In this document: one piece after another, positions 1 through 64,000 of the stretch
Numbering within the stretch: the stretch's first letter is position 1
How the letters are laid out: the number at the start of each line of letters is the position of its first letter
NCBI GenBank assembly: GCA_010356995.1
Contig: ML996696.1
Span: 932,364-996,363 of the forward strand
DNA length: 64,000 nt
From: Trichodelitschia bisporula
Taxonomy: Eukaryota
Reading direction: 5' to 3'
Notes under the pieces: model-generated
Database searches by the model: none
What the model saw: only the letters and a program-made list of their open reading frames with translations
Told to the model about the DNA's origin: nothing
Made by a program: the position numbers and the translations under genes

Positions 1-2274
1 CTGGCGACTGAGATCCATGTGCTGTACGGTACTTTGATGAGATGGGAAGTGCGAGGCTAAAGGTGCCCGAGATGTGGTGATCTTGGTGGGTGAGGGGGAT
101 TGGAGGGAGTGGGATTTCGATGACATATCGGTATCTGGATCGCGGGATGGGAATCTGTTATTCAGATAGGCTTCAGGCACCTTTCTTTGGGTGCCCGCTT
201 ACTGGCGCTCCAATTCGGTTGTGTATAGATCTGAGATACGTATATAGGATACTGATGCTTTCACAATGATGCGCTTCCTCCCGCCATACCTCGTCGACCT
301 TAGCATTTACCAAGCTCGGCTGGCTTACACCTGCACCTCCTCCTCCTCCACCTCCTCAACCTCCTCCATCCCCCTCCACCTCAACTCAACCTTACCTACG
401 ATAAGATCAATGATCCTGCCAGCAACACGGTAAAAAACACCGTGATCTTCGACCCGTCGTCATTCTCCCCCGACACCATAGAACGACCACGGCTCAAAGA
501 TCACAGTGTGGTTTACTGCGCTGTTGACTGGGTCATTGGCCTGCACTACCACTCGGACAACGTCGTTCCAGCTCAGCAAGTCGCGGTCCTATCTGTTGAC
601 CTGTTTCCATTCGACCTCGACAATCGACACCTCTTTTAGGTTCACCACATGCTCTCTCTATATCGGTGTCCGACTACTTGTCTCTCCAGTTCCCGGCCGG
701 TTTCTGTTCCTCCTGGTCTATGGTCCTTCTGGCTATGCATTGACGGCAAAGGTCTTCAGCACTAGTTCCTTCGGACAGGGACTTCCACACCATCCAGTCC
801 ATGGTGCAATTGTCATTCCAGGGCCATGCTGCACCAGAAAGACCTCCAGGAGGATATCGCAATCCTCCGGGAGAGGTGGTGCTCGCGCGACGCTGGTTTC
901 GCAGCCATCACTGGCGAGTTCTCGTCAACCCCCTCAACCAGCAATGCGACGGCTTCCACCAAGGCCCTTTGGCCCACCATGACCGTTATCGCCTAGGCCT
1001 TCGCAGAAGTTTACCCTCCGCCTGTCTACCGCAACCCGATCATGTCCAGCACCACCACCACTCGCCACAGCACCCCCCCGCCAATAACCCTCGAAGATCA
1101 CCCGGCACCCGACCCTAGCATACAGCCCACAAATATCAGGGAATAGGGTGCAAGCACTCCCGAAGCCGCTGCGGGGACGTCCCATTCCGCTGGCAAAGTG
1201 TTGATGAAGCCTTCGTAGGGTCCTCTAAAGATAGGTTGCTTCCAAATACCCCAGAAGGTCGCCTGGAAGCAACTCCTCTTCAGAGGACTCGTCCCAAGCC
1301 AAATCAGGACCTGACTAGTTGGATGGGGCGGAGGAAGGGGTTGGCCTCGTCTAGTGTAATTACAATGTAGTTTTTCCTACCCACCTGCATGACTGTATGG
1401 ACTGAAAGGGACTCTCGTTCTTGGTTTGATCCGCCCTGTAACGATGCTAGGATCTCTCATCTTCGTGGGTTCGCCGGGCTCGAGCCAGAGTGTATCGTAC
1501 AATCCCATTCCCGGTTGGGCCATCGGGATTCTCGCAAGGACTTGTGTACTTGCTGCGGACGCTCATCTCGTCGCGCATTGTTCCACCCAATTAACATCCG
1601 GATATCAGTCCTGCCGATGCTCAGAGCCTCATGCCCGATGGTCTAGCTACGATCACCGTGATGCACCTTTTATATGTTTTGAATTTCACAGGGACTTCAT
1701 TTCAATGGACTGGATTCGCGAGACGTTCTTTTCTTTTGACCTGAACCTTTTAACTGAACCTCACTTCCCCAGCATCTCTTAGAACCCTCCTAATGCTGTG
1801 CATAGGTATCCTTGAGAACTTGAGGTCAGAGACCACTTGAACCTACAGTATACGTCCTTGGTTCGCCCAAGGCATGAACCCATCAAATGGGTGCCGGATG
1901 CCAAGCTCGTTAATGCCGATTCGTGCTAAGCTTGAGTCAAGCCTTTTGTCGTGTCTTGGGACTCTTGGTACGTAAAGCTTATCATAACCCTAAGTTTTAG
2001 CGCAGTATTGTGGTTGACGACATCTTTTACCTTCACCAGCTGATATAGACGTAAGGGGTCTCTCGACTCTCTTCTTCTCTTCGTCTTCCATCAGCTCTTC
2101 ACTTCACACCGTAGCAATTTGCACGTGTCAAACCTATGCTTCCATTACCAGCGCGCCAGATCACCACAGCGAAGCTTTACCGTCGCCAAATATTCAATTG
2201 CATCGCGAAGGTAGCGATCGTGAATTACAACAGACATTACCATTTACACCGTCAAAAACAAACCCCCCCGCGCT

Positions 2275-3856
2275 CTACACCTCCTTGCTCTTGTTCGCCT
2301 CAGCACTCTCCGTCGATAGCACGCCCGCCTCCTCATCATGCAGCCCCCGTCCGTGCAGCGTGCTAACCTCCGCATCATCGGCAAAGCAATACGCCGCCTC
2401 GCCATGGATCGCATCATCGCCCGCCAGCAGCTCTTCCTCCGTCATGCGCAGCGGCACGCGACACACGTACTTGATAAACAGGCAGATGAGGCTCGTCCAC
2501 ACCACGTTCCAGCCGATAATGAACAGCGCCCCGGCAAGCTGCCACCCGACCTGCTTTCCGTTGCCGGCGATGGCGCCGCCGGGCGTTAAGAGGGCGAAGG
2601 CCGCGCACCCTTCCGCGGTCGCGAAGATTCCGGTTAGGAACCCGCCCGTTACGCCGGCGACTAAGTGCGTGTGGAACACGCCCAGCGTGTCGTCGACCAT
2701 TTCGAAGAAGGCGAGCCGCTTGCCGAGGATGTTCATTGTTACCCATGGGAGGGACCCCGAGAACAGGCCGATGATGATCGCACCCCACCCCGCCACGACA
2801 CCTGTCCCGTCAGCAACCCCGCGCTCACGCTCTCTGCAAAGAACCCAACTTACCAGCTGCGGGCGTGATGGCAACGAGACCCGTAATCATGCCCTGCACC
2901 GCGCCGACCACGCTCGGCTTCTTGAAAAACGTGATGTCAAGGATCGTCCATACGAGTAAGCTCACCGCCGTCGCGATGTTAGTATTGAGCACCGCGGCGC
3001 CGGCGTCCGGACTCGCGGCATACGGATCACCACCGTTGAACCCGTTCCAGCCGACCCAGAGGATGCCGCACCCCACCAGCGCCAGGAGCACGTTGTGCGG
3101 CTTGAAGTTGTCGCGGTCCTGCCTGAGCCGCGGGCCGACCCAATAAGCGGCCACGAAGCCCGCCGTGCCGGACGAGACGTGGATGACGTAGCCCCCTGAG
3201 TAGTCGATGACGCCGCGCTGGAAGAGGAAGCCGCCACCCCAGAGGGAGAAGGCACCTGGATCATTAGCGGGGACGGAGGCCGGGCCGGACGAACCCACCG
3301 ACGGTGTACGAAAAGGTCAGCCAGAGCGGCACGAAGATCATCCACGCCTTGAAGTTCATGCGTGCGAGCAGGGCGCCCGCGAGGAGGATGACCGTGATGG
3401 CCGCGAAGACGAACTGGAAGTACACCATGGTCGCGCTGTTGAAGTTGGGCTTGATGGCCGCGGTCACGAGGTTCGCCTGCGAGAGCTCCGTGTGGCTGCT
3501 CAGGATGGGGCCGGGGATGCCGACCAGCCCCGGGATCATATGGTCGCCGAAGGCCATCTTGTAGCCCCACACCACCCAGACCACGAGCACGGCCGCGAAG
3601 GCATAGAAGCACATGAAGGCGCTGTTGATGGCCCATTTGGTCTTGACGAGGCCTCCGGGCGGGTTAGTAGGGATGGAGCCGGGGGGGGAGGGGGGACGTT
3701 ACCCGCGTAGATGACGACAAGGCCCGGCAGCGACTGCAGCGCAACCAAACTCGCCGCCGTCAACTGCCACGCCTGATCGCCCTTATTCAACCACTGCGGC
3801 GCGAGGGGATCATCGGGCGCGCCGACGGTATACGCATTGGTCGTATTATCCGCCAT
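2275..3856 (-). CDS. Ammonium transporter (Amt/MEP family), 4 exons; introns 3702-3653, 3298-3256, 2853-2802
   Basis: The spliced translation MADNTTNAY...[25 protein letters not shown]...[10 protein letters not shown]...[12 protein letters not shown]...[11 protein letters not shown]...[10 protein letters not shown] contains typical Amt motifs including both pore His residues. GT..AG introns with CTAAC/CTGAC-type branch sites restore the frame. Confidence 0.95.
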
Positions 3857-4013
3857 ACTCAGCCTTGCTCCGTCGTCGAAATGCACAAGGTATCAAAATC
3901 ACAGCCTTTGCAAAAAAAGCCGAAATCAGACGGTCCGTCCTGTTTAGCAGCGGGTAAAAAACGGGCCAAAGCTCTCTCTCATTTTCTTAGTCTCGCGTCC
4001 TTTCCCCAAGCCT

Positions 4014-4740
4014 TTATCCCCCAGCTTCCCCGAGCTCAAGCTACCCCCGCGCCCTCCCCGCCCTGCATACAATCTCCCTGCGCCCATCCCGCCGCCGAAA
4101 GCTACCCTGGGCCCGGCGGCCCATTGGGCGTAGATAACGGCGCCGGCGCGCGCGAGTTCGAACATTCCGCGCAGACGCGCCGTGGATGGCGGGTAGCGAA
4201 ATAGGGAGGCGCAAAGCGTGAGCAACGGCAATGCCGCCTGGCTGTCATTCTTGTGACTGTTATCTGATACCGCGACCGTGGCTGAGTCTCCGGTTACTGA
4301 CAAGGAAATCACATCGGCCCAGCCGCCGCCGGGATTGGCGCGGCGCATTCAGGTGCGGATATCCCGGTCGCACTGGTTGAGCAAACCCCGCGGGGCTAGA
4401 CATCGACCCCGCCGTCGTTTCCTGGGCAGTAGCCGCGATCGTCGCCGCGTAGCGCTGCTTCCATGTCCGCGTTCCTGACCTCCCAACCCCAAACCCACTC
4501 CTACGAGGTACCGGCATGCATCGCCAACCCACCAATCACGCCTCCCCACCGCCCGGCTCATTCCACCCTTCTCACGCCATCCCCGCGGGCGCAGATAAGC
4601 CCCCCGCCCAACCAATAAGCGCCAAGCATCGGTCCAGGGGTGGACAGCGGGGTGCAAAAGCGACCGTGATAGCGCGGGGTGGTTGAGCCGGAGGGACGAG
4701 ATAGGCGTTGCGGCGTTTGAGGTGCGCGGGGGTTTTATCG
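4014..4740. promoter_or_regulatory. Cluster of GATA (HGATAR-type) sites upstream of the ammonium transporter; putative AreA/NIT2 nitrogen-regulation sites
   Basis: AGATAA 4132, TTATCT 4260, AGATAA 4593, TGATAG 4667, AGATAG 4699, TTATCG 4735 and TTATCC 4014, all within about 900 bp of the ATG. GATA-factor control of fungal MEP genes is established. Confidence 0.6.
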
Positions 4741-5887
4741 CCTGCGAGAGCGCCGTTGGGGGGGTGGTGAAGTGATGATGCCGTGTGGTGTACGGCCGTG
4801 GGGCGGGCACGTGTGGCGAGGGTGTCTCCGAGGGGGGACGTTGGACCGAGAGGAGGGAAATGCCGCACACGTGCGGGTTCATGTGGGTTGTGCGTCGCTG
4901 GGGTTGTCGGCAAGCCGACGGCCGGCGGCGGCAGGGGGCGAATGTACGGCTTCAAGAGCCTCCGAAGAGTCGTTCAACCCATGTTTTCGAGGCGAGAGAA
5001 GAAAGAGGTAGTCCAGACGGCGAGCTTGACATCCGCAGCGGGCAGTCGCCCTTTAAAAGCTCCCTGCCAAGCTCTGGACAAGATGCTAATGAGATTGCTG
5101 GTTCTCGGCGGGCGACTTGGCGCGGGACACGAGGCTCGGCGGGGGGCTCGGCGGCGATTCTAGCCGCGCTAGCCTTGTGGGGGTTTGGATGGATGGCCTA
5201 GGTACGTAGGGCGAGGGGAGAGGGGGTCGTGTGCTTTTTTACTTTACCTGGATCGAGAGAGGAGTGGATGAGATGGAGGTGATTGAATTGCTGGGTGGAT
5301 ATTATCTCGATGGTATCGGGTATCGCGGACGGCGGCGATGTCGGGGCCTTTCCCGATCGGTGTCGATGCGTTCGAGCGGTCGCGGCGGTATACATTCGTA
5401 TCGGGCAGAGGGTGAGGATTGGGACCTTTGGAGAGAAGCGTGGAAGTTGCGACGGCATACAGGAAGGTCCCGAGCCCACACCCGTCGGAAGTGTCGAAGA
5501 TATCAGGATTCCGGTACGTAGTCCAACTGTCCTCATGAACGTCTTTTTCTTCAGTAATAGCAGAGCCATCGATGGGAGTTCAGCCGTACGCCCTCGTCGA
5601 AGTCAGTCTCTCTTACTGCTTCGCCCTAACTCGACTAGCATATCAGGTCCTGTGTCCTGGCCCCGTCTAGACCTTCCCCGGTGCGTTCTTTAGCCAGATT
5701 CCCGCACGGCGTCATATCCCCTGAACCCGGGAGTTCACACCTCACGCATAGAAAGCCAGTTCCCATCCCTTGATTAAGCAACTAGCCGGCCCTCCTCCCT
5801 CACCATGAGAGACCCCCTCGTCTAACTGAGAAAATACCCCCAACCCAACCCTAACCCTCCAACACCCCCCCGCCCTTCAACCATAAC

Positions 5888-8586
5888 CTACTTCCTAAAC
5901 GTCCCACTCCTCCCCTCCCCTCCCCTCTGCACCCTACCCAGTCCACGGGGCGCATCCAACAACCCCCGAGCATACCCCTCAACCTGCCTCTTCTTCCCGC
6001 GCCCCGCCGGCGCCCCGCCCCTCCCCTCGCGAACCCGCCCATGCAACACACTCGGCTGTGCCTCATAATCAAACGGCACCGCCTCTACAGGTTCCACCGC
6101 AGCCCCCCCTCCCCCCTCCTCCGCCTTCTTCTTCGCCTCCGCCTTCGCCGCCTTCCTAGCACGCTTCTTCTCCTTCCCCGCCGCGCGCTTGCGCGCCATC
6201 CGCGCCGCGCGCCCGGCCTCGCCCTCAGGCTCGGGCATCGTGTCTTCCCCTGCAAGTATTTCACCTTCGTCCCCCTCCTCGACTTCTCCGCCCTCCAACG
6301 CACCGTCCATATCTCCCTCCTCTTCCCCTTCTTCAGTCTGCGGGACAACCAGCTCGCCCTCACTCTCCGCCATCCGTTCCCACCCCTTCTTCCTCTTCGT
6401 CCCCCGCCCCCCCAGGCCCTTAACGCTGAACACGTCGTCCACAGCCGCAGCACTAATCCTCTCCTCCTCACGGACAAACACATGCTTCGCCCCCGCCGCG
6501 CGCACCGTATCCTCAGCCGCACCGAAGACATCAGCCCCAACATCAGGCAGCGGCAGCGCAAGCCTAACATCCGTATGCACATTGCGCTTCTGGGCGAACA
6601 CCCCGCCAACAGCCCGCAACGCAGGTCCCCAGAAGCGGCTCGCGGGCGCGGGGTCGGCGTGTGCGATCGGGGCCGCGGGGGGTGCCCCATCTAACATAGC
6701 TGCGTCGTCCGGCGAAGCCTCCTTCGCGGCTTCGGCTTTGACAGCGGCTTTAGCAGCGGCCTTGGCCTCGCGGACCGCAGCGCGTTTGTGGTAGCCTTCG
6801 TCGATGACGGCTTCGACTTCGCGCATGACGGTGTTCATGTCCGGGCCGTTTTTGCCGTCTTCTACTGCCTTTGCGACGACGGCTATGATGTCGTCGCCGC
6901 GGAGGCGCATGATGGGGGAGACCTGCCCGGCGACCTGGTAGAGTTTGGTTTTATCCGTCGGGAGACTACGGGCGATGCTGAAGAGCGCGTGGTTGGTCAT
7001 GACATAGTGAATACTCTCATCCTCCTGCCTAGCCACACCATCGCGCCAGTGGTGCAGCGCGCGGAAAGCGGCGAATTGTTCGGGGGAGAACATAGCCGGT
7101 GTGCGGAAGAGTTGCTTGTACCACCCTATTGGGCCGAGGCCGTGTGCGACGTCGTAAACCGGGTATTCGTAGCGCTGGAGCGAGGTTTCCTTGCTCTTGT
7201 CCTGCACCTGCCGGATTAGGTTGCTGTCTGGGTCGGAGGAGGAGAGCGAGGTGGAGGAGGCGATGAGTTGGTTGCGCAGGTTGTCGTAGATGTGCAGCAG
7301 GAAATGGGTGTCTGAGCGGGCGTAGGCGAGGAGGTCGGCGGAGAGGGGACGCGTGCGCCAGTCCGCGAGCTGGTGCTGCTTTTGCGCTTCGAAATTGATG
7401 AACTTGAGGAGTAGATATGCGAGGCTCTTCGCTGGGTAGTTGAGCGCGCAGGCTGCGTGGTACGTATCGAACAGGCCGACGACGTAGAGGCCCAGATCGC
7501 GCTGCAGCCAGATGATGTCCGATTGGGCGCCGTGGAATACCTTCAAGACCTTTGGGTTGGCAAAGACCTCGTTTAGGCACTCCAGGCGCCGCCGCCATGG
7601 CTTCAGCGTGTCGACGATCCAGTCGCGGTCGCGTGTGCTGATCTGCATCAGGCATACGATGCCGGGGTACGAGCGGTGGTCGTGGTGCTCGAGGTCGATG
7701 GCGACTTCCTTCACTTTCTTCAGTTCTTTGAGCATCTCGGCCAGGCCGTCTAGAGTGTCGACAAAGGTTGCCTCTGTCTTGTCAAACGGTGGGTAGGGCC
7801 GCGACTCTGCGGTGGTGTAGAGTGAGTTGGGGAACTCGTAAGCCTCGATTTCGTCCTGGTAGGGGTGCCCATAACCGTTGGTTCCGTATCCAATGCTTTC
7901 TTTCAACGGCATCATAGCGTGGGGCTTCTGCGTTAACAGTGGCTTGAATTTCCGGCCCTCAGAGTTGTCCTGCTTGTCATCGAACAGCGTCTGCGGCTTC
8001 TCAATATCATTTTTCGTCCGCGGCATGCCCTTATGCTGCGGTCTGACGGGCAACGCCGCCGGCGCCGTAGGAGCAGGAATTTGCTGCTCCCATCAGCTCT
8101 AATCTCTTCGGACGAAAGAAAACTCACCTCAGGCAACCCATTCCTCGCCCTCTTCACCCCATCCAAGCACCCATCCGCCCTCTCAAGCAAGCTATCGAGG
8201 ACGTCAACCACGTCCCTCCAGCCCGTATCCAAGTCCTCTACATCGCGCAGGCGGACACCGGCGCCGGCAGCAGGTGGAGGGTTACGTACACCCGTATTGC
8301 GTGTATGAGCGGCCTGAACCTGCGGACCTGCACCGGACGACGCGACCGAAGCATCGCCCGCGGCGCGCTGAAGCAGGCGCTCGGCAAGCGAGAGAAGGCG
8401 CGCATTTTGGGCGTCGAGTTGGGCGCCTACGTCTCGGTTCAGGGTGCGTTGGAAGGGGAGGTCTGTCGCGACGAGGGCGTTTGCGGCGCGGGTGGTTTGG
8501 AGGAGGGAGGAGGTTATGGTGGTGTAGAGGGCGGTGATGGGGGAGGGTGTCGGGTCGGTCTCGGGGGATGGAGAGTTAGATGACAT
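5888..8586 (-). CDS. RRP6: Exosome-associated 3'-5' exoribonuclease Rrp6 (PMC2NT, DEDD exonuclease and HRDC domains); intron 8127-8084
   Basis: Motifs VAIDLEHHDHRSY, CLMQISTRDRDWIVDTL, FHGAQSDIIWLQRDLG, QLADWRTRPL, YARSDTHFLL and HRDC WRDGVARQEDES. A 44-nt intron joins ORF 7933-8586 to ORF 5888-8053. Confidence 0.95.
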
Positions 8587-11272
8587 TGTTGGGTTGGACG
8601 GGCATTTGTGGTGGTTTAGGGGGGAAAATTGGTGGTGATGGTGAGGGAGGAGGTGGAGTGGTCGTGATGGCCGAAAAGTTCTGACGGGACACGACGTTTG
8701 GCTTATCGATAAGAGACGCGCTTGGCGCGTTTACGGGTGAGGCTGGCGGGGCGGGCGAATCGTGACTGATCGACTGGGCCAGCCTTGCGGCGTTTGATGC
8801 TGTTGGTTAGAAATGTATGGAGCGTCGGGCGAAATCACACTTAAAAAATGGGTTCGATAGCTGAGAAGGCAGTTTTACTTCGCGGCATGCAGACAAACAG
8901 TTCCTAAAGATCTACGATTGCGGACGATGCGGAATGCTCCTTGTGTACGGATACAGAATGCAACAACGCTTTGAGCCGCAGAATACCATCTCTTGAGGAA
9001 ATGGACTGTGCATTTAGACGTCAGAAGGGTGGCTTGATTGGCAGATGTTTCGGTTCCCCCCTCCTTCTCACAAGACATCGGCCTGTGGCCAATTGGCGAA
9101 ATGGGAGCAGTCCTCCGTTGCCTCTCCGTTGCCAGATTACCCTGACCAGGAAGAGACACCGAGCCTCATCGCGTGGGAGATGGGCAGCCGGATCTACAAG
9201 GTCTTCTTCCTAGGCTTAGCGATCGTTGCTAAAGACTACCCAGTCCCCCTCTTAACCTCGTCTCAGTGATATCAACACAGCTTCATGTGCCTCAAGTTAT
9301 GACAGCTCATCACAACACCTGGCTTTCTCTGGTCGAACATGCTGATGAACAATTAGGTTATGATTAATGGCCTTGCTTCACCGCTTGAGCCCTCGGAGAT
9401 CAAACATCGTGTCTCTCCATCAGACTTACGATCGTCACAAGGAGCATCATCTCGAGGCTGAGTTCCATGTGGGAGTACAAGGGTTAAATGGAAAGGTTCG
9501 GAAAGGCAGGGATGCATCCGAGCATAAAGTGCCTGTCCATGTACCTCCTTCGGTACTCGATATATGGCCCTTGCTGCCACATTTCCGAGAGGTCACCAGT
9601 CCAGCCTGTGCGATCTATTGCCAGGAGTACTCGCTTCTTGGGTAGGACTTGGATGTTTCAAACCGATTATGCTGTCCGACATAGCACATGTCCATGCTCA
9701 GTCATAAGAGGGCGTCTCTTTCTCGCTTCTCTCCATGACCATGACGCTGTCTGCATAGAGTAGGACGAAGTGTAGTCGCTTCCTCTGGTCGGTTCGGAAA
9801 TTTCCAGCTCGAGTGAGAGAGTGTGGTGATGCCAGGAAGCGTTCTGGGAGATCTTGGACAGGGACTGATGCAAACTGGGGACGGGGTGAAGCGAGTATGG
9901 GTCGTTGACACTTCCGTCCGTCAGTCAAGTCGACCAGCGTCACGACTTGACAGACGGGTCACCTGTCCCTCATCATTAGCAGCAACAACCTCACGATCAC
10001 TCACACTTCGAACATCACCACTCCAACTCCCTCCCCATAAACCCTAGAGAGCCTCGGCTAGACCCGAAACACTGGCACATGTCCCGACAACATCAGTAGC
10101 GGCAACCAGGACCGGGCGCGCTGCAGTGTGCAATCTAGACAAAGTGCGCCCGTCCAGGGCCCGGCAGTTCATCCCATCGTCATTCCATCCTTCAATCGAC
10201 TCTGGCCAGCTCCAATCTCTCCATAAACCAGGCACAACACTTACCAGTAGCGAGCCAGCACTCCGTTGACTTGACTTTCCAGTCCCGGCCCTCCCCCTTC
10301 CGTCACCCCCGGTCTCACAACTCTCAACCCTAGTACACCACACTGCCCCTCGTCCCCGCACTCCCGCCTCGCCTGGCAGCGCATCCCGGCGCGGATGGCA
10401 CATGGCATGGCGCGTGCGGACGGGCGGACGGACGGGCTTCGAGAAGAGTGAGAGAAGGTGTGCGCATGGACGGGGTGCGGAGATGCGGGGGATGCGATGA
10501 TGGCCGTTGGGCCAGGGATCGTGGGGATTGGGGGGAGTACAGGACTCGGATGAAGGGGGTGGGTGATCCAGATGCAGGTACGGGCGATAGGAGGAGTGTT
10601 TGGTGTTCGGGGGAGGATGGGGATTGAGGGCGAGATTGCGACGGTTGCTACTTGTTACGCTGGATGGGGCGTGGCGGTGTTTATTAGATGGTGGGTTCTG
10701 CGGTCCAGTCCGTCCTAGTGTCGAGGCTACTTGATCTGCTTCTTTACCTCGTGCCAGCTTTAGTTGTGCTTCTAGAACTACACGTGCGGATATCTCTACT
10801 TTTATCTACACACCTCGCCTCGTTTCTTCTTGAAGTTCTTCTCTTTCATCCCCATCTCCCGATTCTCGCCTCCGCCGCTTACAGACCGCTACTGTCAAGC
10901 AAGCTGATCGCCTTGTCGCGCACAGCCAATCGAATCGCCTCACGGCCTGCTTACTACTGCAGGCCACACAAGCCGGCCGCAGCCCAAAGCCATTCCACCT
11001 CAATCCACCTCATCCCCCCCATCAACTTCGCCCACAAACCCCACCGCTCTCGTTGCATCTCCAACATCACCACCTCCATATCTCCACCTCTCTCTAATCA
11101 CCAACTGGTCTTCCACCTCATCCTCACCGTCACCCACCAACATCCACGCGACGTGAAACCCGCCAAAACACCCTCACTCAAACACACACACCGCTCCTTC
11201 AACCCATCATTCCACCGCCACAATGGCGCCCTGAACAACCCAAAGCAACATACACACACCGAGGCATCCGCC

Positions 11273-12469
11273 ATGGATTTCATAGTACGTCCTCCCCTCC
11301 CCCAATGGCGCCTCTAACTAACACACACCCAGCTCTCCCTCGCCCACTTCTGCGAAGTCCACGGCCCCACCTCCATCCTCTGCACCCAACTCGCCCCCCA
11401 AACCTGCACGTCCTGCCTCCACAGCCATCAATACACCCACTCCCCCTCCCCCACCTCCAGTCCAACCTCCCCCCCGCCCTCACCAGACGAATGGCTCTAC
11501 AACACCCCCCTCTCCTCCCCCAGCAGCCCCGGCGCACACCTCTCCACCTCAAACCCCTACTTCGCCGTCCCCCCGCGAAAAGAGTCCTACCCCCTCCCGG
11601 ACCCCACCTCCTGCGACACCTGCGACGCCTGCGCCTTCCTCGTCCCCTCCACCCTCTCCTCGAACCTCCCCGCCGGAGCCCCGGGCTCCCCAACGCTCGA
11701 CGGCAAAGGCCGACACGGCTCCCCCGTCCTGCGCACCACACAATCCATCCTCGTCCCCACCCTCACCCATAATAACCCTTCCCATCCCTCCTCCGACCCC
11801 CCCTCCCCCACCTCCTCCGCCTCCTCCACCTCCTCAGCCAGCACTACCCCCCCAACACACACCCACCGCCTAACCTACGTCTCAACCCGACACCCGCCTA
11901 ATCCCGGCGCCTACACCCTTTTGCGGCGCGCCTGCATCCGCACCCTGAGCTGCGAGAACCTCCCCCGCGGCTCCCCCTCCGGGCCCCTGTACTTCGGCGA
12001 CCCGATCGCGGGCTACACCGTCGCATACGTCTTCCGCCTCCCCGACCCGCGCGCGCGCGGCAGGCGGCGCACATACGCGCTGCTCGCGTTAGGCGGGCGG
12101 GATGCATGGCGCGTGTCCGCAGCGTACGTGCGCCTGACGCGCAAATTCGAGCAAATCGCCGCTAGGATCGTGGCACTCGCCGAAAAGGCCCTCGAAACCC
12201 AGAACCACGAACGTCGTGACTCAACGGGCATGCCCAACGGCCGGGGCAGCGCTCCGTCGTTGGGGGGAAGCGGAAAGGGGACCCTGAGTGATGTTAGTTC
12301 TTTTCTGGTGGCGAAGACGCGCGATCCGGATGGGTTTTGGGCGAGGGGGGGGAGGGATGTGGGCAGGGCGAAGGGGTTGGCGGAGATTTGTGGGCGGGAG
12401 GATTTTTTTGTGGAACTTCATGCTAGGTTTTGTGTTATTCTTGCGGGGTTGGTGGGGGAGGAGGGGTAN
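11273..12469 (+). CDS. LST7: Folliculin/Lst7-family protein; intron 11285-11332; probable stop codon TAN at 12467-12469 abuts an assembly gap
   Basis: The spliced start MDFI/LSLAHFCEVHGPTSILCTQ and RRACIRTLSCENLP...GPLYFGDPIAGYTVAYVFRLPDPRARGRRRTYAL are folliculin N-terminal signatures. Exon 2 is in frame with ORF 11921. Confidence 0.88.
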
Positions 12470-12518
12470 NNNNNNNNNNNNNNNNNNNNNNNNNNNNNNN
12501 NNNNNNNNNNNNNNNNNN
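12469..12518. other. Assembly gap (50 N)
   Basis: Run of n characters. Confidence 1.
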
Positions 12519-12710
12519 GAGTTCGGGTGCTGCGTTTTAGCGTGTTGATGTTACTGTTGTTGTTGTGAGGTTGTTTTTTGTTCTGGGAATGAGGGGGATA
12601 CCCGGTGTGGGAGAACGGGGTGCGGGTTGATTCATGATGATAGATAATACGTGTGTGAGAGCGAGAGGGTGGTATTACTGAGACGACCATGTACGATATA
12701 CGATGACGGG

Positions 12711-13330
12711 AGGGGGGTTGGACGCGGGCTCTCAGCAAGCATGGGTGGAGTTTCTCTTCGCTTTTCGCTCCTTCGCCATGTCTCGCGACGAAGCGGAGAA
12801 TGAAGAGAAGCTCCACCATGCCTTGCTGAGAGCCTGTGTCTGGACCCCCCTGGGTTCGGGAGGGGGGGTCGGACACGAGTTCTTAATTCATTTGCACATG
12901 GGCTTCTCTCCGTTTTTTTTGCGCCGTACACTTCGCGACGGAGTGGAGGATGGAGAGAAGCGTATTACGCAGATGATCTGCGAGCCCGCGTCCGCCTTCC
13001 CATGGGGGGCGGTAGGGGGCTGGACGCGTGTTCCCTGGAAGTTCGATGGAGGCACTCTTCGTCCTCCGCTTCTTTGCTGTGGCTTGGTGACCGGGGCCGG
13101 TTGCTTATGCTATGACGCGCGACGAAGCGGGGTGTGAGGAGTCCTTCCACCCGAATTTTTCTGGGAGCGTGTGTCTGGCCCACTCCCTGGAGGGGCCGGA
13201 CGCGGGTGCTCAGTTCATCTGGGTGTACGCTTCTCTCCGTTTTTCTGCTTCGGACACTGAGTGAGGGGGTTGGAGGATGGAGAGAGGCGTATACGCAGAT
13301 GATCTGGGAGCTCGCGTCTGTTAGACGCCC
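12711..13330 (+). ncRNA. Tandem array of four paralogous long hairpins (putative milRNA or structured ncRNA precursor cluster)
   Basis: Hairpins at about 12711-12851, 12862-13000, 13017-13181 and 13192-13330. Each opens with GGGG.YGGAC(G/A)CG and closes with GYGTCYG followed by a C-run. Stems are about 40-55 bp and rich in G-U pairs on the + strand. Confidence 0.6.
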
Positions 13331-13348
13331 TCACCCCCTGGAGGAGAG

Positions 13349-13504
13349 GATGAGGTTGACTTCGAGACGGGTGTTGTGTTAATATGCAATTCTATGATGA
13401 GAAGGTCTTCCTTCGGCGCGCAGCGGTGATGTTGATATCCCCGCTTTTACAAGATGAGGGGTTCGCCCTTCAGCACCGAGTTCTAGCGGTGATGTCGATA
13501 TGCA
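13349..13504. repeat. Three degenerate ~50-bp tandem units (GATGAG...CTTC...GGTGATGTYGATAT)
   Basis: agcggtgatgttgatat at 13422-13438 and agcggtgatgtcgatat at 13485-13501, with a more degenerate copy at 13349-13388. Confidence 0.55.
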
Positions 13505-13692
13505 TACTCCTACAGTCCATGTACACATCAAAATACTCAGACATGAATTGATAGAGCGGAGAAACGCCATGCCCATGCCCATGCCCAACCCTTCACACCA
13601 TCATCTACTCGCCCATCCTACACTTTCTTTTGGTTTCGTCATCGGCCGCACAGTAGTCGTTCACATCTCCAGTCCTCGCCGTCCCGCAGAGC

Positions 13693-14109
13693 TCATGACC
13701 CCTTCCTCAACCACGTGTCGTCCGACTCCTTGCTCTCTACGCGTGCCTCTTCGATCAGGACGTCTATTCCGCGGTCTTTGAGGGCTTTCTGTCTCCCGTC
13801 AGCATAATCCTCACCCGCCTCAACCCCTCCACCCCAAAAAAAAAAGGGAGCTAAGCAACGTACATTCAAACAAGCCTTATACTCCACAAACAGCGGCGCA
13901 CACTCATCGCTCCTCGCCGCGCCACGGAGGAACTCTACCATCCGTCAGGATAGATACATGAAAAGTGGAGGGCCGGGAGACGTACTTTCGCTGTACCATT
14001 TTAAGAAGCAGCTATCATACCGCCTCCCCTGCGTTAGCTAGGGAACGGGGGGAAGGGGAGACGCGGACTCTTTAACTTCATTACACTCCGGCGCGAGGGA
14101 GGCGGACAT
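13693..14109 (-). CDS. MDM35: Mdm35/TRIAP1 twin CX9C mitochondrial intermembrane-space protein; introns 14068-14024, 13985-13935, 13863-13789
   Basis: Spliced translation MSASLAPECNEVKERYDSCFLKWYSEKFLRGAARSDECAPLFVEYKACLNKALKDRGID... with twin CX9C. Confidence 0.93.
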
Positions 14110-14862
14110 TTCGTTCTTCTTTGATTTCCTTTTCGGGGGCACTGGAGGCGGGATGGTTGGTAGCTGTGTGTGTTTGAATGTTTAGGTATTTGGGTGACTT
14201 CGTATGTGAAGAATAGGTCGTGAATACAAAATTGGGCGGTTTGTATCGAAGTGAGAATGGTATGCGGTTTGATGCCGACGTCACGCCGCCCGCGCCAAGC
14301 AACCGGCCCGGACCCGCGCTCCAGGAACAAAGCGGCGCGTGGCGTCGGGTGGGATTGGCGAATCAGATGGGCGGTGGGTGGACGACGTGCCCTGGGCTGG
14401 ATGGGGAAGGAGATTTGAGAAGAGGTAGGTATGTTAGCTTGGGCCGTCGTGATTTGGATTTATAGGATTGAGTTGCTAGCCTGTGATAAGCAGCCAGGAG
14501 TCGGTTCCGGGAGACAATGCTACGCGAGGTAATCGATGAGGTCGTAAATGACTAGTCACACACAGCACAATTCACGCGAACAGAGCATTTGAAAGCATGA
14601 TGACGACTACGACTACGGTCGGCCAGGGGGTTCAGTTCTCTACCTCATTCCATCCACAGCAGAACGCAGGGCCTCGTCCCCTGGACAACAGGAATACAGA
14701 CACACACCGCTAGCCGCTTTTCAACAGGTGCCACAAGACCCCTATCAGAAGAACTCAATCCTTCCAGCGCCTAGCCACACCCTACACATAACCGTTACAC
14801 AGAAGAATCGAATCTCAGAGGCTTCGAACCACCCCCCAACCGCACCGTCTCACCAACACCAC

Positions 14863-16374
14863 CTACGAATCCCCATTGTCATAAATCCCCCAAAACCGCT
14901 CCGCCCCAAAAGTCCCAGGTGTATCCTCCTTCCACCCACTATTGAACGCCGAAAAAAGGAACACATCACTCTTCAAATGCTTCCGAATACTCATAATCGC
15001 AGCGACCTGGTGCAACCTCCCCGGCACCGCATGACCATTGTTCTGTCCGCGCGCCGGCCACCCGGTCTCCGTAACCACAACCCGCTGCACGTCGCGCTTG
15101 CGACTATGCGCCGCGGCGCAGCGTTCGAGAGCCCGGACTTGTTGCGCGACGAACCACCCCGACGCCGCCGCGATGATGTTCGGGTTGAAGAACGGGTGGA
15201 TGTTGGCTGCGACGAAGTCACCGGCGTCCGGGCCGCAGAGTTGAGGGTTTGCGAGGATGGCGCTCTGCGTGTCGACGTGCACGACCGGGCCCTGGTACCC
15301 GGCGGCGCGCAGTTGAGAACGCGCAGCCTGGACAGCCGCGATAACCGTCCCAACGGGCGTGCCCCTCTCCACATCTTCGTTCCCGATGCTAATAGTCTCG
15401 AACACGTCCCAACTCCCCCCAGTAGCCTGCACCGCATTGACAATAGTCTGAATCTGCGCCGGGACGCTATCCAGGAAGAAAATTCCCATAAACACCTTCT
15501 TGCCCGTCGCGCGCGCGGCGTTGATCACATTCTCCGGCTGGCCGCAATCCGTACCATAAACCCGAATCCGGCTATACCCGACGAGCTTCTGAAAGTCGGA
15601 CAGAGTGTCGTCGGCCGTTTTGCAGGAGTGGTTTTCGACGGTCCCCTTGTACCCGTTCCAGGTTATGCCATACCCCTGGGGGATGTCTTGGAAGAGGGCG
15701 CGCACGGGCACGTTGGCGAAGGCGGACATGTCGGCGGAGGGGTCGCTGGCGACTACCTCGTCGGAGGCGGAGAAGGAGGGGGGGGCGGGGGGGAGAGGGA
15801 CGGTGTCTTCTGGGGGCGCTGATTCCGATGCCGGGGCGGGAGCGGGAGCGGGGGCGGGGGCTGGATTTGCGGGTGGAGCTGGCGCGGGAGGAGCCGGCGC
15901 CGCAGGAGCCGGAGCCGGAGCCTCGAGAGCCTCAGGAGCTTCGGCAGCCACGGGAGCCACGGGCGCGACAGGAGCCACAGGCGCAGCCGGAGCCGGAGCC
16001 ACGGGAGCAGCAGGAGGAGCCGGAGCCGGAGCCGGAGGAGCAGGCGTCGGCGCAACGGGAGCGGGAGCCGGAGGAGCCGCAGGCGCAGGCGCAGGCGTCG
16101 CAGCGGTGCCGGCGCCCGCGACGGACAGCATGTTGCCTTCCTCATCAACGAAGACGGTGACGTCGGGCTCGGTGACTGTAACCCATTCCACCTGCGTGAC
16201 GAGGGCACGCTTGTGGATGTGGTGCGCTGGGGGGGGTTAGATGGGTTTGCGGGGTGGGGGGAGAGGGGAGAGGGCTGGAGGGCTTGGGGGCTTAAAGAAC
16301 TTACCGTGAGGGTGCGCAAGCGCAAACCCAACGTTGGCCGCAGCCACAAGTGAGAGAATGGCCGCAGCCTTCAT
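14863..16374 (-). CDS. Secreted GH17 cell-wall beta-1,3-glucanase/transglucosylase (Scw4/Scw10-like) with a Pro/Ala-rich linker; intron 16304-16227
   Basis: Signal peptide MKAAAILSLVAAANVGFALA and a Kex2-like HKR site. Catalytic-type motifs IRVYGTDC, ISIGNE, ANIHPFF, VVTETGWP and FSAFN. Confidence 0.9.
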
Positions 16375-19312
16375 GTTGCGGATTGGCGAGAGGACGGTTT
16401 ACACAGCTACCGCCAGCGGTGTCAGTCGTGCAAACGATGTGCATCGTGGTGCTAACTCACCGATTTCGAGAACGTGCACGGAGCGGGCGATTGTAACCGA
16501 GGAATGAGGATACGGTTGCTTGGGCCTGCCCGGAATGTTCTTTCGTCGATGTGTTTTGTTTTGAGGAAAGAGAATGTGAACACTTCGCAGAAGATAAAAA
16601 GGAGCGTGGAGGACCCAGTAAGCCCGAGCAGGAAAAACGAGGACCCGCTCTAGTTGCTGACGACGATAAGACGAAAAGACCGTATAACGTGTTGGTGAAA
16701 AAGAGAGAAGAGACGAGAGGAGGTGGGGGAGGGAGGAAGAGGACCCAAAGATTAAGTCTGGGAGCATATTGCCCCACGGACGGCGAGGCGGGTGCCTGCC
16801 AAGATTCACCCAGCATTCGAACGCCTGCTCGTTCAGGACCCAGGCTACATCGAAGCCTCGCCTTACCCATCCCCAAGCCTAACACAACAAGAAACAAACA
16901 TCAGCGAGGTAAACGCCCCGGCCGACCTAGGCACGCCCAATCTCCCTTCTCGTACCTCACTCAGCACAACAGCGCAGGATTCGTCCCTCGACCCAACCGG
17001 CATGGGTCCTCCCCGGCCCTAGCCTTGTATATGCCAGACGTTTAATCTGCGCGTCCGCTGTGTCTACCGTTGGGTTCTGTTGCCGGCGCCGAGGCGGGAG
17101 ATGCGGATTGGTTGACTGGGGCGGAACCTGTATACCCGTCGTCGCAATGTCGCCGAGTGACGTCGCCGCCGCAAGGCTCGCCGCACACCAGCTGCCCAGC
17201 CCAGGCAGGCTTTAGACGCGCCGTCAAAAGAAGCCGAGGGTCGTGAAGGAGGGTGCCGCAAGCGCGCTCCGCCGTTCTCTGGACCCTCAATCAGTCCCAA
17301 TATTCCTGAAAGTAGGAGAATAATCACGTCTTTCCCGTTCACCCAAGAAACGTCCAAAGCTGCAGTACCAAGATGCAGCATCGCAACGCAGCTGCATCGA
17401 CACCCCGCCATGCTGCACCGTTTCGTTTCGCCCTCCATGCGTGCAGGACACTAGTCTGACGTACGTGCCTTGACAGCCGCCCTCGCATTCTGACTCGATG
17501 CCGGGGCCGATCAGGCACAGTACCAAGGATACGCTGGGCCGGCCGGCCCCTCCGCCGTGCCGCAAGCAAACACGAGCGAATGCCTGCCTCGTCCAAAAAG
17601 AGACCAAAGAGAGCGATCCCAACTTGGAAGGAACTCATAAACCTGCTGGGGGCCGTTTGGCGCTTATGCCCATCCGCACACGGGCGTGTTGGTGTCAATT
17701 GCCCTCCGCACGGCCATGCATATCCATCATTCCCTCCAGCCAGCGCCTTCTAGAACGGCGCGCCTTGCTGTGCGTAGGCCCACGGTCCGCACACAGGCAA
17801 AACCGTGCCGCGCACGGCCGTGTATCCGTGTCCCCACAGCCCCGCCTTCTAGAAGCGCACTCCATCTCGCCTCAGGACAGCGCATCGTTAGGCTGCGCAC
17901 CAAGGGCTATCGGTCGCAGTGCGTCGCGGGGCTTCAGGCAGCGGGGCATCAGGCAGCGGGGCGCACGATCGCGTCCCCGCTCCGATCCCCCTAGCCACCC
18001 CTGAGGTCGTTCCATCGCCGTACAGCAGACCGTCATCGCCATACAGCAGCCTGTGAGACCCAGAACTAGAGATGTGAGCAACACTCCACAGAGCCCTTGA
18101 TCGACCTACCAGGTATGAGACGTGAGTAGTCCTAGATATTTGGAACGAAACGACGTCGTGTCGTCGTCGCCTAGCGCAGTGGAGTTGTCTGGGCCAAGGA
18201 GCGTGTAGAGCGGCTGGACGGGAACGGGAGGCGGCATGTGGGGCGTCGTGCAGTGGCGCCCGCTTCGTCCCGCGGGGGAGGGGGGCGCCACTTGTGGGAT
18301 TGAGGGTTGGTGCAACGACATGATAGAAGGGGAGGAGGGGCACGGCATGGTTTGCTGTTCGTGATACTAGGTGTGCGCTATGGAGGTTGGGTGCTGGACT
18401 GGTTGGGCGCTGGACTGGACGGCTGCATTCACGGTCGCGATTGCGCTTCGCGAACAGGAAGGGCGGCGGCGATGCGATGCCCGAGATGGAGGAAAGGAGA
18501 GATGCTTCACGGTAAACACAAAAATTCCAGCCCATCCACGCCCAATTCCCCCTCTACATCAGTATACCGACATCACACCTTCAAGCGCCCTCACACACGC
18601 ACACCACTCCTCTCCAACCAGCCACCATCCCCTCCCCCGAGTCCGCCCCAAGCAGATGGCGAGCTGCATAATCCACCCGCGCACCAAACATCCGACATCC
18701 TCCGCACTTCGGCCTTGGCCGTTCACCCACCCATCACATGGGCAATGAGCCTCTCGCGCCTCCTCTTCCCCCTCGAAGCTCGACGCTCAAACCCCGCTCT
18801 TCATCTGCCCAAGCCCATCACCCTCCTCACGACCAAAATCGTCCTTCCCATATCCCCTTTTGAACACGGAGCCTTGGCCTAAACGCGTTCTTTCAACATC
18901 TCCCTCTTCCAGAGTCAGGCTGAACCGCTACTTCCATCAGCTCGTCTCTGCGTTTTGCGTTTTGCATTTTGCGTTTTGCGTTTGGCATACCCCGCTTCAT
19001 TCGTCCCTCCTAGCATCGCGCTCAACCGTCCCCACCAGCTTCCTCTTTTGGCCGAAGCATTTAAACAAGCCGCATCAGCATCTACAGTAAACAGGCTCGG
19101 CCCGAACCAACGCTCCTACCCTCGATCCGATTCCCATCCGCGTCATATCCCACGCGCCCAATAACCGTAAGGCCATAATTCCTAACCCTCCCCCCGCTCC
19201 CACCCAATCACCCACTAACACCCCTCAGCCTCCCGACATCGGGCACCGCCATATAAACCCGCCTGACCCCACCAAAAACCCATCACCACCCCACCACACC
19301 TCCCTCACCACA

Positions 19313-20452
19313 ATGTCCACCTCCACCGCCCCCCCAATCCCCCCCTCAACCCTAACCCTCCTCCACATCCCCGCCACCGGCGCCCTAACCCTAACCCCGC
19401 ACCCAACCCCCACCCCGAGCAGCACGCAACACCTCCTCTCCACCGCCGCCACCTCCCTAACGCGGGACGAACTCACCTGGGCCGAACCGCTGTCCGCAAC
19501 ACCCTCCCCGATCCCAGGCTACGCCTTCGCCGGCACGATCCTGACCTCCCCTCAACCAGCCCCCTTCCCCTCCCTCGACGACGAAACGGACTACACCCCC
19601 ACGCCGCTCCTCCCGCCCAGCCGCGCGCGCCGCGCCTCCACGTCCAGTCTATCGGCGCCGCATGCCCGGGCTTTCGTGTATGGCACACGTGTTTATGGAT
19701 TGACTGCGTTTTCGCGCCCTGGGTGTGCAAGAGGGATGGCTGTTGCGGAAGCCAGCGAGTGTGCGCGCATGCCTGCGAATCTGACCTATGAAGAAGCAGC
19801 CGCCGTGCCGATGGGGGCGTTGAGTGCGTGGCAAGGCTTATTCGAGCGCGGGGGTTTGGAGGTGCCGGATGAGGAGTATTGGGAGACCGAGGGTGAGGGC
19901 CGCGGTGGGGAGGAGGGTAGGATTGAGGCCGGAGAGGCCCCGCGTCGAGCGCCGTCGACGGGCAAGAGGGTGCTCGTTACTGGTGCTGCCGGGCAGGTCG
20001 GTGTGTGGGCCGTACAGCTGGCGGCATGGGCTGGTGCCACGGTGGTCGGGGTGTGCGGGGCTGGGAATGCGGATTTCGTGCGCGAGCTTGGTGCTGACGA
20101 GGTTATCAACTATAAGACGACGAGTGTGGGGCGGTGGGTGGGAGAGGGAGAGGGACGGAAGTTTGACCTTGTGCTTGATACGGTGGGCGGGGACCTGGTG
20201 CCCGACCTTAAGGCCGCAGTGAGGGAGGGCGGACGGCTGGTGACTATTGCCGCGCCGGTGGAAGGGCTGCCGGATGCCTATTTCATCGTGAGACCGGATG
20301 GCGGGATACTAGAGGGGGTGACGCGGTTGATTGAGCGCGGCCTTGTACGGCCGGTGGTGGATAGTGTGTGGGGGTTGGGGGACTGGAAGAGGGCGTTTGA
20401 GAAGGTGGAGAGCGGGCATTCGCGTGGAGCGGTAGTGGTGAAGATTGAATAA
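19313..20452 (+). CDS. MDR-superfamily NAD(P)H quinone/enoyl oxidoreductase
   Basis: TRDELTW, IPGYAFAG, EAAAVPMGALSAWQGLF, Rossmann motif VLVTGAAGQVG, LGADEVINY and FDLVLDTVGG. Confidence 0.88.
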   Translation: MSTSTAPPIPPSTLTLLHIPATGALTLTPHPTPTPSSTQHLLSTAATSLTRDELTWAEPLSATPSPIPGYAFAGTILTSPQPAPFPSLDDETDYTPTPLLPPSRARRASTSSLSAPHARAFVYGTRVYGLTAFSRPGCARGMAVAEASECARMPANLTYEEAAAVPMGALSAWQGLFERGGLEVPDEEYWETEGEGRGGEEGRIEAGEAPRRAPSTGKRVLVTGAAGQVGVWAVQLAAWAGATVVGVCGAGNADFVRELGADEVINYKTTSVGRWVGEGEGRKFDLVLDTVGGDLVPDLKAAVREGGRLVTIAAPVEGLPDAYFIVRPDGGILEGVTRLIERGLVRPVVDSVWGLGDWKRAFEKVESGHSRGAVVVKIE

Positions 20453-21326
20453 TCGGGGAAAGGAGGCGGGGAGGGGTAATGATGTTATGAATTAGTGTTT
20501 CTCGTGCTGTCAGTATTAGACTGTCCTCGCATCAGTGTGAGGTTACAAGTGGCGTGGGGGACAATGTCATAGCCTTGCTCTATATTTTCATATGGTGACT
20601 AGGATGGGAGATATCGTACTTGTGAGGTAGTAATGGAAGCAGAGGCTTGACTCAGCATTGGCAGCGGGTATGAAGTGAAAGATTGTAAAGACACGAGGAG
20701 AGAAGAAGGAGAGGGAGCGACGAAGCCGTCCTTAAATGCATGCAAGTGCCACGCGTCCCCTTCCCCAGGGCGCCCCTTCTGTCAATGTGTACTTTCCCAA
20801 GAACGCGATGTGCTCCTTCCACCATATGACATGTCGGCCTTAGGTCTACCTCAGATACCGATGGCATATTAGATAGCATTCGATCCTCAATGGTGCTTCT
20901 CTATGCTGTTTGACCATGGCCTTGCTGGTACACAAGCCCATCACTGCAATCGATGCCATAGCCGTTGCTAAATATTCGCGTATTCTTGTGTGGCAGTGGT
21001 GGTGGTAGCTATCAAGAGCGTTCGGTACAGAATGGCAGCCTCATCGCGGCGTCGTGTTGCTAATTCAGTCCGTCAGCCTTGCAGCGGGTAATTGCTCGCG
21101 GATATCCAGTAAAAGGCGGGAGGGCAGGCAAGGACACGACAGCACTCAGCACCCAGCACGACGTGAAGCCCATCAACCAAAAGTCAATTCCCCTAAACTC
21201 CATGAAACCCAAAGCTACCACAACCGTGTACACACGCCAGCCAAAGCCGGCACCATCATAGCAAGATACAGACGTAGCAGCAAGATAGGCATACAGACAA
21301 ACAGTCACTCTTAGCCATTTTCACCC

Positions 21327-21355
21327 ACCCCCCCCCCCCCCCCCCCCCCCCCCCC
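21327..21355. repeat. Poly-C homopolymer just 3' of PDI1 (poly-G on the transcript strand)
   Basis: About 28 consecutive C. Confidence 0.9.
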
Positions 21356-21383
21356 TCTACCACTTCCCTTCCCCCATCACAAT

Positions 21384-23129
21384 CTACAACTCATCCCTCA
21401 CCTCCTCAACCTTACTCTTAACCTCACCTGCCTTACTCTTCACACTCTCTACCACCGTCTCCGCCTTCTCCTTAACACTCTCAGTAGTGTCCTTGACCTT
21501 CTCCTTAACCTCCTCCGCCATCGGCGCAGCATAAACATCAACCCCATGGCTTCCATTCTCCTTCACAAACTTGGCGAGATCCTCGATGGTGCGGCTGCCG
21601 CCGTACGCAATGGGCGCATCCTTCTTGCCAGCCGCGTACAGCTTGATGGTCGGGAAGCCCTGGATCTCGTCGGGCACGTCGTTGGTCGTGGCGTCCACCT
21701 TGGCGATGACGACCTTGTCGGAGTAGGACTTGAACAGCTCGCCGAGCTCGTCGTATTTGGGGGCGAGACTGCGAAACATTAGCTTAACGAGCATAGGTAT
21801 GGAAAGGGGGGACATACGCCTTGCAGTGACCGCACCACGGAGCATAAAACTCAATCAACACATCCTTCTTATCATCAAGCACAATATCGGCATAATTCTT
21901 CGCAACAACAACCGTGACAGGCCCATCCTGCTTCTCAGGAATAGGCTCGCTCTTGACCGCCGGCTCAAGGGTGCCAGCGGCGAAGTCATCGACAAACGCA
22001 CCAATGTCCTTGGCAGTGATCTTCTTGCTCTGATCGAAGGGGAACTTCTGGTTCTTCGCAGTCTCCTGGATCGCAAACGCGGGCCACTTGCCCACCTCCA
22101 GGTTCAAGTTCCCGCCGTGCTGCCCAAAGGCCTTGGCATCGATGGTGGCGAAGTTGATCTTGCCCTTGTGCTTCTGCGCAACGGGCTTGAGCTCCGTGGC
22201 GAGGGTCTCGCGCTCCTCGGGCGTCTCGGCGAAGATGTAGGCGAGGGGGATGCCAGCCTGCGCCCGTTAGCCTCGCCACTAAAAAAGAGTGCAAAGAAAA
22301 CCTACCGAGATGTAGCCGGCATATGTCTCAGGCCCAACCTCGCCAACAAGCGGCGTGGCAGACGTCTTGGCGAAGCTCTCGAGCGCCTCCTTGGTGAACT
22401 TCTCAGTGAAGGTGTTCTTGCCCTCGTCGAACGTCTTGTACAGCACGACGGCGGGCTGCTTGACGCCCTCGGCCTCGGCGAGCGCGGCGTCGCTCGTCGC
22501 ACCAAAGAGGTAATCGTCGCGCAGGGCGCTCGCCGCAGCGGTGAAGGTCTCGTTGCTGGCCTTGTCGTCGGCGGCAAAGTACGCCACCACGACGACCTTG
22601 TCGGCCGTCTTGAAGTCGGGCAGCGTGGTCTTGTCGAGGACGGAAACAGCGGGGAGGGACTGCTTCGTCATGTAGGAGATGATGCTGAGTGGGATTAGCG
22701 AATGGGTTTGAGAGAAGGGCGGTGTACGTACGCCTGCGCCTTGCGGGCACCGCCATATGCCGAAATGGCATCCGGACCGCGGAACACCTTCAGCGTCGGG
22801 TAGCCCTCCACGCCATACTTCTGGCACAGATCCGCCTCCTCCGTGCAGTCGACCTTGGCGAGCGGGATGTTCTTCTCCTTGAGCGACGTCGCTGCCTCCT
22901 CGTACTCAGGGGCGAGGGCTTTGCAGTGGCCGCACCAGGGCGCGAAGACTGTTGCCGTTAATGGGTGCTACTTGGTGGGCTTGTGAGGAGAAGACTACTC
23001 ACACTCTGCAAGCACCAAATCGTGCTCCTTGACGAAGCTGTCGAAGGTGTCCTTCTTCAGGTCATGGACGTCACTAGCGGAAGCTCCAAGAGCTCCGAGG
23101 AGACCGAGCGCAAACAATCCGGAGCGCAT
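21384..23129 (-). CDS. PDI1: Protein disulfide isomerase; introns 23002-22949, 22731-22685, 22305-22258, 21817-21769
   Basis: Signal peptide [18 protein letters not shown], two APWCGHCK thioredoxin sites and C-terminal ER-retention-like RDEL. Confidence 0.96.
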
Positions 23130-23745
23130 GGTGGAAGTGACCGAGAAGTTGAACGGAGAATTGAAGTCGGAGTGATTCGAAGTGGGGTTCGTGGCCTGTT
23201 ATTCAAGCCAACGTTTTTGTAGGGGAACAAAGTTCACACAAGTATTGTGGCTGCAGATATAAAAAGATGCCACAGCTTGGGGGGGCGTGTTGCAACTGTG
23301 TCCTTGGAGTTTGGAGAGGGGGGAGGGGGGCAAAGACCAAGCCAAGAGACCCTTAACCAGGAGGCTGAAGCTCGGGCTTGGACGGGCCGGGGGGCGAAGA
23401 GTCTCGATTTGGTTGGGTGGACCGTGTGCGCAGGCTTTATGCTTTCCCTTCCATGTCGCTGATTGACAGGAAGCCTTGCAATTGCGATACAAATCAAACA
23501 TCCTCCCGCCTCTTTCTCGTCTCTGCGAATGCGGAGATACCAAGCTGCTATACCCTCGTTTCGCACCGCTCAAGCGGGAAGCGTGCGCGAGGGCCCAAAG
23601 GACCCCACCGCCCCAATCTCGTTGATTGCCGCATTGCTGATAAATGGCCCCCTCCGACAAAGGCCACTTGTTCCAGACATCCTGATCACTATTATCCGCA
23701 GCCGCTCACTAATGCTGTATCCCACACGTGATATTACTCTACATT

Positions 23746-25735
23746 CTACCAGTTATCCTCCTCCTCATCCACCATCACAATCGGTCCTTCCGGCGTGCTA
23801 TCCACTCCAGTCCGATCCTCCAACTCCTTGGCGAGCGCTACGCCCTCCCGCCGGCCCCGATCAACGTCTACCAAAAGCATGAGCGGGAACGGCAGCGCAA
23901 TCAGCACGGCAAGAAACCAAAACGCCGGCCGGATTTCCCCCGTAGCGTCGGTGATGGCACCAACAATAGCAGGCCCAAACACACTCGACCCCTTGTCCGT
24001 GATCGCATACAGAGCATAAAACGCCGCCTCGAAGCCCGGCGGAATGAGCTCGCCAAACAGCGAGCGACAAAACGACGACAACCCACCCATGACGAAGCCG
24101 TAAATCGCGCCGAGGGGATACATCTCCCACGGCTGCTGCAGTCCAAAAACGCCCAGCCGCCGTATCGCCGGCACGTAGCCGAGCAGCCCATATATCGGGA
24201 TGACTTCAAACAAACAGATGCACGCCAAAATCGTCTGACTCGGCTTCAGCCCCATCATCGCCGACAACTTGCTCCACGAAAACGCGCCCACGATGCCCGA
24301 GAGCGTCGCCGTCACCGTGATCATCGCCAGTGCCGCAGGCTGCATCTCGAGCGACGTCTTGGCGAAGAGGATCGCCGTCCCGCTGACCGTGGCAATGGCA
24401 TCGGAGAGCAGGAACCAGGCCCCGAGAAACAGCAAGCAGTCCTTGAGCCGACGTGCATGCATAGCCGACCGCCCGAGCGACCCCCACGAGAACTTAAAGT
24501 ACGCCCATCCCCACGCCAACCGGCCCTGAGTGGGATCGAGGTGCAGCGGGGGTCCGGGGCGCGCACGGAGCCAGAAGCCGGCGGGGACGGTGAAGACGAG
24601 CCACCAGGCACCGATCATGAAGAGAACGAGGCGCAGCGAGAAGAGCGTCGAGTCCATGAGGCGGACGGTGGCGATGGCTGAGATTTGCAGGATGAGGGCG
24701 CCGATGTAGCTGATTCCCATGCCGTAGGATGATATTCCTGTGGAGAGGCGCAGCTCGTCGGATGTGAGCGTCTCCGGGATGATGGACGGCTTGCGGCTCC
24801 CGGGGAGCAGGGCCGTTGTGGCATCGGCGATGATGTCACTATCCGCCGCGAACGCACCATCGTATTCCTGCTCCTCCCAGTCTGCTTTCTCCAGGATGGT
24901 CGGGTGGTGGCGGACGAGGAGCGGTAGGAAGGAGTTGAGAAGCACAAATGAGGCGCCAAAGCAGGTATTTGCGACAATAGCGAGCAGAGCGCCGAGTAGA
25001 ATAAGCTGCGGTCCTATGGGCAGAAACAGCATCATGGCAACAGCACCGGTAAAGGCAAATGTCAGCAACAGCGTCTTGCGGTGGGCGCCATGATCCGCCA
25101 CGCCAGACATGGATATTATAAGCAGCGCCTGGACCAGCACGCTGAGGGAGAAGGTGTACATGGCGAAGCTGGCCGTGTTGATCTCCATGCCCAATACGTC
25201 GACGACGCACTGTACGGCATCGGACGGCGGAGGCTTGTTGAAGACGTATGGGTCGGAGACCTCGAGGCCGGACTTGCATGGCGTCGAGTGGTCGGACTGG
25301 AGGACGCCGCGTTCGCGGGCGAGCTGCTCGAGCGTAATGGGGATGAAGGAGCCTGTCAGTTAGCTTTAGCTGGAGAGCATCCGCGTCCAACATCTCGTAC
25401 CCATGCCACAAACCACAAACACCTGGGCAAGTTAGCTATTGCACTGTAGCAGCAAGCTCGCCTGCGCAAACGCGTACCTCAGCGGCCCAGCCATACATGT
25501 AGAAGCCGCGCAGCTCGGCCTGACTCGTGGGGCGTGTGTCCTCGCCATCGTAGTGAGGCGTGGCAGTCTCGTCGACCTCGCCGGCAGGATCTAACGGCAT
25601 TATAGAAGAAGTCGAAGGCGTCCGCTCATCGTCGGCCTCGTTGGAGTGCGAGAAAGAAACGTCGGAATGTTTGGAGGCAGCAGACGGATCTCGCGGTCTC
25701 GGCCCTGGAGTAAGCGATGCGGGCCGGGGGGGCAT
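23746..25735 (-). CDS. ATG22: Autophagy-related vacuolar amino-acid effluxer Atg22 (MFS); introns 25477-25423 and 25400-25353 flank a 22-nt micro-exon
   Basis: [62 protein letters not shown] and [17 protein letters not shown]. Confidence 0.93.
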
Positions 25736-26175
25736 TTGGAACGAGCAGCGATTGGCTGCGGAGAGGGGGGAGAAGCTCAGACAAGCATGGGGACGATGTT
25801 TGCTTTGCTGGACAGCTGAAGCGAGCGACGAGATGACGAAGAGGCGTAGAAAGCAGAGGAGATAGCAACGGATGTTAGTTTCGCAGAGCAGCAGCACTAA
25901 CAGCAGCTCGGGTGGCCATGGCCTCGAGTGATCGTCTTTTGGACCATGTGCAGACACAACGCGGGCGCTTGATTGGCTGTGGGTGCACTGCAGGCGTGGC
26001 CGACTTGGTCTTGAGGTTCGAACAGGCGCTTCTTGGGGCACTGGGGGGGTTTGGTGGGGCGTGAGACGGATGGGGGGGGATTATCAGAAGCTTGTAATTG
26101 CTATGTAAGTATCTGTGATGTCCATCGGGGGATGAGCGACATGTACATCCGTAGAGAGTCGAAATGGTGGTGAGA

Positions 26176-26249
26176 AAAGAGAGGGAGAGAGAGAGAGAGG
26201 GAGAGAGAGAGAGAGGGAGAGAGAGAGAGAGGGAGAGAGAGAGAGAGAG
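26176..26249. repeat. (GA)n microsatellite with G interruptions
   Basis: gagagggagagagagagagagggagagagaga... Confidence 0.9.
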
Positions 26250-26885
26250 CGATAGAAGATGTAACAAGCACAAGGGGAGCAAAGACAAACAAATGAAGTA
26301 TCTTTGTCCGTGCGCTCCATCTCTTTCCTCTGTTCCCACCATCTATAGCGAATCTGATGATGATTTCATAAGTACCGAAGTATTTAGCGACAAGTGACGA
26401 GGAGAAGACGGGCGCAAACGAAGATTAAATTGCTGGGACCCTATCGTCGCCTGCACTTGGCGGATCTCCATCGGAGTGCGAAGAGTAGTTCGAAAGCGAG
26501 AAGAGCGAGTGAGATTCGGGATAGAGGCTTGCCAGACGCTGTGGGGTGCGGCTAGCTATCCTCAACTGTTGAAGCAATCAAAGAAAAAAATTCATGTCGA
26601 TTCTTTTAGGTCCTACTCCTTGCTACTCCTTGCCAGCTTCGCAAGTGTCATCGACGGTTGTCTGCAGTGTGAAATTCTCTGGGGAGGAAAAGACGGGACG
26701 CTACGAAGCTGGGCATCCTCCATAGTCAGTAGTCAGTTGTCATGACAGATGTCAAAAGGTCAACGAGATAAAACACCGCGAACAGACGAAAAGACGACGA
26801 CAGAGAAGACGAAGAGGAGGAGACAAGTCTAGATGCGCAAGACGTGCCAGACACATCAGACCAAAGGGTCTTTTGCAACAAACAT

Positions 26886-27067
26886 CCCCCCCCTTCCCCT
26901 CCTCCCTCTCTCTCTCTCTTCCTCCCTCTCTCTCTCTCTTCCTCCCTCTCTCACTCACCCTCTTCACTCTCCTCCCCCAAGCAACTCACCACCCACACAT
27001 CTCCCCTCTACCCACACCTCTCCCTCCACCCACACATCTCCCTCCACCCACACATCTCCCTCCACCC

Positions 27068-27121
<54 letters not shown>
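26886..27121. repeat. Pyrimidine-rich block: (CT)n, about 3.5 copies of an 18-bp unit CTCCCTCCACCCACACAT, and a ~53-nt poly-C
   Basis: Seen directly upstream of MED14. Confidence 0.85.
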
Positions 27122-27123
<2 letters not shown>

Positions 27124-27747
27124 CGAATGCCCAGACCTGCCTCAATCTCAAACTCACCACCACCTGCTCTCTCTCTCTTCCTTCAACACATGCGCAACAC
27201 ACATTTCACCACCCAACAGCCACACTGCGCGCACTCCTACCGCCGTCACCACTGTCGCGCTTGTCATCGCCACGACCTTCTCTTGAAATCTGCGTCACCT
27301 TTCTCTTCGCGCGACCTTCGCGTGGCTCGTGGCCGCCCACCCGCCCACTGACGTCCTCCCGTCATCTCTCGCTCGGCAAGCAGAACAGCACGCCGACTCC
27401 CCTCGTTCAACCGCCTGCCGAACTTTTTGCGTCTACACACACGCACACTTCCCACGCCTCGTCCTTGCACACTGTTTTCATCAGCCTGAATATTTGGTCC
27501 GCCGTGATACGTGCCGTCACCCTCTCCGCTCCTTTCTTCCGGTAGCCGTCGCCCATTGTCCGTCGAATCCCGGAAGCACCAGTCGCGCCGAGAAAAAGTC
27601 TCCCACCATACTCACGCAACCCGACCTGCGCTTGCACTTCCAAACACCCTGCGCACACCTAGGTCCACGCCGCCGGGACACGTTAACGTGTTGGACGGCT
27701 CCCGGGCGTCAAAGGGAGGAGGGGACGACGGAGGCGGAGTTGAGAGT

Positions 27748-30700
27748 ATGCCCGGACGCCTCATAATGGAACAGAATGGCGCGGATGGCGCTGGGGGTGT
27801 GCTTAATGGGAAACACCACGCGCCGGATCTCAAAGGCATCTACACCAACGGCGACACCAAGTACGATGGCTCCAACGACTCGCGCTACTACCCAACCCCG
27901 AACGGCGGTGGCTCCGGCCCGCACAGCGCCGCGCTGCTCGAGCCTCCTCCTGAGATTCCACACATCACCGAGAACTACCAGCATCTCGGCAAACTCATCG
28001 CGCGTGTGGCGCAGGAGTGCTTCAACGACTTGCACGATGTGATTGAGAAGTTGTCGGAGATTCCGCTACAACCCATGGCGAACGGCGTCGGACACGGAGC
28101 GGTCAACGGGGTGGGCAATGCGTCCCATACAAATGTGCTGAAAAAGACGATGCTCATGGACTTTGCGAACCGGCAACGCGAAAAGTTCATCAAGCTGCTT
28201 GTACTGTCGCAGTGGAGCCAGCAGGCGAAGGACATCAGCCAACTCATCGACCTTAATGCGTGGTGCGCGACGCAGCTTCAGCACTTCAACGAGTGCATGG
28301 ACCGGCTGGGACAGCTTAAAATCGACCTCCACACGTTCAAACTGCCAGGGCCGGACATCAAGACTGCACTTGAAGTGCTGTCGACAGGGACCGCCTCGTG
28401 GATGCCCAGCGTATGTTTGGCCCTCTTTATATGCCTTGCTAACGGTTTCAGCTCAACTACACACCTCCTCCGCCTTTAACCCCGCAGAAGATGCTTAAGA
28501 CGTTGAAAGAGCTCAATGTCCTGCTCCATCTGCGGCTAAACCTCTACGAGGACCTCCCAATATGTCTCCGGACGGCCTACACTATCGCCTCTGGACGCGC
28601 CACCTTCTCCCTCCCCGGCGAGTTCGAACTGGACGTCTCCATCTTCGACGAGAGCCCGGACGCTCAGTTTTTCTTCATTGACCTGCGGTTCCTGTTCTCC
28701 CCGGCGCCCGAGCTGTCCGACGGTCCCCTACGCGAGGTTATCGAGGGTAGGGTCAACGGCATCCTGGCGACCAAGGGGTTGCACGGGGCGTGCGACTTTC
28801 TCCACGATTTCGCCCTTACCCACAAAGTCGCTGAGCTGCGCAGCCAGGCGCAGGCCCTGGCGGAGCGCGAGTACGCTGGCGCCATCTCCGTGCACGACGT
28901 CCACCGAGAACTCGTTGTTCAATACTGGACGAACTCTCCGCGGGGACTCAGTTGGATCGAAATCGGCGTATCCAGTGGCAAGTCGTCAGATCCCAGGCGA
29001 CGGGCCGAACAGGAGAAAGAGAAGGAAATTACGTCACATGTCCACATCCGGTGGACGCGAGATGGCCAGGAGACGCCCCACAAGGTCCCGGTCGACCTCG
29101 TAGACCTCGACATGGAGCGTATAATAAAGTCGTTCTGCTCAGCCCATTCACACACGCTCCTCGACGAGATGAACCAGTCGATAGGTGGCCACGTCGGAGA
29201 AAAGTCTGCCATCACAGGTGCCTTGAAGTCATCAGAATACGAACCACAAGACAACCAACTTCGACTGCAGTTTGGGAGCTACCCTCCGGTTGCCGTTTTC
29301 CTCGAACCTTTTACCGGACGGATTGCCATGTCACCGGGTTCGTCCGTCGTTGCACGCCTCGTCAAGGATCTCAACGCGAACAAAACGAACTGGAAGGAGG
29401 CGCATCTACGGCTTCCGCGGGCGTTGTGCTTCCTGGCCCAGCAGGGCCTCGAGCGGCAAGCGGAGCGCGTTGGATGGAAAACTGTCCGGAACCTAGGGCT
29501 CACACCCGAGAAGTCGAAGAATGCGTTTGGCGACTATTATACATGCTTCTTCCGATTTCCCGACACCCCCGACGCGAACTGGCTCATCGGAGACACCGTC
29601 AGCCCTCAGGGCGTGGAGTGGCGGGCTGTCAAACTGTGGGGTTCCTCTCTCGTAACTAGTTGCCAAAAGCTAACTTTCTTAAGTGCGAATCGCGATGGGG
29701 TGCTGTCTCCCGAAACCTATCATCCGCTACCCCTGAGCGGGATGTTCCAGGACTTTGACCCAAGCCGACCCGCCGACCAGGATGCTCTCCAGACCGTAAA
29801 GCTGTGTTCCGCACGCTGGATATTATACCATCAGCTGACACAGGACTTACATCAGTCAGGAGTGAAGTGCGCACTGCGCTTCATGCCTGTATGCGAGCCC
29901 GTCCCGGGAAATCCCACACCACCCGACACGATTCCTGTAATCGCCTTCGGGGCCTCAACTCTACTGGGAAGCCCCACCAAACCGCCCTCCCCATCCATCG
30001 CAGACATGCTCATGCTCACCTTCGCCGGCCAGGACATGGAGGTCGGAAGCATCAAGGTCGCAGTCCGCGGCGCCCTCCCCTCCCCCGACAAACTCGGCGC
30101 GCTCCTCGAAATCCACGACTCTGCACTCGCCCTCGACCCCAAAGGCGCCTTCCAAATCACCCTCCGCACCCCCTTCGGCACTTCCCCCCTCGCCCCCCTG
30201 GTGCAGCACATCCAATCCCTCCTCCGCCTGCGCCTCCTCGTCGACGTGCTCAAGCAGCACGACCTCGAGCCCACCTCCCTCTCCCTCACCCACCTGACCT
30301 TCACCTACTCTACCTCCCTCACAGCAACACTCCATCTCCCCCCCTCGGGCCCTATATCCCTCTCCCTCCCCCCTTCAAATCCACACAGCCGCATCCGGCA
30401 CCTCCTCTCATGCTACCTCAACGAACCCGACGGCGGCCCCCGCTTCGCCCGCGCCCTGCTCGTCTCCCTCCCCCTCGTCCGCGCTCTAGACAAAATCTCC
30501 ACCCGGCGCCTTGCCCCCGAAATCCACGTCCGCAGCATCGACGTGTACCGCATTATATACCCCGCGCTCGCCTTTGGGGTTAGCATCCAGGCGCGCCGCA
30601 GCAGGGATGATGTTAGTTGGGTGATTGCGGAGAGTCCTGGGGCTAGGGGGGAGAGGGGCGCGTTTGGGCGCGCGCTGGAGGGGCATTTTAGGGATGTTGG

Positions 30701-30851
30701 GGAGGGGTGGAGGGGGGTGGATAGTGTGGTGCTTGCGACGGAACGCGGGGTGGAGAGGGCGGTGGTGGATTTGGATAGGCTTGTGAGCAGGTTTTCGGGG
30801 GACGAGGTGAAGGGGGAGGAGGTTGGGCGGGAGGTTATTACGCTGGATTGA
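27748..30851 (+). CDS. MED14: Mediator subunit Med14 (Rgr1); intron 28411-28451 and probable in-frame intron 29636-29683
   Basis: LEPPPEIPHITENYQHLGKLIARVAQEC, REKFIKLLVLSQWS, KLPGPDIKTALEVLSTG, IASGRATFSLPGEFELDVS and FFFIDLRFLF match the Med14 N-terminal domain. Confidence 0.92.
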
Positions 30852-31712
30852 GGGTGATGGTGTGTGGTATGGGGGTGGGGTGGGGTGGGGTTCGTTCTTT
30901 GACACGTTTATTACTAGGCTGCAGTCCTTGCTTGGGTTCCGGGGTTCGGTGTGTCGGCGTGCTGGGGTGTTTACGTGGGGCTTGTGGGCCCCTTGGGCGG
31001 CGTGGCGCTGGTGAACTTGATTACCTAGGAGGGCGGTGGTGTTTTTACCTGTTGTTGATGTATTTTGAGAGGGAGTGGGAGGCGCGGATTACCCTGTATT
31101 GTCTGTGGGGATACCGTAAGGCGGCTGAGGGCGGAGGGGGTGTTGCCTGCTTTGCCTGCCTCGTGAAGAGGGTGGAGGGCGTTAAAAGATAATGTGGCTA
31201 GTTGATGGGGATGGGGAGAGGGGGGTGTACGTTAGATGAATGAGGTGTGGAGATGCTCCTTCTGATGTGGTGATGTTGAGTGAATGAAGTGATTATACGC
31301 AATACCCGACCAAATCTGTCACTTACCCGATTCGGAATGTTGAGTTTCGAAACTGCGATATCACGTGTCCGCTTACCCGCCCATCCCAGGGGGAAGTCAC
31401 CGTTTCAGCCTCATCTCGGGCGCTGTGACGCGCAGTGCGTCGCTATGTTTGGGCATCTCGCAGGGGGGGGCGCTTATGTTAGTATGGCCTGAGAGCCACG
31501 AGGGACGCAGAGCGCAGATGTGAAGATCTCGTTACTATCCGAAGTGTGCCCAGTGGGCTGTATGTGGTGTACACCCTTTCCACCTTCACCTGCAGCTCCA
31601 ACAACAAAGACCGGCCGAATCAATCGGCCACATCTCGCGCGAGCTCACCCCTCCATGGTATATTCTCATCCACCCACACCCCCCCCGCCCCCACCCCTCC
31701 CCAACACAACAT

Positions 31713-33590
31713 CTAAAAATTCTCCTTCCCATAAACAAAATTGAACCCGGGCCCGCTGTACTGATTACACTTAACATGCAGTACACTCCCGAGCTGCTTC
31801 GGCCCGCAAAAAAACACCCCGGCTTCAGCGGGGGCATGTATCTTCCGGATGCTCTTGAAGATCATGTCCCAGTTTGGACGACCGAAGTTGGTTGGGGACC
31901 GCAGGCCGGTGATGGCGTCTTGGTCGGCGTTGGCGTCGTGGATCATGATGTTGGTTGCGTCGTCGGGTTTCAGTTTGCCGGTTAGGTACTGCTTTGATTA
32001 GCCTGCGTTTAAAAGAGGGAAGGTGGGGGAACCCACGGTGTGGATTTCAATCGCGTGGTCCACATCCTGCGCCTCGATGGCGAGTAGGAGAGAGCGGAAC
32101 CACTCGAAGAATCCAAAATCGCGACACACCCAGAAAAAGTAAACCTTGCGGAGGCGCGTCTTGCGCGACGGATAATTCATCCGGTACCAGATACTCTTGA
32201 GAATGCTCGCGAACGGCGTCGCACCGATACCCCCGCCCACCAGCACTGCGACTTCGAACTTGAACACGTCTTCGGAGGCCGACCCAAACGGGCCATCGAC
32301 GTACACGCGCGGGAGCACGCGGCGCAGGCTCGGGTCCACGCCCGTCGTGTCCTGCGCTGCGGATTTAACGACCGCGGCATCCGCCCCGCCGGGCTTGCGA
32401 TCGAATTCGCACCCCAGCGCCGTGGCGAATTTCCGCGTAAAGTCGCCGACCACGCGCATGTGTACGCTGATATAATCCTCCTCCGGCGCGCTGGTGAGCG
32501 TAAACGGATGGTATTGCCACAAGCTCACCTCGGGGCAATTCAAGAACACATATTGACCCGCCTTGGTCTGCGTCCTGTCCTTCTTAATCTGGATTTCGCA
32601 CACGTTGCCGGGGTGCTGGATGACCTTGGACACGGTGGTGGTGTGGCGGCCGCGGGCCTCACGGGCGAGCCGTTCGAATAGGTAAGCGAGGCCGCCGATC
32701 AGCCAGTATTGGTAGAAGACGCCGACGCCGTTGCAGTAGGGCGCGCGGTCGTTCTTTATCATGCAGAATTCGCCGTGGAGGGACCAGAAGAGGAAGAAGA
32801 TTATGAAGAGGTGGTGGGTGTACCAGAAGCGTTCGTAGTTCGCTCTGCGCGGCTTCTCCACTGAAGTAAACACCATGGCCATCAGTGCGGTGAGCATGAT
32901 GTAGCCTGACCACCCCGGGCCCGTAGCGAGGTTTGCGACGAGGAAACCGACGAACCCGAGGTGTTCTTTGGCGGCGAGTTGCGCGTAGTTGTTCCAGTGC
33001 GCGACGGTGTGCACCCAGCTGAAGAACACAATGGACCAGGCGACGAGCTTGTGGAAGGTTATGTTCTTGTCTAGCTGGATTACGCCGTTGAGGGGTGTTT
33101 GCCGGGCGAGGCTGATGAGGGTTCTGCAGACGGGGAGGAGGATGAGCGCGACGTCGACGTGCAGTGTTAGGGCGGAGGCGCGGGCTATGGGGTAGGAGAG
33201 GCCGAAGATTGAGCGTGCGCCGGTGAGGTTGTCCTGCGTGGGTTAGTATGGGGGGAGTGAGAGGGGGGTAGGGCGGACCTTGAGATAGTAGTTCATGAAC
33301 CCGAAGCCCCAGACCATGGCGTGGAGGAGGATGAAGACGCCGACGAATCTGGCACGATTAGCTCAGGCTCTTCCGCCCGGAATCGCGACGTACAGTCTCC
33401 GGTAACCCTCATTGATCATCCAGACGTCGAACCGCTCCTTCATTGTCATTTCGCGCGGCGGTGTTGCGTCCACTTCGCCGGCCATGAGCATGCGCGTTAA
33501 TGGCGGCCAGCGGGAGCGTTCGCGGCCGCTGAGCGTGCTCTTGAGGGAGTCGCTGCGGTCGAGGCCCTTTTCGAACATTTCCTTGTCCAT
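31713..33590 (-). CDS. noxB: NADPH oxidase, fungal NoxB/Nox2 type; introns 33393-33349, 33278-33234, 32036-31989
   Basis: The N-terminal extension ERSRWPPLTRMLM is typical of NoxB. Heme His motifs FHKLVAW, VHTVAH and YTHHLF; FAD motif HPFTLTSAP; NADPH motif GGGIGATPF; C-terminal GKENF. Confidence 0.92.
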
Positions 33591-34172
33591 CGTTGGTATA
33601 TACACTCGCACTGCGAGGCCGCGTTGCGGGAGAGCGGGGAAAAACAGGCGATCTAGTTCTACGCTGGTACTCCAAAGGATGCGGTGAAATCGCGGTCAGC
33701 CGGCTGAAGGCGAGGTGTGCTAGATGGCGCAACGGAGCATAGTATGCTGCTGATCGTGAGGAGAAGCGAATGGGGGGTTGTGCCAGCACTTTGGGGTGAG
33801 GGTCGTGAGAAAGGAGGGAGGGAGAGATGGTTGAGGGAGTCTCACGATGAGAGGGAGGAAGGAAGGGGGAGAGACAACCCGGGCTAAAGAAAACCAGACA
33901 CACGTAATGCAGCGGCGGCAAAAAGCAGAGACGAGGCCAAACAATCAGACACACGCCCACTCCGCGGTTAAGAACCGCATCTCCCACATGAAAAACGCCC
34001 CTTTACCTCCCCCCCCGCCCCATCACTACCACAACCAAACCCGCGTAGAGTAGCCTCCCACATGCCCACGCATAACCCCACCCCTTCCCACTCACCAAAG
34101 CACGCATCAAACAGCGCTCTCTCTCGCCAAACATCCTCGCTCCCTCTCACCTCCAACTCCACCCTCCCCAAC

Positions 34173-34231
34173 GGCCAGCGATTGGCGCCCCCCTCCAATC
34201 GCCCCCCCCTCGTCGCCGGGCCAGCGATTGG
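34173..34231. promoter_or_regulatory. Triplet of CCAAT boxes, two in an identical 13-bp context GGCCAGCGATTGG, upstream of noxB
   Basis: GGCCAGCGATTGG at 34173-34185 and 34219-34231, with CCAATCGC at 34195 in the opposite orientation. Confidence 0.45.
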
Positions 34232-35013
34232 GCCTCGCGCGCCCGGCCCGCAGCGCACCGTCTCAGTAGCGTCGCAGGTCCGGGGCGCGCCTCGTGCGGC
34301 TTGGCGCGTGCCCCTGCGCCGGGGCGAGGGCCCAGCCGGGGGGGCAGCGCCTATCAATGGGCCGCGGATGGAAGATGGTGCTGCGGTCATCAAGGAGTCG
34401 CCGATGCAAATTCTGATAGAAGACCCACTGAAGAAAGAAAGACATATGGAAGACGATAGATCATAAGCGACATGCACAGTGCAAGACACACAAGATCCCA
34501 AGACAAGTGTTCACCCCCCATCCCCCCCGGCTCCCCCACAGTAAACACCACACGTCCCGAGTCCCGCCCCCCTCCCCTTCCCGCGGGCCAGGCCCCATCC
34601 GATCCGTGCGGCCGGCCCCGGGGCCACGGCTAGGCACACAAAAGCGGGAGATCCACCCGCGCGCGGCTCCGCTTCGCGCTACTAGGATCTGAAACTCGAC
34701 GTCCGGCGCCATCTTACTACTAAGCAAGAACACGGGAATGGACACGATGAGACTATGAGGATTAAGCTTGATCAGCGCTGTTCGGTCAGAGACAAGATTT
34801 TTTAGTTATTGTAGATGCCGATGCGGTGGTCTAGAACTAGATGGCGGGCGGCTAGCCCCGTCGCAGCGACTCCTGAGACTACTTAGCACAATCGCACACC
34901 CTACATGGTCCATATCACTTCACGCGTTCCGTCCCACGCTAAGCCGCATACATGTCCACCCTTCATCTCCACGCCAAACGCTCATAAGATACCCGTGCCG
35001 AGCCCAGATACGC

Positions 35014-37029
35014 CTACCACCGAGCCTTTGAAGCTGGAGGCGACTTACCGGAGTCCCACAGATGCCACCACGGCTTGGCGTCCGGAATAATAGCCATGTC
35101 GTCGCCCACGATAACCGCCTTTTTATCCGGAGCGTCGTTGCCTTCTAGAAGCTCACCAGACGGACCACCAAGCCCATGGTCCAGACGGGCCGGTAATTCA
35201 TCCCGTATCCGGATCAGCGTCTGGATCGCGGTGGCGGTAGCGGTGCGCTTGGCGATCGCTGTCGTTACTGTGACCGTCACGACGTGTTGTCCGGGAATGA
35301 TGATGTCGTCGTCCAGCGCGTCCTTCATAACGGTCGAGTTCGGGGTAGGGCGAATCGTCTCACCGCGACGACCAAGTCCGATATCCGTCAGCGTCTGGTA
35401 TGCGGTCGCGGTTGCAGTGCTCTGCTCCAGCGCGGTGCTCGTAAGGGTGACATCATCGCCCGGCGCATCGCTGTACACGGAGCCGAAGTTGGGAGGCGAT
35501 GCCGTCGAAGAACTGTTGCTGTTCGCGGCTGGGGTGCTGCCAGGAGCCGTGCTAATGCCCTTCGCGACGTTGGAACCGTTGTTCGCACACGTAGGGGGCA
35601 CGGTGACTGTGATGTACACCGTCTGCAACGTCGTATCCTTCGACGGGCACGGGGGCGTCGTTGTGGTGAACATGGTCGTGTAGACTGTGTCCGTCCCATC
35701 GGCGCCAGAGACGACAATCCGCGAAGGAGACAGGGTCGAAAGCGAAGCCGGGAATGTAGTAAACGCCGAGGTCGGAGGAGCGATCGAGCTCGAAGAGGTG
35801 GTCAGAGCTGAAATCGGACCCGAAGAGGCAGTCGGAGGCGTAAACGAGCTGCTAAACGCAACCGGGCTCGAAGGCGCAGCCGAGCTAGAAGGCACAGTCT
35901 GGCTCGAAGGCGCGACCGAGGCCAATGACCCAGCCGGAGGATTCGCCGACATGGGTGTCGAAGCGCCCGACATGATGACGACCCATGACGTTGAGGTAGT
36001 CGTGGTAGCCCTGCCTTCTGTGACCCAAACGACGACAGTATGGGGCGTGTGCGTTGAAGTCAAACTCGATGACAGAGTCGTAGTCGGCGCGACGCTAGAG
36101 CCATTGACAGCCGAAGAGGGGACGGCAATTGAAGAACCATACCCGATGATGGATATGCTTGAGGACGACGACTCGGTTGAAGCGGCACTGGACTCACTGA
36201 AAGCCGAAGTAGGAGTCAGAGCGGACGAAGAGATCACGGCATCGGCGGTGCTCGAAGACGGCGCACCGGTCGGCACAGCGCTGAAACCATCGAAAGCCGA
36301 AGTAGAAAGCGCAATCGACGTGCTAAACCCGATAATCGATATACTTGAGGACGACGACTCGGTTGGAGCGGCACCGTAGTCATCGACGGCCGAAGTAGAA
36401 GCCACAGCGGACGACAGAATCACGGCATCGGAGATGCTCGAAGACTGTGCACCAGTCGGCACAACGCTAGACCCATTGGCAGCCGAAGTAGAAAGCGCAA
36501 TGGATGTGCTAAACCTGATAATCGATATGCTCGAAGACGACGCACCAGTCGGCACGACGCTAGAAGCATTAACCGACGGCGCCACACCCGAAGTGCTCCC
36601 GCCACCAAGGTAAGTCGTAATGGTAGTATCCCTGTTCTCAGTAATGGTGACAGTCGCAGAACCCAGGCGCGGCTTTCCCTTCAGAACGGACGACAGGCGC
36701 GAGGCCAATGACATCGCATTGATACCGACATCGACACCGGAGGAGCCATGGTTCAAGAGAGTAACAGTTGTCGCCGTGGAGGCCGAGAGGCAAGTGGTAT
36801 TATCGCCCGTGGTGCTGTTTGTCGCATTGAAGCTGTTGCCGATGACGCTCATGGCGGACGGCGCATGGTGCATGTGAGTAGTGAGTGTCCTCGAGGAGGT
36901 CGTGGTGCAGGTGGTGTTCTCGGCTATGGCGTTGTTTCTCGCGTTGATGCCGTTGCCGTGGCCGCCTATGGGAGGCGCTGCGAAGACGGTAAGCGGCGCG
37001 AGGGCCAGGAGGAAGGGTAAGAAGAGCAT
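35014..37029 (-). CDS. Secreted Ser/Thr-rich (mucin-like) protein with 31-aa tandem repeats; function unknown
   Basis: ATG 37029 gives signal peptide MLFLPFLLALAPLTVFA within ORF 35014-37377; many N-X-S/T sites; 93-bp repeat units. Confidence 0.75.
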   Translation of the reverse strand: MLFLPFLLALAPLTVFAAPPIGGHGNGINARNNAIAENTTCTTTSSRTLTTHMHHAPSAMSVIGNSFNATNSTTGDNTTCLSASTATTVTLLNHGSSGVDVGINAMSLASRLSSVLKGKPRLGSATVTITENRDTTITTYLGGGSTSGVAPSVNASSVVPTGASSSSISIIRFSTSIALSTSAANGSSVVPTGAQSSSISDAVILSSAVASTSAVDDYGAAPTESSSSSISIIGFSTSIALSTSAFDGFSAVPTGAPSSSTADAVISSSALTPTSAFSESSAASTESSSSSISIIGYGSSIAVPSSAVNGSSVAPTTTLSSSLTSTHTPHTVVVWVTEGRATTTTSTSWVVIMSGASTPMSANPPAGSLASVAPSSQTVPSSSAAPSSPVAFSSSFTPPTASSGPISALTTSSSSIAPPTSAFTTFPASLSTLSPSRIVVSGADGTDTVYTTMFTTTTPPCPSKDTTLQTVYITVTVPPTCANNGSNVAKGISTAPGSTPAANSNSSSTASPPNFGSVYSDAPGDDVTLTSTALEQSTATATAYQTLTDIGLGRRGETIRPTPNSTVMKDALDDDIIIPGQHVVTVTVTTAIAKRTATATAIQTLIRIRDELPARLDHGLGGPSGELLEGNDAPDKKAVIVGDDMAIIPDAKPWWHLWDSGKSPPASKARW
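36082..36570 (-). repeat. Coding minisatellite, 93-bp period, 5 full units plus a partial unit
   Basis: Units start at 36570, 36477, 36384, 36291, 36198 and 36105. Confidence 0.85.
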
Positions 37030-37690
37030 TTTGGAAGTTTGATAGGATGTAAGGGATGTGGGTTGGGAATGGGTGTGAGAATGAAGGAGAGTGTGGTGCA
37101 AAGGAGTGTGGTTGAGCGAGCAAGTTCGTTTATGAGAAGGAGTGTGGTTGTTGGTGAAAGGTTGTGGTGAAAGGTCGAGGTGAAAGTCATCTTGAAGGGA
37201 GGGAGGGTGGTTCGAGCTCAGGGTCGAGGTCAACGTCGGCCAAGGTGAAATGCGTCCAAGAGTCTGATGGAAGGTCGATGGATTCTTGGATTCTGCCCAG
37301 GACGACACTGCGGCTATCAGCGGTGACGTCGAGACTCGATAGGGATGAGATGAGATGTACTTCCTCGTCGTGCCCACTCATGCTCATCTCGACTCACCCA
37401 CCCTCCACGACATCCCATCTGATCACCGGCACAACACAACACGCACCATTTACAAGTTTCGAGTGCAACCATTTTTAAGACTACAAGTGATTGACCATAA
37501 CGCCGTAGTCGGCGTAATACACTACAACACAGATGTGACTCAAGATCCAACTGGTGACTCGAGCCGAACTCCCCCTATATATGCCGGAGGCAGGCAACGC
37601 TGATGCTGGTCAATGCACTCATCACTCTTTTCATCCGGAACACATTATTACATCGCCAACACTTCTCCTATGCTACCTGTGCTCCGGCAC

Positions 37691-39581
37691 CTATAGGCTC
37701 CCGTCGTTCATCTTCTCCTTGATCGTTTCAAACGTCTGATAAAATTAGCGTTATTCTCATGCTTAGCAGCAAACTCACCTTCACAAGCTTACGGCGCGCA
37801 CCCAGTGCGTTCACACCCCGCTTCTCAAGGGCGTCCTCATCAAGCTCGACCATCTCCTGCCACTTCAGGTCTTTCAGATTGTCTGTGTATTTATGCAGCC
37901 GCAGGCTGCGCAGCCAGGCCGGGATATCCTGCAGCAACGCGATGTCCGAAGGGTCTTCTGGAGGCTTTGAGCTGCCACGTCGGCCACGAGGCGACCGGCC
38001 ACGCTGCATCTCGCCATGGTCTGAGAGGTCGCCGCTGCTAAGGCCATATTGGCCCATCCCCATATTCAGATTCATACTGTTAAGGCCGGCGACAAGTGCG
38101 GCATTGTCGTAGGCCGCAAGGTACCCGTTGTTCTGCGGGGCTGCGAACCCCATGCCTCCCATGCTGGGCACCATGAGCCCCGGTGAGTTAGGGCGGGAGC
38201 GGCGCCCGCTGATGGAGGCAAGTTGCTGTGCCTGCAACGAGGCAGCCTGCTGCGGGGTGAGGAGATGACCATGCTCGTTGGTCATGACGAAGTTCGCCGG
38301 AGGGATGCCTGGCGACGGCGGAGCCTGGCCTTGGCCCTCTGATGAGCGCGCACGGCGGTACTTACGCACATCATCAAACTGAATACGGTTGTTCACCGTA
38401 GAGAGAGCGGCCAGTTTCATGGCCGTCGCGTTGGCCACCATGTCCGCCTGATTCCCGCCCTGCTGCGAGGGGAAGTGCGGCATCATCGGCGTGTTCAGCG
38501 CCGAGGCCCAGTTACCGATCGGCGTTAACACCGGTAACCCGTTATTCAACTTATCGGGAGCATTGAGCGTCGTGCTCTGAAGGTTGGTGTCGCCGGAGAT
38601 CATGGGCCGGGGAGAACGCAGTCCCGCCGAGGGTGGCGGCTGTGTGAACTGCCCCATTGGCGGCAAGCCCGAAGACGACTTGGGCCGCGCAACGGGCGGC
38701 TGTTCAGAGCGCCATGGGGATGGGGGCGGCTGCGGCAGACCATCCTTCATTCCGTCGTCAGGGGCCGATATGGTCGGCGCAATGAGCGAGGTACGGTCTC
38801 CGATAGTGCTGTTCCGGTTGGAAGGCGGCGCCATACCGGTCTGTTGCGTGAACTGCTCCTTCTGTTTTGCAATTGCTGCGGCAGCGTCGGGAAACATTGA
38901 GTTAATCATGGCAGGATCTAACTGCGAATGACGCTTATTGCCCGGCGATGGCGGCGGACGGGCCGCAAACGAATTGCGGTTTTCAACCGTCAATTTGTGC
39001 ATGGCACCGTCAAACTTTTGAGTCATGGCATCTCAATTGTTAGCTGCGTGAATACCAGTTGGTGCCGACCTCAACTCACCCTTCTGCCCAAAGTTGGACG
39101 GAGAAAGTATGCCAGACATGGGATGCTTCTTCGCCATCTCCTGCAGGACCTGGATGAAGAAACGGATCTGAACTTGAGTCGTCTGCTGAAGCAGAGCGTA
39201 AAGAGCAGACGTGCGCTCCGCCTCGCTCAGGACTCGAAACCACTGCTCGATGGCGCTCAGCTCATCCTTAAAGTCCTGGTCGAGCGTGGCTGTGGCCATT
39301 TCCTCCAGTGTGGCCTCATACTGATCGATATCAGCGAGCCATTGTTGGGCGGCCTTCTCCATGTCATCACTGGACTGAGCCTGGTTCGCCAACGCCTGAC
39401 TGAAGTAGACCTCCGACGAGGGGCGAATGCCACGCGTAGAAGGCAAAGCCGAGGCGTAGGCGCCCATGTCGGCCGACGCCCGCAAATGGTGGCCGGCCCC
39501 AATTTGGCGCGACGATGGTGGGCGGAGGGAGGAGTTGGACGCCTCTGGCGTGCTGTTCCTGTTGCCAGCAACGTTCGACAT
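37691..39581 (-). CDS. VTS1: Vts1/Smaug SAM-domain RNA-binding protein; introns 39079-39032 and 37778-37736
   Basis: [30 protein letters not shown] and SAM domain [21 protein letters not shown]...[13 protein letters not shown]. Confidence 0.94.
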
Positions 39582-41882
39582 CGTGTCGTGTTGGTAAAAT
39601 GTCGGGAAGGATATGGACTGCGTCTGTTAGTTGTGAATTGTTGTCTTCAGTGCCTACTTACAGTTGATAAGGTACAAAGGTTAAAGTGCGCTCGACTCCC
39701 GCAGACCCGCTGACCTCAAGGGAGTTCGGTGAGGGCTTAATCGAGGAGCAAAGAGTACATGTATCAAGACGAACACACAGTCCTTCCTGTGACTGAACGT
39801 CGTTGAGTGTGTTTTTGCCGACGCGTCGGTGGCAAAAAGTGAGGCCTGGGAGGGGGGGTTCAGCTCTGCTGCAAAGAGCCGACTGACTGCGGCCGAGATC
39901 GAGAACCTGGACTTACTCAACGGCAAGCCCCGGGCTTGATGAATGTATGCAGGAATGCAAAAATTGTGTTCGAAGTTGCACTGAGATGTGAGATACTCGA
40001 GGTGGAGATTTGCGGTAGTCAGTGACAGATGGTGGTCGAAGACGAGAGGATGTGGAGGGGGTGTGATCTGCTGGGGAGAAGTGGAGGAGGAGACAACCTG
40101 TGAATGACTGACGGAGCTGTGTGGGTCCTTGGTCGTGGCCCGTGCGTATGTGTGGCTCCTGCCGCCGCACAAACCACCTGTGGCACTGTGGCTTGACGTG
40201 CACCTGAGTTGACAGTATTGGCCTTGGGCATCAATTCGTCAGAGGAGGAAAGGGATCAATATTGTTCCCGGGGCCGGTTGTTACAGGGGGTTTTGGAGTC
40301 CAGTCTTTTGAACATCGTCCTTAGAACCCATGGAAGCAATTGGCGATAAGGCGTTTTCGAGGCTCGGCGCCTGTGAATCTACTGTCATCAAGTCCTCGAA
40401 TACGTTGTAGCTATCCTAGGCCGCTCGTCCATCACCAGGCAGGAATATCTCGCAAATCGCCATCATCCACCGAGTTCATGCGCTTGAATCTCCCCATCTC
40501 TGTCCCAAGCGGCCTAAGTAGCAACAGACGTCCAATTCACCTCCGGCTAGCCTAGAGCCGAACTCATGTCCAGTTAAGCTTCTGCCCCACCGATATCTGG
40601 CACCATTGCGGGGTAGACGCTAGACGCCGTGAGACCAAGTTGGGCGGACCGTTAAGCGTTTCAACCCCGAGCTGGCGATCGCCCATGTAACCCAGGAGTA
40701 TTGTCCGCAGTTTCAAGATCTGCTGTTGATCCGGGGTCGAGCCTGGCCTTATTTGACCGGGCATCCGGCCTCGGATGGTTCAGCCTGATAAGGAGGTGGA
40801 TGCAGGTGACGGAGTCTGTGTCGAGGGTGGCAGCTTCACCGAGGCTCTTCGAGTCCGCCGAGATTTCACCAAGAAAAAGTTGGGCTCTGCAAGCTCCTAA
40901 TATCAATAGTTGTCCAACAGCTTCCAATCCGAGGTTTTGCGGGCTCTGGAAGCTCTGAATACCCTCCATACCCCGCAGGCTTACATCGCTAATCCTTAAA
41001 ATATCTCCCCGTATATAGGGCGACGGCCACCACCCTACAAACATCTCATCTGAGGTCAGCCCCAATGTCGGTTTCCCCTCCCGAAAGTTTTCATCTTGCA
41101 TGCAAGTGGTTGGAGCGAGCGAGGCCATCACACCTCACCGCGCTTGATAGGCCAGCAGGCGGCCAATCGCTGTTTCCTGCAGGTGAAGGATAGTCTGTGC
41201 CACGCGGTAGTTTTCCCCCATAGGGTATCGCATCATAAGATGCGGTCTGCACTGTTCACGTGGACAGAATGCGGTGAACTGAGTTTGATACCACTGTACA
41301 CGAGCCCAGACCGCACTTCAAGAGGGAGGGAGAGGTCGCTCTAACTACGAGGTACAGAGGCCGCCGATTGCCTTGCCCATCAATTAGCTCCTGAAACAAG
41401 CCAGATAGCCACCGGTCACTGCACCCAACCGGAATATATGACAAGGCTGCAAGTCGGCGAGGCGCGGCGGACGAAATCGCGGTCTAATCAACTATCCTGC
41501 CGTGACTGCCACGTGCGCTGATTGGTGGAGGCCACGCATGCAGGTTTGTCTTTGGGAGACTCAAAAGGTTGTGGCAGCCCTGGACAACAAAGACAGCCGA
41601 GCAAGGGGCCATGACTTTTTCGGGTAGCCTTTCGTCCTTTCCCCCACAAAATTCAACCGAAGCAATATATGAGCAGGCGACGGACTTTACACAGAACCCT
41701 TCACTTTCCCCCACCTCTCTCGCATTGCTGCCCATTTCAAAAGAAAGGACCTAGCCTTGCATATTCGACATACTGACCATTGCTTGCTACAATTGCACAA
41801 CTAACACCGCAGGTTTTACGCTCCCATCTGAACAAGCTTCTTCCCCAACTCAGCTCTTCGTCATCCTCACACATCCGTCGCC

Positions 41883-42932
41883 ATGTCACAAACCGAGCCT
41901 AGCACGTCACCTTCTCAGGACCCTGTGAAGCAGGAAGAAAAGAAGCCCGATTATCCTCTCTCGCGCTCGTTGTCGGCGGGGCGGGGAGCAAAGCGGTCCA
42001 GTAAGTGCTTGCATTCACCACCCCACTGCTCCGCAGTCGGCCGGAGTTTTTCCTCCTGCAAACTCAAACCCCACATCTCCCACCTTTTCCACAACCGCCT
42101 TCACGTGTCAAACCATCCAACATGGCTGACCCATCTTCCTCAGGAACGCAATCGCTCCCGCCGCCGAGCTTGCCGCAGCTTGTTGCGGAACAACACACTC
42201 CGATCCCGTCGAACGACAAGGACACGCAACGTCTGATTGTCGTCCTCTCCAATGCGAGTCTCGAGACTTACAAGGCCGCCAGCAGTGGACGCGGTCCCGG
42301 ATATAGAGACGAGAAGTACTCGCTTCTCAACAGTGATGAGCATATCGGTGTTATGAGGAAAATGGGTCGCGACATCAGCGATGCGCGTCCAGATATCACC
42401 CACCAGGTCTGACTGGTTTCCCCGCCCGTCTTGCGCGCTGCTAAAAAAAAGACAGTGTCTTCTCACCCTCCTCGACTCCCCCATCAACAAGGCGGGCAAA
42501 CTCCAGATTTATATCCACACGGCGAAGGGTGTCCTGATCGAGGTCAACCCGACCGTCCGCATTCCCCGCACCTTCAAGCGTTTTGCTGGTCTTATGGTGC
42601 AGTTGCTGCACCGGATGTCGATTCGCTCGGTGTCGTCTCAGGAGAAGCTGCTGCGGGTCATCAAGAACCCGATCACTGACCACCTCCCGCCAAACTGCCG
42701 CAAGGTTACGCTGTCGTTTGAGGGTCCAGTTGTCCGGGTCAAGGACTACATCCAGACTCTCGGCCCGAAGGAGAGCATCTGCGTGTTTGTCGGCGCCATG
42801 GCCAAGGGCAAGGACGACTTCGCGGATGGTTTCAAGGACGACACCATCTCCATCAGCAGCTTCAGCCTGAGTGCCAGCGTGGCATGCAGTAAGTTCTGCC
42901 ACGCCGCTGAGGACGTATGGGACATTATCTAG
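41883..42932 (+). CDS. EMG1: 18S rRNA pseudouridine N1-methyltransferase Emg1/Nep1; introns 42001-42143 and 42407-42455
   Basis: Splicing gives ...[22 protein letters not shown]...[12 protein letters not shown]...[23 protein letters not shown]...[17 protein letters not shown]...[10 protein letters not shown]. Confidence 0.95.
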
Positions 42933-43374
42933 GCAACCCCCCCACCCCCTATAATTGACAACAAACGGTAGGGGGCGAGAGGATACACCGGATGCTGCGG
43001 GCCGATCTGATCGCAACATCGGGTGCCGGCGCGGGCTTCACTGGGACCTCTTCGCCAGCGTCGGTCTCTGGGGACTTTGGACTGTTTTCGCAACAAGACA
43101 TGAAAAAGCCTTCAACAGACTGATTTTTCCTTTTTCTTTTTCTCTTTGATCGCGGCTGACTTGCCCTGCGGCTATTCAACAATGCCGCGGGGTATAGATA
43201 GCAGGTTGGGGGGAAAGGGGGAGGGAAGATGGTGCTGGGGAGGAATGGTTCTGGGAGTTTGTCGTCGACGAGCCGGACGAAGCAATGATACCCCGTTATG
43301 GACCCTGATGCTTTCGTGTGCCAGTGCCTAGCCCTGTTTTTGGACATTACTCTGGATATTGGAAGGTGGAGATT

Positions 43375-43457
43375 GGTAGGTCTCCGCCTACTTGCGAGCT
43401 CGAGTCTGGCTGATGGGTAGGTCTCTGCCCACTTCCTCGTCTCAAACCTGGCTGATG
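43375..43457. repeat. Degenerate 41-42-bp tandem duplication
   Basis: ggtaggtctccgcctactt...ctggctgatg versus ggtaggtctctgcccactt...ctggctgatg. Confidence 0.75.
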
Positions 43458-44080
43458 GGCACATCTGCAGTCTCCCATGCCAGCAATCTTCCAACCCAAC
43501 GCGGTATTTATCCAGCCAACGGCGGCGAGCATCGCGTTCTCGTTGCTTTCTTCTATCTACGCCCCGCCGTCCAGACCGTTCCGCGATGTTGAGATACGCA
43601 TCCCACGTGGGGGCCCGTCCGTCTTACTTGAGACCGGGATCGTGGAATTGGAATGCACGTCACGCTCGCTCGCATGGATATGTAGCACGGAAGCAGCAGG
43701 GCGCAGAACACAGAACGCAGAACGCAGGGAAAGCAACCCAAACGGCCCTTGTGCGTCGTCCGATGCTGGCCGTTGGCCGCGTGTCGGCTGGGCGGCACGG
43801 TCTGGGCGGAGCTGACTGTGTCCCGCCGCTGCCGCCGATTATCTAGCTTGCCGGGGAGGGGATGGAGAGGGGTTGTGATACGTGAGGTCGTGATGAGGGG
43901 TAGGGAGGCGGGGTTGGGGGTGTGAATGGTGGGGTGATGGTGGAGGGGCGGGGATGGGGGGGGGGGGGGGGAGGTCATAGGGCTGCTATGGTATGCGAGT
44001 TTGGCTACGGGTAGGGTCGGCGCGGTGCTGGGTAAAAGCAAAGATGGTGCCCAAGATGAAGGGGATTGCGTGCGCAGGGA

Positions 44081-44162
44081 ATGGGTATGTTCTGCGCGTC
44101 ACTGAAATGGGTCTGCTCTGCGCGTCACTGAGATGGGTCTGCTCCGCACGTCACCGAGATGG
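44081..44162. repeat. 26-bp tandem repeat x3
   Basis: atgggtatgttctgcgcgtcactgaa / atgggtctgctctgcgcgtcactgag / atgggtctgctccgcacgtcaccgag. Confidence 0.9.
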
Positions 44163-45844
44163 AATCCGCGGCCGGTGGCGAGAGTCGTGGACTTTTTTGG
44201 TGAGCGCGCAGAGTGTGGGAGTTATTTCCTGCACGATGATGCCGACTCTCGAGAAAATTTTCGTAGAGCTGCTGGTGGGTTGGTTGATACTGCAGCGGGG
44301 AGGGAAGAGGGGCTATTTGTAGCTTCTTGCTTGCAACGTGCTGTCCGCGGGACAGACATATACGGATTGGGAAGGTGAATGAGGGAGCTGTAAGATTCGC
44401 GAGTGCGTGGGGAGATATCATATTCTGCATACACACTGATGCGATGCTGGAGCGGAGTGGTCCTCGTGGTGCAATGCTAGACCACAGCTCGCTGCGCCCG
44501 CTGATTGGAGCCACATGCCATGCTCCTTGACGGGGTGCCAGCGCAGATGAGGCAAGCGCGGCGAAGGTTTTCGATGGTACGTAGGCGCTGCAGCGTTGCA
44601 AGGCAGGCCGAATACATGAAGTACACGACTACGGGCGGTACTTGCCTCTTGCCCTCTTACCTTTTGCCTTCATTCTCCTCCCATGGGCTGTTTTGGAGTG
44701 GGTGGTGAAGTGGTCGTGAAGTGGTGAAGCGGGGAACGAGGCGGACGATACGTATCCCGCCACTCTCGCCTGATCTCGACTGCAGTCCCGAAACCCCCCG
44801 TTCAGCGGGCCGGACATGGATCGGGTCTGGCCACCGGCTGGTCACGGTACAGCGAGGCGACGACGGAGCAGAGCCGCGGGACTTTGCTGGAGACGGAGTG
44901 TTTCGCTATCTCGCACGGCGCTGCAGATCTGAATGGCCGCCTTGAGGACGGGAGGTGGATGGAAGGGAAGTGGGACTGGTGGAGAAGATGCAGGCTCGCG
45001 GAGGGAGAGCTGCCGCCTTGCTGGCTGGCGGGTGTGCGGAGGGTGGATTGGACTTGGTATGGTGTGTTTCAACCTCTCGGGGGAGGAGGAGGAGGGACCG
45101 ACTGGCTGTGGAGCAATGATGGGATGTAGTGGAGATACTGGTCCGATAATGGCGAGGAAGGGATCTGGGATGACGTGAAGCAACGCTGCTCAACGCTCAA
45201 CGCTCCCTCTCCCCTTCGCGCTACGTCCTTTGTGCTACATCCAAGTCCGCGAGGCAGCGCGACGCAGGTTCATCCCGCATACTCTGTGCATACCGACGTA
45301 CTCTGTACTACCCCCAGTGCATAGCGGAAGGCCCCCCCCCGCCTGCCGCCGCCATCGCTCCTCGCCATGCATCCCGCCTACGTGTCAAGCGAGCGGTGCG
45401 CGGGTTGGACGTGGCACGCTGCGAGGCGGGCCTGGGGACGGGGGGTGTTGGTTAGTTTCGTGACGGCGGCGGGGGGGACTAATCGGGTGCGAGGGGAGGG
45501 ATGGGTGGTAAATGGATGGATGGAGCGATGGGGAGCGGTTTGGACACCTCACGCTGCTTGTTCTAATGCACGTGTGGTGGAGACGTGCGGGTTGAAGGGG
45601 TGAGCGTCAAGCATGCTCTCCGCTCCTCGAGTATATCTTGCGCGTGAGCCCGCCTGGGCCGTGTAACCGGTCTTTCTGTTTCCCGTTTGATGCTTTTGTT
45701 ATAAGAGACGGTGGTGATTGAGAAAAGAATATATTCCCGCTTGCTGCTGTTGTATCACCCCGCTACGTACCGTTGTACACTCCCCACCATCACACCAACT
45801 GCTGTACCATCCCCCGCTCTATCACACTCCCGACCACCGCGGCC

Positions 45845-48114
45845 ATGGCCTCCCCCATAGGCCTGACCGTCTCGCACCTCCCCACGGCCACCTCCTTCTT
45901 CCTCGCCGCCCTCCAGCCGCTGGGCTACCGCTTCGTCGGCCGGTGGGGAAACCAAATCGGCTTCGGCACCCAACATGAGGCGGCCGAGTTCTTCCTGGCG
46001 CAGGATCCGAATGGGTACGCACTTTTGGTTCATTCCATCCTCTATGAAATCATATCCCGATCCCTCAGTTCTGGCAAATCCTTTCCCACATTCCCATCCC
46101 TCCAATCCGGACCATTTGGATAGAAACCTCCAACTAACACCCACCAAGCCAAAACACCCACCTAACCTTCGCCGCCCCCTCCCGCACCTCAATCAGGGAA
46201 TTCTACACCGCCGCCCTCACAGCAGGCGCAACCCCCCAAACAACACCCACCTCCCAACACAGCACCTTCACTGCCTCAATCCGCGACCTAGACGGGAATA
46301 TAATCGAAGCCACCCTCCCGGACACAGAACCACCACCAGCGCAAAGCCGCATCCTCTCCGCCCGCCCCGCAACCCCGCACCCCCCCACCCTCGCCCCCTC
46401 CACAACCCTAACCCTCGACTCCCTCGCCGCGGCCGCCCACGCCCTGACACGCAACAACACCACCCCCGGCACCCTCACCCTCCCCGCCGCCCAAACCACA
46501 GCCTCCCCGCCGAAACCGGATATATCCACCAAAACCCTAGTCGGCACAATCCTCGGCGCCGCCGCCGGCGCCGCCGTCGCGTATGCCATGTGCAAGGGCG
46601 ACGAGGCCTCGCGCCAACAACATCCGGATCTCGCCCTTGCCTACCCGGCCCCTCACCCATCCATGCCGGAGCGTCGCGCCTCTGAGCCCGCCCGTGCGAT
46701 AGCAGCCCAGGCAAGCCAGGCCGTCGCCCATATCTTCCCGGAGCTTGCAGCCGCGGCGCATGCAGCCGGGGGATATGCACCTGCTTACGTCGCTGCACCG
46801 AGGCAGCTTGAGCCGGTGCAGACGCGGGCTATTGAGGCACCGCCAGCGCCAGCGCCAGCGTCGGTTGCCCCGAGTCGGGCGTCGCAGTATCAGCAGCCAG
46901 TGTACGCCGAGCCGGCGCAGTACGAACCTAGCACAGCAAGCCGCCGCGCACCCGCGCCGAGTGACGCCGGGAGATCGAGGGCAGGCAGCAGTGCCAGCCA
47001 ACGGACGGAGCGCCCGAGCCGGGGAGATGGGGCGAGCACGCTGGTGAGCGGTTTCGAGGGGGAGGAGTACGGGGAGCTCGAGCCGGAGCACAGGCACCGG
47101 GACAGCGACCGGCGGAGCAAAGCCTCGAGCTCGCACGGCCACCGGGAACGGGATGACCGCAGCAAGATCTCCGGCTCACACGGGCACCGCGATCGCGACG
47201 ACCGCAGCAAAGGCAATGTGGCCGGCAGTTCGACGAGCTCCCGGCGGGGGAGTAAAGTTGCCAGCCCGGCGCATGCACCGAGTTTGGAGCGGATTGCGGA
47301 ATATGATTTCCCAGATGTGCGGCAGGAGGGGTGGGAGGGGGGGTATGGGAGTGAGAGTGACTCTATTGCGCCGAGTGATAGTATCAGCAATGCGGGGAGT
47401 GAGAGGAGGAGGTTGAGGCGGAGGCGCAGGAGTGGGCATGGCACTCACGAGAGCAGTGCCGGCACGTCGGTTTCGAGGCGAAGCGAGCGGTCGGAACGGT
47501 CGGAGAGAAGCGAGAGGTCGGAGCGGTCTGAACGGACGGAAAGGCCAGAGTCCCACCGCCATCACTCCTCCCGTCACTCCACTGTCTCGAAACAGAGCAG
47601 CCGGCACCACGACAGCGGTTCCCGGCACCACACCCACGACCGCGACCGAGTGGAAGCGAGCCCACCCCCACCATCTACCTCCTCCCGGCGCAAACACCGC
47701 TCGTCCTCCTCCACGGCTCCCAGCGAGGCCCCGAGTGTCAGCACTCTCACGCCGGGTAAATACCGCCGCTCGAGCGGCAGCGACGAGCGTGTGCGTGAGC
47801 GCCCAATGGAGACCAGTTCCTCAAGCTCACGCTCATCGCGTGGCAGTGGCGGGTCCTCCGCGCCCAGCCGCCGAAGCTCAGGGGAGTTGCCGGAAGGCGC
47901 GTACGAGGTCCGCGGCTCGGCGATTGCGCCGCCCATCGGCTCGGATGGGATGGCTCCCGTGAGGGCGATCACGGAGAGTTTGATTGCGGGGGATAGCGGG
48001 AGTGGTGGTAGGGTCGGAGAGCGGTTCGCGGGGCAATTGCCTATCCGCATGGCGCCGGGAGGTGGGATGGGGACGAGGGAGGGACGCGGTGTGAGTGCTG
48101 GGTATTATGCTTGA
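45845..48114 (+). CDS. Glyoxalase/VOC-fold protein with a hydrophobic Gly-zipper segment and a long Ser/Arg-rich tail; intron 46015-46148
   Basis: LTVSHLPTATSFFLAALQPLGY, THLTFAAPSRTSIREFYTAALTAG and ASIRDLDGNIIEA. Exon 2 runs in frame into ORF 46588-48114. Confidence 0.8.
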
Positions 48115-48919
48115 GGAAAGTTGCATGAGGAGGTGTTCGGGTGCTGTTTTTGTTTGTTTCGGGAGTTGGGTAGAGCATTGGTGGCTGTTTTCATGAGATT
48201 CATGCGCGGATTGATGTGTGGATAATGTCTTGATGGATACCTGGGTGGACGGCATGGACAGGACGAAGATATGAGTCTGCATTGCATCTCTTTGGCGCGC
48301 GGGCTTTCACGCGGGAGGGCGATTCGATTCAGATCTGATACAATGAAGCATTACTACTGTATCTGACGATATATATCTCCTAGGACTCTCGAGGGGCGGA
48401 TATTTCACTTACTGCGCACTTTCAGCATTTCACGTTCTCTCCCAAGACCAAGTAGTAATGAAAGCATAGACTTGACACTTACAATCGCTCCAGTGTGAAG
48501 TGAAAGGTTGACAGAAGAAGAGAGTCAAGAGACGCTCGCGACTAAATACGTCATGTAGCAAATGTCGTCCGATGCTCCTTCCTCCCATCGTGAGCACATT
48601 ACTTCATATACGCCTTGTATGCCACGTCACTTCCCAAAAGTGATATGCTCCTTTTAACATTAAGTATGATGCCTTGGTACCATACATGCCTCAATGCCCT
48701 GTTGCCTCATGTGCCCACATCATCAGGGGCAGCTATTTCACCTTCGCCACTTTAGCATCTCACATTCTCTCTCTCTCGCAAGAACAAACCCACTAGAGTA
48801 GCATACATCATTCATCTATAATCAACAAGCTATGTATATCCCCATTCTCACTCAGCCTCGAATGCCAAACAGAAACAAAACGCCCCCCAAAACACCAATC
48901 TTCCCCCCAAATTCCTCCC

Positions 48920-51026
48920 CTAAACCCCATACCTAGCCTTCAACTCATCCAACTCCCTCTGAAACGCATCCATATCGCGGAGCACATCCGCCGCCGACTG
49001 GCCATCTCCACCACCAACCCCAACCCCATCCACACTCCCCCTCCCCTCCCCCCTAACCAAGTCCACACTCCCCCTCCTCCCCTCCTCCCCCTCTTCCTTC
49101 CTACTACTCGTAACCCTCCTCGGCGGCGGCGGCGGCGGCATCCCCGCACCCCCACCGCTTACTCCACCATTGTTCACTCCAGCAACCCCCCTCAAACTCC
49201 CCGCCCTCGAACTTCCCGGACTCCCCTCAAGCTGACTCCCGCTCCTATTCCGCGCCGGCACAGGCGGTGGAGGCGGGCCCCCGGCACGCCGGATACTAGC
49301 CGCGCGCTCAGGCTTCTCCCCTCCGGCTATCGACACATGCGAACGGCGAGCGCGGGGCGGAGGGGGTGGCTTAGGTGTAGAAGTCGGCGGGGCAGAGGCC
49401 GAGGGCACCAAGGCTGACGGAACTGAGATCGGGGGCGAGGCTAAGGCGGGTGGTGAGACTACGGTCGGGGTCGCCTCGGTGTCGCTTTCGGCTCGGCTTT
49501 CCAGCGCCAAACTGCTGCGTCTTGGCTCGGTCGGGGTCGGAGCATGGGCCTCGTCATCAGCCACGCTACTGACAAACGACCGCGCGTCGTCGCCCATTGA
49601 GCGGCCCGTGCTGCTGCGGGCACGGGCGGGTGTTGGAGCATGGCTTGTGCGGCGGGCAAGGGGGATTGGTGGAGGACGAGGAGATGGCGGTGTGTCGGCT
49701 TGAGGTGGAGGAGCGGGTGCGGGGGAGGGAGGGGTTGGCGCGGGGAGGGCGTCGGGTGCTTTTTCTTTTCCTTTCTCTTTCTCTTTTTCGGTTTCTTTTG
49801 CCTTGTCCTTCTCCGGTGGGCGGGGTGGTTCGTCCTTAGGGGTGGAGAGCGAGTCCTCGCTCGCGGGCCGAATCGGCGGCGGAGGAGGGAGTGGTTTATT
49901 AGTCGACACCCGCGCAGGCGCAGCAGGGCGTGTTAGCGTCGGCGCGAAGTCATCGAAAGACACGACCTGCGGTCCGGATGTGAGCGCTTTGCCGTGCCGG
50001 CGTTTCGGAGGTGGAGGTTTGGGGCGCGGAGTTGTTGGGGCAGGAGATGTGAGGGGTGGAGAGGTTTGAGATGGAGGCGGAGAGAAAGGTGCGATATGTG
50101 AGGGGATAGACGATGTGACGTTGGGTGAGGCGAGGGTTGGTGGAGGGGAGGTATGTTGTGAATATGACTCGGCTCGTGATAGTGATGTGCGTGATGTTGG
50201 CGACGCGAGGGCGAGGGGCGGCGATGTTAGCACCCGGCTCGGCGACGCAGCCGCTCGTGTCGGCGAGGCACGCGCTGGCGAGGTGGCTGCTCGGACCGGG
50301 GACTCCTGATAGCGCACCGGCGAAGCCGTCCGCTCGCCTCTGTCGCGGACATACTCGCCGGACGCGCGCGGTGTACCGATGAAAGGGCGGGAGACTCCGT
50401 CGAGGCGGATAGGTTCGTCGGACTCGTCGTCGGAGCTAGTCTCGCTGTCGGGGGTCAAGCCATGCGTTGCTTCCGTGACCGACGTCAACGCCGATGCCAA
50501 CCTAGCGCCCGATCCCGTCTTCGCCGTCTCCTTGCCCGTGCCCTGGCCAGCCATGAGCATAGCCGCAAAGCCATCAACATCCAAACTCGCCCTCGCCGCT
50601 TTCTTCCGCTCGAACTCAGCCTTCCCAGCAGTATCATCGGCATCCAGCCCCCCCTTCCCCTTCTTGCTGAACGGATTGAGCTGCAACACCAACGGCCTTT
50701 CATCCCGCTCATCCCCCTCACTCCCCTCACTCCCACTCTCCCTCCCAAACGGATCCGGAACCTCACCCCCCCCCTCATCATCAAACCCAAACCCCTTCCT
50801 CGCCGGCGTCCCAGGCCTCCGCTTAATCCTCGCCCCCCTCTCCCCCCCCTCCTCCCGTATCGGCTCCTCAATCCGCACCTTCTTCGACTTATCCGCCTCG
50901 ATCCGCAGCTTCCCCAAGGCAGCATCTATGCAAACCGCGTCAGCAAATCCCCTCAAACCCGCCCACACAAAACGCACCCTGCCCCGCCTCCCCCGCCCCC
51001 CTACGAAACGGATTATTCGAGCTCAT
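48920..51026 (-). CDS. Proline-rich low-complexity fungal protein; intron 50977-50926
   Basis: Exon 1 MSSNNPFRRGAGEAGQ splices in phase to ORF 48920-50977. Motifs SLDVDGFAAMLM, KPPPPKRRHGK and C-terminal DVLRDMDAFQRELDELKARY. Confidence 0.75.
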
Positions 51027-51884
51027 TCGCAAAACAAGGCCTCAGCGCTCGCGCAACCATGGTTCGCGCTTGCTAGGCAGCGCGGGGCCCCGGTTGCCTC
51101 ACTCCCCACTCCCAACGCGAGCGGGCGTGGTGTGCGGGACCTTTGTGGAGAAGCAGATGGAGAGAAAGAGTGGGCGCGTGTGTATTCAACGTGATGCGGG
51201 GCGTGCGTGGGGTGGAGAGAAGGAGAGAACGGAGGGGAGTTGAGCGGGCGTCGTGCGTGGCAGACGGACCCACGTCGGTCATCGGAGGGGCGTGCAGCCA
51301 CAAGCTTGCAGGGCGTGCCAAGACCAGACAGGGAGGAGGAAGCTGGTGGGGGAGGGGGTCAGCAGCTTATCGATTAGGAAGGTCAAGCAAGATCAGAAAT
51401 CAGAGGAGACCTTAAATTAAGATCGTCTCCCACCATCCCCATGGCTCTAACTACAATCACTAATGGCCACTTGCCGCATCCGAGTTATCTGGGAATATTC
51501 CATTACGTCGTGCTTCGTGGCCTACGAATACGGATGTATCATACACAACTCCATAACGCTCGACCCACACCACGCAATTTCAATCCTTACGCCAGCCCGC
51601 TCTCATTGCAATTCCCATTCCCATTCCCACTCCCCATGCCGTATGTGAGGAAAAAGTGAGCTATTATCATTACGTCGTTGAACCACCGGGGAAAAATGCG
51701 CCAGACCCAGACTCCAACAAGCCCGTGAAATGCAATTTACCACAGTTGGACATGCTGAAGAGTTGGGCATGCAAAAAAAGCAAAGGGGTATATTACAGCG
51801 GAAAACCAAAGACTATGTCCGAAACCGCCAGCTGGACAGACTCGGAGTGCGGTAGTTGTAGAGCATTCGAAAGCGATGGCCTAA

Positions 51885-53669
51885 TCAGTTACCATTGCCT
51901 TCAGGGCGTGGCGCCGCATTCGCCAGTGGATTGGGGTTCGAGGGCACAAGATCGGACCGAAAGGCAAAAGAGTATGATGGTAGATTCACTGGCGGAAAGT
52001 GAACAGGGGTGTGACGATACGGCGACGGCTGTAGGCTGGTGTGCGGGGGCGACGTCGGTACGCGGTACGGGGGAGGCAAGGACATATGTGGCTGGTAAGT
52101 GAAGGGGCTTCCAGGTGGCATCCGGTGCGGCTGATGGTGAAAGACGTCAGGGTTCGAAGGAGGGGGACCCCAATGCCTCCAGGCCTCCATTCCAGAGACG
52201 CTGGGAAGATGCGGAAGAGCTTCGGACGGACTGGCGCCGTACACGCTGCTGCTCCACCAATGTCCAGATACAGGCACAGGCGTGTATACACTTGGCTCCA
52301 CCGGCTGGACTGCGGGACGCTGATCACTCGATACGGTTTGAGTCGCTGGTTCACGGCGTTGAGCTTGCTGTTGAGGTTGAGGTTGATGCTGAGTTTGGGT
52401 TTGGACTTGGGTTTGAGCTTGTGTTTGAACCTGGTACTGAGCGTGTTGTCGAGCTTGAGCACCAACGTCAGTCGGGATGTTTGTTTCAGACGACCGAGGG
52501 CCAAACGAAACTGTGACATCGACAGACATAGTTGCGCTCGGAACCGGAGGTACCGGCACATACTCACCGGGGTAGCGCCCATCGGAGAAGCTCGAGGCCG
52601 GCCCCGGTGCCCATTGTTGCGGGCCCGCAGATTGCTGCGATGATGGGGCCGGCTGTAGCTGGGGGAAGCCGTTCGGCCCCCACATGTGCGCAAACGGCGG
52701 AGCGAGCCCAATCTGGTAGTGGGCCGTGGCGTGAGGCTGGGCCATCAGGATGAACGGAGCCGGGATCTCGCGTACCTGCTGCTGCTGCTGCTGCTGCTCC
52801 TGCTGGCGCTCCTGTTGGATTTCCGTCTGCTCGACCTGCTGGACTTGCTGCCAGAACACGGGAGTCGGAGGCATGCCGAAGTTCGAATATTGCAAGTTGC
52901 GACGATTCTCCTCGGCCCGAGCTGCACGGATCTGGGTCAGCGTGCGTGCGTTTTGATGTGGGAAGCGGCCCATACGCGTCGGGATGTGCGGGCGCGGACG
53001 AGAGACCCTAGGGCGCTTCGACGCGCGACTGCCGGCAGCGCCGTTGTCGCATGTAAGCCACATCAGCTGATCCTCGTCCCACAGCGAACGGCACATCGGA
53101 CACTTGTCAGTGTTGCTGGTGTTGCTGCTGTGAGGACCAGTAAACCATTCGATGAGACACGACTTGTGGAAGTTGTGGCCACACGTCGTCTGGCAGTAGA
53201 GAATTTCATTCTTCTCGGGTTCGTACGGCTCCCAACACACGGGGCAGTCACCTTCGATCGGCTGGCGCCGATGCGCAGGCTGCGGAGGAGGCTGATTCTT
53301 GCGGTTGGCACAACGCCTTGAGGGGTTGGGGTTCAACGGCGGGGAGCTGTAGTTCGCAGCACGCAGCGGAAGCGGTGCTGGCGGCATATGAGTTTGAGGG
53401 GGCACTCCCGACATATTGGGCATCGAAAGCATGTCGTACGACAAAGGAGTGCCATGAGCGTGTAGAGGAGACCGGTGCCGCTCGTCCAGGCCGGATCCGA
53501 TCCAGGGCGTGTGAGCAGAGAAGTCGTCAAAGTGCTCGAGTGGAAGCTGGTCACTCAAATCTCGGTCGGTGTTGTCGAGCATCATGTGGCGGCGGGAAAG
53601 AGCAGCAAAGTCGGACGTCGTCGGATTCCTCAAGTCGTCAGGCCAGCGGCCACGCTGTTGGTTCTCCAT
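51885..53669 (-). CDS. RING-H2 zinc-finger protein (putative E3 ligase) with Gln/Pro-rich C-terminus
   Basis: CPVC-x13-CQTTCGHNFHKSC...CPMCR. The first ATG (MENQQRG) is at 53669, although the ORF is open to 53753. Confidence 0.8.
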   Translation of the reverse strand: MENQQRGRWPDDLRNPTTSDFAALSRRHMMLDNTDRDLSDQLPLEHFDDFSAHTPWIGSGLDERHRSPLHAHGTPLSYDMLSMPNMSGVPPQTHMPPAPLPLRAANYSSPPLNPNPSRRCANRKNQPPPQPAHRRQPIEGDCPVCWEPYEPEKNEILYCQTTCGHNFHKSCLIEWFTGPHSSNTSNTDKCPMCRSLWDEDQLMWLTCDNGAAGSRASKRPRVSRPRPHIPTRMGRFPHQNARTLTQIRAARAEENRRNLQYSNFGMPPTPVFWQQVQQVEQTEIQQERQQEQQQQQQQVREIPAPFILMAQPHATAHYQIGLAPPFAHMWGPNGFPQLQPAPSSQQSAGPQQWAPGPASSFSDGRYPGEYVPVPPVPSATMSVDVTVSFGPRSSETNIPTDVGAQARQHAQYQVQTQAQTQVQTQTQHQPQPQQQAQRREPATQTVSSDQRPAVQPVEPSVYTPVPVSGHWWSSSVYGASPSEALPHLPSVSGMEAWRHWGPPPSNPDVFHHQPHRMPPGSPFTYQPHMSLPPPYRVPTSPPHTSLQPSPYRHTPVHFPPVNLPSYSFAFRSDLVPSNPNPLANAAPRPEGNGN

Positions 53670-56600
53670 GGCAGGAGAGGAGAACTTGCTGCGGGCGCGG
53701 GTGGTGAAAGTGGCATATGCCCAGCGGGAAGCGCTTAGGCTGCGAGGTCGCAAAGCCGCGGATGAACCGGAGCGAACAGTGGAGAAAGGCGGCGACGATA
53801 GAGCGGGGAGAGACAGAGGGGGAGGGTGGGACGGACAAGACTAAATAGTCGATGCACGGCACACGGCAAGCTAAATAGTCGCGGACACGGTGAGCGGGTT
53901 TGGAGCGAAAGGACCCAGTAGACAAGCGACCGGCGTTTCTAGCGAAAGGGCGCAGGTTGGAAGCAGTTGATCGGTTAGGATCCAGGCCACACGCGCATGA
54001 CCGACCTTAATGCATCGATCGGTAGGGGACCTTCTGGGTGAATCAGCAGGCAAACCGGTGTAGCGACCAGCGCGGGAGATAATCACTTTGCAGTCTCACT
54101 GACGAGTTGGACGCGAAAAGCGACGTCGGGTGGCGGGGAAGCCCTCGACGCTGGCGTTGCAGACGGCTGCCGTGTACTTACGGACTGGGGTTGTACTGGG
54201 GGAAACAAGAGCGACGGGGGAAGTTGGTTGTCTGCAAGCTATCGATAACTACGAGTGGGGTGGAGGAGAGGGGGTGGGTGCGCGAGAGGAGGGACGAATG
54301 ACGAGTGGGCTTGGAGGGGCAGTGGTGGTAGTACTGTGTGGTGGTCGTGGTGGAGGCGTGGAGATGGTGGAGGAGAGCTCGCAGTGGAGAAAGCAGTGGA
54401 GTGAGAGAGTGTTTTGCAAGCTGGTGGAGAGAAATAGCGAGAGGTTTTCGGAGGTTGCGAAGGAAGGAAGAAGAAGGAAGAAGACAGTGGGAGGGTGGCC
54501 TGCGGGGGGTGGTTAATTGAAGAACACAAACCTAGGGCGTGCGAATTGCAGTGCAAGGCAGAGAGTGACAGAGTGAGGGGTGGAGGGATGGAGGGGGGAA
54601 GGAGGCACGGTGGTGCCAGCATGCGGCCGACAGCGACGAGAAACGAACTGACGAGACCGAAGAGCAGACCCGAACAAACAAGATGAGACGAGTGAGGGCA
54701 AAAAGGACCAGACCTGGCTGGTGAAATGGGGAAGCGATGGATGCATGGGATGGCGTGGAACCGGATGCCGATAGGTGAGAGAAAAAAATAAGGCGAAGGA
54801 AGGCAAAGGCAAAGAGGCTGGCGTCAAGGGCAAAGACAAACTCGGAGCTAAAAGGCCTGGCGAGACTGTGACAAGCGACAATAAGCGGGATGCTGATGGT
54901 GGCCGCCAGCAACTGAACAGGAGCGGAGAGAAAGAGACAAGCCGAGACGAGAGAGCAGAAGAGCCAGGCAAACAGAGGCACAGGTCGGGCCGGGCTACTT
55001 GGGGGTGCTTGGGATAGGCCTTACCAGAGTGGTTTTGGAGGGGCTAGGAGGGGGAAGAGCAGGAGGGGTGTGCTTGCCTCACTTCCCCGTTGGTGGTGAT
55101 GGTGGACGGAAGTCGTAACCTTAGATGCGAAGTCGTTGCAGTTCCAGTGGGTAGTTCTAATGCCGGTAGTTCTAGCAGCTGGGTCCTGTCCAGTCTACCC
55201 GTACCTACCACAGTATCATAATGCTCTGGCTCTTGCTCTGGCTCTGGCTCTGGCTCTCAACGGATACCCTATTGGCTCAGGACTTGTACTTTGCACTCCG
55301 CATGCATTTGGTCAGGCTTGCAACTCTCTCGCCTGCTCCCTCGCTCGATTCGTACTCGATCCAAGAGTCGTGGCACAGCGGGGTGAGGGGTGGCGGTAGT
55401 GGCAGATGGAGAAGACGAGGATAGATGGACTGGGGGGTGTTCAGCGTGATCCGAACAAGCCAGAGGTAATCAAGTGGGGTTGGGATGCGTATGGAATGGG
55501 GATCATATGGAGGTGTTTACGGTCGGCGTTATCCTCGGAATGCGAAGGTAAGTGGGTTGTCGAGAGTTGAGTGAGACGAGGCGAGATGAAATGGGGAATG
55601 GGGACAAGGTGGAACAGCGGGCGGACCCATGGAAGCAGACTCAGCTAGAACTGTATACGTACGTAGGAGATTGAAGCCATCTCTTCTTATACTGCATTTC
55701 GCCAGATATCATGGAAAAGCGGGACAATAGAGTTTCATTGATCGGTGTGCTGTTGTGCCCGTTTACCGCGATCCCCTTTCCTCGTCACCAGTTCCGTATA
55801 AATGGCCGGCTTTTCTCGTGGCCATCTTTTCTGGTGTCCATTCGGTGTGACCTCGACGGACTTTTACCGTACAGTTCCTAATAGTTCTAGTACGTTGCGT
55901 AGTCGTCCAGCTGCACACGTATGCCCTACATACGTATGCTCCCCCATACCCACCGTCCCATCAAGCGGTCCGCTGCGTGAACGGCACACGAGCTCGGCGG
56001 CTCCCTTGCCTCTCCGCCAAAAGGCGGGATAGGAGGAGCGTCTTGCAGCGTTGCAGCGTCGCAAGCTCGCAGCTTCCTTTGGGGCCTTGCAACGCAGGGT
56101 TCTAGACTCGTGTGCCGTCGTGGCTGCGTTTTCCGCCTCCCGCCGTCACCTCAGCCGTCCGCCGCTCGCATTCCGACCCAGGGCTTCCCGAAAAAGTCGT
56201 GGCCGCCCTCCTTTGGTGAACGGTGCATATAACTCAGCAAAAGCCAGGCGGAGAGTGGCTACGACTTTTTGAGGCAGCGTTTTGGACGTTGGGGGTGCAC
56301 GGGCTGGATGCCTTGACGCAGCCTTATTGCCTGTTGGCGCACGACTTCATCTCATACCCGTCTCGCCTTCTCATCCACAACATCACCTCAATACCCTACC
56401 AACGTCAATGGCAACGATGGCACCGCATATCGGCATGTTACACACCTTCAAGCATAGCTACTTGCAACCTGACTAGTCTGCACCGCCCTCATCGCCCCCA
56501 CAGGAAACATTCGGAAACGACGCCCGGTCCCCCTCAGCCTTGGCTCCTTATCCCAGGCTCTCCCAGGCTCCCAGACTCGTTTATCCCTCGTCCGCCCGTC

Positions 56601-57061
56601 CTCCGGCCCGCCGACCGACCCGGGATCCTGCGTCCCTGCCGTTATCACTCTCGCTATTCGCCCAGGGGACCGAAGCCCGGACCGCCGGACCCAGCCACGG
56701 GACTACTCCATTTCGGAACTATGCATGCCGCTGCATTGATGAGAGTTCTATGTTTGAGAGAGAAGAAAGTCCGCAGCCGTAGGGATATCGGCGCCCGCAC
56801 TCGGCATTGAGCGTCGTTCCCGTTCGACAAAGGCATTCAAGGGCCTCAGGAAGCCATCCTCCAGGCTAATAGATCATAGGCTTGGCACGTGCAGTGGCTA
56901 CCATGTAAAGTGAAGCGTTTGAAAAAGGACAGTGAAAGGAAGAGAGTTGATAGGCCTCACAGAATGAATACATGATGTCGTCCAGTGCTCCTTCCTTCAG
57001 CCATGAGCATACCTCGTGCCTGCCTCCATCGTGCGCACATATCGTCATGTGCGCCTTCCGT

Positions 57062-57146
57062 TGGCATGCGCCTTCCCCAAGAGTGGTGTGTCCCTTCCCC
57101 AAGGGTGGCATGCTCCTCCCCCAAGAGTGGCATGCTCCTTCCTCCC
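57062..57146. repeat. 22-bp tandem repeat, about 3.8 copies
   Basis: tggcatgcgccttccccaagag / tggtgtgtcccttccccaaggg / tggcatgctcctcccccaagag / tggcatgctccttcc. Confidence 0.9.
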
Positions 57147-57424
57147 GTAGACAGAGTTTGGATACTTAAGGCCTTTAAGCTTTTTCTCCATCTCTTCACA
57201 ACCAGGCTGTTCTCGTCATCGACTTGTCCTCTATTCTGGAGAGCCTCGCGACTCTCTCCCTTTCATTGCATTTGTCTCATTCTCCACTTTATACCGTAGC
57301 CTTTGCAGGTGTGAAAGCTTGGCTTCCATTATCATCACTTAAAGTCATCACTCAAAGTCACCACTCAAAATCACCACTCATGGTGAGGCTCTTGTCCAAG
57401 GGGTCTTCGAGGCCTTCTTCCAAA

Positions 57425-57915
57425 ATGAAGGCATGCAGTCCCAATTTCGACCTGCCCGCTCCCGCCGTCTCCGAGAGAGACTGGATCTTCATCCAAAACT
57501 TCCACCGGGCCAACGCACCGTACCTTCGGCCTCGTTATGCTGCACCGCCACTTCGATCTTGCGCCTCGCGCCTTGATCCAGCATCCAAGCGTTACCGTCG
57601 GACAGACGAAGTCGGTTGAGACAGCACTTGACGATGGTGCCATCGTTCCTGGACCAGACAATCCCTCGCCGGCTGCCTAACCGCCAACCGGCCAACATGG
57701 ACCAACACCACAGCGGCTTGCTGCGCCTTGGGACGAAGAACAGTGGGCCATTTGGTATTAGAGAATCCCTCTATGAACCTTCAATAGGTATTTTGTCGAT
57801 ACCTATGGCGCAAACTCGGCCTCAAACGCGAAAAGACAAGGTGTTGCCAGCGTCATCTTCACCGACGAGAAGTTGGCTCACTACCGTGGGACCGCGACAC
57901 CTTGGGAGGGAGTAG
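57425..57915 (+). mobile_element. Possible heavily deleted relic of a fungal Helitron-like element
   Basis: The broken-frame peptides PAVSERDWIFIQNFH and GSL/RGTATPWEG recall segments of fungal Helitron Rep-associated ORFs. This is recalled similarity only; no intact ORF or termini were seen. Confidence 0.3.
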
Positions 57916-58099
57916 TCACCGGCATGAAGGGGAGCAGTGGGAAGAAGAAGTGGAGGCTTGGACCTGGAACGCTGCTGGAAAGAAGGAAGTGTGGGATTCG
58001 AATGTTGCCTCTTGGAACGTCATACTCGCGAAGATCAGCGGACAGAGGGCCATCGTCGACAGATCGTTGTTCACTTGCGCCATGGTGAGGCTCCTCCGC

Positions 58100-58342
58100 C
58101 CCTAGCCCGCCATGTGGGCTTTCGACGACGATGGGCTACTCAAGCCCACCGAATTCTTCTATTTGGAACACCCCGATCCTCCCCTTTCCCGGGAAGCCCT
58201 CGAGTTCGTCACAAAGTTCAAGAAGCTCATCGACAGGCTCGGGCTTAGCAAAGTTGTCGGGCTTGTACGGTTTCCTGGCCCGGAGTTCAAGGGCTCCTGC
58301 GAGATTACTCGGGGTCGGGCCAACACCTCCTCGCCTAGATGA
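58100..58342 (+). pseudogene. Fragment of a conserved fungal hypothetical-protein gene
   Basis: The protein-like peptide WAFDDDGLLKPTEFFYLEHPD...LGLSKVVGLVRFPGPEFKGSCEITRGRAN has no proper 5' part and ends abruptly. Confidence 0.4.
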
Positions 58343-59856
58343 TGTATGGCAAGACCAGAGTTGCTATGACTCGGCAAGAGTTTACTAGGCTCTAGGAGGA
58401 GCATAACGAAGAAAGGCAAGTGTTGCTGCTCCATCGTGCATTTTCTAATACGCTTATATAGCTGGCCGCGTCTTTCGTGCAATAGCGTATGCCAGCAGGG
58501 GACAATAATTCACCACCCATCGCCGGTGCACGAAGCTGTTGTTTCAGCAATTAATAGTGCATTTCAGAGTGTCCCCCGCACTTATGCGGATGTCCAGAGA
58601 CGTAAGCGATGACCCTTCCTTCGAATTTTGCGACATCATCGCTGGTATATAAGCTTACAATGAATGAATAGTACCCGGCGGGGCCAAAGAGCATCCCTAC
58701 AATTTGGTACCTCGAGGAAGACATGTTTAGGCGCGGATGCGAATGCATCTGAAATGACAACGGGTTCGCGGTCATGCTGCTTGGCGGCAAGCGTCAGACC
58801 CACAACCTTGCTGGTGAGCAGGAAAAGTGTCGCAAGGACCATCAAAATGATGCACGACTTGCTAGAAAAAACCTGACCTCCAAGTAAAGATCGGCATCTC
58901 TGAACTCCACAAGCTTCGGACGTTCCTTTGCGAGCGTGATGTTCGCTTTAGCATCAAGGCCTTGCACTTGATGTTTACGAGCGCCACTACTCTTATCACT
59001 GCCAACATCACTACACCCAGCCGATCTGAAGAGCATGTGGTGTATGACACCATAGGTTGCATGACGCCATGTGATGGAAGGTATGATACAGTGTATCGTC
59101 GCGACGAATGGATGGCCGGGTGCCTGAAACTTCAGGAAGAAGCTAAACAGCGCCAGCGAGAGCCTTCCATTTCTTCTAACGAAGGGCCTTACGCCCGTTG
59201 GCGTGAAGAGCCTGAACACAACAGACGCATCCGTCGTGACAGAGCAGGAGGAGCACAGCTTCCACCTTTGGCAGCTTAGCACGGAAGGGACACGACTTAA
59301 GTGTAAACATTGTAGCTTAGTTTCTCCTCCTCATCCGCCTTGACAGAATCGAAAGTTGTTTGTCTGTTTGACCTGACGTCAGTCAACCAGCGAGGTCTCT
59401 CGCAACCATCCTACTACCGTGTGTCCGTGTACATCAGCATCCCTATCATTCGGTACCTTGAGGGCTTGCTCACATTGGATTATCTGCTAAGAAGGTAGCG
59501 AAATTGTCTTGAGGAAATAACAGGGGCGGTGCTTGGAATTGAAACTTGTCAATGAAGGTGCTTCCTAGCTAAATAGTTTTTCATCCATTTCTTTCGACAT
59601 GGCAAACAGTTTTTGAAGTCAAAGGACCGATCCAACCCTAGAACCGCTGTTCAGTCGACTCTGACCCGGTTTCTAGTTCTAACTGTTCGGTGACCAGTGT
59701 ATAGCCGCCTAGGCACCGTGGCTTTTCTGAGCGGAGGCCGAGGGGAGTTCTCACCATTCTGTGGGATATAAGAGGCGCAGCCTGCTCCTCCTTGATTTTT
59801 GGGTCCAAGGGGTCCCTCTATGGTATGTTTATCGACGGGCTAGAAATGGCGTGATG

Positions 59857-60050
59857 GTTAGGTTGCCGCGTCATCAATTATGAATTCGGGGCCGCCCTGG
59901 GGAGGCGTAACAACGTACATGTAGACAAAAGACGACTACGACTTTGTGTGAGTTCGAAGGTGCCTCCCGAAAGTTTGTGGCTGCCCTCGCTGGCAAAGAT
60001 CCCCCATCAGGGCGGCTACGACTTCCTGATTAATGTGGCGGCGATCTAAC
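59857..60050 (+). repeat. Long imperfect inverted repeat (43-bp ungapped stem) enclosing about 108 nt
   Basis: 59857-59899 pairs with 60008-60050 at 37 of 43 positions, 4 of them G-U on the + strand. Confidence 0.8.
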
Positions 60051-60301
60051 AAGATCCAGCCCGAGAACCTACGTATCAAGGTCGTGGCACTAGAAGTATA
60101 TAAATGGCCACATAACTGCAGAGTTCCTCGAACCTCTTACAACTTCAATCCGTTCCTCTTCACAACTATATATTGACTGCCCGGGCGAGCGGTACGTAAT
60201 ACATCTCACGCCGCAAGAACGAAAAGAAAAACTCTCACCCAATCACTTACCAGGCTAACTTTGATAAGGCGACCTTTTCTCTTTCCATCAACAGCTTGAA
60301 G

Positions 60302-61428
60302 ATGATGGCACATGAGACGCCGGACTCAAGTCCGGAAAGCATCATTGCAGCTGTCTCCGAGTTAGGAATCGGCGGCACAACACCATCCTTGGATGTAGTA
60401 TTCAGCGGAGGCCAGTGTCAAATCTACAAGCTGAGCTTCGCAGACCACGAAAGTCTGGCCGTTCGCATTCCGCACCGTGTCGACGACAATCCAGATAGCA
60501 TCATCTACGGGCTCTACGCGGAATGGCAAGTCGTCCAGAAGCTCGAGGACAAGGGCTTCCGCTGGGCTCCCAGATGCCGAGGGCGCAGCCGGACTTTCGA
60601 CAACCCAGTCGGATATCCCTTTCTCGTCCTGACTTGGGTCGAAGGTTCGACACTACGCTGGGGCGAAAATGTTCCACCACAGCCTCAGCGAGATGAGCTG
60701 CTCTGGCAGCTAGCCGCCATACAGTTGTCTTTGATACACTGCACCCAGGAAGAAGGTACGTAAAGTGTTGCCCCTTTCACGTGGCGACCAAAAACAGCTC
60801 AACCAACTCTATTGTCTATAGGCTCTGTCACCGCGAACGAATTTTTCCAGAGACTCATAAAAAGCAGGCGGACTCGTGTTCTTGAAGGCAAGAGGCCTGG
60901 CCTTTCCGAGCAGGATTATGACGACTAGGAAGCTCTACTCCCTCGCGTTTTCAGTAGGCATGAATGCGACCGGCGGGTAGCTATGGATCATGGTGACATC
61001 AAGCCGGACAACATAATCGTGTATGCTGAGAATAACGTCAGATGGTACGTACGGGAGACGCATCATTTACCATGTCCCTTAGATGGCTAATCATCCGACA
61101 GCAGCATTATCGATTGGGGCTTTGCCAACATGGCTCCCTAGCCGCTGGCCTTCCCCGCTTTCTCTGGACCACTTTGCCCACGGCAGAAACTCGAAGGGAT
61201 AAGCAGGCATACGCAGCTTACTTCGCTTTCGCCGAGTCACATATGGCGCCGTACACGCTGTCAGTACAAATCGCTAGGGACGTTGATATTCGCACCCTGT
61301 ATGTGGAGTCGCTCTTCAGCAAAGGTATGCATGCTACCCTGGTGGCGAAGGGATGAGAGCTCCCTGGTTGCAAGCTCCCGGAGAATGAGGATGAGGAAGG
61401 CTCATGCCGCAACAACCAACTCCAATGA
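60302..61428 (+). pseudogene. Aminoglycoside-phosphotransferase (APH)/choline-kinase-like pseudogene; introns 60756-60821 and 61045-61101/61104
   Basis: GGQCQIYKL, LAVRIP, DNPVGYPFLVLTWVEG, HGDIKPDNIIV and IIDWGFA are present. The gene is disrupted by an in-frame TAG at 60926-60928, a stop/frameshift at 61139-61141 and TGA at 61354-61356. Confidence 0.85.
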
Positions 61429-61533
61429 TAGAGGGGAAACTAGGGGTATCATGGTAGGTGCTAAGGTCGCTGACCGGTGCAAGCATCTTTGTTCTTAACA
61501 CGGAGAAGGGGAAGTTCGCGGCTCGCCTTCTAT

Positions 61534-62597
61534 CTACGTTCCCGTCTGCTGGCCCTGCATAAAGCTCCAGGCATCGCCCTATCCCGCGTCAGCACCATCC
61601 CCACGCACCACAGGAACACACAACGCACCTTGTCCACAAACCTGAGCGCCTCCCACAGGCGCTCCGTCGGCCCCTCACCGAGCCACTGCGGCATCGTATC
61701 CTTGAGCCCATCCTCAAACTCCCACCCTTGCCCGCCCTCCACGTAAATGGCCTTCCCGGCCATGCTCCCATCCACCAGGAGGCCCAGCGTCGTAACCGCC
61801 AGGTCGTCCGGCACGTTCACCGCCAGCCCCTCGCGCCGGTAGTGCTGCACGATCCCGTCTGTCATCGCGCTCTCCGTCATGCCGGGGCACACGACGTTGA
61901 TGCGAATCCCTTCGCGCTCGAGGAGCGGCTTGCGCAGGCTGCGCATGAGGCCCTGGACGGCGTGTTTTGTGGCCTGGGAATTTGCTTCTAATTCAGATGC
62001 GGGATCAAGGTAACGTACCTGGTACACTGGCAGCCCCGGGCTCTCGCGGAACCCCGCCGCGCTACCGATCATCACCACGCTCCGGTCCTCGCCCTCGCTG
62101 CGCCCCTCACGCAGATACGCTAGCCCAACACGCACGAAATACATAACGCCCAGGAGATTAACCCTTACCGTCGCATCCGTCGGCAGTTGCTCCACATCCT
62201 TAACCCCCAATCCCGTGCCAAACCAATCCCCCCTCTCACCCACGCCAGCCACGGCAACCGCATGATCCACACGGCCGAAGCGCTCGAGCGCGGTGCGGAA
62301 GAGCGTTAGGTGGTCCGCGTAGTTCGTGACGTCGACGGGAACGAAGAGGACTCGGGTGGGGGAGTTGATGGACTGCGTTAGTGCGGTTCCGGCGGCCGAG
62401 TCGGAGTCGCCGAATACGACGCGCGCGCCGGAGCTGGCGAGGTGCCGGACGGTTGCGGCGCCGATGCCGTTGGCGCCGCCTGCGGGGTTAGTAGGGCGTG
62501 TGGGGGGGGGTATTGGGAGGGGGTTACCGGAGATGACGATAACTTTGTTGGTGAGGGCGTGAAAGGTTGATGGGGAGGGGTTGTAGACGTTTGACAT
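61534..62597 (-). CDS. Short-chain dehydrogenase/reductase; introns 62527-62480, 62018-61974, 61628-61579
   Basis: After splicing: VIVISGGANGIG (Rossmann), VNLLG, YQATKHAV (YxxxK) and IRINVVCPG. Confidence 0.9.
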
Positions 62598-63201
62598 GAT
62601 TGCAATTAGGAGCAGGGAGTTAGGGTTCGAAGTACGGATTATAGCTTAGACGCAGTATGGTGTTTAGAAGGGACTCTTCGATTTAATATAAGTATTTACC
62701 TACATATACACCCCGCTTCCCCGCATTCCATTTGGGCGGGTAAGGCGGAAGGCTGAGGATGTGGGGGTCGCATAAGCTTACCCGGCGCACGAGGCCAGCT
62801 TTTGCGGGCACCAAAGCTGAGACTGGAAAGCAAAAGGACAATCCGGGGTACTTCAGAGAGAACTTACGACGGAAGACTTTCGGATCGGATTTTTTGAGGC
62901 TAAAGTGAGGCCGTTGCTGGGACATCGGCGGAGGCTTGGCGGCTTGAGTATTCAGCCTCGTGGCAAGTCAACGGGCGGGCTCAACCTCAACTACGTCTCA
63001 AGTTCTAGTTCCCGCTCTAAAGATATTTGATCATACAGGGCCCATAAATGCTTGTTGAGTGACGTTGGAAGATTGGTCTAGAGGCGCGAAGTTCATAATT
63101 CAGTCATTGCACTATGCCATCAGGTCCACCTATTCCTACAGTCCCACCGCGCCGCACGTCCTAGCAAGTGTCCGCCATATCCAAGCCCAACTCACAGTCC
63201 C

Positions 63202-64000
<799 letters not shown>

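Follow-up and report, generated by a model that had tools for sequence, protein, structure and literature searches.

The window analysed here is a 64,000-nucleotide stretch of Trichodelitschia bisporula contig ML996696.1 (positions 932,364 to 996,363 of the forward strand; GenBank assembly GCA_010356995.1), and all coordinates below are counted from its first letter. It contains an array of four adjacent fold-backs (12711-13332), which fills the space between two converging genes. On the + strand, a folliculin/Lst7-like gene, referred to here as LST7, has its coding sequence at 11273-12469, with one intron at 11285-11332 and a PF11704 match at E = 1.7e-43. Its protein is 100% identical to an NCBI protein named Trichodelitschia bisporula, the next relatives being ~50% identical. 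On the - strand, the coding sequence of an Mdm35/TRIAP1-like (UPF0203) gene at 13693-14109 encodes 81 aa, is interrupted by three introns and matches PF05254 with 29.1 bits against a cut-off of 27. The array begins ~240 nt (plus an assembly gap) past the LST7 stop and lies 360 nt past the stop of the Mdm35-like gene. The gap itself, 50 N at 12469-12518, follows the LST7 stop immediately and conceals a long G homopolymer of the + strand; its first base supplies the last letter of the TAA stop codon, as the loose end that extends beyond 12468 starts with A. Between gap and array, the spacer at 12519-12710 is G+U-rich on the + strand (G+T 0.69), a composition like that of a 3' UTR. The spacer on the other side (13333-13692), over which the RNA contig is continuous, would be the zone where the converging transcripts meet.

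Four public runs cover the stretch. Six exon-exon joints are present in runs X1 and X2, which come from one sample of one study, and none is present in the two DNA runs, X3 and X4; because the joints are absent from the DNA runs, X1 and X2 are taken to be RNA-derived. One joint is GT..AG and belongs to the + gene (11284/11333), and five are CT..AC and belong to - genes, among them the three of the Mdm35-like gene at 13788/13864, 13934/13986 and 14022/14068, found in the RNA runs only. Contigs of X1, X3 and X4 end at the gap edges, with loose ends of G runs on both sides of the gap in X1, and X2 resumes at 12523. In each RNA run, one contig spans 12519 (or 12523) to 13788 with zero differing letters. 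That of X1 continues through the spliced Mdm35-like exons to 14216, and for that of X2 a piece up to 13788 is among the matches listed; another contig of X1 extends over LST7 as far as the G tract. The preliminary description of this locus held that a lack of transcription would speak against an RNA gene. RNA contigs from two runs extend over the whole array, and the array is therefore transcribed; contigs carry no strand, end or level information. RNA cover is nearly absent at 14340-14606 in both X1 and X2, and 12322-12468 is uncovered in X2 only; uncovered parts of the RNA runs were given no evidential weight.

The four fold-backs measure 140 to 165 nt each and are separated by linkers of 8 to 13 nt. 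On the + strand, hp1 (12711-12851) forms 61 pairs, seven of them G-U, and is closed by a terminal loop of 8 nt; hp2 (12862-13001) forms 55 pairs with 12 G-U; hp3 (13017-13181) forms 74 pairs with 20 G-U, and a 33-nt insertion gives it an extra apical mini-hairpin; and hp4 (13190-13332) forms 61 pairs with 13 G-U. The 19-pair basal run of hp3 that had been described at the outset, with its six G-U pairs, is present, and so is the uninterrupted 23-bp run of hp4. Each hairpin was folded singly as RNA and compared with 200 dinucleotide-preserving shuffles. The minimum free energies on the + strand are -107.6 kcal/mol for hp1 (z = -12.1), -74.0 kcal/mol for hp2 (z = -6.8), -100.2 kcal/mol for hp3 (z = -6.8) and -93.0 kcal/mol for hp4 (z = -9.5), and for each of them 0 of 200 shuffles match the native stability, which bears out the initial view of four back-to-back fold-backs. 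The - strand folds more weakly in all four cases, with -91.1 kcal/mol (z = -11.5), -57.5 kcal/mol (z = -5.2), -60.6 kcal/mol (z = -1.97) and -56.9 kcal/mol (z = -5.9) for hp1 to hp4, respectively; for hp3, nine of 200 shuffles of this strand are as stable as the native sequence. The comparison of both strands with shuffled sequences, which had been proposed as a check, thus comes out stronger for the + strand.

A scan of the window in 150-nt windows with a 25-nt step, on both strands and with energies corrected for G+C, places the most extreme composition-corrected fold energies of the 64 kb in the array, on both strands. No short-period tandem repeat was found inside the array by TRF, so the hairpins are not made of heptamer-type repeats. 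The arms of hp2 and hp4 can also pair with each other: a global fold of 12708-13333 nests hp3 in an hp2:hp4 duplex at -391.8 kcal/mol, compared with -374.8 kcal/mol for the four local hairpins. Co-transcriptional folding would favour the local hairpins over this duplex.

Open frames do run across the array, namely one of 151 aa on the + strand and two of ~121 and 154 aa on the - strand. The 151-aa and ~120-aa frames have no match to a Pfam family, and a comparison of the array frames with 1.84 billion representative proteins gives one match only, which is weak and inflated by repeats. A protein-coding reading was rejected on these grounds, in agreement with the earlier judgement that no credible ORF explains the region. 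Among RNA families, Rfam 15 gives none at its gathering threshold; the five matches obtained are all to miRNA models, with 19.9 to 32.5 bits against thresholds of 76 to 107, and the best of them is mir-4716 (32.5 bits, threshold 76). In yeast Rnt1 sites, an AGNN tetraloop closes a short stem. A hairpin of this type was considered and rejected, the stems of the array being 55 to 74 bp long and its loops at least 8 nt, with a non-AGNN tetraloop in hp3.

The four units are homologous to one another and are connected by families of direct repeats. The shared basal motif, reported with spacings of 151, 151 and 176, recurs at just these start-to-start distances as one such family. In pairwise comparison, identity is 78% between hp2 and hp4 and 73% between hp1 and hp3, so the units pair off as hp1 with hp3 and hp2 with hp4, and the array therefore goes back to the duplication of a two-hairpin unit of ~300 to 330 bp. 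A four-way alignment yields a consensus structure of 49 pairs, 12 of which show double-sided changes; the mean of the shuffled controls is 7.2, three of 500 shuffles reach 12, and controls with partners shifted by one to three columns give one to five. Paired cells make up 90.3% of the alignment, as against 45 to 55% with the partners slid. The fold-backs are thus paralogous, as had been proposed, and their differences preserve the hairpins, with a covariation that exceeds both shuffled and slid controls. Between hp2 and hp4, 13 of 107 paired positions and 18 of 33 unpaired positions differ, a contrast that is partly circular since a mutated stem position counts as "unpaired." It is on the 3' arm that these two units share their longest near-identical stretches, one of 22 nt (95%) and one of 27 nt (93%), as would be expected if a product of the 3' arm were under sequence constraint.

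The covariation rests on four sequences, all of them paralogues from one genome, and it could also stem from homogenisation of one arm by the other at the DNA level. What the alignment shows is that the hairpin state was maintained while the sequences diverged, and four paralogues do not distinguish between maintenance at the RNA and at the DNA level.

The preliminary description took the excess of G-U over A-C positions on the + strand as an argument for selection on an RNA rather than on a DNA palindrome. Read on this strand, the stems contain 52 G-U among 251 pairs (21% overall, reaching 21 to 27%), and the 1x1 mismatches consist of four A-C and 12 others. Under strand symmetry, 52 of 56 has a probability of ~5e-12. 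The U of the G-U pairs stands in the 5' arm in 27 cases and in the 3' arm in 25, and the differences between paralogues include both C-to-U-type and A-to-G-type changes. The flanks are G+T-rich on the + strand too (0.69 and 0.61); in a rough model in which transitions follow this flank composition, a G-U:A-C ratio of ~2:1 is predicted, whereas 13:1 is observed (P = 1e-6 to 3e-6). RIP leaves C-to-T changes in CpA context, raising TpA/ApT and lowering (CpA+TpG)/(ApC+GpT). One-strand deamination of the RIP type was examined as a cause of the G-U bias and rejected, given that an A directly follows the U in only four of the 52 G-U pairs and that the indices of the array (0.52 and 1.15) are like those of the rest of the window (0.66-0.67 and 1.13-1.17). 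The asymmetry thus survives both the correction for G+T and the RIP check, and it speaks for the + strand. The simplest reading of the base pairs is that changes keeping the + strand helix would have been tolerated and their mirror images removed; a G-U level of 21%, which is high, is also what relaxed constraint plus mutation pressure toward G+T would give.

Such pressure, enriching the surrounding + strand in G+T, is the source of the G-U excess in an alternative that we regard as unlikely, in which the array is a decaying foldback or MITE-like DNA repeat that was locally tandem-duplicated, has no RNA function and is passively transcribed. The G+T-rich flanks and the level reached by G-U pairs agree with it, as do the size and form of the units, each being a near-complete inverted repeat of MITE dimensions, and the absence of the array from all relatives examined. 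Hairpin look-alikes are known to arise from MITEs, according to the available portions of PMC3495686 and PMC1784062. The flank composition, however, falls well short of the observed G-U:A-C ratio, and units that are 22 to 27% apart yet remain ~90% paired, with 12 double-sided changes, are not what neutral decay would leave behind.

Tests for mobility also bear on this alternative. Neither blastn of the four units nor a covariance model built from them finds a further copy in the 64-kb window, the only other match of the model having 7 bits and an E-value of 5. No target-site duplications bracket any unit or the array as a whole, the linkers differ from unit to unit, and the units have no common flank. 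The DNA contigs of both DNA runs traverse the array unbranched, and unbranched k-mer contigs would mean that near-identical copies are absent elsewhere, whereas old, diverged copies could remain. Terminal inverted repeats are of low weight in this context, since almost the whole of each unit is inverted repeat, as it would be in any long hairpin. A MITE family, named in the preliminary description as a competing possibility, thus finds no support within these tests, and the array is apparently single-copy. As a separate observation, one X4 contig ends loosely at 12766, where 255 unlike letters precede the match; this may reflect either another, partial copy or an artefact of the fold-back.

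The contigs being silent on strand, composition provides an indirect pointer. On the sense strand, G+T amounts to 0.69 in the proximal 3' UTR of LST7, 0.55 in that of the Mdm35-like gene (13430-13689, -) and 0.66 in the 3' UTR of a neighbouring GH17-like gene, as compared with 0.32 and 0.26 in the 5' UTRs of LST7 and the Mdm35-like gene, respectively. The array read on the + strand has 0.60, which fits a 3'-UTR-like transcript of that strand. GC and AT skew change sign at ~13400-13450, that is, 250 to 300 nt past the Mdm35-like stop, and the 3' UTR of the GH17-like gene, at 270 nt, is close to this distance. We infer from composition and skew that the hairpins lie within a + strand transcript domain and that this domain meets the end of the - strand mRNA near 13400.

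The array could instead belong to a - strand message with a long 3' UTR, or be part of both converging transcripts. Its assignment to a 3' UTR of more than 1.1 kb of the Mdm35-like mRNA, with the weaker - strand fold as the relevant one, appears to us very unlikely. It would account directly for the joining of the array to spliced Mdm35-like exons seen in the X1 contig, and the - strand still folds strongly in hp1, hp2 and hp4 by the z-scores given above. A contig running across two converging genes does not prove a single transcript, however, and on the - strand all 52 G-U pairs become A-C mismatches, hp3 barely beats its shuffles, and the array is C+A-rich, which the three measured 3' UTR stretches are not. 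The position of the skew flip, near the length of the GH17-like 3' UTR, likewise argues for a much earlier end of the - strand message.

The conservation of the arrangement was examined in 58 metagenome loci carrying LST7 homologues, whose identity is at most 53% for the main match and 61% for one short partial match. In these loci, blastn of the four units returns only three chance matches of 14 nt, the covariance model returns no match at E = 1, and tblastn at E = 1e-3, which short exons may escape, returns no Mdm35-like neighbour. Among metagenome contigs, none contains an exact copy of a 21-nt motif taken from the conserved 3' arm of hp2 and hp4. The covariance-model search that had been suggested thus recovers no further copy, either in the window or in the LST7 loci. 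A fold scan of the regions downstream of LST7, run on 42 of these 58 loci and comprising 1431 windows, finds no comparable hairpin, the best fold excess being -32 kcal/mol as against -55 to -61 kcal/mol for the array; the other 16 were set aside because their rows nearly duplicated others, because the sequence stopped at the match or because the match was short and partial. So far as these comparisons show, the array is lineage-specific.

These comparisons weigh on a further alternative, in which the hairpins act in cis as a structure in the LST7 3' UTR or termination zone and yield no small RNAs, with possible roles as an exonuclease block, as a platform for dsRNA-binding proteins or as a fail-safe terminator or insulator between the LST7 and Mdm35-like units. 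It explains the stronger folding of the + strand and a composition like that of a 3' UTR as well as any small-RNA reading does, the array fills the interval between converging genes with continuous RNA cover, and the full-length hairpin RNA is stable enough to have been assembled in two RNA runs. Four stems of 55 to 74 bp, on the other hand, far exceed the needs of known fungal 3'-end signals, and none of the terminal loops is an AGNN tetraloop of the yeast Rnt1 type. The lack of a comparable hairpin in the 42 scanned loci also indicates that it is not a general requirement of the gene pair, and the pairing of LST7 with Mdm35 is itself not seen conserved, there being no Mdm35 match in the 58 loci. 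We consider a purely cis-acting role rather unlikely.

A structured RNA under selection on the + strand best fits the evidence, and both a - strand UTR and a neutral foldback DNA fit it less well. Our preferred, still tentative reading, to which we would give somewhat less than an even chance, is that the + strand encodes a lineage-specific cluster of hairpin RNAs or milRNA-like RNAs, situated either in the 3' UTR of LST7 or beyond it, with the small-RNA step hypothetical. The reading draws on the four consecutive stems of 55 to 74 bp, which are of the kind that Dicer-type enzymes act on, together with the precedent of tandem hairpin RNAs (hpRNAs) in flies. In this scheme, the array would comprise four homologous long RNA hairpins that arose by duplication of the two-hairpin unit and were kept foldable on the + strand. 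They would most likely be carried by a + strand transcript that either is an extension of the folliculin/Lst7-like transcript or begins shortly downstream of that gene, so that the array would be an extended 3' UTR or a downstream noncoding RNA ending at the 3' end of the converging Mdm35-like mRNA. We infer both the choice of the + strand as the functional one and the linkage to LST7. The stems would then hypothetically be substrates of a Dicer-type RNase III, the output of the locus would be hairpin-RNA or milRNA-like small RNAs, and cleavage of the stems would also sever or destabilise the host transcript.

Assembly of the intact precursor in both RNA runs is not as efficient dicing predicts and counts against the small-RNA part of this reading. 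In Drosophila, RNA-seq signal is poor over the duplex arms of hpRNAs, according to the available part of PMC10317233. No target of the hairpins was found in the 64-kb window, which is a small part of the genome.

The closest known counterpart is Drosophila hp-CG4068, in which, as set out in the same portion of PMC10317233, tandem hairpins on a common transcript are diced by Dcr-2 into siRNAs; it has 20 tandem copies in D. melanogaster and targets mus308. Going by that text, the array resembles hp-CG4068 in having several homologous long hairpins head-to-tail, apparently on one transcript, tandem-duplicated and lineage-specific, and it differs from the Drosophila hpRNA clusters in having four copies 22 to 27% apart where the fly clusters have nine to 20 near-identical ones. 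It is, moreover, fungal, has G-U-rich stems, lies downstream of a gene in the interval between converging ones, and is a candidate as regards small RNAs, Dicer dependence and a target gene.

Animal and plant polycistronic miRNA clusters, such as miR-17~92, likewise consist of paralogous hairpins with short linkers on one primary transcript. The array shares with them the short linkers and the paralogy of the hairpins, and its hp2/hp4 conservation is clearest on one arm; unlike animal pre-miRNAs, its stems are two to three times longer, and no miRNA family of Rfam reaches its gathering score.

Fungal milRNAs were first described in Neurospora crassa in 2010, and single milRNA hairpins are known (PMC11413187, in the text available). 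Fungal hairpin loci were re-analysed by Johnson et al. in 2022, who graded most published loci by replication and conservation, as far as the accessible text of PMC9757828 extends. The array is like fungal milRNA precursors in being a transcribed stem-loop structure that a filamentous ascomycete carries in non-coding or UTR sequence, with a size in the range of hairpin small-RNA loci, and unlike them in being a tandem family of four paralogues and a candidate only. MITE-derived hairpin loci, in turn, are near-total inverted repeats of ~150 bp that form long hairpins once transcribed (PMC1784062 and PMC9641971, in the sections at hand). The units of the array, ~150 bp and almost wholly inverted repeat, resemble them in this, but the array is GC-rich, has a strong one-strand G-U bias and lacks target-site duplications and, within the 64 kb, dispersed copies.

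No report of a genomic tandem cluster of paralogous milRNA hairpins in fungi was found in the open literature searched. The words cluster, tandem and polycistron are absent from the main text of PMC9757828 in the part available, the "milRNA clusters" of PMC5066168 are expression clusters rather than genomic ones, and in the accessible section of a fungal milRNA review "polycistronic" is used for something else. Literature naming Trichodelitschia bisporula, to the extent of its available text, contains no small-RNA work that we could find. It is possible, if doubtful, that the locus represents the first clustered miRNA-like or hairpin-RNA gene family in a fungus, with four paralogous precursors that share a transcript in the tail region of LST7, a gene of the TORC1 pathway. 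Purifying selection at the RNA level would then have preserved their folding for long enough that compensatory changes could build up, and dicing, by releasing small RNAs and cutting the host mRNA at once, would couple LST7 expression to small-RNA output.

The reality of selected miRNA-like genes in fungi is still disputed, and covariation among paralogues together with a strand-specific G-U bias is evolutionary evidence that is independent of small-RNA read counts. If no small RNAs map to the array, it would be an unusually large structured element between converging genes and would offer a handle on 3'-end formation or transcript insulation. If small RNAs do map to it, the array would be a clean case of the birth and duplication of a fungal hairpin-RNA gene, and a fungal counterpart of the tandem hpRNA clusters of flies.

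Within the array of four tandem paralogous hairpins (hp1-hp4, 12711-13332, + strand), the arms of hp2 and of its paralogue hp4 (12858-13333) pair better with each other than with their own partners, and the nested fold that contains the hp2:hp4 duplex gains 17 kcal/mol in stability over the four local hairpins. One contig of the DNA run X4 has a match that begins inside the array, at 12766, and is preceded by 255 letters unlike the window; possible explanations are that part of a second copy exists, that a short match arose by chance, or that assembly of a foldback produced an artefact. At 13768-13858, in the first intron of the convergent Mdm35-like gene (13693-14109, - strand), the other DNA run, X3, contains three alternative contigs of 60 nt with depths of 2.7, 13.2 and 321.7. 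Two of these differ by a single letter, and the set is a minor variant or a sequencing-error bubble.

Two other hairpins were found in the window. The first, at 400-546, is a long hairpin of ~60 pairs unrelated to the array and located ~1.7 kb past the 3' end of an ammonium-transporter-like gene (- strand). Its computed stability favours the - strand, with -74.0 kcal/mol (z = -8.2) there against -58.9 kcal/mol (z = -7.0) on the + strand, and it may belong to the same class of strand-biased hairpins as the array. The second (43101-43250) is confined to the + strand, with -65.5 kcal/mol versus -25.8 kcal/mol on the - strand; in it a U/C-rich run pairs with a G/A-rich run, the two enclosing a perfect apical stem of 13 bp.

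An Rrp6-like nuclear exosome 3'-5' exonuclease gene with PMC2NT, DNA_pol_A_exo1 and HRDC domains (5888-8727, - strand) is found ~4 kb upstream of the array, and is mentioned here because Rrp6-like exonucleases act on non-coding RNA; it is otherwise ordinary gene content.

Immediately 3' of the stop codon of the folliculin/Lst7-like gene LST7 (11273-12469, + strand), a run of 50 N (12469-12518) conceals a long homopolymer of G residues (+ strand). Both edges of the gap are end points for contigs of the RNA-derived run X1 and of X3 and X4, and the X1 contigs flank it on either side with loose ends of G. This homopolymer may form a G-quadruplex in the LST7 3' UTR. The public protein matching LST7 (P0001, 328 aa) diverges from the window frame (12277-12660) just past 'TLSD' and continues with four different C-terminal residues, which points to a predicted intron spanning the gap. 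The in-frame segment that it omits is well conserved across 21 homologues, and the implied exon joint is absent from all RNA contigs (X1 and X2, one sample). The P0001 model probably reflects a gap artefact.

Two 5' UTRs located between 10814 and 14862 have a sense-strand G+T content of 0.26-0.32, compared with 0.55-0.69 for three stretches of 3' UTR in the same interval. If general, this rule could serve to orient transcripts in the T. bisporula genome.

Follow-up and report, generated by a model that had tools for sequence, protein, structure and literature searches.

The window, a stretch of 64,000 nucleotides (G000:C10:932364-996363) in the 25.8-Mb, 44-contig assembly of a Dothideomycete fungus, carries a cluster of four hairpins, hp1 to hp4, at 12711-13335. 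The cluster lies in transcribed non-coding DNA between the convergent stop codons of an LST7/folliculin gene on the plus strand, which belongs to the TORC1 pathway, and an MDM35-family gene on the minus strand. The features are given below with the evidence for each.

11273..12471, plus strand: LST7/folliculin gene with an intron at 11285-11332 (PF11704, E 1.6e-43; splice joint; translation)
12469..12518, no strand: assembly gap of 50 N that touches the LST7 stop codon (loose ends of RNA contigs on either side reach into a long G tract)
12711..12851, plus strand: hp1 (type A), a near-perfect hairpin of 61 pairs with an 8-nt loop (fold)
12862..13001, plus strand: hp2 (type B), 55 pairs, with a decaying 5' arm in the lower stem and an intact upper stem (fold; arm comparisons)
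12944..12965, plus strand: predicted small RNA, a U-starting 22-nt candidate in the upper 3' arm of hp2 (one difference from 13271-13292)
13014..13182, plus strand: hp3 (type A'), 74 pairs, with an apical insertion of about 33 nt that itself lengthens the stem (fold; covariance model)
13192..13321, plus strand: hp4 (type B'), 61 pairs, with an apical sequence of its own and a weak extension to about 13335 (fold)
13271..13292, plus strand: predicted small RNA, the matching 22-nt candidate in hp4 (sequence comparison with hp2)
13693..14110, minus strand: MDM35-family (UPF0203) gene of four exons and 81 aa, convergent with LST7 (splice joints; reading frame; PF05254, E 1.2e-6)

The LST7 protein has database matches in other Dothideomycetes at about 50%, and its GT-AG intron is visible in RNA contigs from two runs of one sample. 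The adjoining gap is probably a short homopolymer, because the RNA contigs run into a long G tract from both sides. The convergent gene belongs to UPF0203, which we take to be the MDM35 family; its introns lie at about 13789-13863, 13935-13985 and 14024-14068, and CT-AC joints in the RNA contigs (13788/13864, 13934/13986 and 14022/14068) identify it as a spliced minus-strand gene. Between the hairpins and this gene, a 30-nt direct repeat is present twice, 63 nt apart and with 77% identity, at 13422-13514, where the local G+T skew turns. A protein-coding reading of the hairpin DNA found no support in Pfam, where its two overlapping open reading frames (12703-13137 and 13134-13382; 144 and 82 aa) have no match.

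Each unit folds strongly on the plus strand, with energies of -107.6, -74.0, -98.9 and -93.4 kcal/mol for hp1 to hp4 and z scores of -12.2, -5.9, -6.7 and -8.7 against 200 dinucleotide shuffles each. The corresponding minus-strand z scores are -11.4, -5.0, -2.3 and -4.1, and a minus-strand RNA fold was rejected because it is the weaker one in all four units. When the window was folded in sliding segments (n=2546), four of the five best scores fell inside the cluster. The spacers between the units are 10-30 nt long and contain G/C runs, and the loops and apices vary from unit to unit. The duplex regions have no secondary stems or loops of more than 20 nt and the hairpins have no structural RNA homology, as asked of fungal hairpins in the available part of a compilation (PMC9757828). 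No known RNA family was matched in Rfam at the gathering score, and a tRNA or ribozyme was likewise rejected (no tRNA found, no such Rfam match); 11 of the 14 sub-threshold Rfam matches are miRNA models, recognized by shape only. If the whole locus is folded without a span limit, hp2 pairs with hp4 around hp3 (-399.3 versus -378.5 kcal/mol for the local hairpins), which counts against a role of the hairpins as Dicer substrates. A transcript terminated after hp2 or hp3 retains the local hairpins in silico, suggesting that folding during transcription would favour them.

The four units are homologous. Pairwise identity is 80% for hp2/hp4, 71% for hp1/hp3 and 61-72% for the remaining four pairs, and a covariance model trained on hp1, hp2 and hp4 recovers the unseen hp3 with an E value of 6.9e-7. 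The motifs and mid-stem arms on which the first-pass annotation had based its view of the family were all found in place: GCTTCTCTCCGTTTTT at 12902 and 13229, TGGAGGATGGAGAGARGCGTAT at 12944 and 13271 and ACGCAGATGATCTG at 12967 and 13293 are shared by hp2 and hp4, and CGCGACGAAGCGG at 12784 and 13118 and TCCACC at 12812 and 13146 by hp1 and hp3. The last two are indeed present in both members of the pair, but the CGCGACG part also occurs in hp2 (12934) and so is not specific to hp1 and hp3. A pattern for the shared basal stem matches exactly these four units in the genome (no match for the control). A DNA search of limited sensitivity found no other copy elsewhere in the genome, and the covariance model had no match in 230 kb of other loci. 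The arm end has two off-locus matches with one mismatch, both without a hairpin match, and in these searches the hairpins do not form the dispersed multi-copy family that would mark a MITE.

It had also been proposed that one hairpin was duplicated to a pair and that the pair was then duplicated, giving the order A-B-A'-B'. The gap-free informative columns uphold this history, favouring hp1 with hp3 and hp2 with hp4 over the two alternative groupings by 15:0:1 and 22:0:1 under two MAFFT settings. To our knowledge, interleaved sister pairs among four tandem copies without deletions arise only by duplication of a two-unit block, and the grouping thus points to one duplication of a pair, although conversion between non-neighbouring copies could mimic it. 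The changes within the two sister pairs (32 of 110 versus 21 of 108 positions, p=0.11) are compatible with one age. A hairpin unit of ~150 nt would thus have been duplicated into a pair whose members diverged into types A and B, and the whole pair would have been duplicated in turn.

The claim that both arms of each hairpin changed together was examined by a pair-ladder alignment and by an alignment-free arm-swap test, both judged against simulations without indels. In hp1 versus hp3, 10 columns changed on both arms compared with 4.6 expected (P 7e-4), 7 of them still paired, and 73% of the changed columns remain paired versus 43% in simulation, a value that none of the 80 simulations reached. 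Between hp3 and hp4 there are 9 double changes that keep the pairing (reached in 5/80 simulations), with a kept fraction of 0.72 (1/80); the kept fraction is 0.74 for hp1/hp4 and 0.61 for hp2/hp3 (1/80 each). Kept pairing in the pair-ladder alignment is no different from simulation for hp1/hp2 (14/80) and hp2/hp4 (19/80), and hp2 differs from hp4 by one pair-keeping double change versus 8 single breaks. When arms are swapped, own arms beat foreign ones by 24.6-41.7 kcal/mol in five of the six unit pairs (0/200 simulations each); the result is reversed for hp2/hp4 (+8.4; 182/200 simulations), among the 24 possible assignments of arms, the true one comes second after the hp2/hp4 swap. The 3' arm of hp2 finds a better partner in the 5' arm of hp4 (-82.7) than in its own 5' arm (-56.6). 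Taking hp1 and hp3 as outgroups gives 10 derived changes for the 5' arm of hp2 and 3 for that of hp4. The lower stem of hp2 is decaying in its 5' arm, and arm-swapping was rejected as the cause because this arm is a poor partner in both folds. Both sides have changed in 13 of the 50 consensus pairs (reached in 1/500 shuffles), a weak test in that the structure was derived from the same four related rows. Arm co-evolution is therefore real for hp1, hp3 and hp4 and between types A and B, and structure-preserving divergence is supported for these three units but fails for hp2 against hp4.

As causes of such paired change, the first-pass annotation had offered compensatory evolution or arm-to-arm conversion. 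We find signs of both, which are inseparable here: tolerance of G-U pairs speaks for compensatory selection, and three neighbouring double changes in a row that separate hp1 from hp3, together with a G-U-free tract in hp1, speak for conversion. The mid-stem turns over, but the basal stem and a 22-mer are retained, and what hp2 and hp4 have best preserved in common is the upper 3' arm and not the mid-stem, in which that annotation had placed the variable part. Its further idea, that one scaffold could carry different cargo sequences, is speculative here, no target having been found.

The pairing itself is strongly asymmetric. A strand-neutral alignment of arm to arm contains 172 Watson-Crick, 51 G-U, 9 A-C, 15 other and 19 gap columns, and the plus-strand ratio of G-U to A-C (51:9) departs from 50:50 with p 3e-8. 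From the composition of the flanks, a G-U share of 0.68-0.85 is expected, against which the bias has a p of 0.002-0.59, and the local G+T skew could explain part of the excess. The sense-strand 3' ends are G+T-rich in all four genes examined in the window. Base composition is strongly polar along genes (11200-12600 and others), with a C-rich 5' part and a G+T-rich sense 3' end.

For comparison, we scanned the window and 20 regions of 10 kb for hairpins of at least 40 unbranched pairs. Nine other long-hairpin loci were found, 4 in the 200 kb sampled and 5 in the window; long hairpins are common in this genome, which counts against reading these four as Dicer substrates. Six of the nine loci were compared and five counted, a low-complexity tract near 43100 being left out. 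The five control hairpins are strand-symmetric: the ratio of G-U to A-C is 54:9 in the cluster versus 31:22 on the better strands of these five (p 0.0014), and G-U pairs set against all disruptive mismatches also separate the cluster from these controls (p 9e-5). Transversion mismatches number 16 of 79 here versus 30 of 83 in the controls (p 0.036).

Several hairpins elsewhere deserve separate mention. The tract left out (43088-43265) is a purine/pyrimidine hairpin with a G-U bias of 15:1, which shows that composition alone can give such a bias. Two further long hairpins (390-550 and 1205-1300), unrelated to the four-unit family and nearly strand-symmetric, lie in a non-coding stretch behind a minus-strand gene that ends at 2275 and by eye resembles an ammonium transporter. 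On another contig, three mutually unrelated, near-perfect long hairpins occur in single copy within 900 nt (G000:C6:305638-306559), with G-U about equal to A-C and no Rfam match. An inverted repeat with perfectly matching arms of about 100 bp each (G000:C13; L054:3904-4174) has a 5S rRNA gene (4256-4374) at a distance of about 80 nt.

RNA contigs from the two runs span the four hairpins without a break, and one contig (12519 to 14216) covers all four, though such contigs show neither strand nor level nor single molecules. This contig is joined to the minus-strand gene, a point against the Dicer-substrate reading. The cumulative G+T skew, which runs on from LST7, peaks at 13502, and this would place 12519-13500 on the LST7 side and leave the convergent gene with a 3' UTR of about 190 nt; the G-U content of the hairpins themselves contributes to the skew, but it is seen in the two flanks as well. 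Stretches of 8, 5 and 5 T lie within hp2, hp3 and hp4, respectively. As runs of 5-8 T stop RNA polymerase III, they argue against its use on the plus strand. From the strand bias and the T runs, we infer that the hairpins are read on the plus strand by RNA polymerase II; their likely host transcript is the LST7 mRNA, which most probably carries them in a long 3' UTR or a 3' extension.

The genome encodes the machinery expected of fungal microRNAs and microRNA-like RNAs, namely two Dicer-like loci with two RNase III domains each and three Argonaute loci with a Piwi domain. One of the Piwi matches (G000:C18:570652-571683) has three internal stops, reflecting either introns or a broken gene. We put at about an even chance the reading that the four paralogous hairpins form a cluster in the 3' region of LST7 and serve Dicer as substrates (microRNA-like precursors) in the manner of Fgmil-2/bioH1. 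Each unit would fold locally into a rod of 55-74 pairs and be cut by Dicer into duplexes of ~22 nt, probably with one sequence common to hp2 and hp4 and different ones from hp1 and hp3. The cut might also, or instead, sever the host mRNA from its poly(A) tail, as for Fgmil-2/bioH1. In hp2 and hp4, the conserved 22-nt stretch opposite a G-U-accepting 5' arm has the look of a guide and its passenger.

Targets were sought for five candidate 20-22-mers. None exceeded the control in the genome (1, 2, 5, 0 and 0 off-locus matches at 3 mismatches versus 1, 1, 2, 0 and 1), and the single off-locus match of the hp2/hp4 22-mer, antisense in a long open reading frame, is at chance level. Feedback on RNAi genes was rejected, since the best complementarity to the three Argonaute and two partial Dicer loci equals that of reversed controls, and so was a viral origin or target (no exact 22-mer match in viral contigs). 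The absence of targets above control fits an effect in cis or loose pairing and, equally, no function.

The most serious alternative, which we regard as rather improbable, is a functionless inverted repeat: a DNA quasi-palindrome that was tandemly duplicated and whose arms were recopied by template switching during replication, with a G-U excess due to the G+T bias of 3' ends and with incidental transcription. Template switching is described as yielding multi-base compensatory changes (Monttinen and Loytynoja 2022, PMC8794818, in the part available), and the three adjacent double changes and the Watson-Crick-only tract of hp1 are of this kind. The other long single-copy inverted repeats in this genome, the likewise G-U-biased tract near 43100, the decay of hp2 and the failure to find a target are also in its favour, as is the failure to find an orthologue: no comparable hairpin stands behind LST7 in either of two distant metagenome loci (55-58% protein identity), one of which has only ~600 nt of flank. 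The decay of hp2 and the missing target and orthologue also tell against the Dicer-substrate reading. Conversion, however, removes G-U as readily as A-C, and yet G-U columns far outnumber A-C and other mismatches here; strand skew is no explanation for the shortage of transversion mismatches relative to the five control hairpins, and the basal stem and the 22-mer have been kept despite turnover of the mid-stem. These observations give moderate support to selection on the plus-strand RNA, helped by occasional arm-to-arm copying.

We consider it unlikely that the hairpins are a structured 3' UTR element that yields no small RNAs, with rods that bind a dsRNA-binding or transport protein, govern how stable the LST7 mRNA is or where its 3' end forms, or shield it from the convergent transcript of the MDM35-family gene. 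Such an element shares all the structural and strand evidence with the Dicer-substrate reading, and it accords with RNA contigs that pass intact through the hairpins and with the lack of a trans target in the genome or among RNAi genes; but loops and apices that differ among units are unfavourable to a protein that reads loops, and a cell with two Dicer-like genes would be expected to cut a long continuous dsRNA. A little less probable still is a more elaborate form of the Dicer-substrate reading, a polycistronic paralogous microRNA cluster in which Dicer trims the LST7 mRNA and releases three guides from one duplicated scaffold; the weak hp2 could swap arms with hp4, and the choice between local and long-range folding would decide which guides are made. 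It is very improbable that the units are head-to-tail remnants of a MITE or another fold-back transposon, for although the arms mirror each other inward from their ends, the DNA search, the basal-stem pattern, the bare arm-end matches and the covariance model all fail to reveal a copy elsewhere, and a G-U bias on one strand ill suits a DNA element.

Judged on fold and sequence, the hairpins may be a cluster of small-RNA genes. If they are diced, the locus is a natural experiment in the birth, diversification and decay of a fungal microRNA family, in which four copies in one transcript serve as internal controls; if not, the locus is an unremarkable though clean example of hairpins kept by template switching.

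The closest known system is Fgmil-2 of Fusarium graminearum, a U-starting RNA of 22 nt that, according to the available part of the report (Guo et al. 2019, PMC6804420), Dicer2 excises from a hairpin lying 103 nt past the stop codon of bioH1. That hairpin measures 105 nt and -62.2 kcal/mol, its cutting by Dicer2 lowers bioH1 mRNA, and the authors found no outside target in crops; fungi, the same text notes, lack Drosha. In both cases a strong hairpin follows closely on the stop codon of a gene in an ascomycete. Compared at the level of description, the two loci differ in that Fgmil-2 comes from one hairpin whereas four paralogous ones of 130-170 nt stand here, and dicing, proven for Fgmil-2, is a prediction for the present cluster. 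In the available part of the compilation of fungal microRNAs and microRNA-like RNAs (Johnson et al. 2022, PMC9757828), less than half of the loci reported satisfied basic standards; the criteria include small-RNA reads of at least 0.5 per million with more than 80% from the hairpin strand. The compiled loci resemble ours in being unbranched hairpins that are often linked to protein-coding genes and UTRs, but the well-supported ones are mostly short, in contrast to the long stems here. Six words of 12-14 nt from the hairpins do not occur in nine supplementary files of that paper, nor do 'cluster', 'polycistronic' and 'tandem' in its main text.

Multi-member families of fungal microRNA-like RNAs are described at dispersed loci in the accessible literature (including PMC4515635 and PMC4139310, each in part). 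Our literature search, whose scope left out most subscription journals and bioRxiv supplements, returned no tandem cluster of paralogous hairpins in a fungus, and no work linking MDM35 with microRNA in fungi. With the RNA hairpins attributed to template switching (PMC8794818, in the part available), the present units share multi-base compensatory changes and perfect Watson-Crick tracts; that process, however, is a mutational mechanism and implies no function, and it tends to remove the G-U pairs that are abundant here. The polycistronic clusters of paralogous miRNAs in animals and plants belong to other kingdoms, and the fungal units differ from them in the absence of Drosha and in abutting one another with spacers of only 10-30 nt of G/C runs. 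As far as the portions available describe them (PMC4860694, PMC2812943 and PMC3763532), these clusters nevertheless share with the hairpins of this fungus their basic arrangement, in which related hairpins lie within 1 kb through local duplication.
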